NCBI RefSeq assembly: GCF_963921235.1
Contig: NC_086108.1
Coordinates: 34,970,001-35,034,000, forward strand
From: Mobula hypostoma
Lineage: Eukaryota
Direction of reading: 5' to 3'
Length of the DNA stretch: 64,000 nucleotides
Shown here: positions 1-64,000 of the stretch, piece after piece
Layout of the letters: the number at the start of each line of letters is the position of its first letter
How positions within the stretch are numbered: the first letter of the stretch is position 1
Notes under the pieces: model-generated
What the model saw: the letters and a program-made list of their open reading frames with translations, nothing else
Databases searched by the model: none
Told to the model about the DNA's origin: nothing
Translations under genes and position numbers: made by a program

Positions 1-329
1 ACGTCAGCACATCCTTTCTTAAATAAGGAGACCAAAACTGCCCACAGTACTCCAAGTGAGGTCTCACCAGCGCCTTATAGAGCCTCAACATCACATCCCT
101 GCTCCTATACTCTATTCCTCTAGAAATGAATGCCAACATTGCATTCGCCTTCTTCACTACTGACTCAGCCTGGAGGTTAACTTTAAGGGAATCCTGTACG
201 AGGACTCCCAAGTCCCGTTGCATCTCAGAACTTTGAATTCTTTCCCCATTTAAATAATAGTCTGCCCGTTTATTTTTTCTGCCAAAGTGCATAACCATAC
301 ACTTTCCAACATTGTACTTCATTTGCCAC
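1..329 (-). mobile_element. CR1-type LINE fragment
   Basis: Minus strand encodes the region after the RT core (WQMKYNVGKCMVMHFG...QRDLGVLVQ). Confidence 0.75.
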
Positions 330-667
330 AATTATTAAATAATAAAACTATCTAAAACACATTTGAGTGATATAAATTAATTTAAAACATGATGCAAAAA
401 AAAGAAAGATACCACACTGAGAGGAGCTGAGTCACATACAGTATGTAAATTCTGTTGAAATAATGTTGAGCAACTGCACACTATGTCACTGCAGAGGACA
501 TTGGAGCTGCACTCACTGGGAACTCAGGCGTGCTGGCACCTGACCTTCAGGAGTACCTCACTAATAAATCTCTACCAAACTATCAGAAAAGTATAAGAAC
601 GGTTTATCCCATTTTCATTTTCTACCTTTCAAAGTCCTCAAAATAATTGACACTCACATTATAAATA

Positions 668-2179
668 CAGTTGCAAGAAAAAGTTTCTGAACCCTTTACC
701 AGGTTTTCTGCATTAATCACTCATAAAATGTGGTCTGATCTTCATCTAAGTCACAACAATAGACAAACACAATCTGCCTAAACTAATAACACATAAACAA
801 TTGTACTTCTTGTCAATACTGAATACATTATTTAATCAATCACAGTCTAGATTCCAAGAATTATGTGAACCTCTACAAAAGCTAGCTGGAGTAAGGTGTT
901 CCAATCAATGAGATGACATTGGAGATGTGGTTTGTTGAGGTGCCTTGCCCTATAAAAAAGACATATAAAGTCAGGTTGCTGACAGAGACCCTCTTCTCAA
1001 GAAAGATCTGTTTTTGTGCAATTTGCCTTGATCAGCACAACTTCCAGAGGCCCTTCGAAGAATTGTAGAGATGCACAAATCAGGAAAAGGCTACAAAAAC
1101 ATCTCTAAAGACCTAAGTATTTATCAGTCCACAATAAGAGAAATTGGAGGAAATTTAGTACTGTTGCCACTGTCCCTAAGATTGGGTGTCCTGCAAAGAT
1201 CCACCAAGAGCAGAATGTGCAATGCTGAAGAAGGTGAAAAAGAACCCAAGGGTAACAGCAAAAGATCTGCAGAAATCTCTAGAACTTGCTAAAGTCTCTG
1301 TTCATGTGTCCACTGTAAGAAACACATTGATCAAGAATAATGTTCATGGAAGGACACCATGTAGAAAACCACTGCTCTCCAAAAAAAAACATTGCTGCAC
1401 GCCTCAAGTTAGCAAAAGATCACCTGAATGTTCCACAAAGTTTATGGGACAATGTTCTATGGACAGACCAGACAAAAATTGAACTTTGTGGCAGAATTGC
1501 ACAGTGCTATGTTTGGAAGAAAAAGGGCAGTGCACATCAACAATAAAACTTTGACCCAACTGTGAAGCATAGTGGAAGGAGTATCATGGTTTGGGACTGC
1601 TCTGCTGCCTCAGGGCTTGAACATCTTGCAATTGTTGAGGGAATAATGAATTCAAAATTGTATCAAGACATTATACAGGAGAATGTCAGGGTAGTGGTCC
1701 ATCACCTGAGACTTAATAGAAATTGGATGATGCAACAAGACAATGATCTGAAACACAAGATTAAATCAACAACAGAATGGTTTAAAAAGAAGAAAATTTC
1801 TGCTATGGAATGGCCACGTCAAAGTCCAGACCTTAACCCAATTGAGATGCTGTTGCATGACCTGAAGAGGGATGTTCATGCAAGGTATCACAGAAATATT
1901 GATGAACTGAAACAGTTTTGTATGGAGGAATAGCGACGAAGCAGGTTCTACTAGTACTAAGTACAAGGGTTCACATACTTATTCCAGCCTGGACTGTGAA
2001 TGATTAAAAAATGTGTTAAATACAGACATGAAAAGTACAATTGTTTGTGTGTTAATAGTTTAGGCAGATTGTGTTTGTCTATTATGGTGACTTAAATGAT
2101 GATCAGACCACATTTTATGAGTAATCAATCCAGAAGACCAGGTAGCTGCAAAGGATTCACAAACTTTTTGTTGCAACTA
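668..2179 (+). mobile_element. Near full-length decayed Tc1 transposon with ~210-bp IR/DR-type TIRs
   Basis: TA flanks. TIRs 668-~875 and ~1965-2179 are reverse complements. Frameshifted transposase 1071-1933 with HTH (GKGYKNISK), WTDQTK, QQDND.KH and SPDLNPIE catalytic motifs. Confidence 0.95.
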
Positions 2180-2369
2180 TACATAAGATTCAGTCTTTTG
2201 GCTTTTTACTTTAATTTCTTGCATCAAGAATGGAGCTAAATAAATTTGGCAACCAGCTTTTTCAAAGAGAGTTAAAGTAAATACAGGAAGTGAAACATGG
2301 GAATATAGATATTTGAAAGTGGCAGAACAAATTGGGAAGGTTGTTGAGGAGGAATGCAAGTTTATTAAT

Positions 2370-3850
2370 AGAAACATAGAAAACCTACAGCACAATACAG
2401 GCCCTTCAGCCCACAAAGCTGTGCCGAACATGTCCTTACCTTAGAAATTACCTACGGTTACCCACAGCCCTCTATATTTCTGAGCTCTGTGTACCTGTCC
2501 AGGAGTCTTTTAAAAGATCCTATCATATCCGCCTCCACCACTGTCACCGGCAGCCCATTCCACGCACTCACCACTCTGAGTAAAAAACTTACCCTTGCCA
2601 TCTCCTCCGTACCTACTTCCAAGCACCTTAAAACTGTGCCCTCTCGTGCTAGCCATTTCAGCCCTGGAAAAAGCCTCTGACTATCCACACGATCAATGCC
2701 TCTCATCATCTTTTACACCTCTATCAGGTCACCTCTCATCCTCCGTCGCTCCAAAGAAAAAAGGCCAAGTTCACTCAACCTATTCTCATAAGGCGTGCTC
2801 CTCAATCCTGGCAACATCCTTGTAAATCTCCTCTGCACCCTTTCTGTGGTTTCCACGTCTTTCCTGCAGTGAGGTGACCAGAACTGAGCACAGTACTCCA
2901 AGCGGGGCCTGACCAGGGTCCTATATAGTTACAAAATTACTTCTCGGCTCCTAAATTTGATGAAGGCCAATACACCGTATGCTAGCTTAACCACAGAGTC
3001 AACCTGTGCAGCAGTTTTGAGTGTCCTATGGACTCGGACCCCAAGATCCCTCTGATCCTCCACACTGCCAAGAGTCTTACCAATAATACTATATTCTGCC
3101 ATCATATTTGACCTACCAAAATGAACCACCTCACACTTATCTGGATTGAACTCCATCTGCCACTTCTCAGCCCAGTTTTGCATCCTACCAATGTCCTGCT
3201 GCAACCTCCGACAGCCCTCCACACTATCCACAACACCCCCAACCTTTGTGTCTTCAGCAAATTTACTAACCCATCCCTCCACTTCTTCATCCAGGTCATT
3301 TATAAAAATCACGAAGAGCAGGGGTCCCAGAACAGATCCCTGAGGCACACCAGTGGTCACCGACCTCCATGCAGAATATGATCCATCTACAACCACTCTT
3401 TGCCTTCTGTGGGCAAGCCAGTTCTGGTTCCACAAAGCAATATCCTCTTAGATCCCATGCCTCCTTACTTTCTCAATAATCTTTGCGTGGGGTACCTTGT
3501 CAAATGCCTTGCCGAAATCCATATACACTACACCTACTGCTCTACCTTCAACAATGTGTTTAGTCACATCCTCAAAAAATTCAATCAGGCTCGTAAGGCA
3601 CGACCTGCCTTTCACAAAGCCATGCTGACTATTCCTAATCAAATTATGCCTCTCCAAATGTTCATAAATCCTTCCTCTCAGGATCTTCTCCATCAACTTA
3701 CCAACCGTTGAAGTAAGACTCACTGGTCTATTATTTCCTAGGTTATCTCTACTCTCTTTCTTGAATAATGGAACAACAGCCGCAACCCTCCAATCCTCCG
3801 GAACCTTTCCCATCCCCATTGCTGATGCAAAGATCACTGCCAGAGGCTCA
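2370..3850 (-). mobile_element. 5'-truncated CR1 LINE (RT, 3' UTR and tail)
   Basis: ORFs 3448-3837, 2929-3435 and 2713-2901 carry RPVSLTS, YMDF.KAFDKVPH, GVPQGSVLGP, KFAEDTK and [10 protein letters not shown]; short TTTCTATG tail. Confidence 0.93.
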
Positions 3851-4469
3851 TTGGAACAAACCTATGCAGGATTCCACACAAATATCTCCTGAACATTTAC
3901 CACATTTCTTCTGTACATTTCCCTGATAACATCTGTTCCCAATTTATGCTTCCAAGTTCCTGCCTGATAGCCTCATATTTCCTCTTACTCCAATTAATAG
4001 ATGCATATTAGAGAAAACATTAGTAAGAAAGACCTGGAGATCAGAGCCAATGAAAGAAGGCAGATTCAGTTCCAAATCAGACTGCTGTGGGACTTGTAGC
4101 AGAACATGTAGGAAGTAACATTCCCAAACACCTGCAATTCTTACCCTAAATAGTAGAGGTCTAGGGTTTCATTACTGCTGTTGAAGTAACCTGGGTTAGT
4201 AACTGCAATGGATTTTGAAGAATGCATATACCAGAATCCTGGTGTAATGATCATGGAGGGAATGAACATTTAGGGTATTTCTGACCTGCTCATGTAATCA
4301 TAGTATTTATGTGGCTGATTCATTTGAGTTTTAGCAAAGTGTTAGTAATGACTCGGGATGGCAATTCAATGGAATATCAATCTCTGGTAGTTTCTTAACT
4401 AGAGATAGGGTTACTGGTCACTCAAATGTTATTTGCCAGTTATCAACTCATCACTGAATGTTCTACAGG

Positions 4470-4910
4470 CTATAGGATCACATGCACAACATTTTAGAGA
4501 TGGAGGGAGAGCAAGCAGATGTCTTAGTACATATTGGTACCAATGGCATAGGAACGAAAAGCAAAGAGGTCCTGAAAAGAGAATTTAGAGAGCTAGGTAG
4601 AAAGCTGAGGAGAAGGACCTCCTGGGTAGTAATTTCTGGATTGCTGCCTGTGCCACGTGCCAGTGAGGGTAGAAACACGATAATTTGGCAAATTAATGCA
4701 TAACTGATAAGCCGGTTCAGGGGGCAGCGCTTCAGGTTCTTGGATCATTGGGATCTCTTCTGGGGGAGGAATGGCCTGTTCAAAAGTGACGGGTTGCACC
4801 TGAACCCCAGGGGGACCAATATTCTCACAGGCAGGATGAGCCATGATTGAATGGCGGAGCAGGCTCAGAAGACCAAATGGCCTAATTCTGGCCCAATGTC
4901 TAATGGTGTT
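4470..4910 (+). mobile_element. CR1 ORF1 SGNH-esterase fragment joined to a CR1-type 3' end
   Basis: VLVHIGTN...VVISGLLPVPRAS...DGLHLN esterase motifs, typical of CR1 ORF1. Confidence 0.75.
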
Positions 4911-5998
4911 TACTGCAAAGAGTCATAAGCTGCTCCATTTTCATAAGAGTTACAAGTGGAAATGTTTCATGGTGGGGATGAATGCAAAGAGTGTTTGGAT
5001 CTTTATTATGGAAATGCAAGAAGGCTCCACCTGCTAAGAATTCACCCAAGTCTTAGAGACTGCAGATGACCCTACAATGGATGGCAATAATGAAACAGCT
5101 GAAGATTTTGCCTAGTATACTGCCCCAAGGGTTCTCATGTACAAGACTGAACGACTGGCATCCAACAACTACAACCCCCTTTGCTTTGTGCTAAATATGA
5201 CTTAAATCATTGGAGCGCTAACAGTTATGCAGAAAGGCAGAATTGTTCTCTGCCTGGAAATAAGGAGGCTAGATATGTTCAAAGTCACAAGAGTTTTTTT
5301 GTTATTGAGGAAAAGGAAAATGTTTCCAGTGACAAAAGGGTAGGTGACCCAAGGATAGATTTTAAACAATTGACTGTTAAAATAATTTTTCTCATGCAGA
5401 TGGAATTGACCTCTAATAAACTACTTGAATGAAAGGTGAAGGACTTTTAAACTTAATGGATAGCAATTTTAAATCACAGGTGAAAGAGTTGACTCCTCCA
5501 CCCCTCCTCCACATTGCTTCCTTTATTTCTAACAAGTTAGATGTACTAAAACTGGGTCCAGACACCAAAAAGTTTCTTTGGAGAAGTTCAGGACTGTCAT
5601 GCCTTTGGATACAGTTGAAATCTGTATTAGGAGCTCACAACCAACTTGTCTTATGCTAGTGAGTGAATAACAACCAATGACATTCAAAGGTTTTGTTAAT
5701 AGTAATAATATAACTTTCTATGATATTGTGATTTAAATGTGCTACATTGAATATTTTTGATTTTTTTTATAAATAAAGTATATTTTCAAATAAAAACAAG
5801 AGCCCAAAGGCTATTATTGCAAGTTGCTTTTGGGGTTTTACAAATAAATTGCCTAAGTAGCATTGCTCATGTAAGGTTCTATTCCAAACTGCCCTGCTGC
5901 CTTACTCAAGAGATCACCTTTACTCCCAGAAATATACTATATTTGTTATTATAAAAATAGAAGCAATATGCAACATTTTAAGGTAAATGTTTATTTAC

Positions 5999-6087
5999 CT
6001 GGCCTTTACCAGGGTTCTCCTTTGGGACAAGCAGACTCATAACTGGTCCAAACTTCTGACATTCTTCCCTCACATCTTCTACGACAT
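5999..6087 (-). CDS. UHMK1: UHMK1 exon 7 (UHM domain); final exon not found in window
   Basis: 89 nt, AG/GT. (D)VVEDVREECQKFGPVMSLLVPKENPGKGQ. Confidence 0.96.
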
Positions 6088-6138
6088 CTGTTTGGAAAAG
6101 AAATACTAGATTTTAAACAAAATTCAAATGCAGTAATA

Positions 6139-6614
6139 CACTCAGTGGCCATTTTATTAAGTACACCTGTACTTCTACTTGTTAATGTAAATATCTAATC
6201 AGCCAACCATGTAGTACAACTCAATGCATCAAAACATGCAGACAAGGTCTAGAGGTTCAGTTATTGTTCAGACCAAGTATCAGAATTGGGAAGAAAAGTG
6301 ATCTAAGTGACTTTGACTGTGAAATGATTGTTAGTGCCAGATGGGATGGTTTGAGTATCTCAGAAACTGCTGATCTCCTGGGATTTTCACACACAACAGT
6401 GTCCAGAGTTTAGAGACTGGTTCAAGATGACAGGAATGTGACCATAACTCAAATAACCATGCATTATAACAGTGGAGTATAGAAGAACATCTCTGAACAT
6501 TCAACACGCTGAACCTTGAAGTGAGTGGCTATGGCAGCAGAAGACAAACAAACATATACTCAGTAGGCACTTTATTAGTTACAGGGGGTACCTAATAAAA
6601 GTGCCCACTGAGTG
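6139..6614 (+). mobile_element. Non-autonomous Tc1 derivative
   Basis: TA|CACTCAGTGGCC...GCCCACTGAGTG|TA termini; internal remnant of the transposase N-terminus (GLSISETADLLGFSHTTVSRV). Confidence 0.85.
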
Positions 6615-6706
6615 TATCTTACAAATAACTAACCTTCATTTCTTTCTAATATTATTGAATTATTTAGAAACTACTTCCATAAGTCAAAAAGAAAGCACGA
6701 ACTGAC

Positions 6707-6805
6707 CTTCATATTCTTCTTCACTTTGAAGGTGGTTGTCATCAATAACATTTAGCAGTCTCAACACCGGGGTTGGAAGCATAACCAAATCTTCAATATG
6801 GGGGG
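6707..6805 (-). CDS. UHMK1: UHMK1 exon 6 (start of UHM domain)
   Basis: 99 nt, AG/GT. (A)PHIEDLVMLPTPVLRLLNVIDDNHLQSEEEYE. Confidence 0.96.
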
Positions 6806-7018
6806 CTAGTAATGAAAAATTATATGACAAAGATTTTATTTTGACTGTCGATATTATCACAGTTCAGGGTAAGGAGCTACATTTTTCTGATACATATAAG
6901 GAATTGCGATGGAGTAAAAGATTAAGATGCTTTGCTAAACTCATTCCAAGGGTTCTTCATAAAAGAAAAGGGGATGGAAGTAAAGGCATTTCTATCCCAA
7001 AAATATGACTGAACCTTA

Positions 7019-7726
7019 CGTAAGGGGGTTTCGATTTTTATGTTACTGCGGAGGCGAATTAAAATGGCGTCTTTGTTATGTTAATATGAGGAATGCGGCT
7101 TTGTTGTCTTAAACGCTGAGAAAGTTTGCGCTAGCAGCTTGTTGTGGTTTAGAGGGTGATAAGAAATACGTTATTAACCAATTGGGATAGTTGTTATGGT
7201 TTTGGTGTATTTGAAGATACTGATGCGCGGGGTTTTGGGGCAGAAGGCGGGAGAGCGAGACAGAGGATGGACGAGGTGCTGTGAGTCCGCTAATGGGGTC
7301 GGACCCCGAGCGGGACGTTCGGCAAGGAGACGGAGACGGAGACGGAGACGGATTCATGTGGAGCATCTGGTCGACCACCGTTGTTGGTCCCAGGCGGCCG
7401 GTCGAGGTGGTCCGAGGGGGTCGCAGGGTGAAGAAGAAGGTCCTTGAGCCCCAACGGGTTTTTTGTGCACGAAGAGATTGAACTTTGATAAGTGTGGCGC
7501 CTTTTATTTTCCTTTTATATTTTATTCTCTTTTAATTATATAGTTCCAGTAATATCTATAAACTGTAAATCATTTAATTGCATCTGGTGTCTTGTCTGTT
7601 ATTTGGGCGGGGTGAGGTACCTCACACAGCATCCACACAAACTAATTACCCAGTTTGGCGGGGCCGAGGCTGTTTCCCTAGACAACAGCGAGCCGAGCGA
7701 CCCTGAGGGTGGTCAGGGGGGCTACA
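7019..7726. mobile_element. Solo LTR (retrotransposon or ERV)
   Basis: GC/CpG-rich block in an AT-rich intron. Ends (C)GTAAG...CTACA (TG...CA with one change); imperfect 4-bp TSD CTTA/CTTG; internal (GGAGAC)n; no ORF. Confidence 0.65.
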
Positions 7727-8041
7727 CTTGCAGTGCAAACTAATGTGGATTTTCACACAACAGCGCCGATCAAACATGACACATTTGTAATTGCTCCTTA
7801 ATTGATGATAATTTAAATTACAACTTTCATTTATTTTTCTTATCAGGATAAGAATGGATGGCTAAGCTGTACAAACGATGAAAGGAACACAAAAATCTCA
7901 CATTTTCAGATTAAAATTTCAGTTGCAATCTAATTCATAATACAGTTGTATTAAAATGTAAATTCAATAGTTTTATGTACGCACATAGCACTGGTTTTGG
8001 ATTCTTACCAATATGCAATTCATAAAGGACACTGAACTTAC

Positions 8042-8118
8042 CAAAGGGAATACTGAAGAACGGGTTGTATAGAGCACTTTCTGCTGTTACTCTTTGTGCT
8101 GGGTCATCATGAAGCATA
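8042..8118 (-). CDS. UHMK1: UHMK1 exon 5
   Basis: 77 nt, AG/GT. MLHDDPAQRVTAESALYNPFFSIPF (kinase subdomain XI). Confidence 0.95.
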
Positions 8119-8571
8119 CTGTAATTTAAATAATGGAAGGTGAAAAATGTGGCAATGAAGTATTTTTTTATATAAACAAGTATCCTGCTGTGGGTTGAAT
8201 ATAATTATTTTCACCCATGCACAATGATGTACTTTAACATTTCTAATATCACTATAGAAGCTTTCTGAATCAATATCAGAACTGATTTTTTTTTAAATTT
8301 CAGTTACTTTCTATAATAAAGCATGATTATTATATAGGGATAGTGTTATCTTACAAAACACTTGCTTTAATAATATTAATATTCATCCAGTTAGCAAAGA
8401 CTTCCCACTCAGTTATGTTTGGAAATCTACTACAGGTGACTTCTGTGCTACAGTGTGGGGGCAGGAGGAAGGGACTGTGTTCTACAAAATGGTTTACATC
8501 ATGATTTTTTGTAACATGAAGGATCACATGCTTGCATCCAGAAAACTGAGTTTATTTACTTTTTCCATATA

Positions 8572-9990
8572 CAGGTTTCCCCCGCCATCCGAAGGCATAG
8601 CGTTCCTATGAAATGGTTCGTAAGCCAGAATGTCGTAAAGTGAAGAAGCAATTACCATTTATTTATATGGGAAAAATTTGTGAGCATTCGCAGACCCAAA
8701 AAATAACCTACCAAATCATGCCAAATAACACATAAAACCTAAAATAACAGTAACATATAGTGAAAGCAGGAATGATATGATAAATGCACAGCCTATATAA
8801 AGTAGAAATACTTTTCCACAATCATTGCCGAACTGTCCACCGTAGCGAAAATCTCACGCAAGTGCTCTCGGCAGAAACACTCTCTCCAGTAACCTTTAAG
8901 CTATGAAGCTGCCAAATCATACCAAATAACACATAAAAATACACAGCCTATATAAAGTAGAAATAAAGTATGTACAGTGTAGTATCACTTACCGGAATCG
9001 GGAAGACAGTGCCAAGCACACTGATGATGGTGTGTTAGGCTGAGTTGTCGGAGGTTGGGGTGGTGCAGTGGACCCCAACCTCCAGGCTGCCAACGCAATC
9101 GGCAATCGCCTCTGATCTGGGCCGACATTTACGTGCCGGGCGGCACCTAATTAATTAGCTTGTTTATTTCGGCTTTTTTCTTAAAGATGTGCTGGGTACA
9201 TCCCGGCTACCGCTGCACCGCTGCATTCTTTGCAGCCCGGTATCGGTCCGCGGCCCGGATGTTGGGGTGGGGTGGGACACTGGGGTGTCATGTCATCGTC
9301 GTAAGTTTCCATCAGGGCAGGCAGGTCATCTTCTTTTATGCCTAGCTGCCTCAATGTCGAAGGTCGAGGTTCGTCGTCTGCTGTGGCTGATGTGGAAGGC
9401 TTGAAAACAACAGTATGCTTGACTGCTCAGCCTCGCGCATTTTTCTATCATACAGTTCTTTGTATGCACTCAAACCATCCTGCAAATACGCCCTAAACCT
9501 AAGTACCCTTTCAAAATTAAAGTTGTATTTTTCTGCAATCATTGCAGTGAAAATCTCAAGCAGCTGCTTCACGTTCAGTTCCTGGACGACTTCACTTTCC
9601 GTCTGTTTGCTACTGCATTCGGTTTCGATTGTTATCCTTTCCTCTTTCAAATGCATCAGCTCTTCATCTATCAGTTCTTGGTCATGGGATGCCAAAACTT
9701 CTTCAACATCATCTTCGTCAACTTCCACAAGCCAAACTCACTTTGTCCTTACTTCGTTCACCACGATTGAAATGCTTAATTATGTCTAGTTTTACGCTAA
9801 GTGTAACACCCTTACGGGCTCTTTTAGGCTTTTCCGATACCTTAGAACTCATCTTGCTAACGAATGCTCTAAATAAATCAACATAATGCAAAGATGCTCA
9901 CAGGCAAGTGTTTAAGCAATGCAGGCTAGAATGCCGTTCCGGGGGAGGAGCTTGGCTGCATGGGGCGCGCGCTGCCTTTTTTCTAAATAG
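8572..9990 (-). mobile_element. Internally deleted Tigger/pogo-like transposon
   Basis: TA|CAGGTT terminus. Minus strand has a CENP-B-type start (MSSKVSEKPKRARKGVTLSVKLDIIKHFNRGERSKD) abutting the acidic Tigger C-terminus (EVDEDDVEEVLASHDQELIDEELMHL); DDE domain missing. Confidence 0.8.
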
Positions 9991-10465
9991 TGAAAACTGG
10001 TAATTTTTTTGACTGAGGAGCTACTTAAAAAGAGTAAAATTCACATTAAGTTATCTGTATTGTACTGAAATAATTTAAAGTAGGGACAATCATTTCAGTT
10101 TTGGCTCATTGGACGTAGTCTCACCTCTGAGTTAGTGGTTGTGAATTAAGCCACTCCAGTAACTTAAATAATCTAGTTTAACATATTTAATAAAACAGTA
10201 ACCTTTATATATTTTGTTCTTGTTATCCCTCACAGCAAATGCTTATAAATATTAAGATTGGCTGAATTAACACTACTAGCTATAACATTTGTCTTTAAAA
10301 CACTCTTATTCATTATCTTTCCATAGTTTGATATAGCACAGATATTTTTCCTGTCCCAAAAAGCGCATACACATGTATAACTTTCATTTTATTTAAGTGA
10401 ATAGCAACATCCATTTAAATAAAGAAAAGATCTTAGTTAGCAAATATTAGAGGATGATAATTTAC

Positions 10466-10560
10466 CTTTTAATAACATCTCTGAGGTGATAAACTGGGAT
10501 AGCTGAATATACCATATCTTTACTTGCAAAAATGGAATCTATGATAGCAGAACTGTTGGC
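10466..10560 (-). CDS. UHMK1: UHMK1 exon 4
   Basis: 95 nt, AG/GT. ANSSAIIDSIFASKDMVYSAIPVYHLRDVIK(S); phases fit neighbouring exons. Confidence 0.95.
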
Positions 10561-11544
10561 CTAGACAGAACAGAACAAAAATGATTAGATCAGAAAACAG
10601 AAGTTTTGAGTGAAATCATAAAAAACAAATCAATCTTTTTTTAAAAATTGGAGAAAAATTACTATGTTATTATTTCCCATATTTTGCCCAATTCCACTCA
10701 TGAGCCTCTCTCACGTGTTACTTCAAAATAAAAATTTTAAATTAGATGTGTTTGTGGGAAATGAAAAACACTCTGGCAGATGCTCAATAGTGGAAATTAT
10801 TTACAATCTACAATATAATTATATTGTATATTATTGCATTTATATTTGCAATATAAAATATCCATCCCCCTGTGTAACCATCTACACTATCTACAACACA
10901 ACCTACCTCAGTATCATCAGCAAACTTTCTAAGCATGCTTTGTGCATTCACATTTGTAATTATATAAATTACAAACAACAAAGGTCCCTGCATCGACCCC
11001 TGTGGCACACTACTAGACCCAAGTTTCCAGTCTGAGAAACAATCCTCAAGCATCACTCTCAGCTCCCCATCATTGAGCCAATTCCTTGCCAGCTCCCCTG
11101 AACCCTATGCAACCTGCAACCTCATCTTGCATTATCAGCTTACCAAGTGGGACCTTGTCAAAGTTAATACATACAAAATCTACTACTGACCCTTGTTGAT
11201 ATCTCCTCAAAAAACTCCAAGAGATTTGTCAGACATGATTTCACATGCACAAAGCCATGTTGACTGTCCCAAATCAGATCCTGTCCTTCAGAATCCCCTC
11301 CAGCAATTTACCCACCACTAATGTCAGATTTACTGGCCCATAGATTCCTGTCTTGTTTTTGCTACCCCTTTAAAACACTAATACCACATCAGCCACTCTC
11401 CAAGCCATTGCAATTTCACCTGTGGCCAAAGATGGAGCAAGAAATCTCCATAAGGGCCTCCGCAATTTCTTCTCTAGCTTCCCACAAGGTCCGAGAATGC
11501 ACCAGATCAAGTACTGGAGATTTATCCACCTCAGTGAACTTCAA

Positions 11545-11785
11545 AACTCTGCCGTGGATGGTCCCAAACCAGGCTGCAAAAGGAGGAGGACCGATCATGG
11601 GGCTAGCAACTCCATCCTGTAAAACCCAGAGCTACAGAAACACCAACAGAAGCTCCAAAGACCTCGTCCTGGGAGATGAAGAATTCTAAACACCTGGAAA
11701 CAACTTGAAAGTGGCCAAGGACAGAGGACTTGGGACAAGCTACTGTCACTGGCCTATGCCCAGTAAGAGTGATGGGCTTGAGAAG
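11545..11785 (+). mobile_element. RTE-derived non-autonomous element nested in CR1
   Basis: RTE-like 5' UTR phrase (GGGGCTAGCAACTCCATCCTGTAAAA) joined to an RTE-like 3' end. Confidence 0.45.
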
Positions 11786-12289
11786 AATGCACTCGGCCTC
11801 CAATGTTCCACCCTGTTCATTCATATGAGGTTTAAAACAACACCACTTATTTTCCCCATTTCTGTTATTGCCATTGGTTTAACTCCATGAAAAACTGGAG
11901 AAATAAAATATTCATTAAAAATCTTACCCATTTCCTTTAGTCCCACAAAGGGCCTGCTGATCTTTAAAGGGATTTACTCTCTCCCAAGTCATCCTTCTGA
12001 TATACCTACAGAATTTCTTTGGATTAGGTCTCACTTTATCTGCTAGATTCTTCTCATATCCTACTTTCTGCCCTCCTAACTTCTCTCTTAAGTGCATTCC
12101 TATACCACTTGTAGCCATCGAGATATTTACAAGTTCCCAATTGTTCATGCGCAGTAATTGCCTCTTTCTTTTTCTTAACCAGGACTCAAAATCTCTTGTC
12201 AACCATAGTGTCTGAAACCTGTTGGTCTTGCCCTTCACCCATGCAGGCCCTGAACTCGTGACCTTAAAGCCTTTCACTGAGCTCCCAAA

Positions 12290-12750
12290 TGCTGTGGCAG
12301 ATAAGCAGTATCTATTATCAGGGACCCCCACCACCTAGGACATGTTCTCTTCTTGCTGCTGTGTTGCTGCCATCAAGAAGGTACAGGAACCTCAGGACTC
12401 ATACTACCAGGTTCAGGAACAGTTACTACTTCTCGATCATCAGGCTCTTACTTCACTTGCCCGATCACTAAAATGTTCCCACAACCAATGGACTCACTTT
12501 CAAAGAGTCTTCATTTCATGGTCTTGATATTTATTGTTTATTTATTAATTATTATTATTTCCTTCTTTTTGTATTTGCACAGCTTGTTGCCTTTTGCACA
12601 CCGATTGACCACCCAAGTTGGTGTAGTTTTTCACTGATTCTGTCATGGTTATTATTCCATAATTATTCAGTATGCCCACAAGAAAATGAATCTCGGGACT
12701 ATATATGGTGATACACATGTTCTTTGATAATAAATTTACTTCTAACAATT
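12290..12750 (+). mobile_element. Rex1/Babar LINE 3' fragment
   Basis: LLPS.RRYRNLRTHTTRFRNSY..IIRLL C-terminal motif, then 3' UTR with AATAAA. Confidence 0.75.
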
Positions 12751-13454
12751 TCACCTGATCAACCCCTGCAAGATCCTGTCTAATGGCTCTAAAATTTGCT
12801 CAGCTCTAGTTCCTGGATCCCCAGCAATGGAATCCACAGTATCCTTCTCCACAACTATTTTAAATCTAAGGGAATTATGGTCACTGTATCTAAAATGTTC
12901 GCTGACAGACAATTCCTCCACATGCCTTACCTTATTACTACCTACAAGGAGAAGGCAACATCTATTGTCAACAATCCCTACTATCCAGGCTATACCATCT
13001 TGCAACTACCGCTGGGCAGAAACATGAAGTTCACACCATCAGTTTCAAGAATGGCTATTTCCTTTCAACCATTTGGTTCTAATCACTACAGTTTAATAAC
13101 ACTAGGACAACTTTGATCACTACACTAAAATGGATTTTGTGTTTTTTTAATTCTAGTTGTGTTCTTTCTTGGAAAAAATATGCCTAATTTATATTTAATT
13201 TGTTTTTCTTGTGAATACTGCTTGCTTTTCTTTTGCATATTCCACTTGTGCACATCCAAATAAACTTGACTAAACTAATTTCCCAAGGGGTGCCCTAGTG
13301 TTGAAACCCACTCTAGTAGTTCCCTCAATATATTAATAAAAAGCTTTCTTGGGCATATTTCACACAATCCACTCTGTCCATACCATTCATACTGCCAACA
13401 ACACGGAGGTTAAAATCTTTAAAAGATTTTAAAGATTAGCTTTGTTTGTCATAT

Positions 13455-13610
13455 GTGGAATGTGGAAGGAAACTGGAGCACCTACAGAAAACTAATGCGA
13501 TCACAGGGAGAACATACAAACTCCTTACAGACAGAGGTGGGTATTGAACTCTGATCAGTGATTGCTGGTGCTGTAAAGAACTGTGCCAACCACTATGCTA
13601 TCATGTCACC
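13455..13610 (-). mobile_element. V-SINE-like fragment
   Basis: GGAAACTGGAGCACC...ACAGGGAGAACATACAAACTCC is the antisense V-domain signature. Confidence 0.65.
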
Positions 13611-13770
13611 CTTATCTCCCACTAATGCTAATCCATTATGTTTATAACTAGCTGCAATGTCTCTACATATCTGACTGTCAAACATGTCCATTTTCAGTTG
13701 ATGTTGACCTGTAAATCAACATTACAATGCATATTTTAAATATCTTGGTCTAGTAAATATCACTTCTTAC

Positions 13771-13962
13771 CTTCCATTGCAGAGATTTGATTGTCTCTTT
13801 CAGTTTAATTCCTGAGAACATTTCCAGCAAAATTATTCCCAGACTCCAAATATCAACTGCTGTTGTGCATTCTGTATTACTTTCCAATCCCATCTGTGCA
13901 AGAATATTATGCAACTCCGCTTCAGGAGCTCTGTAACCATCCGTTTGGATGTATTTTACATC
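13771..13962 (-). CDS. UHMK1: UHMK1 exon 3
   Basis: 192 nt, AG/GT. DVKYIQTDGYRAPEAEL...AVDIWSLGIILLEMFSGIKLKETIKSLQWK. Confidence 0.97.
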
Positions 13963-14926
13963 CTGCATAGAATATGCAAACAAAGACAGATTATGATTGA
14001 AACTTTGATTACCATATCCTAAAGTAGGTCAAGTAAGCAATTTCCAGATCCTTTCAAGCAAGTTACAGTACTTAATTTAGCTCCTGTAAAGCCCTCTGGA
14101 ACACTGTACTATAATAAAATGCATTTTGCTATTGGAAGATTTATTAATAAATTTACTTTAAGAAAACAACTGTCATATGCCAAAGAAACTGCTTACTCAA
14201 TAAATGGTCAACAACTTCTAACTTCTTGCCAAAATTAACTATAAAAGTTAAAGACAGAAAGCTACATTTTAAAGATTAATTCAATTTATTTTGCTTGATT
14301 GTTCATTTGTAACTACTTAAGATATTTGGCTATTAAAAGCTCAAGCAGTTGATTATGCTTATTATTTCATCCACGGCAACTTCCAATGATTATGTTTAAA
14401 ATTCAGACTTCTGTGAAAGGAATGAACCTTTAATTTTATTGACATAATTTATTTAACATGTAATCTCCCCATAAAAATAGCCAGTTTTTCAAAATTTCAT
14501 GCCTGCTCCTCCTGATATAAAGAAGTTTTCTAACTCGTCATTTACCTCACCAAAAACTACCAGAAATAGTTTTCTGCTTACTAAAACTGTATTGTGATTG
14601 TTGAGTCCTTCAAGATTTAAGCTGCATGTTAACTGCAATTCTGGCACCACCGCTTTCAAACTAGACACTTGATTTGTCTTCCTCAATGCTTACACACCTC
14701 CTTTACTTTAGAAAACTTACTAAAATGTCAGATCAGATAATCCTTTCAAATAAAGTCCAGAAGGAAATGAGCAGTATTACATTTATTTCAATAATATTCA
14801 TTTAAAGTATTAATATCATTGCAAGTTTTTGCTATTAAATAGTGAGCAAATGTTTAACAAACTATGCTTTTAAAAATATTTGAACAATTGTTGCTATATT
14901 CTTACTTAATGAACTATCTAATTTAC

Positions 14927-15219
14927 CTGATTTCCCTCCTGGAAACTAAGCCCAAAGTCTATGAGTTTAAAACATTCATCCTCTGCACTCCAGAGGATGT
15001 TACAAGGTTTGAGGTCTGCATGCACATAACCCTCATGGTGAATAAAAGCCAGTGCATTCAGAACATCCCGTGCACAATGCTGGATCATCCACATCGAATG
15101 CCCTCGATTAATGGAGTGTAGCAGCAACTCAGAGACACTGACATCCAACAGTTCAAGCAAAATGCAGTTGCAACGTTGGTTTGGGTAGGATAAGTTAGAA
15201 AATCTCCCATATAGAGTTA
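14927..15219 (-). CDS. UHMK1: UHMK1 exon 2 (catalytic loop and DFG)
   Basis: AG/GT bounded, 293 nt. (V)TLYGRF...LLELLDVSVSELLLHS...YVHADLKPCNILWSAEDECFKLIDFGLSFQEGNQ, in frame with exon 1. Confidence 0.97.
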
Positions 15220-15915
15220 CTGGAATATAAAGAAGAAATTATGGAATTAATCCACATGAAATGATAGAATATTCCTTTTCTGTTATTGTATTATCTTCGT
15301 CACAAGCTTCCAGTTCTGTGTTGCAAATGCCCGTTTTACTATCACACGAAATAACATTTTAGTGAATGTGTTTTTGGGAATCTTGGTCAATATCAAAGTA
15401 CAAATAACACACACTGATCTTGCAGTTTTAAAATGTATAATCAGATGTATGATACAAATGTTTTAACAGTGCTATTGAAGAAAAAGGGTATTACCTACCA
15501 TCTGCATTAACTTAAAAGATCCTGTGGCACAATTTTGAAGAGCAGGAACGATATCCTTAGTGCTCTAAACAATATTTTTAATATCATCAAAATATAACAC
15601 TGCAGATTGTCAGAGCTCATTGTGTGCAGATTGGCAGATGTTTTCTAGATTATGATTTCACTTCCAAAATACAATATTGGGACTTTTAGAAATGGATATG
15701 AAAGGTGGCATTTCTCTTTGCCTTCCACTGCTGTTTTAAGTACCAGATTTTAAAAATTTACAATGGATATCAGACTGAGAAAAATATGAAAACCATTGTG
15801 CAGAGATGGTAAATTAATTGCAAAATCTTGATCTTAGTTATTGAAATTTGCACTCAAAAGTTTTGACCTCATTTGAAGTGACTTAAACAATGGAGAAAGT
15901 CAGCTTGTTTTGTGT

Positions 15916-16986
15916 AAACAACAGGAATTCTGCAGATGCTGGAAATTCAAGCAACACGCATCGAAGTTGCTGGTGAATGCAGCAGGCCAAGCAGCATCTC
16001 TAGGAAGAGGTACCGTCAACGTTTCAGGCCGAGACCCTTCGTCAGGACTAACTGAAGGAAGAGTTAGTAAGAGATTTGAAAGTGGGAGGGGGAGGGGGAG
16101 ATCCAAAATGATAGGAGAAGACAGGAGGGGGAGGGATGGAGCCAAGAGCTGGACAGGTGATTGGCAAAAGGGATATGAGAGGATCATGGGACAAGAGGTC
16201 CGGGGAGAAAGACCCGGGGGGGGGACCCAGAGGATGGGCAAGAGGTATATTCAGAGGGACAGAGGGAGAAAAAGGAGAGTGAGAGAAAGAATGTGTGTAT
16301 AAAAATAAATAACGGATGGGGTATGAGGGGGAGGTGGGGCATTAACGGAAGTTACAGAAGTCAATGTTCATGCCATCAGGTTGGAGGCTACCCAGACGGA
16401 ATATAAGGTGTTGTTCCTCCAACCTGAGTGTGGCTTCATGTTTACAGTAGAGGAGGCCGTGGATAGACATGTCAGAATGGGAATGGGATGTGGAATTAAA
16501 ATGTGTGGCCACTGGGAGATCCTGCTTTCTCTGACAGACAGAGCGTAGGTGTTCAGCAAAGCGGTCTCCCAGTCTGCGTTGGGTCTCGCCAATATATAGA
16601 AGGCCACATCGGGAGCACCAGACGCAGTATATCACCCCAGCCGACTCACAGGTGAAGTGTCGCCTCACCTGGAAGGACTGTCTGGGGCCCTGAATGGTGA
16701 TAAGGGAGGAAGTGTAAGGGCATGTGTAGCACTTGTTCCGCTTACAAGGATAAGTGCCAGGAGGGAGATCAGTGGGGAGGGATGGGGGGAACGAATGGAC
16801 AAGGGAGTCGCGTAGGGAGCGATCCCTGTGGAAAGCAGACGGGGGGAGGGAAAGATGTGTTTAGTGGTGGGATCCCGTTGGAGGTGGCGGAAGTTACGGA
16901 GAATAATATGTTGGACCCGGAGGCTGTACCTCTTCCTAGAGATGCTGCCTTGGCCTGCTGCGTTCACCAGCAACTTTGATGTGTGT
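15916..16986 (-). mobile_element. 5'-truncated Penelope-like element (GIY-YIG, pLTR, inverted 5' piece)
   Basis: ORF 16342-16668 VIYCVWCSRCGLLYIGETQRRLGDRFAEH. 14-bp TSD AGCTTGTTTTGTGT at 15902-15915 and 16987-17000. Inverted pLTR piece at ~16924-16986. Confidence 0.92.
16014..16049 (-). ncRNA. Minimal type-I hammerhead ribozyme motif (GUU site)
   Basis: Minus strand agtc-CTGACGA-agg gtctcgg cct-GAAAC-GTT-gac: both core boxes intact, 3-bp stem II, palindromic ACGT in place of stem III. Confidence 0.8.
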
Positions 16987-17176
16987 AGCTTGTTTTGTGT
17001 TCTCATTACCAAGACTGCATAAACAACTTCCTTTGAAAAAGTCAATACACTACCAGGGAATAGCCAAACCACTGATTTAAATGTATAAATTATATTTCTA
17101 ACTCCAGTTCCTTTTTAAACTTATTTGCAAAACCACTTTTGTACTTCAGGGGGATTAGAAAGCTTCCTTTCCATCT

Positions 17177-17312
17177 CGCAAACATGAGGAAATCTGCAGA
17201 TGCTGGAATTTCAAGCAACACACATAAAAATTGCTGGCTAGGCAGCATCTATAGGAAGAGGTACAGTCGACGTTTCGGGCCGAGACCCATCATCAGGACT
17301 GACGAAGGGTCT
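17177..17312 (-). mobile_element. 136-bp solo Penelope pLTR insertion
   Basis: Same pLTR as 15916-16050; perfect 14-bp TSD CTTCCTTTCCATCT at 17163-17176 and 17313-17326. Confidence 0.9.
17264..17301 (-). ncRNA. Minimal type-I hammerhead ribozyme motif (GUC site)
   Basis: Minus strand cagtc-CTGATGA-tgggtctcggccc-GAAAC-GTC-gactg: 5-bp stem I, canonical core and GUC triplet. Confidence 0.8.
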
Positions 17313-20300
17313 CTTCCTTTCCATCTGATGTGTTTTCACGTGCCCAAAGTCACTTCACAGCTTTGTTATCAAATGTTACAAGTAATTTGCATCACAGAAT
17401 GAAATGAATAAACAATTGTTTCCTAAAGCTGGTCAAGAGTTTAAAATGTTAAGATGTTAAAAATTCAAAATGTTGAGGAACAGGAAAACCCCTCCTTTAC
17501 AAATAGGACCCTGTTGGTATTTTAAGTCGGTGGTGCATAAATTTACAGTCCAATCTGACAAAAATATTTGGCCACTGCAACACCATTAACTCCCATGGAG
17601 AGAAAATGGTTTTGAGGAGGCAGGCAAGTTTCAGGAAAACACTTAAAAAGCTGGAGGAACTCAGTGGGTCAGACTGCACCTATGGTGGCAAGGGCTAACC
17701 AATGCTTTGAGTTGACACCCTTCATCAGAACTTAAGTAATTTACATCCAGTTTCAGCTAATTTACTTTTTATAAATATTTAAAACTTTTAGAAATACCAT
17801 GATTCCTTAATTTAAAATATTTTCTGATCATTATTCATTCCTACAAATTCCCAAATATTTTCAACTTGATGCAAGTATGCAAGAATATGGGAGGCATAAA
17901 TGGTATAATCAAAGTATTTTTCTCATTTAGGGGTATTAAAACCAAGAGGGCATAGAGCTGAAGCAAGAGATCGAAATTTTTAAGAGGTCTGTTTTTACTA
18001 AGGGAATCAGACATAATTACAACATTTATGAGGCACTTAGACAGACACTTAAATAGGCAAGGCAGAGAAGGATGTTGTCCTGCAGGGAAAGGGGATTAGC
18101 ACAGATGAGCAAAACAGTTTGCATTGATGTGGTGGACCAAAGTGTTGATGTGTTATACAAATCTATACTCATACATGTACTCAGTGTTTTGCCAGCTTAA
18201 GTAACTGTCATAGCATTTCTGGAAGTAGAGCCCATCACGTATTGCAGGATAAACCTCTATCCAGGAGCCTGGCTTCAGGGAGAAAACCATTGCTGCAGCT
18301 ACTAGAGTGGAAACTCACATGGCAAATGAAAGGAAACATTGTGCAGGTCAATTGTACTAAATGACACTGTAATATTTGTATGCCTTTCTACTAAGCTGAG
18401 CCCAAGAGCTGGTAAATGAAGATGTCTTTGCTGTAATTCAATTATTTTTGGAAAGTTTACATATACCATAAAAAATTTAAATATGTCATTACTAAAGTTT
18501 AAGTAGCTATTTATCAACAGAGACAGCTCCATTTACTGGGTCTACCCATTTTTGAACCTATTTTAAACTTTGGATGAATTCATGTGTTAACATCTTTTGT
18601 TTCTGTAATATCTATTGTATCACTGGCCACGATGTTAAACTGAAGCCTAGTCATGTGGATATAAAAGATAATGTGACATTATCTGAAGGCAAGCAAGAGG
18701 TTTGCTGTCTTCCTTCCATTTATAATCATCCTTCAAACACATTAAATTGTAATGGGACAGCACACTTGTGCAGCTGTACAGATTCTGCTTCCCAGCTCCA
18801 ACGAAGAGTTCAGTCCTGGTCCCTAGTGTTATATGTGTGGAATTTCCACTCTCTGGGATGCTCCAATTTCATCAAAAAATCCATGGTTTGCTGGATTAAT
18901 TGTCTTCATCGTGTAGATGAGTGTAGAATAATGGGGGAGGGGAGAGAAAGAGGAATTGATGGGAATATGGGAAATAGGCTAGGATATGATTGGTGTAAAA
19001 AATTGGTGCTTGCTGGTCGGCACAGACTTGGTGAGCTGTCTTCATTACTATTAACCGGTCATTTGTCTCTCTTGCTGTTTATAGAATATAGCTGCATCTT
19101 CATAATGCCAATGGCCACTTTATTAGATATGAAAGCTTTTGGAGCATTCTGCACTTGAGGTAATGCTTGAAATGAAATTCTTCAAATGTTGTTTTGTTTT
19201 ACTGGAATCTAACCCTGAACCCAAATTAGATCTAATATATAAAGGCCTATTAAATTATTTCCCATTTTAATTTTATACAGGGGGTTCTAAACATACTATG
19301 CTCTGTAAATCAAATGATTTAGATTTCTAAGAAAGGAATGTCCTTTCAGATAAAATAATCAGTGCTGATGGGACTAATAGCAAGCAGTACTAGATAAACA
19401 CTTTACACTACACAGTATTAGATCTGCACTCTATGAATCATCCTGATCCAGTGCATTTCAAATTTTGGTGGTAAAATCAATATTTGAGTATAACTGATTT
19501 GATGAAATTACTTTACAATGTATTCACTATCTTTACTGTCCTGTTCAGAAATGCAGAGTTTAATTACAAGTTATGTTCATATTTTTAAACAACTAAAGGA
19601 CTTTTGGAAACCTAGTTAACTTTAACATTGCATACCAACAACAAATTCACATTTAATTCTACTTTTAAAGCACTTCAGTGGGGCTTTTTTATACAATACT
19701 GAGGGTCTACATTTTTGATCATTTGCATTTCTTTTAAAGCTCTGGATATCCAAGAGCTGTGTGGCTGCAGGTATAAATTGATCCACCCTTTTCAAATGGA
19801 AAAGGCTTGCCCGTCAGAGTGATGTATCGTCTGGGTAACTTGATCCGAAAAGACATTAGAATGTTCTTCTCTTATCTGTTGTTAAATTTCCTGGAACTTT
19901 TGCTACACTACCAAAAGTTACAAATTATATGCGCCTGCTTAAATAAAAATTGTAGCTGTATACGTTTATCCTCTATCATTCTTTTGACCTTCCTCAATAC
20001 TATAATACTAAGGAAACAAATTAATATAACAGAAGAGTAAAATAAAAATCTTAAATAAAAACAGAAGCTAGAAATATTCAGCAGGTCAGGAAACAACGCA
20101 GTTAATGTTTCAGAACAATTTTTTTATATCATAACTGGTGAAAGTTGAGGAGAAATATACATTAATATGCAGGAAGAAAGAACAAAAGGGGATGTCTGTA
20201 GAAGGGTATGAGACAAGACAGCACAAATGACAAAATGAGTTTACACTGCAAAATAAAAATATTGTACTTAATGACTTCCTGGTCCTTGTTCCCGTATTGT

Positions 20301-23300
20301 GTTGTACTTTATTTTGTAATTTTACATTTGTTTCAATACAGTTGCTTTTCCTTGATTTCATTTTCATTGATCCAATTATGTGCTTATTACATTCGATCCT
20401 TTGCTTTCCCAGGATATTTAACCTTTAATTTTAAAAGTAGCCACTTATACTTTCAGAATTACTTTCGCATAATCTTCTTTAATATTACTCAGCTCAATAA
20501 ACACATTATATGTGTGGTTTGATTATTTACTGGACTGCTCACTATGATATTGCAAGAACTACTGCATCATAATCATTACCACCAGTTTACTGAATCCACA
20601 TGGCACAACTTCCCAGGCTCTATCTAGTTACGCGTGGGACAAATACTGCCATCTGTGAGACAAATATTTTTATAATAGAAGAGAAATGGCACATGGAAAT
20701 GTAATGAAGTACCTTTTCTAGAGCATTAAATTACTGTCATTGTCAAAGATACAGTTTACCCAATCACATAATGATACTATAAAATAATTACTTCCTAATT
20801 GTGATTGCACTTATTATGGCTCAAATGGAAGAGACATTTGATTCAACCATAGAGGGAAAGGACCTCTTTTCAAGCCAGCTGTGACAATGGTAAAGTCAAA
20901 TTAAGTTCAAACATCTGATCAGAACAGAAGTCGTGATGTGCTGAATAAAAACTTGTTCTATTAATATAGTGAGCAACAAATGAAGAATCCAAAATGGAGA
21001 AGACAGTAAACAATGTGGAAATTAACAATGGAAAAAAACATTTTTACAGAAGCATAGTGTTTAAAACTAAACATTAAAATATTAGTTGCATTATTTCAGT
21101 TCCTATCATAAGTTCCTCTGAAGCCAAGGTCTTTCGGATAGAGCATTTTGATCAGAGTGTGGGTATGATACAAAATCTTCAAATGTTGTTCTAGCTATGC
21201 TTTCATATTTACCAAGAGGACAGTGTTCTCCCTGTTCTGACCTTCTACAAATAATTGTAACATCACTGCAATGTCACAAGGTATGTATAAGATATGATAC
21301 AATTGTAAAATACATGTTACTCTCCTCCATGCATTTTTCCAAGTGCTTTGATAACAAGGGCCAAGAAAAAAAATTGCGTACTAAAAAATCCTCATTGCAT
21401 AGAAATAGAAATGAGTAACCAGTATAGTGATTGTGCAAAACATCTGATGTGATAGACTGGGATGCGTGTTAATCAGCACACAATTTGTTTGTTCATCAAT
21501 TTATTTTCATACAATCCTCTTCAGCCTTCAACACCTGCAGTGATCACAATATATTTTTAATTGAAATTATACACACTGAAACAGTTGTGCACACAAATAA
21601 TTGGAAAATTAAAACTTCTTTTGCCACATGAACTTGTTTTCAGGTTGATATAAAAGATATTTTAATATTCAAACAGAAATGCAATTCACTCTGTTGAACT
21701 GTCTAAAAATACATTATTATTAGGTACACCTAATCACTAGTTTAGTAACAGTACAGCACTCCAATCATTTTGCATTACATGGACTTTTTTTTTATCCTAA
21801 TTGTTTTCTTTCTCGTAAAAGTTGTTTAAGTTCTTCTTGTGAATCATCTGTCTTTGATGCTATATTCCTAAGATGCTGCTGCAGGTAACATTTTTTCATT
21901 GCTCCTGTGCATACATGTACTTGTGCAAATGACTATGTACTCAACTTTTACTTTTGATATTCTGTATTTAAGCTGGTTCCTGGTTTTCTACATTACTCCT
22001 ACACTTAAAGTATTGTTTGCCGGAAAGGTGCAAAAGAAATTGAGTATTTTTTCCCCATTTAGAAAAATTGGCTACAGGCCTCTCAAAAAGGTAGGGCAAC
22101 AAACTTAAGATTGTTTTTTTTTGAATAAGTATGCCTTCCCCCAGGGATATTCACATGTGCACTGGTTTCCTGGTGTAAATTCATTCTAGAAAGTTTCTCA
22201 TCACTTACATTTTCATGATTCCAAACGACAAGGAACATGTGTTTCATCCATTTATGTCTGTACTGAATATGCTTAATGTTAACTGCAATATATCTTGACA
22301 GTGATAATTTATGTATACTTCTCATTGAGCTATTTGAATACCTGTAATACTAATGGCTGTACAGTTGCCTTCTTCAAATGGACACTGATTTGGAAAAAAA
22401 AGGCAAGGAGCAATTAGATTACAGTCCACATGATATGCAAATTCTAATTTACCACCTCATTTTTATTCAACGTAATCTAGTTTTAGTAGCATTACATACT
22501 GCAGTGCATCAAGATTATGCTTAGTCTACCTGTACACTCAGATCATTGTAAAACACTTGGTAGCCAATAAAGCTCTTCTAAAGTAGAGCTATGTTTAAAC
22601 ACAGCAAAAGAATATGCAAACAACTGGCAATTATTAACTTATTTTGGATACTGACTGGGCGTAAATACTGAAACATTTCCCTGAAATTGTGCCACAGCAT
22701 ATTTTATATTAACCCAATGGAGCAGATGGGGTCTGATATAAATTTGTTTGTATAGCGGCATCTGTGATAGGCTGAAACTTACTAATTGTGTTACATAAAT
22801 TTAATGATCCAATTGCTGCAGTATCATTTCTTTCCATTTATGCCTTGTTCTGTCATTTCTGCAAATAGACCCAAACAGAAACATCTGATCATAAAGTATG
22901 AGGTGAAGATATGTAATGGTCTAACACCCATTACTAAATGGAAAATGACAGAAATGAACCAAATCAGCATCTGTAAAGAAACACACATTAACAATGCGGG
23001 ACAGTGATTTGGGAATTAGGTCCTTCACACCTACACTTTAGTTTTGATTGGCAGGGTGGGTGGTGAATTTGGCAGCAACCCACTATAGGCTTTTCGCACG
23101 TACAGAGCGTGGGTTGCTATCAAGTTCACACAAAAAGATGGGCATTATTCCACACTTGTTGGTGTCAAAATGCAGTCGCTGAGAATGTACGTGGAGCAGA
23201 GAAGGGCAACACAAGCTGCAAGGACAAGTGGTTGGGGATGGCGAACGGCAGGCGGAACTGAGGATGCAGCATCAGTGGTTAGGTGTGGATGGGGGTAATA

Positions 23301-23419
23301 TGCATGGGCCGGGGGCAATGTATAAAAGGGTGAGTGTGGGTGGGGTGGGATAGCGTATGTGTGTGTGTGGGGGGGGGGAAGAAAACAGAAGGGTAGCGTG
23401 TACCTAGGGTTGTGGGGAG

Positions 23420-24160
23420 GGCAATACATACTGGGACGGGGTGGCGTGTACCGGGGAACGTCCTTGCCCACAGGTGCCCCGGGCTCCGCTCCCACCAGTC
23501 CCTCGGATATTTACCGATGTTCCTGTGGCCCTGCAAGTCCTCCAGGACCCCGCTCTCCGTCAGGAAGCCGTAGTCTGACTTGGTGTCATGAACGAATTGT
23601 TTGACGGCGGCCCGCGCCGTCCCCGACGTCACACCATAGACAGCGGCCGAGGAGCCTTTGCCGAGGCATCGCTGCGCCCGCCACAGGCGCCCATTGGCCT
23701 GGAAGACTCCCGACGGCGGAAGAACATTGCAGCCCCGCTCCGGCTCTGAGTACCAACCGCGCGCCGCTCCGCCACCGCCGCCGCCACAACCACCGCGGTA
23801 TCTGGGTCTCGGCCTCGACCCGCCATACATCGCCATGACGTGGCGGCGGCTCGGACGAACTCGCGATCGGCCTTGGTGCGACAGCCTGACTGTAAACAAG
23901 GCCGTGGGTCCGGGGCCGACTCCGCCGCCACCCGTTCGATCGATCGGGCCTACACGGTCACGTCATCGCCACGCCCCTTTTCAGAGCCCTACAAACAAAC
24001 GCATGACGTAATTAACTCCGGGTCTCTGATTGGGTTATTCAGGGTCCGGAAAACCGAGTCTCATCGAGCGAGACGAGTGTCGAGTTCGTGAAGCCTCTGA
24101 AGTTCACCGGAGGTTCGACACTTCAATGAAAGGGCGACCCGTCCCGGGCGGTCACATGAG
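23420..24160 (-). promoter_or_regulatory. CpG island / UHMK1 promoter
   Basis: Sharp GC/CpG rise over exon 1 and upstream. CRE-like TCACGTCA (~23958) and TGACGTAA (~24005); ATTGG (CCAAT on minus) at ~24029. Confidence 0.8.
23515..23836 (-). CDS. UHMK1: UHMK1 (KIS) Ser/Thr kinase, coding exon 1
   Basis: Translates MAMYGG...GRLWRAQRCLGKGSSAAVYGV...AVKQF...DYGFLTESGVLEDLQGHRNI. Gly-loop and Lys resemble the KIS N-lobe. Phase-1 GTAAAT donor; lies in a CpG island. Confidence 0.93.
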
Positions 24161-24773
24161 TGACAAAGCTGCCCCAGTTAGGAGCTTTAATGCCCATATA
24201 CATATGTTTTTTAATGTTTCTTTAAACAGGGCACTTTTTATTCTCCGTGGAGGAAAAACATCGGAAAGTTACTTCGCAGTGGCTAATTGGTGGCCAGTAG
24301 CACCTCTCACACACAAAACAAAAAATAACTTTACTGGAACTGCTTAACCAAGTCACTCTGCCTTGAAGCAGTTCCGCACCGTTAAAATTTTCCACTGGGT
24401 AGATACATCTATCAGTAAAATTTTCCATTTTGTTTAATGGTGTTCCATTTTTATTCCCTTAAAATTAACGTTGATATTCAAATTATTTTGCTAACTTAAT
24501 TTATTATGCCCTTAATCTTTTTGTGAAACTTAAGTAATTATCTCTATACATCTCCCAATATAGTTCTTAAGTTTTATTTTGCATACCCTAAATTTATTAC
24601 AAAGTCTTTTAAATTTACCTTTTATTTTTACAAATCAATTTTGTATTCATTGACTATTTATAACCACTATACCGTAACTTGATATGCTTTTTAATCATGC
24701 CTAACAACTTTGGTGTTAATTTTTTTAATTCTCTAACTCTCCTTTTTCTAGTTTAAAGTCAGATCACCAGCCT

Positions 24774-25731
24774 CCAACGGGATCCCACCGCTAAGCACAT
24801 CTGTCCCTCCAGCCCCCCACCCCGCTTTCCGCAGGGATCGCTCCCTACGCGACTCCCTTGTCCATTCGTCCCTACTATCCCTTCCCACCGATCTCCCTCC
24901 CGGCACTTGTAAGCGGAACAAGTGCTATACATGACCTTACACTTCCTCCCTTACCACCATTCAGGGCCCCAGACAGTCCTTCCAGGTGAGGCGACACTTC
25001 CCTTGTGAGTCGGCTGGGGTAATATACTGCGTCCAGTGCTCCCAATGCGGCCTTCTATATATTGGCGAGACCCGACGCAGACTGGGAGACCTTTGCTGAA
25101 CACCTACGCTCTGTCCGCCAGAGAAAGCAGGATCTCCCAGTGGCCACACATTGTAATTCCACGTCCCATTCCCATTCTGATATGTCTATCCACGGCCTCC
25201 TCGACTATCAAGATGAAGCCACACTCAGGTTGGAGGAACACCACCTTGTATTCCGTCTGGGTAGCCTCCAACCTGATGGCATGAACATTGACTTCTCCAA
25301 CTTCCGTTAATGCCCCACCTCCCCCTGGTACCCCATCCATTATTTATTTATTATGATTATTTTCTCTCTCTCCTTTCTCTCCCTCTGTCCCTCTCACTAT
25401 ACTCCTTGCCTATCCTCTGGGCTTTCCCCCTCCCCCTTTCTTTCTCCCTAGGCCTCCCATCCCATGATCCTCTCATATCCCTTTTGCCAATCAACTTTAC
25501 AGCTCTTAGCTCCATCCCTCCCCCTCCTGTCTTCTCTTATCATTTCTGATCTCCCCCTCCCTCTCCCACTTTCAAATCTCTTACTATCTCTTCTTTCAGT
25601 TTGTCCTGATAAAGGGTCTCGGCCTGAAACATGGACTGTACCTCTTCCTATAGATGCTGCCTGGCCTGCTGCGTTCACCAGCAATTTTTATGTGTTGCTT
25701 GAAATTCCAGCATCTGCAGATTTCCTTGTGT
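24774..25731 (+). mobile_element. 5'-truncated Penelope-like element between the two promoters
   Basis: GIY-YIG remnant (VIYCVQCSQCGLLYIGETRRRLG); pLTR with mutated hammerhead at 25602-25637 (CTGATAA, GAAACATG); TSD TCACCA(G/A)CCT. Confidence 0.9.
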
Positions 25732-26164
25732 TCACCAACCTTACTCATCCTTTTCTCTTTCATCCAACAGTAAAGATAATTAATAACCATAACTGGGTAA
25801 TTGTTTGCTTCCAAAAGGAAGCCAATAGTTGTGTACACTTAAGAACAATGGGCCCATATCCTCTATATAGTTGTGTGGATTCATTTCTATATATTATTTG
25901 TGATATTTCAATGTTTTAAATATCAAAATAGACTACAGATCACACGTACTTTGATATTCCTCTTTATGTTATTTTAATAAGAACATTAGTTCAACTATTT
26001 TCATTATTAATTCTCAAATATATTTAATTTCAATTTAACATTATTCTCCAATATGTATAAAACATGAACATACTTTTGGCGAAAACATTCTTCTGCCATT
26101 CTGCAATGATCTCATCAGTTAATGATCTTCTTTTGTTTTTTTTCCTTTTATAATACCAACCACC

Positions 26165-26973
26165 CTCCAAGAGGACCAAAACACTGTCGTGGTTTGGAAG
26201 GCTGCGTGGCCTTAATGATCTGGAGACCTATATTGGCTGGAGTCAGGGCTTTATGCTTTATGTAGGTGTTAAGAGTGATTTTTGGGTTTAGGTCATTTAC
26301 ATTTAGCAAATGGCTTTGGCCACCAGTCTTCTGTTCCTTGACAATGTATTGTGGATTTAGTTTGTAACAATGTATTTCCTAAAAGCTGTGAATCCCAGTC
26401 CAGACACTGCTGGCGCCTGTGGGATGGATGTAATCCGAAGGTGTGACGTTTGTATGTAGCTTCAAAAGAAAGCATTGTCTATACTTTGTAAATATGGATT
26501 GCCCTTTGTGCTTAGCAAATAAATATTGAGCCCCACACTGGGCCAGCAGACCTTTCCACCAAAAGCATCTCCATACGATGCCTGCTGTATCTTGTTTTGT
26601 CGCATAAAGAAGATGCTTTGTATCTAACAGTAACTCTCTCTCTGGTGATTTCATTCATGCAACAACAGTAGGGTCACCGATACTGAACAGGTCAAAGGGT
26701 AGAGGCCAGGCAGAGAGTGGCCCACTGGTCCACCAGCTTCGGGGGTTCAGCTCAGGACTGGTAAAACAAAATTGTTACAGAAATAGCAATGAAGAATCCT
26801 TCTACATCTGAGTGCCACGGTATCCGAGTCCCACTGGGACTTGCATGACTGGCAGTAGAGAAAACAGAGAAGATGCGATTGACACGATGAAGGAAGCCCT
26901 GAATGCCGCCAGGGATGGAGGACCTTTACTGCTGTCCGAAACACTAATGACATAATGGACAGTAAGTAAGTAA
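26165..26973 (+). mobile_element. RTE-derived bipartite non-autonomous element interrupted by a ~400-bp insert
   Basis: Colinear with 43441-43755 except for 26260-26667; ends in an (AAGT)n tail. Confidence 0.6.
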
Positions 26974-27439
26974 TAACAACTGCGATCAAATGATATATCC
27001 TGTATATAGATCTTTCGATCACCATCATTATGTACTGTGTTGTATAATTTTGTAGGGGAGCCAAAATCTGATAAAAAGTTCTTAAATTTAACAGGCACAG
27101 TTGAATTGAATTGCATAACATTGATATATCTGACTGCAGTATTTTCCTCTTCTTTTCCATTATCTTTGAACCAGTTAACTGTAAGAGTTCAGTGAAATTT
27201 AGATTTGAAAATGATCCCTTTAGAGTTTTATCGAACTTGTTCAAAGCACTTCTTCAGCAGATTATTCTCTGAATCCAGGACAATCTTGTAAGGCTGCCAA
27301 CTCTAAACACACCCTTTAGACGTTTAGGGCTCTACAATATGACGGCTAGAATACCTTTCTACACTTTCTAACCATCTGTGGAATTAGGAACAAACTGATA
27401 CATTTAAAAAAAATGTTAGATGACTAAATATTTACAGAG

Positions 27440-28290
27440 AACAGTGCTCGCTCAGTGCCTCCGGAGTAGGAACATATGATGTCCTTTTTGTATCTGGATC
27501 GTGCAGCAACTGGATGCATCCGGCATTTTGCATTATTCCAGATTTCCGTGGATGAAAACCTATTGCCAGCTCGCGTTATTTGATCGGCACAAGCCTCGAT
27601 CCGTTCAGGACAATTGGTACGGTATTTTGAGCCGGCCCGACCCCGCTCAGCCCAGTGACGAGTGACGAGCCCGATGAGGTCATGCGCTGGGCCGTTGACG
27701 TCGAACGCGCCAACTTTCAATGTTCGAAGACGCCGTGGCGGTTGGAGTAGGTAAGCGCGAGCTTGTTTTCGGGAGGTTTGCGACGGTCGTTGTCAACAAG
27801 AGTACGGCGCCAGTCGCTGTGTTTGGAGTAGCACTGTCTTTTTGTGTTTTCTTTTCTGTCATTGCCTTTGTTCTACCTCCACAGAAACCTTTAACGGTCT
27901 TTTATTTTGGTCTAAGGGAATGTGCAGACAATTGAATGTGACAGCTCGGGCCGTGCTGGTTATAGTTTCTCTCCCCTGGTGTTTTATTATTTTTTTTAAC
28001 GCTACATTATAGTGAAATGTCAAAGTTGCGCCCCAATCGGCTTGTTAGAAATTGCTCTGTACACATAAAACGAAAAGCGGTCGAACTTGGCGACACATAT
28101 GAAACTTGCCAGCAATTAGTTTTTCGTCCGCGCATGCTCTATTGGATGAGCGACCGGCCCTAAGGACACCGCCGCTATGTTTGCGCATGCTCGGCCTCCG
28201 TTTGGCGCTTGCTCAGTTAGTCAGGAGCCGGCTTTATAACTTTGGTCCTTTCAAAGTAGGATTGGCGAGAAACTCCGCTGCTTTATTGGA
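27440..28290 (+). promoter_or_regulatory. Bipartite CpG island / NUF2 promoter region
   Basis: CpG-rich blocks 27440-27830 (repeated TGACG half-sites) and 28030-28290 (GCGCATGC x2, CCAAT/ATTGG x4, TTCAAA at 28250). Confidence 0.7.
27720..27750 (+). CDS. NUF2: Candidate NUF2 first exon, 3' part with upstream in-frame ATG (MFEDAVAVGV)
   Basis: Strong donor TAG|GTAAGC at 27751 in a CpG island. Splicing to the acceptor at 52502 gives G+CT CAA ATG, in frame with the conserved start. No transcript evidence. Confidence 0.55.
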
Positions 28291-28549
28291 GTATACATTT
28301 TCAATGGACTCCTAAGATGCTGAGTTTTGATTATGTACGTGCAATGTATAAAGAAAGCATCTCCTTCTTAAGCCCATCCTCCGCCACCTCCAGTTTAAAT
28401 TCCATGCGGAATATTTTGAAGGATCAAGAACCAAGAACGATATATTTAATATCTAAAATAATTTCCCAAAGTACATAACTCAATACGATAGAGGCGTTTC
28501 CAAGGCTCCTAAATATGCACATGAATGTACTGAGAATTTATTCTTTTGT

Positions 28550-29090
28550 TATAATTTTCTCAACGCTCTAGCAGCAGATTCCACATAGGTATAAATTTGG
28601 TCCTCAAGTTCCTTGTAAATATTTCCCTCTCATCTTAAACCTATGCATTCTACTGCTTGATTTCCCCAACCCTTGGGAAAATACTGAGTGCTTTCACCCT
28701 ATCTGCACGGCTCATGATCTTATATACTTTTCGACAAGATCACCTCTAAGTCTCCTACACTCCAAGCAATAAAATCCTAGCCTCTTCAAACTCCCCCTAT
28801 AATTGACTCCCTCAAATCCTGGCAACATCCTTACAAATCTGATCTGTCCTCTCCATTTTAATAATCACTTTCCTATAGTGGGGAAAGCTTAACTCAGTAT
28901 TCCAAGTGTGACCCCGCTAGTGTCTTGTATAACTGTGCCATGACCTCCCAACTTTTATATTTAATGCCCTGACCAATGAAGATCAGTGTGGCAAAAGATT
29001 CTTCACTATTCTCTCTACCTGTGGTTCATTTCAGGGTATCATGTATTTGAGCTCAAGCTTTACACTTCCCAGGGCCCTACTATTCACCTG
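28550..29090 (-). mobile_element. Decayed CR1 3' fragment
   Basis: Similar to the 2.5-3.0 kb CR1 segment. Confidence 0.6.
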
Positions 29091-29267
29091 GCATTAATCT
29101 GAATGGTGTTATATTTGAATGCACACAATATATAGTCAAGACCATAAGATTTAGGAGCAGAATTAGGCGATTTGGCCCATTGAGTCTACGCCACGATTTC
29201 ATCATGGCTGATCCATTTTTCCCCTCAGTCCCAAATTTCTGTCTTCTCCCCATATCCCTTATGTCCT

Positions 29268-30120
29268 TGAGTTTGAGTACAGAGAGGTAATTAGGAACCT
29301 GGTGGTATGGTGCGAAAACAATAACCTATCCCTCAACGTCAGCAAAATGAAGGAATTGGTTGTTGACTTCAGAAGGATTAGCAGACCGCATGACCCAATT
29401 TACATCTTTCTTGCGCAAGTGGAACAGGTCAAGAGCTTTAAGTTCCTCAGGGTCAATATCACAAATGACCTGACTTGGTCCAACCAAACAGAGTTCACTG
29501 CCAAGAAGGCCCACCAGTGCCTTTACTTCCTGAGAAAACTAAAGAAATTTGGCCTGTCCCCTAAAACCCTCACTAATTTTTATAGATGCACCGTAGAAAG
29601 TATTCTTCTAGGGTGCATCACAACCTGGAATGGAAGTTGTCCTGTCCAAGACCGAAAGAAGCTGCAGAAGATCGTGAATACGGTGCAGCACATCACACAA
29701 ACCAATCTTCCGTCCGTGGACTCACTTTAAACCACATGCTGTCGGAGCAGTGCTGCCAGGATAATCAAGGACACGACCCACCCAGCCAACACACTTTTCG
29801 CCCCTCTTCCCTCCGGGAGAAGGCTCAGGAGCTTGAAGACCCGTACGGCCAGATTTGGGAACAGCTTCTTTCCAACTGTGATAAGACTGCTGAACGGATC
29901 CTGACCCGGATCTGGGCCGTACCCTCCACATATCCGGACCTGCCTCTTGGTTGTTTTGCACTACCTTACTTTCCATTTTTCTATTTTCTATTTATGATTT
30001 ATAATTTAAATTTTTAATATTTACTATCGATTTGTAATCCAGGGAGCGGGAAGTGCAGAATCAAATATCGCTGTGAGGATTGTACGTTCTAGTATCAATT
30101 GTTTGACAATAAAGTATAAA
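29268..30120 (+). mobile_element. Rex1/Babar LINE, 5'-truncated
   Basis: [22 protein letters not shown]...[10 protein letters not shown]; tail AATAAAGTATAAA; GTCCT on both sides. Confidence 0.9.
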
Positions 30121-30539
30121 GTCCTGACTATTAAAGAATTTATCAACCTTTGCCTTAAATATACTCAATGATTTGGCCTCCACAGCTGGCCGGCAACAGA
30201 TTCACCACTCTTGGCTAAAGAAATTCCTCTTCATCTCTGTTCTGAAAGGACATCCCTCTATCCTGAGGTTGCGTGCTCCGGTCTTAGACTCCCCCAGCAA
30301 AGGAAGCATCCTTTCCACATCCACCTTATCGAGGCCTTTCAACATTTGATAGGTTTCAATTAGGTCACCCCTCATTCTTCTGAATTTCAGTGAGTAGAGG
30401 CCCAGAGCCATCAAATGCTCCATATGTGACAAGCCTTTCAATCCTGGAATCACTTTTTGTGAACCTCTTTTGAAGCCTCTTCAATGTCAGCACATCCTTT
30501 CTTGGCCCAAAACTGCTCATAATACTTGATATGAAGAAA

Positions 30540-31153
30540 CTTTGAGATGGGGTGCAAGCCAATGTTCGACTCTGTTTCACTGTTTAAAGCGTCGAGGAAG
30601 ACTGAGACATTGAGGCGAATGCAGAAGTGTCAGTGTCAACTGCCTGCATTTGATCGCTGCTGGAGAAGGAGTCTGAGCGATCTATGATGTGTGGTTTGCT
30701 GTGGCAGCCGGTAGGCCTTTTTGCTTTGTGTGGTGTTCCCCTCTTTCGATGAATATCGGTGATATCATATGATGGTATTGTGGTTCTGCGTTTACGGAAT
30801 GGACTATTGCATTTATGGACAGTGGAACTTTTCAGACATAGTTTTTATTCATCACTTGTTACTCTGTTGTTTTCTGAGGGGAGGGTGTTCGGGGTTTGAT
30901 ATTTTAGAGTTTTGTGTGGTGGAGGTGTTGTTTTTAAGTGGTCAATATTTCTGTTCCGTTTAGGTGGGGGAGTGTTTTAATTATCGGGATGCTGCTCTTT
31001 TTTGAACGGGTCATGAGGGAGTGTTGGGTTTGATGTTTCTCTCTGAATGCCCTTCATGTTCTTTCTTTGTTTCGTGGCTATCAGGAGAAATACAGATTTC
31101 ATTAAGTTTTACATGGATACAAGCATTGATAAATGAAAATTTGAACCTTTGAA
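30540..31153 (+). mobile_element. Non-coding retroposon fragment nested in CR1
   Basis: Interrupts CR1 colinearity; GT-rich body ending in a TTGAAC-like tail. Confidence 0.5.
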
Positions 31154-32100
31154 ATGAGGCCTCAGAGCTTTATAAAGTCTCAACATTATATCCTTGCTTT
31201 ACATTTTAGTCCTCCCGAAATGCAATCCTCACCACTGACTTGACCTGCAAATTAACCTTTAGGGAATCCTGTACAAGAACTCCCAAGTCCCTTTGCAACT
31301 CAGATTTTTGAATTTTCTCACCATTTAGAAAATAGTCTACACTTTTTATTTCTTCTACCAAAGTGCATGACCATACTTTCTGACACTATTCATCTGCCAC
31401 TTTTCCCTAATCTAAGTCCTCTGTAGCTTCTGTTTCCTCAGATCTATCTGCCCCACCACCTATCTTCATACCATCTGCAAACTTGGCGACAAAGCCACCA
31501 ATTCTTTCATCCAAATCATTGACAAATAACAAAAACAAGTAGTCCCAACTCCAGCCTCTGTGAAATGCCACTTGTCACTGGCAGCCAACCAGAAAAGGCT
31601 CAGTTTATTTCTGCTCTGCCTGCTGCCAATCAGCCAAATATCTATCTATGCTAGTGTCTTTCCTGTCATACCATGGCAGCCTCCTGTGGCACCTTGTCAA
31701 AGGTCTTCTGAAAATCCAAGAACACATCTACTGATTCTCCTTTGTCCATCCTGCTTGTTATTTCTTCAAAGAATTCCAAGAATTCCCTTGAGGAAACCAT
31801 GCTGACTACGGCCTATTTTATCAAGTGCCTTCAAGTACCTCGAAACTACATCCTTAATAGACTCCAATTTCTTCCCATCCACTGAGATCAGACTAACTGG
31901 TCTATAATTTCCTTTCTTCTATCTCTCTCCCTTCTTGAAGAGTGGAGTGACATTTGCAATTTTTCAGTCCTCTGGGACTATGCTAGAATCAATTGATTCT
32001 TGGAAGATCATTAATGTCTCCACAATTTCTTCAGCCACCTCTTTCAGAACCCTGGGATCTATGCCATCTGGTGCAGGTGGCTTACTTACCTTCGGACCTT

Positions 32101-33378
32101 TTGAATTGAATTGACTTTATTGCTTGCATCCTTCATGTACATGAGTAAAAATCTTTGCATTACATCTAAATGTGCAATTTATAGTAATTTATAATAGTAT
32201 ATACAACAGGATAGTCAATATAACATAGAAATACAGTTGTGTCAGCATGAATGAATCAGTCTGATGGCTTGGTAGAAGAAGCTGTCCCGGAGCCTGTTGG
32301 TCCTGGCTTTTATGTTGGGATACTGTTTCCCGGATGGTAGCAGCTGCAACAGTTTGTGCTTGGGGTGACTCGGATCCCCAATAATCCTTTGGGCCCTTTT
32401 TACACACCTGTCTTTGTAAATATCCTGAATAGTGGGAAGTTCACATCTACTGATGCGCTGGGCTGTCCACACCACTCTCTGCAGAGTTCTGCGATTGAGG
32501 GAAGTACCGTTCCCATACCAGGCAGTGATGTAGCCAGTCAGGATGCTCTCAATTGTGCCCTGACAGAATGATCTTAGGAATTGGGGGCCCACACCAAACT
32601 TCTTCGACCGTTGTGCCTTTTTCACCACACAGCTGGTATGTACAGATCATGTGAGATGCTCGGTGATGTTTATGCTGAGGAACTTAAAGCTGTTCACCCT
32701 TTCAACCCCAGATCCATTGATGGCAATAGGGGCTAGCCTGTCTCCATTCTGCCTGTAGTCCACAATCAGCTCCTTTGTTTTTGTGACATTTGAAGAGAGG
32801 TTGTTTTGACACCACTGTCAAGGTGATGACTTCTTCTCTGTGGCTGCCTCATTATTATTTGAGATTAGGCCAATCAGTGTAGTGTTGCCAGCAAATTTTA
32901 ATTAGCAGATTGGAGCTGTGGGTGGTGACACAGTAATGGATATACATAAGGAGGGGGCATAGGCCCTGAGGGGCAGAGTTGAGGGGGCCCACTCTTACCA
33001 CCTGCCAGCAATCTGACAGGAAGACCAGGATCCAGCTACACAAGGCAGGGTGAAGGCTGAGGTCTCTGAGCTTCTCGTTTAACCTGGAGGGAGTTATGTT
33101 GAATGCTCAACTGTAGTCCAAGAACGGTATTCTCACATAAGCATCCTTCTCCAGATATGTAAGGATGGTGTGTAGAGCTGCGGTTATTGCGTTATCTGTC
33201 GATTGGTTGTGTTGGTAGGTGAACTGTAGGGGATCCAGTGTGGGTGGTAGCATGCTGCAGATGTAGACCTTGACCAACCTCTCAAAGCATTTGCTTATTA
33301 TTGAGGTGAATGCGACAGGACGCCAGTCATTCAGACATGTTACTTTGGTCTTTTTAGGTACCGGAACAATGGTGGTAT
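32101..33378 (-). mobile_element. Rex1/Babar LINE (second subfamily) nested in CR1
   Basis: ORF 32242-32628 GTIESILTGYITAWYGN...LLPSGKQY...TNRLRDSFF; (CAATT)n tail. Confidence 0.85.
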
Positions 33379-34449
33379 TAGTTTCCCAAGAATCTTCTCC
33401 CTAGTAATGGCAATTTCACACACTTCTACCTCCTAACACTTTCGAACTTCCGGCATACTCCTAGTGTCTTCCACAGTGAAGACTGATGCAAAATTCTGAT
33501 TCAGTTCATCCATTGTTTCTTTGTGCCCCATTACTACCTCAACAGCATCATTTTTACAGTGGTCTAATATTTTTCCCTCTGTTTTACACTATGAATCTGA
33601 AGAAATTTTTGGTATCCTCTTTAATATTATTGGCTAGCTTGCATTTATATTCTATTTTTCCTCCTTTATGACTTTTTGTTTTAAGTTTCCTTCGGTTTTT
33701 AAAAGCTTCCCGATCCTCTAACTTCCCACCAATTTTGTTCTATTATACTCTTTGGCTTTAATTTATTCTCTTTGGCTTTAATGTTGGCTGTGACTTCCTT
33801 TGTCAGCCACGGTTGTGTCATCCTGCATTTAGAATACCACTTTGGGATGTATATATCTTGGGCCTTCCAAATTGCTCTCAGAAATTCTAACCATTGCTGC
33901 TCTGCTATCATCCCTGCTAGTGTTCCTTTCCAATTAATTTTGGCCAGCTCCTCTTTCATGCCTCTGTAATTCCCTTTCTTACACTGATGCTGACACATCT
34001 GACTTCAGCTTCCTCTTCTCAAATTGCAGGATGAATTTGATTGTATTATGGTCTCTTCACTTGTTCCCTAAGTGTTCCTTAAGCTCTAATCAATTCTGGT
34101 TCATTGTACAGCATCCAGTCAGAATAGCTGATTCCCTAGTGGGCTCAACTACGAGCTGCTCTAAAAAGCTATCTCAGATGCATTTTAGAAATTCCCCTTG
34201 GGATCCTGTACCGACCTGATTTTCCCAATCAACCAGCATATTGAAATCCCTCATGACTATCATAACATTGCTCTTTTGACATGCATTTTCTATCTCCTAT
34301 TGTAATTTATAGACCCCATCTTTACTACTGTTTGGGGATCTGATATAACTTCCAGCAGGATCCTTTTTTTTTAACCCCTGCAGGTCCTTAGCTCTATCCA
34401 GAAGCAATTCTAAACCTTCCGGTTCTATGTCACCTCTTTCTAATGATTT

Positions 34450-35250
34450 GGTAGATGATTTTATAACACAGTTAGATTGGCAGGTATGATATTGTGGGCA
34501 TTACTGATTCGTGACTGAATGAAGATTATAGTTGGGAGCTCAACATCCAAGGATACACATACACACTCTATGGAAAGGACAGGTGGGTAGGCAGAGGGGT
34601 GGGGTGACCCTGTTAGGGGAAAAAAATGAAATCAAATCCCTAGAAAGAGGTGATCTACCAACGGAAGATATAGAATCCATGTGGGGTAGAGTTCAGAAAC
34701 TGCAGGGGTAAGAAGACTGATATGGGAGTTGTACACAGGCCTCTGAACAGGAGCCAGAATGTGGGGTAGAAATTACGAAGGGTGGAAGAAAAAGCAATGT
34801 TATGATGGTCATGGGGAATTCAAATATGCAGATAAATTAGGGAAGTCAGGTTGGTTCTGGATCCCAAGACAGGGAATTTGTAGAATGCATATGAGATGAC
34901 TTTTCTTGAGCATTGTGTGGGAACCACTAGGGGAAAGGCAATTCTGGATTGGGTGTTGTGTAATTAACCATATTTGATTAGGGACCCTATGGTAAAGGAA
35001 CCCTTAGGAGGCTGTGACCATGATATGATAGCGTTCATCCTGCAGTTTGAGAAGGAGAAGCTGAAGTCGGATGTATCAATATGACAGTTGAGTAAAGGGA
35101 ACTACAGGGACATGAGAGAGGAGGTGGGTAAAGTTGATTGAATGAAGACATGAGCAGGGATGTGGCAGAACAGCAGTGGCTGGAGTTTCTGGAAGTAATT
35201 CGGAAGGCATAAGATAAACGCATCCTAAAGATGAAGTACTCTAAACGGAA
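34450..35250 (+). mobile_element. CR1 endonuclease-domain fragment
   Basis: ESMWVE, MVMG.FN, AILDWVLCN and LGGCDHDMI-like APE motifs. Confidence 0.7.
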
Positions 35251-35479
35251 ACCCTTTCTAGGGAAGGGGTGACCAGTATAAGAGGGGTGGGTTGCACCTG
35301 AATTGGAAGGGAACCGATTTCCTGGCTGGGAGCTTTGCTGATGTTACCCTATAGAGGTTAAGCTAGTTTTACTGGGGGCTAGGCACCAAAGCCCCAGGTC
35401 AGTAAGGGAAGGACTAGACCAAAGATAGATGTCAGGGGAAGCACTGAAGGGCAGAAGTGGTATGATGGGTTGGATAGTT

Positions 35480-38380
35480 TGAAGTATGTATATTTTAATG
35501 CTATGAGTATTCAAAGTAATGGTAATGAACTTAGAGCATAGAGCATTACATGGAACTATGATGTTGTAGCTATTACTGAAACTTGGTTGAGAGGGAGGCA
35601 GAAATTGGTCATTAATGTGCCATGTTTTTGAAGTTTTAGAAAAGAGAGAAGAAGGCCGTACCCTCCAAATATCCAGACCTGCCTCTCGGTTTTTTTGCAC
35701 TACCTTACTTTCTATTTTCTATTTATGATTTATAATTTAAATTTCTAATATTTACTATCGATTTGTACTCTAGGGAGCGGGGATCGCTGCGATGATTGTA
35801 CGTTCTAGTATCAATTGTTTGGCGACAATAAAGTAAAGATTGGGGGAGGGGAAGAGTTGTACTACTAATTGGGGACAATATCACAGCTGCACTCGGGAGA
35901 CATAATGGAGGGGTCAGACACTGAGTCCATTTAGGTAGAACTCTGGATTAGCAAGGGTGCAATCACACTGATGGGATTGTACTACAGACCCACTTATAGC
36001 TTCCGGGACATTAAGGAATAGATGTGTAATTAGATTAAGGAAATGTTTTTAAAAAAAATAGGGCTGTTGGCGTGGGGAATTTCAACTTCCCCTAATATAA
36101 ACTGGGACCTTTGTGTAAGGGTTTAGATGGGCAAAGTTTAAGTGTATCCAGAAAGGTTTCTTAAATCAATATATACACAGTGCAAAAACAGGGGCTGTGT
36201 TGGTTAATGAACTTGGCCAGGTGACTGATCTTTCAGTGAATGAAAAGTTAGGGAACAGTGACCACAACTCCTTAACTTTCAGGATATCTATAGATGAGGA
36301 TAGGTATGGTTCTCGTAGGAGAGTTTTAAATTGGAGTAGGGCAAATTACAAGGGCATTAGGCAGGAACAAAGAAGCATTAATTGGGATCATCTCTCCGGC
36401 AAGTCCACATCAGATATGTGGGTGGTGTTTTAAGATCAAGCATAAAGTACAGGAAAAATATGTTCCTGTTATAAGGAAGGACAGGGATGGAAAGGATGTC
36501 GAGAGAGGTCAAGAAGAAGAAGCTTCAGAAGTTAATTTCAAACGTAACACATGAGTATCAGAAAGATAGAAAAGACCTAAATAAAGAATTGGGAGGGCCA
36601 GGAGAGGCCATGAAAAGTTCTTGGCTTAAGGTGAGTCCCAGGCATTCTATACATACATCAAGAGTAAAAGGGGTAGGACAACTTGAGGATGGGGGGGGGG
36701 GTGGAATCATTTGATTGGATGCAGAGAATAATGAGTACTTTGCTTCAGTATTTAAAAGGAAAAGGATATGGAGGACCAAGAGATCAGTGAAGTTTATAAA
36801 TATGTTGGGATGTTTAGAGTTCAAAGAGTAGGAAGTGTTGCACCTCCCTAATGAGTACTAAGGTGGATAAGTACCCAGGGCCTGATGGGATTTACCCCAG
36901 GTTATTGAAGGAAGCAAGGGATGAGATTGCTGGGCCCCTGACTGTATCTTCTTGTCCTCTCTAGATACAGCTGAGATCCTGGAAGACTGGTGAGTAACTA
37001 ATATTGTACCTCTACTTCAGAAGGGAACAAGGGAAGATCCTGGGAACTATAGAGCTGTGAGTTTCATCAGTTGTAGGGAAATTGCTGGATAACGTCCTTA
37101 GAGACAGGATATGATCATTTGGAAACCCACTGAGAGCCAGCATGACTTTGTGCGTGGCAGGTTATGCCTTACCAACTTGATTGTTTATTTTGACAAGGTG
37201 ACAAAAGAGATTGATGGGGGTAGGGCAGGCATGTTGTTTACATGGATTTTGGTAAGGCGTTTGATGAAGTCACTGAGGCTAATCCGGAAGATTTAGATGT
37301 ATGGGGTCTGCAGCGAATTGGCTATTTGGATTCAGAATATGATTGTGCATAGAAGACAGAGGGTAGTGGCTGAAGGGACTTATTTGATCTAGAGGTCTGC
37401 AATCAGTGGCGTTCTGCAGGGATCTGTGCTGGGATCTCTGCTGTTTGTGATGTATATAAATGACCTGGATGAAAATGTTGATGGGTGGGTTATTAAATTT
37501 GCCGATGATACCAAGATTGATGGAGTTGTGGATAGTGTAGACGACTGGCAAAGAATACAGCACCATATAGATCAGTTGCAGATATGGGCAGAGAAATGGC
37601 AGATGGAGTTTAATCCAGATAGATGTGAGGTTTGCACCTCAGTAGCTCAAATGCAAGGAGACATTACAATGTTAAGGGCAAGACCCTTAACAGTGTTGCT
37701 AAGCAGGGAGATCTTGGGATCCAAGTTCATAGCTCCTTGAAAGTGGCTACACGGGTTGATAAAGTGGTTAAGAAGGTTTATGCTTGCTTTTATTAGTCAA
37801 GGTGTTGATTTCAAAAGTCAGCAGGTTATGTTGCAACTTTATAAATCTTTGGTTAAGCCACATTTGGAGTATTGTGTACATATTTGGTCGCTCCGCTATA
37901 GGAAGGATGTTGAGGCTTTGGAGAAGGTGCAGGAAAAGTTTACCAGGATGCTGCCTGGTTTAGAGGACATGTGCTGTGATGAAAGACTGGATATATTTGG
38001 GTTGTTTTCACTGGAGTGCCAGAGGCTGAGGGGAGATCTGATAGAGGTTTACAAGATTGAGAAGCATAGAGAGTGGACGGAGTATCTGGTTCCTCAGGGT
38101 TGAAATGTCTAATACCAGAGGGCATGCACTGAAGGTGAGAGGTAAGGTAGTAGGTTGAAGAGGGATGTGAGGGGTAAGATTTTTTACTCATTCATGGATG
38201 CCAGGAATGCGCTGGTATGGTGGTAGAGGCTTTTATAAGATGTTTTCATAGGCACATTGACGTAAGGATGATGGAGGGATATGGACATGGTGTAGGTAGG
38301 AAAGATTAATGTTTGAGTGTTTTTGATTTGCTTATTAGCTGGTTCAGCACAACATTGTGAGCAGATTGTACTGTTCTATG
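35480..38380 (+). mobile_element. Near-complete decayed CR1 ORF2 and 3' UTR
   Basis: AITETWL, LGNSDHNSLTF, PGPDGIYPRLL, KFADDTK and RLRGDLIEVYK in order. Confidence 0.88.
35653..35837 (+). mobile_element. Short 3' end of the 29.3/51 kb Rex1 family
   Basis: GGCCGTACCCTCCAAATATCC...GGCGACAATAAAGTA closely matches 51835-52056. Confidence 0.85.
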
Positions 38381-41300
38381 GGAGGATGACACAACTGTGG
38401 CTGATGAGGGAAGTCAAAGACAGCATAAACTCAAAAGAAGGGGTCATATAATACAGGGAAGTTAAAGGATTGGGAGACATTTTAAACAATCAACAGAAGG
38501 CAATTAATAAAGCCATTGGAAAGAAAAGATGAAATGTGAACATAAGCTATCCAATAATATAAATCAGTATACCAAGTTTTTTTTCCAGATGTATAAAGAG
38601 TAAAAGTCAACCCATCATATGACGCTCAATGGAAAAACATTGAGGAGGGGATACTTCCCATCCCCATACAGGCAATTTTGGCTGATAACAACCTACAAAG
38701 TTACATAAATACTATTGATAACCCGTGGGTGAAATGGACTCTTAAAATATGGAAAGCTATTATAAAAGAATATAAACTAGAGAGAGACATTGCAATTCTT
38801 AAATGGTGTGCATGTGACTCTGATTTTAGACTGAATAAACTGGATGCTAGATTTAAGGTCTGGACAGCTAAAGGAGTAACAGCTATTTGCAATATAATGA
38901 AAGAAGGAACACTGTTCAGTTTTGAAATGCTCGAAGAGAAACACTTATTAGAAAAACAAGACTTTTACCAGTATTTACAGATGTGACGGTATGTTAATAG
39001 GATGGTTAAAAATGTAACCAAGGCAAGTACATGTCTGATACAGCTATTTAGAAAAGCATATAATTCAGACAACGGTAGTAGAATCATCTCAAGCATGTAT
39101 AAGGGTTTGTCAAATCTTAAAACATATTCAACTTCATACAGTAAAACAAAATGGGAGAAGGAGGGAGGGATAATATATCTGAGGAAGACTGGACACTAAT
39201 GTGGAGGTATCAATGGAAGTGTACCAGTTCACAGAAATGGAGGGAGTTCAGGTGAAAAACTTGATAAGATATTTTACTACATCCTCTCAGAAATCCCATT
39301 ATGATAGTAACTCCCACTGTTTGCTGGAGAAATTGTGGAAATCAAAATGCAAACCATTATCATATTTTCTGGGAATGCCCTGTTATCAAAGACTATTGGA
39401 ATGGGATACATGATGCCCTATAAGACATCTTTAAATGTGAAATACCTTTAGAGAGTAAGACCATATATTTTGGGTATATACTTCAAGAATGGTTGAAAAG
39501 AGATAAATATTTAATGAATGTACTGCTGGTGGCTGGTAAAAAGACCCTTACCAGGAAATGGATATCACAGGAGAGCCCAACTTTAAATGTATGGATGGAA
39601 ATTACAATGGACATTTATAAAATGGAGAAGATAACAGCATCTGTTAATCATAAGTTGGAACAATTTTATTCATATTGGGAAAAATGGTTTAACTACATAA
39701 CACCTCATAGGCCTGATTTTATTCTCACAAGTCAATGAATATGTTGTAAAAAAAAAGATCACTCCCTCCTCTGTACATAGTTTTCTTCTTTCAATTGTTC
39801 TTTCTTTCCTCTCTATGTGTATACCTCAGATAACTATTATGTGGAGATTTGACAAATATGATTATATGATATATATGTACAGTATCTGAAATATATCTTA
39901 TGGAAATGTTTGAAATTCAATAAAAAATAAATTGCAAAAAAAAATAGAATAAAAATGAGGCGAGAGTGATATTGGATCATTGGAAAATGATACTGGAGAT
40001 GTAGTAACGGGGGTGAAGAATTGGTGGATGAACTTTAAGTATTTTGCATTAGTCTTCACTGTGGAAGATGCTAGTGATATGCCTTAAGATTTCAAGAATT
40101 GCTGGATTTTGGAATGGTTATGGAGGATTGGAAAACTGCAAATGTCACTCTACTCTTTAAGAAGGGAAGGAGACAGAAGGAAGGAAACACTAGACCAGTT
40201 AACCTGACTTTAGTGGTTGGGAAGATGTCGGAGTCCATTATTAAGGATGAAGTTTCAGGGTACTTGGATGCACATGATAAAATAAGCACAAATCCGCATG
40301 GTTTCCTTAAGGGCGAATCATGCCTAACATAATTGTTGGAATTCTTTGAGGAAATGACAAGCAGGATAGACAAAGAAACATTTGTGGATGTGGTAAACTT
40401 GGATTTTCAGAAGGCTTTTGACAAAGTGCCACACATGAGGCTGTTTAAAAAGTTAAGAGCCCATGGTATTACAAGAAAGATACTAGTGTTGAAGGTTGGC
40501 TGTCTGGCATGAGGCAAAGAGGGAGCCTTTTCTGGTTGGCTGCCAGAGACTATTATTCTACAGTGGTCGATGACCACTTCTTTTCATGGTGTTTGTCAAT
40601 GATTTGGATGACAGAATTGATGGAGTTGTGGACAAGTTTGCAGATGATATACAAGGTAGGTGGAAGGGCAGATAGTCTACAGAAGGACTTGGACAGATTG
40701 GTAGAATGGGAAAAGAAGTGATAGATGGAATATAGTGTAAGAAAGTGTATGGTCATACACTTTGGTAGAAGGAATAAAGGTGTAGAATATTTTTGAAACA
40801 GGAGAGGAATTCAAAATTCAGAGATGCAAAGGGATTTGGAAGTCCTCGTGCAGGATTCCCTACTGCTTAACTTGTAGGTTGAGTCAATGGTAAAGAAGAC
40901 GCGCAATGTTACCATTCATTTTGAGAGAACTAGAATAGGATGTAATGGTGAGGCTTTATAAAGCATTGGTTGAATTGCACTTGGAGCATTGTGAGCTGTT
41001 TTGGGTGCCTTATCCAAGAAAAGGTGTGCTGGCGTTGGAGAGGGTCCAGAGGAAGTTCATGAAAATGTTTTTGGAAATGAGAGGGTTAATGTATGAGGTG
41101 CCTTTAATGGCTGTGGGCCTGCACTCACTGGAGTCTAGAAGAATGAGGGGAATCTCTATCCATCGAATGTTGAAAAGTCTAGATAGAGTTGTCATGCAGA
41201 AGATATTTCCTGTGTGACAGTCTAGCACCAGAGGGCATAGCCTCAGAATAGAGGGACATCCATTTAGCGATGAGGAGAAATTTCTTTAGCCAGAAATGAA

Positions 41301-41500
41301 TCTATGGAATTCTTTGCCACAGACAGTTGTGGAGACCAAGTTTGGGTATGTTTAAAGCAGAGGTGATGAGTTCTTGATTAGTCAGGGCATCAAAGGTTAC
41401 GGGGAGAAGACAGAATGGGATTGAGAGGGATAATAATACAGCCATGATGGAACTGACTCGATGGGCTGAATAGCCTAATTCTGCTCCTCTGTTTTATCGA
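38380..41500 (+). mobile_element. Decayed CR1 LINE interrupted by an L1-like insertion
   Basis: EDWKTANVTLLFKKG, DFQKAFDKVPH and LERVQRKF motifs; CR1 3' UTR at ~41440-41500. Confidence 0.8.
38607..39944 (+). mobile_element. L1/Tx1-clade LINE 3' portion
   Basis: ORF2 C-terminal zinc knuckle CWRNCGNQNANHYHIFWECP at ~39322; AGKKTLTRKW; AATAAA and A-rich tail. Confidence 0.85.
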
Positions 41501-41519
41501 CTTTGGATTAAACTCTATT

Positions 41520-42500
41520 TTCCATTCTTCAGTCCACATACTCAGTTGAGTAAGGTTTCTGTAAATTTTGATAACTTTCTTTATTCTTCACTATACTACC
41601 CATTTTAGTGTCTTCTGCAAACCTACTAACTAAGCCTTGTACGTTGTTATTCAAACCATTGAAATGCATGACAAACAATGGTCCTAGCAGTGACCCCTGA
41701 AACGTACCATAAGTCAATGGCCTATCACCCTCTACTACCTGCTGTTAAGCCAATTGTGTATCCAATTAGTTAACTCTCCTTGGATTCCATGTCTTCTAAC
41801 CATTCAGAGCAGTCTATCACTGGAATTTTATCAAAGCATACTACAAGGCTATGCCCCTTTCCCTGCATAAAGACGGAAGCTGAAGCATGAGAATTCAGTA
41901 CAGAAAATTTTCAAGTATGGTCTGAGGAAATAAGTGAGCTGTGTGACTTCTTTGAATCGGTAGACTGGTCCATGATCAAAGACTCAACAGTCAGCCTGGA
42001 TGAGTATGTCATCTTCATCATAGACTTTATCAAAATTGTGTTGAGGGCTGTATACCAAAGAGGGCCACCCGGATGTTCCCAAACCGGAAATCATGGATGA
42101 ATGAGGAGATTCACTCCCTACTGAAGTTCAGGGCTGTAGCATTCAAATTGAGTGACTTAGATCTTTAGAAGGAATAAAAATATGACCTCTGTAAAGCTAT
42201 TAGGAATGCCAAGAGATGTCTGAAATCAAGTTCCAGACCAGCCATCAGTTTTAGTGGTGCTTATGTGCTATAAAGGGCTTCAATATGAGGAGCATTGCAA
42301 ACAACAATAGCGTATTCCATCCAGATGAGCTTAATGCTTTCTGTGCATGTTTTCCCCAGCCACCCCTGCCAGCCTCCATGCACCTAAGCGCTTAGTCACC
42401 ACCTGATCAATTTGGAGAGCGAATCCACAGAAAGCATATGGCCTGGGTGATGTTGCTGGCTTTGTCCTTGAACTACATAGAATTTGAGGGTATTGAACAT
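41520..42500. mobile_element. CR1 RT scrap (minus) next to an old Rex1-type fragment (plus)
   Basis: QGSLLGPLF..RFAEDTK on minus; FESVDW, FPNRKSWMN and PDELNAF on plus. Confidence 0.6.
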
Positions 42501-43440
42501 GATCATCTTGAATGTTACCTTTGGTCCCTACTAGACACTCGGCTCGCATCTGTGGCTCCAAGTAGCTGTGTGTAACAGCAGTCACACCTTGATGCACCAC
42601 TTCGACAGGTGGGCTAAAATAAACCATGTAAGGGGAGCCGGGGACATGTGAGATGGGGACATGTCTGTCCTAGCATGCAAAGTTAGCTCTGGCAGACTGG
42701 ACAGGTGAGATCTAGAGTGAGGTCCAATGGCCAGGGATGCTGTGTGGAGAGTAAATCATATGACGAGGCACAGAGCAGTCATAGTCATCCACTGCAACCA
42801 GCAAAGACCAAAGTTTTGGCATTTATTTGTCCCACTGGACCTGGATGTCAGAGGTAGAGAGTGGAAATGCCCCAGTGCGATGGCTTTAGCACTTTAAAAA
42901 CTTTTCCCCCTCGATTTCTTGTCATCGTCAGATATTGAGGACAGCCACCAGTAGTATTGGTAGTGTTCTACTTTGTTCTGTATTTCATTTAAATACATAG
43001 TTTGTTACTCAGTTAAATGGTATTTGTCTTTTTATACCTTAATATTTCCATGAAACTGGCTGATTGGGAGAGCTGCTTAATTGAGCCAAAATGTACGGGT
43101 CCCAATGGGCCTCAATTAATTGGAATCCACTGTATTTACTTAAGGGTGCTTGGAAAATAGCATAAAATAGAAAATAAATCATTTACAACACTAAGGGACA
43201 AAAAGCTTCGGTGATGTAGCTTATGGTCACGTATATTGTTTGAAAATAACTTCAACGAAAAAGTAAGGGATTGTGTGAAGGGTAACACAAAAATCAAAAT
43301 AACTTTAATCTTGTACACTGGGGACATCGATTAACAAGATTAGTTCAGATTCATTCTGAGTGCATTTAGGCTATATTCCCAGGAGAACTTGTTATGAAAC
43401 CAACTTGGAAACAGATGAATGATTTTACTATGTAATTGAT

Positions 43441-43755
43441 CCTTCCAAGAATACCACAACCTAGTGATAGTTAGGAGGCTTGCTTGCCTCACTCACCTGG
43501 AGATCTATGTTGGCTGGAGTCAGGGCCTTGTGCCTTGGCTCTTGGCAGGGTCACCCATGCCAAACAGGTCAAAGGGTAGAGGCCAGACCAAGTGGTCCAC
43601 CAGACCTCCAAGTTTGGGGGTTCATCTTGGGTCTAACAACCCTGACTGCTCAAAAAAATTTGTTGCAGAACCAGCAATGAAGAATTCTTCTATACAGTCA
43701 GAGATGGAGGATCTTCATTAATGCTCTGAATGCAAATAGTGTAACAGGCAGAAAC
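43441..43755 (+). mobile_element. RTE-derived bipartite non-autonomous element
   Basis: Rex3/Expander-like 5' UTR phrase (GGCAGGGTCACCCATGCCAAACAGGTC); second copy at 26165. Confidence 0.6.
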
Positions 43756-43914
43756 CTAATGGCCTATGTAATTGATCAAGGTCAATCAAACAGTAAAGAA
43801 CCTTTTGGTAGAATTGCAACCACAATATAACAACACTTTTCCTGATCTAGTTTTATAAACTCCACTTTCTTGGTAAAAATTATTACATTCACGGTTGAAG
43901 TACAAATGCATTTT

Positions 43915-44229
43915 GAATGTTTATGGTTCAATAGTTCAATTTAATATCAGAGAATGTATACTGCATGCAACCTGTGAAATTCTCACTCTATCTCTTTAAA
44001 AAAAATCCCAGAGTGAATGACAGAAATGTCAGAACCTCAAAGTCTCCCCTCCCATGCACAAGCAGCATGAAAAGCATCAACCATCCCCTCCCACTTGCTC
44101 CAGCAAAAGTTTCGATCCACTTCCCCCCACCATGAAAACAGTAGCAAAGCCCCCCCTCCCCCCACCCACAGAGACCTAATCTAGAGTCAATCCAAAACTA
44201 CTGTACTTAACCCATACACTTCGGTATCT

Positions 44230-44318
<89 letters not shown>

Positions 44319-44739
44319 TCCCTCTCCCTCTCCCTCTCCCTCTCCCTCTCCCTCTCCCTCTCCCTCTCCCTCTCCCTCTCCCTCTCCCTCTCCCTCTCCC
44401 TCTCCCTCTCCCTCTCCCTCTCCCTCTCCCTCTCCCTCTCCCTCTCCCTCTCCCTCTCCCTCTCCCTCTCCCTCTCCCTCTCCCTCTCCCTCTCCCTCTC
44501 CCTCTCCCTCTCCCTCTCCCTCTCCCTCTCCCTCTCCCTCTCCCTCTCCCTCTCCCTCTCCCTCTCCCTCTCCCTCTCCCTCTCCCTCTCCCTCTCCCTC
44601 TCCCTCTCCCTCTCCCTCTCCCTCTCCCTCTCCCTCTCCCTCTCCCTCTCCCTCTCCCTCTCCCTCTCCCTCTCCCTCTCCCTCTCCCTCTCCCTCTCTC
44701 CCTCTCCCTCTCTCCCTCTCCCTCTCTCCCTCTCCCTCT

Positions 44740-44824
<85 letters not shown>

Positions 44825-45420
44825 CTCCCTCTCCCTCTCTCCCTCTCCCTCTCTCCCTCTCCCTCTCTCCTCTCTCCTCTCTCCCTCTCCCTCTCCCTCT
44901 CTCCCTCTCCCTCTCTCCCTCTCCCTCTCCCTCTCTCCCTCTCCCTCTCTCCCTCTCCCTCTCTCTCTCCCCCTCTCTCCCCCTCTCTCCCTCTCTCCCG
45001 CAGCAATGAGAGTGGTACACCAGCAGCTCGCTGTTGCCATCTGCCACATTGCTTCTCAGAGTCCCCCAACTCAAGGACCAAAAGGGTCTCACTCACCATT
45101 GAGAGAGAGGATCACTCAAGTGCAGGGGCGTACTGTCTCGATGTTTCAGTCTCCGAGGTGCCTCAGTTAGTGACATGGGCAAGAAAACAGGTCGTTCACA
45201 TCTTCCAGGCCGCATCTGGAGATATCAAAATGCCAGGCCACACAGTGAGTCCGAGAGCAAGAACCCATCGCCCATGGAGAACCCTGGTTTGAGCTGTATA
45301 TCATGGATTCCGACAGAACCCCAGCCTCCTTGAGAAGAAAAGAAACGTGAGTAAAGAGGAGTAAGCTGTTTCATGGACGAACTTGAAGCAATCACCTGGG
45401 TTTGCAAGAACCATCTTTTC
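43915..45420 (-). mobile_element. Non-autonomous LINE-derived element hosting the long microsatellite
   Basis: Minus strand starts AAGATGG and ends with a GT-rich 3' region and (TTGAAC)-like tail. Confidence 0.45.
44233..44999. repeat. ~770-bp pure polypyrimidine compound microsatellite (TC)n/(TCTCCC)n
   Basis: Directly visible: only C and T on the plus strand. Confidence 0.99.
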
Positions 45421-47039
45421 TAGCTCCTCCCTACGTTCTGGCATTTTTGATTTGAATGATAAATTATCATCACAAATCAGGTTAGGCTCTTGAGGCACTG
45501 TCCAAAGCCCATTGACTGCCAAATTGTGAATTTTATTGCTTTTAATACTTAAAATTCTCATACTGGGGACATCAATAGTAACACTAATAGGTGTTATCTG
45601 TTACCAGAGTAATTGCAGTTGTTGTGATTAGCCATGTGGGCTGGGTTGGTAGCCTTAGCCCTTGAATTGGGTATGTATCAATCAAAGATACTGTTCCTAG
45701 CAAGTTCAGAAACAGTTTCCAATCCAGAACTCTGAATGTCTTTAACCTTTGAAATTCTGAGCCTGTTACCATGATAAGGTCTTTGTGCCACACTGTCATG
45801 CCCAGGACTGCTGTTTTGACTGTCAACTTCCTTGACACAGGATCATTCTAAGTAGCCACCACAGCTTTTGCTACAGCTCCAAAGTTGTTGCTTACTGCTG
45901 TCAGAGCAGCAACAGAGCCACTTATGGAGGAATCAAGAGTTCAGTATGAATTGCCTGTGGAAAGAAAGCAAGTAATATACTGTAACTGGTGGTGGTTAGT
46001 CATATGACTATCCCACATACCAAAGAACGTCAAGAGATGTCAGGAGAAGTTAACGCAAGTTTTTTTTTGTTTGTGTAGGCAACAATCTGCTGACATGCTG
46101 CCCCTATATTCATGTACAACATAAAAGCTGCTCACATGCAGCATCCTCCTATCCCTAGAAGATGAACTGCTTCGAGATAGCATCTTTACATCTTAAAAGC
46201 AAAAATTTTTGCCATCCACATCTCTCTGTGCAGGGCTATTAGGCTGCATGTTAAAAGCACAAGGCTGTACTCGTTTAGCAGAGATCAGGATGTAAAAGCC
46301 TAAATAAGTTTGAACTTTGTGTGGCTTCTGCCTGTGCTTCCACCTCAGCTGATGCCTGCATCAATAAGTGTTGTATGAGGTGTTGATACTAAGCCCATGC
46401 AAACCTATCCTTCTGGCCACCAGAGGATAGCTCATGGCACCTTGGCTCCAGCCAAACTGCTGTAGGAGCCTGCAGGTGGATTCCTCCATGGTCCTTGTCA
46501 TCTCAACATTACATCAGGTAGCTATGACAGCATACTTGCCATTTCCAAATGCAATTACATTAGCCCTGTTGAGGTAAGCACTTTGACTGAAGACACACTT
46601 GATTCCCTTTGCCTGCTGGTACTCTCCCAATTGCCAAAGTCAAATGTCCTAAGATAACATTTTGATCTTTCATTGTGCCTCTCTGAGTTGATGCTATGGA
46701 CTATGTAGCATAATGATACAACGTGTACATCTTCAGTTTTTTTCACTTTCCCATCTCATATCAGTATCTCCTTGGCTTTCTCCTGTGACCTTTCTTGCTC
46801 TGCCCTTCCCTCCACTATTGCCTCTAACTCCTGCTACTCCATTTATTCTTCTGAGGAGTGGGTTATCTCAGACCTGCATTGATACTTTGCAAGTTTAAGA
46901 AAAAGACATAGTGGGATGTAAAAAATGTGGTATCTAGGGTTTTGTTAAATAACATCCGGAAAGCATACAAACAAAAGCTTGTCATTGTATTCAGTACATG
47001 TGACAATAGTAATCTATAACAGTACTATGGATGTCAGAA

Positions 47040-47300
47040 GGCTGTGCACTTATCTACCCCCTTGCTTTTTGCAACAATTTGAAGTCTGAATATTGGGTGT
47101 GACTGAACACCTCAGTAAAAGTCTTGTCTATGATATTCTCCCAGATGGTCCTGAGTACATCCAAATCCAGTTGCAGTTCCTTGACTCAGCCTGTCAGGAG
47201 TTGCAGTTGGTACACTTCCCACAATTGTAGTCATCAGGGATGCAATGAGGCTCCCTGACTTTCATCATCTTAACATTCCACTATCTTAATTGCCATCCTG
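47040..47300 (-). mobile_element. Decayed CR1 ORF1 N-terminal zinc-finger remnant
   Basis: Minus strand MAIKIVEC...REPHCIPDDYNCGKC. Confidence 0.55.
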
Positions 47301-47713
47301 CCTACATTGAATCAAGTCCTAAGGATTAACAGCAAGGATAAAAACCTTACTCATTCTTAATTGTGCCCCTTCACTAAGGCCTCAGCTCTCAATCTCACAA
47401 TTTCTGCTCCATAAGGCCACTCCATTTAACCTTGCTTTCTATTTGTTAAAGGGCCCACCAATCAATGGGTTCTGCCCTCTTAAAGTTCCTGCTCTAACTT
47501 GCAGCACCTAAGGCACTTACTCATTTTCCTCATACCAAAGCATCTCCACTCAGCTCATTGTCACGGTGGTCACTCCACTTCATTCAACTATTTTATTGGC
47601 TGTGGCTAATTGTCAGATCACCTATTAACTTGCAATTAGTTTAGTGTCCTGTAAACAAACTCAAATCATGAGACTCGCCTTTTTTAAATTCTCTCGTTCT
47701 AAATCCCAAGTCC

Positions 47714-49739
47714 GCTGGCTGCACACGAATTAAGGCGTGCTGAGTGCCGGGGAGTTGGAAAAGAGCATGGAGGCTGCAACTGCTGAGTTGATGAAGAAAA
47801 TATCCTGTAGGATGAACAGATCGACGGATAGTGAAAGTGAGTTTGAGATGGAGGAATGGAGTGAAGAGAGTGGGGAAAGGAAACCGAGGTATGAGATGTC
47901 AAACTCTAAGGAGTCAGGGGACAAACAAAATAGGATAGCAAAACAATGGAAAGAAGATGAGATTAAAGCAATTATAGCACTGAGTGAAGACAGAGCATCT
48001 TTTGGTGAATGGAACCTGATTCATTTGATGAAGATAATCAACAAATTTATAGGTGAAGTCAAAAGACCGAAGATTTGATGAAATGGATTGCTATTAGTGA
48101 TTTATTGGGATGGTGCTCAACAAGGCAAAGTGATAAGATTAAATAAAATAGATGGCAAAAAAGTATAATGCTCAATACCCAACAATAGAAAGTGGACTAG
48201 AGGAGTTATTCTGGGGATACCAACAAAAGTTACTATGGATGAGATTAACAGAACATAAAAGCAAAAATTATTGAGGCCAAACGTTTGAAAGTTATAAGAA
48301 ATGGGAAATAGTGTGATAGTTTATCGGTTATGATCAACTTTGATGAAGAGAGATTGCCGACTAAAGTTTATTCAGGGTATATGTGTTATGAGGTCAGAAT
48401 ATATATACCACCGCCTTTAAGATGCTTTGAATGTCAGAAATTCGGGCATATTGCGGCGGTCTGCAGAGGGAAACAAAGATGTGGAAGATGCGCTGGAGAA
48501 CATGAATATGGGAAATGTGAGGCGGGAGCTAGGCTGAAATGCTGCAATTGTGGTGAGGAACATAGTGCAGCTTATCAAGGGTGCATTATTAGCAAGAAAG
48601 AAGCTGAGATACAACATGTAAAAGTAACTCAAGGGATCAGTTATGTAGAGGCAGTGAAAGTATTTGCTGGAAAAAAGAAGGCTATCAAGCAAACAAATAC
48701 AGGGAATAATAAACCGGTGAACTGTGAGGGTTGTAATATAAATAAGGACAGACTAATTATGAGTAAGAAGGATTTCGTACTGTTTATGGTAGATGCAATT
48801 AACTGTTCAGCGTAAACAGACAAAAGAACCGAAAAAATTAAAATTATAGTCAAATCTGCCAAAAAATATCTTGGTATTACAGGGCTTAGGTGGGAAGCAG
48901 TCAAAGATGTGCTGAATGGAGGATCAAACTGTTCACAGGCAGGAGATGCGAAAAAATTAATGGCTGTGTGTGTATATATATACACATATACACACACATA
49001 TATATTACAAGGGAATGCAAGGAGTATTATTGCAAATGATCAAGAATTTACGAAATATGTACCGGAATTTAAGGAAAAAAACCCTCAGATTTTATGTTAC
49101 AAGAAACATGGTTGAAACCCAGGGTAAATGTGCGGAACTCCATCAACAAATAGAAGTACTCAATAAGAACAACTGTGAGTTGGAAAGAGATTGGACGAAA
49201 CGGTACTGCATTTAAAGGAGACGATTTCTGAAAAAGATGCTTGTTGTCAAAAATTCAGTGACATGGAAAACAGATTAAAAATGGAGGAACTTATTCCAAA
49301 GTTACAAAAGGAAAAAGGAATTTGCAAAGTGAATGATCTACATTTGGATTATAAAATGAAAACATGGAAACAATTGAGGAAGAATTTCAAGATCTCAATA
49401 AACAACTACAGGCTTTGATTCAAGAAAAGGAAAATTTGGAAATAGCAGATAGACTTAGAAAACAACAATTTTAAATGTTAAGCATGCGATAATGAATAAT
49501 CTCAAGCAAGAAGCTTTTAGTTTTACAAATGATTCAAATGAAATTAATGTAATTTGAGGCAATGCAATTATTTGGAAACCACATGACAAAATTTGAGAAG
49601 GAAAACAATCTGCGGCATTGCTATTTAATGAGCACATACAGCATTTGCAAGCGGAATTATAATTGATTCTATATCCTGCAGAGGGCAGTAATACGCCTAG
49701 ATGTGTCTAAGCTGCCGGAAATAGAAGAAGAAGAAGTCG
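47714..49739 (+). mobile_element. Nimb/I-group LINE derivative: ORF1, ORF2 stub, foreign insert, 3' end
   Basis: ORF1 with three CCHC knuckles (CFECQKFGHIAAVC, CGRCAGEH, CCNCGEEHSAAYQGC); ORF2 stub ILQGNARSIIAN...QETWLKP; (GAA)n tail; TSD TCCCAAGTCC at 47704-47713 and 49740-49749. Confidence 0.85.
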
Positions 49740-49946
49740 TCCCAAGTCCTGTAAAGTGAGCCCCACTTGTAGAAGATATGCAGAAGGAAATGCACTGTTT
49801 GATCCAATGTGCCATTCGGATAGAAGAACAAAGAAAGAAGATTGTAATCTATGATTGAATAAACAAAGTAAATTAGCTTTCACTTTGGTTTTGTTTTATG
49901 TTTTGTATATCTCGGATATCAACACTCAATTTGCTGCTTTTTTAAA

Positions 49947-50660
49947 CAGTGGATTCTGGTTAATTACACATCGGTTCCAGTACATTTTGGCCCAATTAAG
50001 CGGCTGCCCCATTAGCCAAAGTTTCATGGAAGTGGTTAAAAAGGTATAATAAGACAAACTATCATTTAACCGTTTAACAAATTATGTATTTAAATGAAAT
50101 ACAGAACAAATTAGGACACCACCAAAACTACTACACCACCAAAACTGAGGGTTCCTGATGGTTATTGACAGGGGAATTAATCCAGTTTACACTGCTATGT
50201 TCTTTTGATTGTACATGAATAAAATCATTGCAGATACCTAGTGCGGACAATGGACTGCCTTCAAATCTTCATTTTCATTGTAACATTCAAGATGCTTGTT
50301 GATATGTTTTTACATTTTTCATAGTTCCTAACTTGAAGTAGTAAAATTGTTTCATTTTCCCTCCTGGCTGATTCTGACATCTCAAAGCCTGAATGCTTGA
50401 AACTGCAGTGAGCAAAACAGTTCTGAATTGTCTTGCTGCTTATTTCTCACCAACTGTCAATGACAAAAATAACTTGCTTTTTTTTAAGCACAAACTCATG
50501 GTTGTGACGCTATTTTAAAAACTTCACTCTAAGCATGGTGCAGTGTCTAACAGCCCAACGGCATGCATGCAACTGATGCTCACAGTCTGCTGTCCCAATT
50601 AAGTGGCATAGTGTCCCAAATAAAGGGAATCCTGGCTATTGTCTCAATGTGTTCTTGTTC
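49947..50660 (+). mobile_element. Tigger-like non-autonomous element (related pieces at ~42950-43132 and ~60010-60510)
   Basis: Terminus CAGTGGATTCTGGTTAATT; reverse-complement termini AATCCACTG|TA at ~43132 and ~60510; shared internal sequence. Confidence 0.65.
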
Positions 50661-50814
50661 TTCCCCTCTGCCATCCGATTCCTAAATGGACTTTGAAGCT
50701 TTGGACACTACCTCACTTTTTTTTAATATACAGTACTTCTGTTTTTGCACATTTAAGAAAAAATCTGTTCAATATATGTAATTGATTCACTTGTTATATT
50801 TATTATGCTTTATC

Positions 50815-52064
50815 TCTCTGGCCCTACATTCCTCCTTAGAACACCTGGAGAATAAAGATGCATACGTAAGGCTCCTTTTCATTGACTACAGCTCTGCCTT
50901 TAATACCATCATTCCAAATAAACTGATTCCTAAGCTCCGGACCCTGGGCCTTAACACTCAGATCTGCAGCTGGATCTTCAACTTCCTCACAGACAGGACC
51001 CAGGCTGTAAAAATAGGGGACAAGCTCTCCTCTGCAATCACTCTGAGCACCTGTGCCCCACAAGGCTCTATACTCAGCCCCTTGCTGTACTTACTGTACA
51101 CCCATGATTGTGTAGCCAAGTTTCCATCGAACTCAATATATAAGTTTGCTGATGACACAACAATTGTAGGCCGTATCTTGGGTAATGATGAGTTTGGGTA
51201 CAGAGAGCAAATTGAGAACCAGGTGGCATGGTGCGAAGACAATAACCTATCCCTCAATGTCAGAAAGACGAAGGAATTGGTTGTTGACTTCAGAAGGAGT
51301 AGCGGACTGCACGACCCAATTTACATTGGTCGTGCGCAAGTGGAACAGGTCAAAAGCTTTAAGTTCCTTGAGGTCAGTATCACAAATGACCTGACTTGGT
51401 CCAACCAAGCAGAGCTCACTGCCAAGAAGGCCCACCAGCGCCTTTACTTCCTGAGAAAACTAAAGAAATTTGGCCTGTCCCCTAAAACCCTCACTAATTT
51501 TTATAGATGCACCGTAGAAAGCATTCTTCTAGGGTGCATCACAACCTGGAATGGAAGTTGTCCTGTCCAAGACCGAAAGAAGCTGCAGAAGATCGTGAAC
51601 ACAGCGCAGCACATCACACAAACCAATCTTCTGTCCTTGGACTTACTTTACACCACACGCTGTCGGAGCAGTGCTGCCAGGATAATCAAGGACACGACCC
51701 ACCCTGCCAACACACTTTTCGTCCCTCTTCCCTCCGGGAGAAGGTTCAGGAGCTTGAAGGCTCGTACGGCCAGATTTGGGAACAGCTTCTTTCCAGCTGT
51801 GATATGACTGCTGAATGGAGCCTGACTCGGATCTGGGCCGTACCCTCCAAATATCCGGACCTGCCTCTCTTTGCACTACCTTACTTCCCATTTTTCTATT
51901 TTCTATTTATGATTTATAATTTAAATTTTTAATATTTACTAATTTTAACTATTTTTAATATTTAATATTTGTAATCCAGGGAGTGTGAAGCGCAGAATCA
52001 AATATCGCTGTGATGATTGTACGTTCTAGTACCAATTGTTTGGCGACAATAAAGTATAAAGTAT
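50815..52064 (+). mobile_element. Young Rex1/Babar LINE with long open RT frame, nested in an older Rex1-type 3' end
   Basis: ORF 50782-51807 has [28 protein letters not shown] and YKFADDT; tail AATAAAGTATAAAGTAT. Host element at 50660-50815 and 52065-52165. Confidence 0.93.
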
Positions 52065-52506
52065 TTTATTTATTTTTTTCTCTGCTAAATAATGTATTGC
52101 ATTGAACTGCTGCTAAGTTAACAAATTTCATGTCACATGCCGGTGATAATAAACCTGATTCTGCTTCTTTATGCAAGATTTCATCTCCTCTGAAATGTTT
52201 GAACCCTTTATAGATTTTTATGTCGAAAAGCCCGGTACGTTTCTATCAAATAGGCAAGATATAATTCGTAAGTCCCTGACATGCTCTGCTCTAAGATAAC
52301 GGTGTTTAGTGTTTCATGAATTTGTCTCTGAATTTATTTGTGTCTGGTCAAAAAAAAAGAAACGCAATATTAAATGTATGTCTTAAACATTCCCAGCTAT
52401 CGCCATGAATGATGGTGAGCTCTTCTAATGCCATTACCAATGATGGTGATATATTAAACAAGATTAACCTGAATTCTAAAATGTAGTTGTTTCCTTCATA
52501 GCTCAA

Positions 52507-52629
52507 ATGGAGGGGGAAAGCAGAGTTCCTTTTCCTATTTACAAATTGGAATTTATTGTAAGTTATTGTCGCAAGCACATTTTAAATGGGTCAGAAGCTA
52601 ACAACTTTACAAAAGCTGACATAACAAAG
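52507..52629 (+). CDS. NUF2: NUF2 kinetochore protein, first conserved coding exon (acceptor 52502)
   Basis: MEGESRVPFPIYKLEFIVSYCRKHILNGSEANNFTKADITK resembles the NUF2 N-terminus (FPRY...IRNKILTGADGKNLTKND). Donor AAG|GTAAGC. Confidence 0.88.
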
Positions 52630-53021
52630 GTAAGCAGTTTACAATTTTTCTAAACCTTTCAAGTCCACAAAAGCTAAGAATGCGTGGATATATAAGAGTA
52701 TTAGGCAATGTAATGTGTACGTTGTTTTAATGAAGTTATTCCTTTCTAGGTAAATGTATGTGTCTATACAATCAAAACCTACACTAATTTTTTTCTGTGT
52801 CACTTTTAGTATACTATACCATTGACAGTTGTGAATAAATGTCTGTTTTTGAAAGTACTTTGTTTCTTAATGCATAAGTGATCCTTATAATACCTTTAAT
52901 GTTTTATTATGTATTATTTTCGGTGAGCTAGATATCTAGCTGTTTCAAAGGGAGTTCCTTGGTTGTGAAAAAAGATTTTGGAATTGAAAGTTTGACTGCA
53001 TTCTGCAAAACCACCTTTCAT

Positions 53022-53690
53022 ATTAGATTATGAGGGCACTCAGTACTCGTTTATTGTCATTTAGAAATGCATGCATCAAAAAATTATACAATATTCTTCC
53101 AGTATGATATCACAAAAACACAAGACAGATCAAGACTAAAACGGACAAAAACCACATAATTATAACATATGGTTAGAACAGTGCAAAGTAATATTGTAAT
53201 TTGATAAGAGCAGACCATGGGCACGGTTAAAAAAAAGTCTCAAAGTCCCGATAGTCCCAATATCTCATGCAGACGGTAGAAGGGAGAAACTCTCCCTGCC
53301 ATGAGCTTCCAGTGCCGCAACTTGCCGATGCTTTGGTAGCACCCGACCACAGTCCAACTCTGAGTCCGTCCGAAAACTTCGAGCTTCCGACCAGCCCTCC
53401 GACACCGAGCACCATCTCTGCCGAGCGCTTCGACCCTGGCCCCGGCTGCCAAGCAACAGGCAAAGCCGAGGATTTGGGGCCTTTCCTTCCGGAGATTTTG
53501 GATCACACAGTAGTGGCGGCAGCGAAATAGGCATTTCAGAAGTTTCACCAGATGTTCCTCCGTGTTCTCACGTCTACCTCCATCAAATCAGAATTGTGCA
53601 CGGCCTCCTGCTTGACAGATAACAGATATTCATCACTGGAGAGGCCACGCGTGGGCTGCGTTGCGTCGCGTCACCATCTTTTCCTCCCGC
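53022..53690 (-). mobile_element. CpG-rich non-autonomous retroposon
   Basis: Minus strand starts GGAAAAGATGG and ends AATAAA plus tail; GC-rich block in an AT-rich intron; no recognisable ORF. Confidence 0.55.
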
Positions 53691-53850
53691 CATTGATTAA
53701 TAATTGACATTTGCATATGTAAATAAACACTCGAGACGAAACTTGGAGGGTGGGAAGTCCGCTAATAATATTCTTGTTTGAAGTTGTCAATATTCAAACT
53801 TGGATGCAATGTAATTTGAATGGGTTTTCATTTTTCTTTCGTTTCAATAG

Positions 53851-53925
53851 CCAGAAGTTGTGCAGCGCTTGTATGTAAGAACCTTGCAGTATATCTTTGA
53901 TGCAAGACCAGACTGCTTCTGCATG
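53851..53925 (+). CDS. NUF2: NUF2 coding exon (CH domain)
   Basis: 75 nt, AG/GT. PEVVQRLYVRTLQYIFDARPDCFCM aligns with recalled [25 protein letters not shown]. Confidence 0.9.
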
Positions 53926-54517
53926 GTTAGTAAAATTTAAAAAGAATAATGAATATGGTGTGTTTTTATATTCTTTGCCCGTGCCTATATATTGGCCATT
54001 TTATGGTGGCATGCTTTGTCTTGAGGTAACTACAAAAATTGGCCCATGTTTAGAATGCCAATACTTGATTATTAAAATATTATAATCAATGAATTAAATA
54101 TATAATTCCCACTTAAATGTATATTTATGTTTCTTTATCCAAAGATAGTTTGGTATTATTAATTCTCATGATTTTTATATTGGACTTAATGGACTAATAT
54201 ATTAATTCAGAGAAATTTTTTAATTTTTCCCAATTTCTTGCATCTGTTAACTTCTGTTATTATTTCAGCAGGCTTGATTATTTTAAATTTTAGAGGTCAC
54301 AGTGAGTCTTGTGAAGTGATGTAGACAGTAGTTTTATGAAATATTCTTTTGCTGTATGATATTGTGAATTCTTGATAATGGACAATGTGCTTTTGACTAT
54401 AATATTTGAAGAACTACTTTAGTTCTATATAATCTTCTCCCAGCTAACTTCTCAAGTGTATTATTCAAATGGGATGTAAGAGATATAAACTGATCATTTT
54501 GCTTTTTTTTCCTCAAG

Positions 54518-54594
54518 ATGACTGGTGATGAAAACATGCCATATCCTCAACTTATTGAAAATTGTGTCCCAATATTGAATCTGTATATTTGCAT
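54518..54594 (+). CDS. NUF2: NUF2 coding exon
   Basis: 77 nt, AG/GT. MTGDENMPYPQLIENCVPILNLYIC aligns with recalled [22 protein letters not shown]. Confidence 0.9.
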
Positions 54595-54889
54595 GTAAGT
54601 ATCAAAGTGGCTTAGCAGAATAAAAGATCTTGGGTATGTGAGAATCTAAGTTGTTGAGATTGTCTCTTCTAAGATCTTTGGTTTGACAACATGTTTTCTT
54701 TCTGATCATAGTTTTGAGACTCTGTGATCTGAGAAGCACAATGAATATGCAATAATTAATTAAGCCCTGACTTTTAACTTCACAAAGTCACTTTTTAGAT
54801 CCTATTTTAATAGTCTAATTCTGGAAATGTATCAGAACATTCCAATGAGAACAATGATCATCTCAAGATTTTAAAAACTTATTTAGCAA

Positions 54890-55170
54890 TAAAGTGCAGA
54901 GTAGGCTCTTCTGACCCTTCAAACTACACCACCCCAGCAACCCCTCAATACCTGATTAACCCCAACCTATTCATGGGACAATTTACGATGACAATTAACT
55001 AATCTAGTACATCTTTGGACTGTGGGAGGGAACTGGAGCAGCTGGTTAAAACCCACTCATTTCACGGGGAGAACATACAGAGACTCCTTACAGAACAGCT
55101 CAGATATTGAACTTAGAACTCTGGAACACCCCGAGCTGTAATACTGCTGTGTTAACCGCTAAGCTGCCAT
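54890..55170 (-). mobile_element. V-SINE (HE1-like)
   Basis: Antisense V-domain (CTTTGGACTGTGGGAGG...GGGGAGAACATACAGA), tRNA-like head near 55100-55170 and CR1-like tail. Confidence 0.7.
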
Positions 55171-55544
55171 GATTTGTGCTTCATAGTATTCCATCTCTAT
55201 TCTTGGACATTTAGTGCCTATAATATTTTTGCCTCTACTATGATGATTGGCAGCTTGTTGCAATCGTATATTGATGTTCTTCTGAATATCCTCTGCTCTA
55301 TCTTCAACCACTTTTGTTACCTCCTCAAACAAAAAACTCAATCAAGACATGCCCTGCCCACTAAGGCCAGTGTCCAATTTTTATAAGATGTTTCAATAAA
55401 AGATTCCTTACTCAGTGGGAAATAAAACATTTAAGATACAATTGTGATGATGAGCATGCAAGATGGAATTGGATTTGGTGTAATGTTCCTTTTAGACTAT
55501 AGCTCAATAACCCTAGCGATGGTGATTAATCCTAACCTATTACT

Positions 55545-57200
55545 AAAGCTTCAGAATTCACCAGGGAAAAGGTCCTTGGCAATTGTGGGGATGACTTAGA
55601 GCGGAGTGAAACGCTTGAGCATATAGACATTAAGAAACAGGATATGCGGGAGATTTTGAAAAGCATTAAGTTAGTTAAGTCACTGGGACTGGACGAGATG
55701 TACCCAAGACTACTGTGGGAAGCGAGGGAGGAGGTTGCTGAGCCTCTGGCGATAATCTTTGCATCATTAATAGGGATGGGAGAAGTACTGGAAGACTGGA
55801 AGATTGCAAATGTTGTTCCCTTGTTCAAGAAAGGGAGTAGAGATAACCCAGGAAGTTATAGACAGGTGAATCTTGCTTCAGTAGTGGGCAAGTTGTTGAA
55901 GATCCTGAAAAGCAGAATTTATGAGCATTTGGAGAGACACAATCTGATTAGGGATAGTCAGCATAGTTTTGTCAATTGCAGGTCATGCCTTATGAGCCTC
56001 ATTGAATTCTTTGAGGTTGTAACAAAACACATTGAAGGTAGAGCAGTGGATGTGATGTATATGGATTTCAGTAAGGCATTTGATAAAGTTCCCCATGCAA
56101 GGCTCCTTCAGAGAGTAAGGAGGCATGGGAGCTAAGGAGACCTTGCTTTGTGGATCCAGAATTGGCTTGCCCACAGAAGGCAAATGGTGGTTGTAGATGG
56201 TTTGTATTCTGCATGGAGGTCAGTGACTAGTGATGTTCCGCAGGGATCTGTTCTGGGACCCCACCTTTGTGATTTTTATAAATGACATGGATGAGGAAGT
56301 AGAAGGGTGGGTTAGGAAGTTTGCTGATGACACAAAGGTTGGGGGTGTAGTGGATAGGCTGGAGGGTTGTCAGAGGTTACAGTGGGACATTGATAAAATG
56401 CAGAACTAGGCTGAGAAGTGGCAGATGGACTTCAACCGAGATAAGTAAGAAGTGGTTCATTTTGGTAGGTCAAGTTTGAAGACAGGATATAGTATTAACG
56501 GTAAGACTCCTGGCAGTGTGGAGGATCTGAGAGATCTTGGGGGTTTGTGTCCATAGTACACTCAAAGCTGCTGTGTAGGTTGACAGTGTTAAGGCGTATG
56601 GTGTGCTGGCATTGATCAACTGTTGGATTGAATTCAAGAGTTGTGGGGTAATGTTACAGCTATACAAGACCTTGGTCATACCCTACTTGGGGTACTGAGT
56701 TCATTTCTGGTCACCTCACCACAGGAAGGCAATGGATACTATAGAAAGAGTGTAGAGGAGATTTACAAGGATGTTGCCTGGATTGGGGAGCATGCCTTAT
56801 GAGAATAGGTTGAGTGAACTTGACCTTTTCTCCTTAGTGATGGAGGATGAGAGGTGACTGCTAGAGGTGTATAAGATGATGAGGAACATTGATTGTGTGG
56901 ATAGTCAGAGGCTTTTTCCCAGGGCTGAAATGGCTGTCATGAGGGGGCATAGTTTTAAGGTGCTTGGAAGTAGGTATAGAGGGAATGTCAGGGGTAAGCT
57001 TTTCCACACAGAGTGGAGGGTGCTTGGAATGCACTGCCGATGACAGTGCTGGAGGCAGATACAATAGGCTCTTTTAAGAGACTCTTGGATAGGTACATGG
57101 AGCTTAGAAAAATAGAGGACTATGCAGCAGGGTAATTCTAGGCAGTCTCTAGAATAGGTTATGTGGTCGGCACAACTTTGTGGGCCGAAGGGCATGTGAG
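55545..57200 (+). mobile_element. 5'-truncated CR1 LINE, same family as 2370-3850
   Basis: ORF 55644-56135 YPRLLWEAREEVAEPL...YMDFSKAFDKVPH; KFADDTK; matching 3' UTR. Confidence 0.92.
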
Positions 57201-58467
57201 ATGTACGGCGGGAAGTTACTCCAACAAGGCCCATTCTCAGGCTAACTTTTGAGAACTGTTCTTTTAGGTGGCAATGCCTGGCGATCGCAGATCTTTGAAA
57301 ATGGAGCCACCGGGAGTGACAGTTTTTCTTTTATTTAATGAAAATATTTTCCATCTTTCCATTGAGATCTGCAGTGTAATGGAATAAGTTCTACAATGAA
57401 TTTACACTTGAGTATAGTCAAGGAACTAGCACAGCAAAATATTTAAGTAAACAAATTACTGGAGGGATTCAGTGATCAACTTGAACTGGATTAATTGGAT
57501 GCTGCAAGAGCTTCAGTTCCATGTGCAGTAAGGATCTTGCCAAGTAGCATTCCATATAACCTTTTCAGTACAAATCACACTGGTACAAGGTGACATGGGC
57601 CAAATTGCTCTTAGAACTTGGATACAATGCACTGTTGCTGTAAAGACAAACATTAAGTTCGTGATTGATTTTAAGTTTACAGTTTATTTTTAAGCCTTGT
57701 TCATAGAACAGAGGCGGATCCATTTGGTGTACTAAAGCCAGCATCGGCTCATGGAGAGCTTCAACTCATGTCTACCTCACCCAGATTGATATTGTCTGTT
57801 CAAGTATAAATCCATTTCCTTTATGTGGGTTGCTGATAAATTTAATTGGACCACCTTTTACAGTGAACTCAGATTGCAAATTACTGCCTTTAATAAGCAA
57901 CTTGCTTATGACCCCCAGTAACCTCTCAGCTCTTCTTTGAATTAGTTCTGCTTCACATTTACCTGAAAAAGTAGATGGGACTTTATTTTAACATCTCATT
58001 GGGGAAACAAAATCATAAAGTATCTTTCCCATGTCTGGAGTATCAAAAACAAGAGGGCAAATGTTTAAAATAAGAGGAAGGAGCTTTAAAGGGGATCTGA
58101 GATGTAACTTTTCCTCACACACACACACACGCACGCACAGGCAAAGCTTGATATCTGTAACTTGCTACTAAAGTAGGTGGTGGAATCAAATACAATTACT
58201 ACATCTAAGAAGCATTTAGACAAATACTTCAATAGACAGTTCAAAGAAGAATATGGTGTAATGTGTGACAATGGGATTAGTGTAGATGGGGAGAAAGGTC
58301 AGCATGACTGGTGAGCTGAAGGGACTGTTTATGTGCCGACCTCTGATATATTTAAAACTTATTGTTATCAATTTGCTTTTGTGTCTGATCACCTCTCTTT
58401 AATCTGCTTTGGTTTTATACTATTTAATATTTTGTGCTAAATGCTTTTAAGATTGCATACTTTAAGT

Positions 58468-58664
58468 CAGGGGTCCCCAACCTTTTGTGCGCCGCAGACC
58501 AGTTTAATTTGACGATATTCTTGCGGACCAGCCGACTGGGGGGTGGAGTGGTGTTCAAGTTCAACAGTGCATGACAGGGAATGAGGAAAGGTGCAGCTGA
58601 CTTATATTGGTTCATATTGCCAAATCATGTTGTTTCCTCGTGGCCCGCTGGTTGGGAACCACTG
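58468..58664. mobile_element. hAT (Charlie-like) MITE, 197 bp
   Basis: TIRs CAGGGGTCCCCAACC / GGTTGGGAACCACTG; perfect 8-bp TSD CTTTAAGT. Confidence 0.92.
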
Positions 58665-58991
58665 CTTTAAGTTACAGGCAGAGTTACTGCATTGCAGCCA
58701 TTTGGTACAGAAATTTGCCCTTACAAAATTCACAAATCACTACCCAAAACTTTGACATATAAGTTATGCGAGGCCGAATTTTATTCATGCGGAAAAATGT
58801 AAAATGAATAAACACTAAGTTTATCATTCTCTTTCAGCTTGCGTTTCTTGACACGTGTGTAGAAGATGTAGTTTTATGTTATGCAAAATCACAACATTGA
58901 CTATTTTCTAGGAATGCAGCTCTGTAATCTGGGAATGTCTCTTTTAAAATTTGCTTTGGTCAACTTCTTTTGTAGTAATAACTGGCATGTA

Positions 58992-59563
58992 CAAGGGGTG
59001 ATTGATAAGTTTGTGGCCTAAGGAAGAAGGAGTCAATTTTAGAAAACCTAGCATATTGTTCCTACATTTACACACTTAGTCTAGCAGTCGTGGAACATAC
59101 GGATTCCTTCTTTGTAGAAGTTGGCGTCTTGGACCTCCAGAAGTGGTCCACAACAGGGGTGATTGATAAGTTTGTGGCCTAAGGTCGAAGGAGATAGTTA
59201 TTAACTTCAAACTTTCTGCATTTCCACTCAAAGAGTTGAACTACACGTACATCTAACGAGAGCTGTATAACCTTCTACCTTAGGCCACAAACTTATCAAT
59301 CACCCCTGCTGTGGACCACCTGGAGGTCCAAGATGCGCTCATTACATGCACGAGTAGTTCAACTCTTTGAGTGATAATGCAGAAAGTTTGAAGTTAATAA
59401 CTCATCCCCTTCTACCTTAGGCCACGAATTTATCAATCACCTCTGCTGTGGACCACTTCTACAAAGAAGAGATCCGTATGCTCCACGACCACTGGACTAA
59501 GTGTGTACATGTAGGAGGGGACTATGTTGAAAAATAAATGTGCTAGGTTTTCTAAAATTGACT
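58992..59563. mobile_element. Mariner-derived palindromic element
   Basis: TA|CAAGGGGTGATTGATAAGTTTGTGGCCTAAGG TIR present four times; mariner C-terminus FYKEEIRMLHDHWTKCVHVGGDYVEK* at 59457-59537. Confidence 0.85.
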
Positions 59564-59832
59564 GAGGAATATAAAGAATCCAGAAAAGGACTTGTGAAAG
59601 AAATTAGAAAATTAGGATCCATGAAAAGTTCTTGGCAAGTAGGAATAAAGAGAATCCCAAGGCATTCTATATTTACATCAGGAGAGGGTTGGAGCACTCA
59701 AGAATAAAGGAGTGTTCATGCGCTTGGAGGCAGAGAATGTGGGCAAGGTCCAAAATGAGTACCCACTTGAGTGAAGGGCATGGTGGACAGTGAGATCAGT
59801 GTGCAGCATGATTATATGCTTGGGCATTTTGG

Positions 59833-60006
59833 CCCCCCCCCTTTCAAATCTCTTACTATCTCTTCTTTCAGTTAGTCCTGACGAAGGGTCTCGGCCCGAT
59901 ACGTTGATTGTACCTCTTCCTGTAGGTGCTGCCTGGCCTGCTGCGTGCACCAACAATTTTTACGTGTGTTGCTTGAAATTCCAGCATCTGCAGATTTCCT
60001 TGTGTT
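59833..60006 (+). mobile_element. Solo Penelope pLTR with mutated hammerhead (59874-59909)
   Basis: agtc-CTGACGA-agggtctcggccc-GATAC-GTT-gatt: GAAA box changed to GATA. Confidence 0.85.
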
Positions 60007-61629
60007 AGTTTTTGATGGAAGATGCCATGTTTTTTTGATTGTAAATGAACAAATTCAGCGCAGACACCTAGTGCATATAATGGACTGCCTTTATAGAATG
60101 CTATAAAGAATTGCACTCTCCAAGTCTTCATTTTCATTGTAACCTTCAAAGTGATTGTCGATACCTTCAAATCCTTCATGGTTCAAAACAGTTCTGAATT
60201 GTCTTGCTGCTTATTTCTCACCAACTATCAATGAGGAAAAATCACTGATTTTTTGAACACCAGTGCACACAACTGATGCTCTTTAAAAACTGTTCGCTCT
60301 AAGCATGGTGCAGTATCTAACGGGTACACAAGTGCATGTGTCTAATGCTAGTTAGAAACTGTTCAGCAACAGTCTCCTGGCCCAATTAAACAGCATAGTG
60401 TCCCAAATAACAAATCATGGCTATTTTCTCAATTAGTTTTTGTTCTTTAAGAGTTATTCCAAATTAGCTGTCCCAATTAACTGATTGGCAAAATTAACCT
60501 GAATCCACTGTATTTGTAATGACTTGGGCGGAAACATATATGATTAGTTTAGTAAGTTTGCAGATAACACAAAGGATGATGATGATGTGTATATTGTAGA
60601 AGGTTGCTAAAAGATACTGTGGGATGCAAGTTGGATATATATACAGGCAGAGAAGTGGAAAATGAAGTTTAATATGGGGAGGTGGGAGATGTTGCACTTT
60701 AGGAGAGTAAAGGGAAAGTACACAGTTAATGGCAGAACTCTTAACAGCATTGATATATACAGATACCTTGAGGTCCAGGTCAATAGCTCCTTCCCTGCAA
60801 GTGGCCACACAAGTTGATGGTTTTTTGGCATCCACCTGTCTCAAAGGACAATAGGTGATAATGATCATTGTTGCAAGTCTGGGCAGAAGTTATAGAGATC
60901 CTGAGATGCCCAGTCATCAAGATCCCCCTCTCAGCATCACCAGTGTAGTCCAAAGGAAAGCTTATGAAGCAATACTTTTGGTACCAGCTTAGATGCAGGA
61001 GCTGCCGGAAGGATGTTCAATGACATCCAGCCTCCTTAGGGGCTCCACTCTGGATTTGCTGTCTGGGCTTACTCCCGATACTGCCCACAAGGCAGTGCGG
61101 CTAATTACCCATAGCTGGGGATCTGGTTCACGAGTACCAGGGCATGCCCACACTCTGGTGGGACTGCGTGCTATGGGTGCAGGGGCCAGACCTCCTCCTT
61201 GTCCTCTATAGTTCAGCCTGAGTCTAAAAGGAGTTCAGTTTCGTTGTGTCACCAGCGAGGAGGCACTACATGAGGCTTGCTGATGAAGAGGCTATGTACT
61301 GGCAGGGAGAGACTTGCATATTCAACTCTCCTTTTCGCAAGACTGCTAGCCAGTGGTGGAAACTGAAAGTGAGTGACAAGTACTACCCACTACACTACCA
61401 CACTAGACAGGTCACAGCAACCATTTTGACACCGGTTGATAAGGTAGTTTTTAAAAAAAAAAGGAATATGTGTGTTTGCTTTTATTAGTTGATGCATTAA
61501 TTTCAAGAGTTGGGAAATTGTGTTTAAGCTGCATCTGGAGTATTGTATGTACTTTTAGTTGCCCTGTTATGGGAAGTATATGGCAGCTTTTGAGAGGATT
61601 TAGAAGTTTACCAGGATGTTGACTGGTAC

Positions 61630-62055
61630 ACCTCATTCTATCTGGGTAGCCTCCAGTATGATGGCATGAACATCAATTTCTCTAACGTCTGGTAATTTCT
61701 CTGCCTTACCCTTCTCTTTTTCCCATTCCCCATTCTGCCCTTCCCTTCTCATCTGCCCATTACCCTTCTCTGGGTGCCCCTTCTTTCCTTTCCTTTCACA
61801 TTCCTCTCTCCTCTCCTATTAGATTTTTCATTCAGTTCTTTCTCCTATTACTTCCCTGCTTTTCACTTCATACCATCTCCCCCATTCATCCACCTTCCTC
61901 GTCACCTGGCTTCACCTGCCAGTTTGTACTCCTTCCTCGCTATTTCTTTTTCTGTTTTATCCCCTTTTCAATCTTGCCCCTAAACATCAACTGTTCATTC
62001 CCCTCCATAGCTGCTGCCTGTCCTGCTGAGTTCCTTCAGCATTTTCTGTATTGCT
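61630..62055 (+). mobile_element. Old Penelope-like 3' fragment within a decayed CR1
   Basis: HLI..LGSLQ.DGMNINFSN end of GIY-YIG ORF, then pyrimidine-rich UTR. Confidence 0.65.
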
Positions 62056-62552
62056 GTGGATTGGAGGGCATTGTATTAAATGAAATTGAACAAAATATGG
62101 TTGTTTTCTGTGGTGTGGCAGAGGGGAGACCTAATGGAAATTTATAAAAGTAATGAGAACCATAGATAGACAGCCACTATAATTTGTCTCACGATCAAAA
62201 TGTCTAATACTGCAGGGCATTGGCACAGAGACAGTAAAGTTCAAAGGAGGTGTGTGGGGCAAGTTGTTTTTTTTTCCACTGAGCATAGGTGCCTGGAAAT
62301 GTGCTGCTAGGTGTGGTGGAGACAGATAAGATAGAGGTATTTAAGAGGCAGAAACGTTTAGTCATCATTAGCTTTTTTTTTGTTCAGCACAAGAACCTTG
62401 TGCGGTACTGTTCTATATCAGGATTTAACATTACTTTAGAACTATGTATTTACATGGAATTTGACACAAAAAGGATATTGTTAGCTTTTTTTTTGTTTGC
62501 TGTATTGTTTGAAAGAAGCCATAATACTCTTTGTTTTTAATATCTCTTCCAG

Positions 62553-62614
62553 GCATAGCTTAATATCGTTATGTGCCATACCAAATTTTACGATGAATGA
62601 CTTCTGGAATCCGA
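62553..62614 (+). CDS. NUF2: NUF2 coding exon; gene continues beyond window
   Basis: 62 nt, AG/GT, phase-2 start. (M)HSLISLCAIPNFTMNDFWNP aligns with recalled [21 protein letters not shown]. Confidence 0.88.
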
Positions 62615-62904
62615 GTAAGTTTCCAAATTGATGCAAATTCCATATTGAAGCATGCTTAGTTTCAGTGGTTGGAAAAGTAAATCAGGGATTAGACAATTTC
62701 ATCTGTCACAATACACCTCAGGATTATAACCAATTACAATTTGCTAATTGCATAGTTTTATGACTCAAATTCACACTATTTGTATTTAAAATTAAGGGTA
62801 TTATCCAGATTGAAAGTCTGTTTTAAATCATATTATTCAGTTTACTAAATGGAATGAAATTACAACAGACTCAAACGCATGAAGGAATTCCCCGAAGTAG
62901 TAAT

Positions 62905-63510
62905 TTATAGACTTGTAAAGAGTCATGGAAAACTACAGTGCAGAAACAGACCCTTTGCCCATTTAGTCAGTGCCAAACCATTTAAACTGTCTAGTCCCAT
63001 TGATCTACTCGCGGACCACAGCCATCTATACCCGTCCCTTCCATGTACCTGTCCAATTTTCTCAAATGTTGAAATTTGAATTGTATCCACCACTAGTGCT
63101 GGCAACTCGCCACCCTGAGTGAAGAAATTTCCCCTTGTGTTTCCCTTATACATTTCACCTTTTCACGCTTAACCCATGTCCTCTAGTTGTAGTCTCATCC
63201 AACCTCAGTGGAAAACGCCTTATTGAATTTACCCCATCTATGCCCCTCATAATTTTGTATACCTCTATAAAATCTCCCCTCAATCTTCTACTTTTTAGAG
63301 AATGAAGTTCTAACCTATTCGATCTTTCCTTATAATGCAGGTTCTCCTGTCCCAGCAACATCCTTGTAAATTTTCTCTGTATTCTTTAAATATTATTTAC
63401 TTTTTTCCTGTAGGTAGCTGACAAAAACTAAACACAATACTCCAAATTAGGCCTCAGCAGCATCTTGTACAACTTCAACACAACATCCCCAACTCCAGTG
63501 CTCAATAATT
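62905..63510 (-). mobile_element. CR1 3' fragment
   Basis: RRLRGDFIEVYKIMRG and TRGNFFTQ motifs on the minus strand. Confidence 0.8.
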
Positions 63511-64000
63511 GGATCTAAACTGTTTTGCATCCACAAGTTTTTTTTCAGTTTCAAACCTCTTCTGTGTAGTATAGTGAATAATACAGCAAGGGAGTTAATT
63601 TGACTGTGACTTGCCACTGTAAGTGAATAGCCAGATGTATGAAATTTGTTTATTTTGCAAAGGACCTTTTCCTGGTTAGCAAAAAAACTCAGTTGAATTA
63701 AATTTTTCTTGAAACTTGTTATGTTTTGATATCTGGTGCTGTTTAAATTTTTAGAGGCAATAATTTGCTGAGCCAACTGAAATTTGATACAATAAAGTCC
63801 AGATTCTTTTCCATGTGGACAGTATGAATCACCACAACACGACTATACTGGATAGATTTCAATTCAGTATTTGATGTGGTAAACCACAATTAACCAAAGA
63901 GAAAAGCGATTAAGATTGCAACAAAATATTTATTCCTCTATCCAGAAGAATTGATTATACTTGTTGCCCATTACCTTCTCCCAGGCATTCCTTCCCAGTG

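Follow-up and report, generated by a model that had tools for sequence, protein, structure and literature searches.

Two minimal hammerhead motifs in intron 1 of a kinase gene of Mobula hypostoma are likely inert passengers of recent Penelope-like insertions

The window, i.e., the whole 64,000-nt stretch of Mobula hypostoma DNA analyzed here (NC_086108.1, positions 34,970,001 to 35,034,000), carries on its minus strand a gene whose exons match Pfam Pkinase, which identifies the host as a Ser/Thr kinase. In the Atlas, exon 2 matches only generic kinase clusters, and the solved structures are those of other kinases. The exon at 5999-6088 is similar to the UHM of U2AF65 (E = 9e-4), with RRM_1 reached only at an E of 0.25. 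This combination of a kinase and a UHM fits UHMK1, which we presume to be the gene. The relevant part of the gene is given below, with positions counted from the first letter of the window.

23515 to 23836, minus strand: coding part of host kinase exon 1, with the ATG at 23836 (from the translation) and the donor joint at 23515 in all four RNA data sets
15220 to 23514, minus strand: intron 1, 8,295 nt, GT..AG, joint 15219-23515
14926 to 15219, minus strand: host kinase exon 2 (Pfam Pkinase, E = 2.9e-14; splice joint)

The joint between 23515 and 15219 was present in four of four RNA data sets from two studies, at contig depths of 337, 111, 267, and 146. We treat these data sets as RNA because they contain spliced joints (the RNA label of the tool itself is a guess), and we examined them as contigs, which cannot show RNA ends. 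The contig joints place both hammerhead motifs described below inside intron 1 in the sense orientation. The sequence-only reading that preceded this analysis was therefore right to assign them to one pre-mRNA, and its UHMK1 fits a host of kinase-UHM type.

The window has other features of its own. An intronic contig at 20090-21537 on the minus strand (depth, 12 to 80) starts at 21532-21535 in all four RNA data sets; a CAG at 21537-21535 directly precedes this start, and an AATAAA lies at 20313. This contig may represent an alternative terminal exon that lies before both hammerheads in the transcript, and a joint linking it to exon 1 was absent among the joints listed. A (TCTCCC)n array of about 123 copies occupies 44233-44987. 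By the look of the translations, we take 1180-1933 to be a Tc1-like transposase remnant, 48312-48815 to be a zinc-knuckle frame like that of LINE ORF1, and many stretches elsewhere in the window to be CR1/L2-like reverse transcriptase (RT) remnants.

The two motifs, here called A and B, are laid out as follows.

17264 to 17301, minus strand: minimal hammerhead A, with the 5′ strand of stem I at 17301-17297, CUGAUGA at 17296-17290, the extra U at 17289, stem II at 17288-17277, GAAAC at 17276-17272, GUC at 17271-17269, and the 3′ strand of stem I at 17268-17264
16013 to 16050, minus strand: minimal hammerhead B, with CUGACGA at 16045-16039, stem II closed by G.U, GAAAC, GUU at 16020-16018, and a private U-to-G change at 16014 in the 3′ strand of stem I

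The family pattern is matched with 0 mismatches by the core of A (17272-17296) and by that of B (16021-16045), both on the minus strand; 100 shuffles give an expectation of 0.00. The predicted scissile nucleotides are 17269 (GUC) in A and 16018 (GUU) in B, a spacing of 1,251 nt, which confirms the earlier placement of two minus-strand motifs about 1.25 kb apart with GUU at 16.0 kb and GUC at 17.3 kb. Both copies have the CUGANGA and GAAA-N..N-UH core boxes and, as had been noticed, the palindrome ACGU in place of stem III; at this palindrome four pairs between A and B are possible, as is nested pairing. The additional nucleotide that separates positions 9 and 10.1 is U in A and A in B (A in 149 of 151 sampled copies), and the 10.1-11.1 pair is G-C in A and G.U in B. 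We considered CpG decay as the origin of the G.U pair and dropped the idea, as G.U is the commoner family variant (104/151). Helix I has five pairs in A; in B it has three, followed by the mismatch from the private change. The G at 16014 occurs in 1 of the 151 copies, B itself, and GUU occurs in 13.

Among 121 other copies, 95 have GUC together with a stem I of at least four pairs, and 1 has U17 together with a short stem. GUU is described as a usable site, GUC and GUA as the fastest, and mismatches near the core as poorly tolerated (PMC3138052). Judging from its GUU and its stem I mismatch, copy B is a decayed member of the family. The description of both motifs as intact thus holds for their boxes; it does not extend to the broken stem I and G.U closing pair of B or to A as a whole, which carries a 5′ micro-inversion complementary to its own core. 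An Rfam scan of the window at E values up to 5 gave five weak matches, none of them a hammerhead and none within either motif; the minimal hammerhead form is not scored by Rfam. Two further, decayed copies of the family lie in the window at 25606 (+) and 59878 (+), the former in a stretch (24771-25735, plus strand) with broken boxes and one change in CUGANGA and ACGU, and the latter in a stretch (59833-60006, plus strand) with a broken box and one change in GAAA.

Each motif sits in an insertion with its own target-site duplication, and unique host DNA of about 190 bp separates the two insertions.

17313 to 17326, minus strand: target-site duplication of insertion A, upstream copy, 14 bp (single copy in the empty site of organism C)
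17177 to 17312, minus strand: insertion A, 136 bp long, a solo pLTR stub that keeps its tail, carries a 5′ micro-inversion, and lacks ~13 nt internally
17299 to 17312, minus strand: inverted arm of A, 14 nt, the exact reverse complement of the family core
17163 to 17176, minus strand: target-site duplication of insertion A, downstream copy
16987 to 17000, minus strand: target-site duplication of insertion B, upstream copy, 14 bp (single copy in organism C)
15916 to 16986, minus strand: insertion B, a 1,071-bp, 5′-truncated, 5′-inverted Penelope-like copy with endonuclease end, 3′ UTR, and pLTR with tail
16926 to 16986, minus strand: 5′ arm of B, inverted, with 92.5% complementarity to 15948-16013 over a 67-nt match
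16342 to 16860, minus strand: C-x4-C-x2-C linker and GIY-YIG endonuclease remnant without RT, 92 to 95% identical to many genomic copies
15902 to 15915, minus strand: target-site duplication of insertion B, downstream copy

Two relatives were informative about age. In organism C, one 833-nt contig joins 15634-15901, 16987-17162, and 17313-17626 without gaps; both sites are empty, with one copy of the duplication in each, and the flanks differ at 43 letters in ~760. The separate 14-bp duplications and the two empty sites establish A and B as independent insertions, as had been proposed. In organism B, which is ~1.5% diverged, a contig runs 41 nt into insertion A, so that A is present. Contigs of organism B run 21 to 22 nt into insertion B, below the 31-nt criterion, and the same pattern is seen in the window's own organism; insertion B is probably present there too. 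Compared with 51 other long copies, insertion B has a median identity of 93.2% (maximum, 95.6%). A and B are both recent, and neither is conserved, the orthologous sites in organism C being empty. The presence of A in a close relative fits a neutral and a mildly useful insertion alike.

To place the motifs among known elements, we compared them with a longer genomic copy (L111) that holds RT and, at the C terminus, a GIY-YIG endonuclease in one 735-amino-acid frame, with the same hammerhead downstream. Both Pfam matches in that frame are below the cutoffs (RVT_1, E = 0.0019; GIY-YIG, E = 0.0032). Insertion B keeps the endonuclease end only, and its remnant at 16342-16860 (E = 2.7e-4, 21.6 bits) is just under the cutoff of 22.6; the GIY-YIG remnant that the sequence-only reading had seen between the motifs is thus there. 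The motif lies ~300 bp past the RT-endonuclease frame in L111 and in B, in keeping with the claim that Penelope pLTRs carry these minimal hammerheads. A C-x4-C-x2-C linker precedes the endonuclease in both frames, and a C-x(2-5)-C-x2-C linker is described as a mark of Neptune and Nematis elements (PMC8557442). The motifs are minimal hammerheads of a Penelope-like retrotransposon with a Neptune-type linker, a kind published in 2014; the Neptune type is a tentative assignment from this linker, which Nematis has too. According to PMC8557442, truncation, 5′ inversion, and a tail of 30 to 40 bp are standard in insertions of Penelope-like elements (PLEs). The endonuclease-bearing Neptune-type PLEs treated there resemble the present family in the order of RT and GIY-YIG in one frame (as in L111), the linker, 5′ truncation, the inverted 5′ copy, and the optional tail of 30 to 40 bp.

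Given how abundant the family is, we investigated how often two copies would meet on one strand. The 28-nt motif common to A and B has 30,017 + 30,128 = 60,145 exact matches in 3.48 Gb, a reversed control has 0 genome-wide, and the fully intact 35-nt form has 6,102. Sixty evenly spaced 10-kb stretches (600 kb) contained 10 strict, 19 box-intact, and 42 loose copies, which agrees with the genome count. Our figures for pair frequency come from loci that were sampled and from a Poisson estimate, the latter giving an expectation of 677 same-strand strict pairs within 1.3 kb. We also sampled 4-kb stretches around 60 matches, drawn from the 77 that stand 11th to 87th in the list and that all lie within the first 4 Mb of one contig; the other 17 overlapped or were already taken. 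Within 1.95 kb of these 60 loci, a box-intact same-strand neighbor was found at 3, a loose same-strand neighbor at 4, and an opposite-strand neighbor at 15. The first 40 loci yielded seven same-strand pairs within 1.5 kb, at eight loci. In one of these seven pairs (L034/L035; L034:1505 and L034:2793), both copies match the intact 35-nt pattern on the same strand, 1,288 bp apart, and apparently come from separate insertions. The unbiased 600-kb sample had 0 box-intact same-strand pairs among its 19 copies and 1 loose pair among its 42. Same-strand pairs are therefore a small share of copies, yet they number in the hundreds to thousands, and with so many copies in the genome the pairing of A with B does not exceed what chance would give.

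Folding was used to compare A and B with other copies; the model has no tertiary contacts or pseudoknots, so its energies are comparative only. In both local and 1,396-nt folds, the inverted arm of A (17299-17312) is paired, with a probability near 1, to the CUGAUGA and the stem II 5′ strand of the same copy; the 14-nt inversion is thus predicted to lock the core of A. This micro-inversion is a short form of a family pattern, inverted 5′ arms occurring in 44 of the 85 pieces whose start is close to the hammerhead. Among the 121 other copies, 100 are more accessible than A and 89 more accessible than B. The cost of forming a double hammerhead is 46.4 kcal/mol for A/B versus 21.8, 28.2, 23.5, and 20.6 kcal/mol for four control pairs; as a bare 42-nt dimer, A+B reaches −10.5 kcal/mol (L111 homodimer, −9.9; L034, −15.1; A+A, −18.7). 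Overall, the A-B pair is poorer than most pairs of this motif class. In the local fold of B, the family's upstream pyrimidine run (16046-16064, minus strand) is predicted to pair with the hammerhead core, a pairing that could act as a built-in off-state in the 3′ pLTR.

The ends of genomic pieces carry information on the RNA from which they were copied. The 3′ ends of pLTR pieces lie at about +93 and +130 relative to the core; 86 of 186 pieces reach at least +120, and none ends at +26 to +31 (blast ends are approximate). Across L001 to L173 and the window, the 5′ ends accumulate from about −17 to +7, a short way upstream of the core, with no such pile-up at the cut site (+29). Most of these loci were selected for an intact core; in the small unbiased subset of 16 pieces, 10 start at −20 to +9 and 0 at +20 to +39 (again with approximate blast ends). 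The pile-up may mark the element's transcription start or a stall of RT, and the ends as a whole suggest an uncut template RNA. The same counts (0/16 and 0/186) led us to reject a cleaved template as the reason why the inverted arm of B ends at the cut site. Two other putative signs of cleavage were also set aside: the low contig depth at 15320-15663 (0 to 3.4) relative to the 5′ part of the intron, as contigs cannot show cuts, and joints such as 16003-17254 that might be read as a circle, as they come from DNA runs, have sides of <30 nt, and involve other repeat copies.

In our reading, which we hold at a probability of roughly 0.88, the pair is inert debris and no working RNA switch, the motifs being passengers of two recent Penelope-like insertions. 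A high-copy Penelope-like retrotransposon inserted twice, recently and in sense, into intron 1, each copy bringing a hammerhead with it. For both copies, the template was presumably element RNA that had not been cleaved, with reverse transcription primed ~100 nt beyond the cut site of the hammerhead, truncated early, and accompanied by inversion. Since the core of A is predicted to fold onto its own inverted arm and B has a decayed stem I and cleavage site, ordinary splicing likely takes out the intron before it can be cut. Neither copy would then be under selection, and cleavage in vivo would be negligible, although normal splicing is compatible with a small cleaved fraction.

The principal competitor, which we consider unlikely, is a one-sided leak in which the catalytic half of B would pair with the ACGUC and stem I strand of A and occasionally cut once after 17269, perhaps aided by the element protein and by the inverted arms of B, which would make the loop shorter; a small part of the pre-mRNA would be cut, and the gene would be little affected. 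Copy A keeps GUC and can form a five-pair stem I with the 5′ strand of B, and its hairpin ends at ~17282, leaving its substrate strand outside in the fold. With the long arms set aside, this cut costs 17.6 kcal/mol, within the range of eight control cuts (14.6 to 24.4 kcal/mol), so that in the model cleavage once at 17269 is no less plausible than cleavage at other pairs. The family is also abundant in the RNA data sets, and the PLE hammerhead of the green anole is reported to cut when its protein is present (PMC11167929). However, the cost rises to 50.6 kcal/mol in the unconstrained fold, where the 3′ strand of A pairs elsewhere, B closes stem II with G.U and is less open than most copies, and genomic copies have no pile of ends at the cut site.

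The sequence-only reading went further and proposed an in-cis double hammerhead that makes both cuts and releases a 1,251-nt RNA with the GIY-YIG remnant, possibly circularized; on the present evidence, this is very improbable. The geometry is right, with both motifs on one strand and nested pairing possible at the palindromic ACGU, and action of minimal hammerheads as dimers has been published (PMC4209133). Release is nonetheless unlikely because both cuts are needed and the cut at B is costly: it depends on the core of A (predicted to be locked), a GUU site, and a three-pair stem I, and at 26.9 kcal/mol with the long arms set aside it scored worse than all eight control cuts. The full dimer costs 67.4 kcal/mol in a longer construct, or 29.4 kcal/mol with both inverted arms blocked. 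Moreover, the intron is spliced normally, the released fragment would have no coding capacity for RT, organism C lacks both insertions, and published relatives are described as weak as dimers (PMC4209133) or protein dependent (PMC11167929). About equally improbable is an effect that bypasses ribozyme chemistry, with the 67-bp inverted-repeat duplex of B acting on the host transcript through RNA editing, nuclear retention, or a splicing delay. The duplex (16926-16992 with 15948-16013) is predicted at a probability near 1, and the nested model cannot score it together with the ribozyme helices; yet inverted 5′ arms are routine in this family, splicing is normal, and the A-to-G differences in the RNA contigs occur also in DNA runs and come from other copies.

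Reading the pair as debris agrees with much of what is reported for related motifs. Cervera and De la Pena (PMC4209133) defined the minimal PLE hammerhead in 2014 and reported it in fish from Xena, Poseidon, and Neptune elements, mostly as solo copies; tandem and opposite-strand pairs were reported too, with hits filtered for proximity. The present motifs share with theirs the boxes, the extra nucleotide between 9 and 10.1, the short helix I, the palindrome for helix III, the pLTR location, and the prevalence of solo truncated copies. Unlike in their elements, the two copies here come from separate insertions and not from two pLTRs of one element; in the present pair, B has decayed, and an inversion is predicted to lock A. 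Our strict count of 60,145 compares with 4,000 to 9,000 in coelacanth and Xenopus in that study, although the search methods differ. In that study, a single motif showed no cleavage, and dimers and trimers cleaved weakly. The earlier statement was that such motifs cleave efficiently mainly as dimers; dimer action is published (for the dimer claim, Lunse et al. 2017, taken from PMC6765202), with weak cleavage even of close dimers in PMC4209133.

In the anole Poseidon element PAc, the hammerhead stayed uncut without the element protein and cut with it, uncut RNA was the main template, and no RNA-seq reads began or ended at the cut site (Frangieh et al. 2024 [PMC11167929]). Our family is alike in having two 3′ ends ~35 nt apart downstream of the hammerhead and inserted copies that point to uncut RNA; it differs in clade, and the PAc hammerhead was assayed, while the case made here is built on sequence and folding. 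Non-LTR retrozymes also carry two type I hammerheads of PLE origin in the same orientation (bioRxiv 10.64898/2026.07.22.740005; see also PMC7229834). We rejected a retrozyme reading of the locus, which has no tandem repeat unit and consists of two insertions with separate duplications and unique host DNA between them. The same 2026 preprint reports a depletion of retrozymes in introns of Xenopus, a finding compatible with some activity of intact tandem units.

Searches by title and abstract returned no literature on the locus or on a ribozyme in this gene, with most subscription journals outside their scope. Amniote intronic hammerheads and CPEB3 HDV-like ribozymes are conserved and low in copy number. 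Such conserved intronic ribozymes possibly act on pre-mRNA (PMC6765202), and A and B resemble them in being ribozyme motifs in sense in a host intron. In contrast, A and B are recent insertions among tens of thousands of copies, and a relative whose flanks are ~6% diverged lacks both.

As found, the pair is of little import: same-strand pairs of this motif class, known since 2014, number in the hundreds to thousands, and intact pairs such as L034/L035 are a better place than A/B to ask whether a host intron is cut. Were cleavage of the pre-mRNA true, it would supply in vivo evidence for the PLE minimal hammerhead, described as lacking in PMC4209133, and would mean that transposon scraps can combine into a cutter of a host transcript. 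It is conceivable, if quite improbable, that A and B form an accidental split ribozyme, with B as the catalytic half, A as the GUC site, the inverted arms joining them, and the element protein triggering a single cut in intron 1. If so, an active retrotransposon would lower expression from the kinase gene, and host introns in this lineage would, through hundreds of such chance pairs, serve as sensors of Penelope activity.

Follow-up and report, generated by a model that had tools for sequence, protein, structure and literature searches.

A putative ORF1-only I-group LINE family with a GCC2 exon fragment and an exchanged 3' tail in a ray genome

Bipartite non-autonomous LINEs in which ORF1 is present include HAL1 (from L1), HeT-A (from Jockey) and Ag-Sponge (from CR1) (PMC5786205, PMC5753468). 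Captures of host sequence are described for telomeric elements of Drosophila, involving nxf2 (TART-nxf2), piwi and aub; the pieces measure 140-235 bp, piRNA genes are their main source and there is evidence of targeting; some of the elements had lost ORF2, and a silencing shield has been proposed for them (PMC13534243). Tail exchange between LINE partners is known for SINEs (PMC5786205), and both tripartite LINE chimeric retrogenes and double template jumps have been reported (PMC2104539). SVA_F1, which acquired its MAST2 exon by way of host transcription, and the gibbon element PVA are non-coding and mobilised by L1 (PMC5753468).

We analysed a LINE chimera in a 64,000-nucleotide stretch of Mobula hypostoma DNA (the window). 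The element occupies 47714-49739 (~2 kb) on the forward strand and is flanked on both sides by TCCCAAGTCC. It combines sequences of two LINE families, here called X and Y, with a piece of the host golgin gene GCC2 (GRIP and coiled-coil domain protein 2). Three subfamilies of the chimera (A, B and C) are distinguished below, and the window copy belongs to A. Its features are as follows.

47704-47713, + strand: left target-site duplication of 10 bp, TCCCAAGTCC (direct reading and empty sites in organisms E and F)
47714-47750, + strand: 5' segment of 37 bp, absent from other subfamily A copies (copy comparison)
47767-48960, + strand: family X ORF1 with three zinc knuckles, broken in this copy (reading and copy comparison)
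48960-49119, + strand: dead N-terminal stub of the family X apurinic endonuclease, ending at QETWLKP (alignment to X)
49120-49664, + strand: captured sense fragment of a GCC2 exon, rich in E, K, Q and L (alignment to GCC2)
49658-49723, + strand: 3' terminal segment of family Y, not of family X (tail comparison)
49724-49736, + strand: (GAA)4G tail, with (GAA)4 at 49724-49735 (direct reading)
49740-49749, + strand: right target-site duplication (direct reading and empty sites)

Contigs of organisms E and F run from the left flank straight to 49739, with both flanks covered by one single contig. The duplication is real and the insertion lineage-specific, because empty sites were found in two other organisms; this agrees with a preliminary description of the locus, which had read it as a 2-kb unit bounded by target-site duplications. 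Given the empty sites, an alternative 10-bp repeat, GTCCTGTAAA, lying 60 bp outside the element, is not the duplication. The element does begin at 47714 as that description had it, but its first 37 bases (47714-47750) are not common to other copies: the alignment of those mostly begins at 47751, and their 5' ends differ from copy to copy. Alternative G-rich segments, some common to groups of copies, were observed at the 5' ends of subfamily A (L111-L124 and the window segment itself). Elsewhere in the window, a very high-copy short repeat lies directly to the right of the element at 49930-50100 (contig depth in four other organisms), and a (TCTCCC)n array of 755 bp with about 123 copies occupies 44233-44987. 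An open frame of 341 aa at 50782-51807 encodes the C-terminal part of another LINE reverse transcriptase (PF00078, PF09004), which we take to be of Rex1 type.

The gag-like ORF1 of the preliminary description corresponds to the frame at 47767-48960 with its three CCHC-type knuckles. These Cys/His motifs were read directly, none being above the Pfam cut-off, and a Pfam scan of the window's own frames gave no match above cut-off for the element. An ORF1 with three gag-like zinc knuckles is typical of the I group. The endonuclease start that was said to end at QETWLKP is likewise present, and this 160-bp broken stub is all that remains of ORF2 in the element. The stub carries lesions common to subfamily A (a W-to-G change, a microsatellite expansion and a 1-nt deletion), and the ORF1 of the window copy has private stops and frameshifts. 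The copy in the window is dead and decayed.

The E/K/Q/L-rich middle, from which peptides in shifting frames had been quoted, lies at 49120-49664 and derives from GCC2, not from a normal ORF2 or 3' UTR or from a nested element. A donor search had been proposed, and we ran it with a frame of 103 aa that occurs naturally in a sister copy; this query matched GCC2 of two rays with 81-83% identity, and only GCC2 was matched (2 proteins among 73 candidates). The idea of a captured host fragment is thereby confirmed, and a viral source for the insert was ruled out, since the protein search matched GCC2 only. The 545-bp segment matches, on the sense strand, the central part of one internal GCC2 exon of 2.5 kb, corresponding approximately to aa 655-849 of the GCC2 protein P0002, and differs from the host exon by 9.7% substitutions. 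The loss of introns is uninformative here, because the fragment sits inside one exon. The host GCC2 gene was found at one location in this genome. Searches for a second GCC2 copy or a pseudogene donor, using DNA from upstream of the captured part and protein sequence from downstream of it, matched the gene only (1 match each), and no short annotated GCC2-like proteins were present among 2,582 candidates.

Of 546 candidates for the insert itself, 41 were scored as matches, and the LINE context was the same in 30/30 loci examined. A 45-bp deletion and several frameshifts relative to GCC2 occur in at least 90% of 30 copies, and the cargo was thus already dead in the source element. An open insert fused to the ORF2 stub had been envisaged; this does not hold, and coding cargo of either kind is excluded by the offset of the GCC2 frame from the stub frame together with the five frameshifts and in-frame stops of the insert majority. 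The copies diverge by a mean of 5.1% from their majority. At 17 comparable residues that differ between host and stingray GCC2, the insert agrees with the stingray at 8, with the host at 5 and with neither at 4. This comparison indicates capture before most of the host-lineage changes, and we date the capture as likely near the split of the host and stingray lineages.

Copies of family X, which is autonomous, match the ORF1 and stub as far as the exact junction, beyond which they run on as a normal endonuclease, the frame beyond the stub point matching PF14529/PF03372. The 5' junction with GCC2 is blunt, with zero microhomology; a search for X parents with a pattern that presumed microhomology matched only 2 mutated chimeras. 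There are 53 candidates for full-length X parents. Family X has domains above cut-off for endonuclease, reverse transcriptase and RNase H (PF14529, PF00078, PF00075). In family Y, PF14529 was above cut-off and RNase_H scored 25.0 bits against a cut-off of 25.8 in a truncated frame, in a profile scan that did not include the Y reverse transcriptase. One Y copy of full length encodes an ORF1 and an endonuclease of its own, and protein segments of X and Y are about 24-62% identical. On the basis of these predicted proteins, we assign both parents to the I-group non-LTR retrotransposons. Having RNase H and GAA tails, they do not have the L1 origin of HAL1 proper. The label Nimb for the element, taken from its resemblance to fish elements, is a tentative one. 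Nimbus has been placed in the I superfamily (PMC11203168).

The short 3' end and GAA tail noted in the preliminary description are present, but they come from a LINE family other than that of ORF1: the X 3' end is unlike the window tail, which matches family Y. A window-tail pattern had 68 exact matches, the first 30 of which comprised 6 type A copies, 4 type B copies and 20 members of family Y. At 49658-49664, GCC2 and the Y tail overlap imperfectly. An internal deletion of a single parent was rejected for A and B, because their tail comes from another family.

A, B and C have one common 5' junction, whereas each of them has a 3' junction of its own. A and C also have an in-frame stop and several indels in common, and B has the 5' junction of A and most of its lesions. 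Subfamily B (26 matches to its junction pattern) switches to Y about 85 bases earlier than A, at a 2-nt overlap; at the tail junctions of A and B, two LINE sequences are joined with a 1-2 nt overlap. Subfamily C has a longer GCC2 piece and an X tail, preceded by about 38 bases without a clear source. Across the subfamilies the captured piece is 545-640 bp long. A pattern specific to the C ORF1 had 121 exact matches; of those examined, 30/30 had GCC2 and 27/30 had the X tail. The 5'-junction pattern had 46 exact matches. By recapture (10/30 for C, and 23/56 for A and B against the 46 matches), we estimated about 360 copies of C and about 110 of A and B together, or about 470 chimeras in all, numbers that are likely low since the samples favour well-preserved copies. 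The shared junctions and the several hundred copies bear out the earlier suggestion that the chimera moved as a unit and forms a multi-copy non-autonomous family. Repeats of at least 8 bp were found near both ends of 9/16 B and 9/20 C copies, by a crude search in which some tails went undetected and some matches arose by chance. Sequence of the chimera family occurs in six of the coded organisms, with depth for the insert in four of them, and a contig of organism F crosses the C 3' junction.

An ORF1 tree was built from 52 copies (at most 14 per subfamily plus 10 from X, each with more than 600 aligned bases). C forms one clade and A plus B another, with B inside the A-tailed copies; B and most A copies are set apart from two basal A-tailed copies with support of 99/96. 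No supported branch of this tree sets C and A/B together apart from X, and some of the X copies lie near the centre. The best reading is that the three subfamilies come from one capture, and the most economical course of events starts from a capture with an X tail, followed by two successive swaps to Y.

Derivatives without most or all of the GCC2 piece were also seen (L058 together with L090, L088 and L111). In L088 (1436-3231, G000:C12), an A-type ORF1 is joined directly to about 550 bases of the Y 3' end; this is a further independent switch to Y. Copies of X, Y and the chimera often stand head to tail (L170:1-1200, L079:1690-2200, L168:919-1300), a full X element beginning shortly after the GAA tail of another element. 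Among distinct copies at loci L001-L030, L126-L151 and L172-L231 and at 17 family Y loci, 44/115 directly precede one of five recurrent 3'-flank motifs (12/27 A, 9/21 B, 21/51 C and 2/16 Y; counts without a chance control), which suggests a target preference inside other repeats. One of the five motifs presumably belongs with Tc1-like elements, which it resembles.

We consider it probable that the chimera is an ORF1-only non-autonomous I-group LINE, made of the X ORF1 and stub, the GCC2 piece and a Y tail, and likely copied in trans by the Y reverse transcriptase. In the founder, the X reverse transcriptase would have started on the X tail, jumped to GCC2 mRNA and then back to X RNA, a double jump that would delete nearly all of ORF2 and give the type C layout. 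Later, the Y enzyme would have started on Y RNA and jumped onto the chimera RNA, producing type A, and a second such jump further upstream would have produced type B. The element would thus supply its ORF1 protein in cis and borrow the ORF2 protein from a partner. We propose mobilisation in trans by the partner's ORF2 protein because of the tails common to the element and Y. Like the preliminary description, we take template switching from an mRNA to be the likely route of the capture, although the captured piece holds no intron junction that would mark an RNA intermediate.

Capture could instead have occurred at the DNA level, through break repair from the GCC2 exon or through rearrangement of an X copy in or near GCC2, with subsequent spread. 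The confinement of the fragment to a single exon, the blunt 5' junction and the bases without an assigned source at the C 3' junction would all suit this route. We nevertheless find it unlikely: the fragment is sense-oriented, 30 kb of the GCC2 locus contained no element match apart from the exon itself, the short overlaps at the tail swaps fit template jumping by these enzymes, and LINEs are known to make double template jumps (PMC2104539).

The ORF1 sequences bear on how the trans-copied chimera was maintained. In the majority sequences of all three subfamilies ORF1 has an open frame; the A majority seems shifted because it mixes two in-frame variants that lie 3 nt from each other. The ORF1 N-terminus differs among A, B, C and X, and in A, B and C it starts with ATG. 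All rates given here were computed from majority sequences of 11-30 selected copies. When C is compared with A and with B, ORF1 gives dN/dS values of 0.28-0.35 (p about 1e-5 to 1e-7), or 0.27-0.34 once CpG sites are removed. In these comparisons dN is 0.05-0.065 and dS 0.17-0.20, near the insert divergence (0.14-0.16); by branch, dN/dS is 0.22 for A, 0.30 for B, 0.38 for C and 0.13 for X. B and C differ by 0 frameshifts in 1,110 nt of ORF1, where about 17 are expected; across the 603 nt that make up stub and insert they differ by 9. The stub beside ORF1 decayed separately in each subfamily. The A and B cores differ by 7 synonymous and 7 nonsynonymous changes (p=0.017; p=0.06 without CpG sites), and the signal of selection among the Y-tailed lineages alone is weak. 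The best reading of these patterns is that ORF1 was kept open by selection while the stub and insert decayed. If the ORF1 protein were required in cis in each round of copying, the gene would be kept open and the GCC2 piece would decay as a passenger.

ORF1 might also have stayed open through renewal, its 5' half being repeatedly replaced by unsampled autonomous X-like subfamilies, so that it was never selected in the chimera. Such renewal would fit the star-like ORF1 tree with X copies near the node, the 5' ends, which were clearly replaced more than once, and the frequent template switching in the family. Against it, 0/30 C-type ORF1 matches run into endonuclease and 0/14 A-type 5'-end matches continue autonomously within 1.5 kb (3 were interrupted early). 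The dS of ORF1 is moreover close to the insert divergence, and the decay of the adjoining stub is separate in each subfamily. We regard renewal as improbable.

That the GCC2 piece is useful cargo, kept for piRNAs against the host gene or for shielding from silencing, would suit its retention in nearly all sampled copies, the excess of chimeras over full-length X parents and the denser host-lineage amino-acid changes in the captured region (10/210 versus 26/1,465 elsewhere, p=0.01), but we hold it to be very improbable, as the excess of changes is gone after controlling for local constraint by the sawfish branch (p=0.35-0.67), the insert suffered large deletions (45 and about 127 bp) and became shorter with every tail swap, copies without most or all of the piece exist (L058, L088, L111), and GCC2 is to our knowledge not a known silencing gene. 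The GCC2 piece is likely a passenger, with no function of the cargo evident.

For the trans-copied chimera with its maintained ORF1, it is a serious possibility, short of a probable one, that the tail-swapped element kept a selected X ORF1 protein while relying on the Y ORF2 protein, whose identity to X is only about 30-50%. If so, a functional particle would be assembled from ORF1 and ORF2 proteins of I-group families far removed from each other, the choice of enzyme would lie with the 3' tail alone, and a parasite with only ORF1 could last longer than its parent by switching to another partner. The family would then offer an evolutionary test of the specificity of ORF1p-ORF2p pairing in tail-recognising LINEs. 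On a practical level, the several hundred scattered GCC2-like fragments can mislead ray annotation and read mapping.

We found no description of this chimera family in the literature searched, a search that had the repeat databases Repbase and Dfam outside its scope. The donor gene, the foreign tail and the apparent selection on ORF1 extend the preliminary description. Like HAL1, HeT-A and Ag-Sponge, the chimera retains ORF1 together with the 3' end of a LINE, has no functional ORF2 and multiplied as a unit. Unlike them, it derives from the I group, which is not listed with them in the cited portions of PMC5786205 and PMC5753468; it carries a host exon fragment in place of ORF2, and in A and B the ORF1 and tail come from different families. 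It resembles the Drosophila telomeric captures as a non-LTR family with a host coding fragment, but the ray piece is longer (545-640 bp), comes from a Golgi gene, is dispersed and shows no acceleration of the host gene once constraint is controlled. As in SINE tail exchange and tripartite retrogenes, different RNA templates were probably fused and a 3' recognition tail was replaced. The ray tail-swapper differs from the SINEs in encoding a protein that appears to be under selection, and its tripartite product founded a family of hundreds, unlike the tripartite retrogenes, which are single pseudogenes. With SVA_F1 and PVA it forms a further case of a vertebrate non-autonomous retroelement family carrying a piece of a host exon, although its junctions, unlike those of SVA_F1, are internal to the exon. 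What is distinctive is the serial change of partner by a protein-coding non-autonomous LINE. The steps by which a LINE gains a host exon piece, becomes an ORF1-only parasite and changes its enzyme partner are visible here, with all stages (X, Y, C, A, B and the GCC2-less derivatives) kept in one genome.
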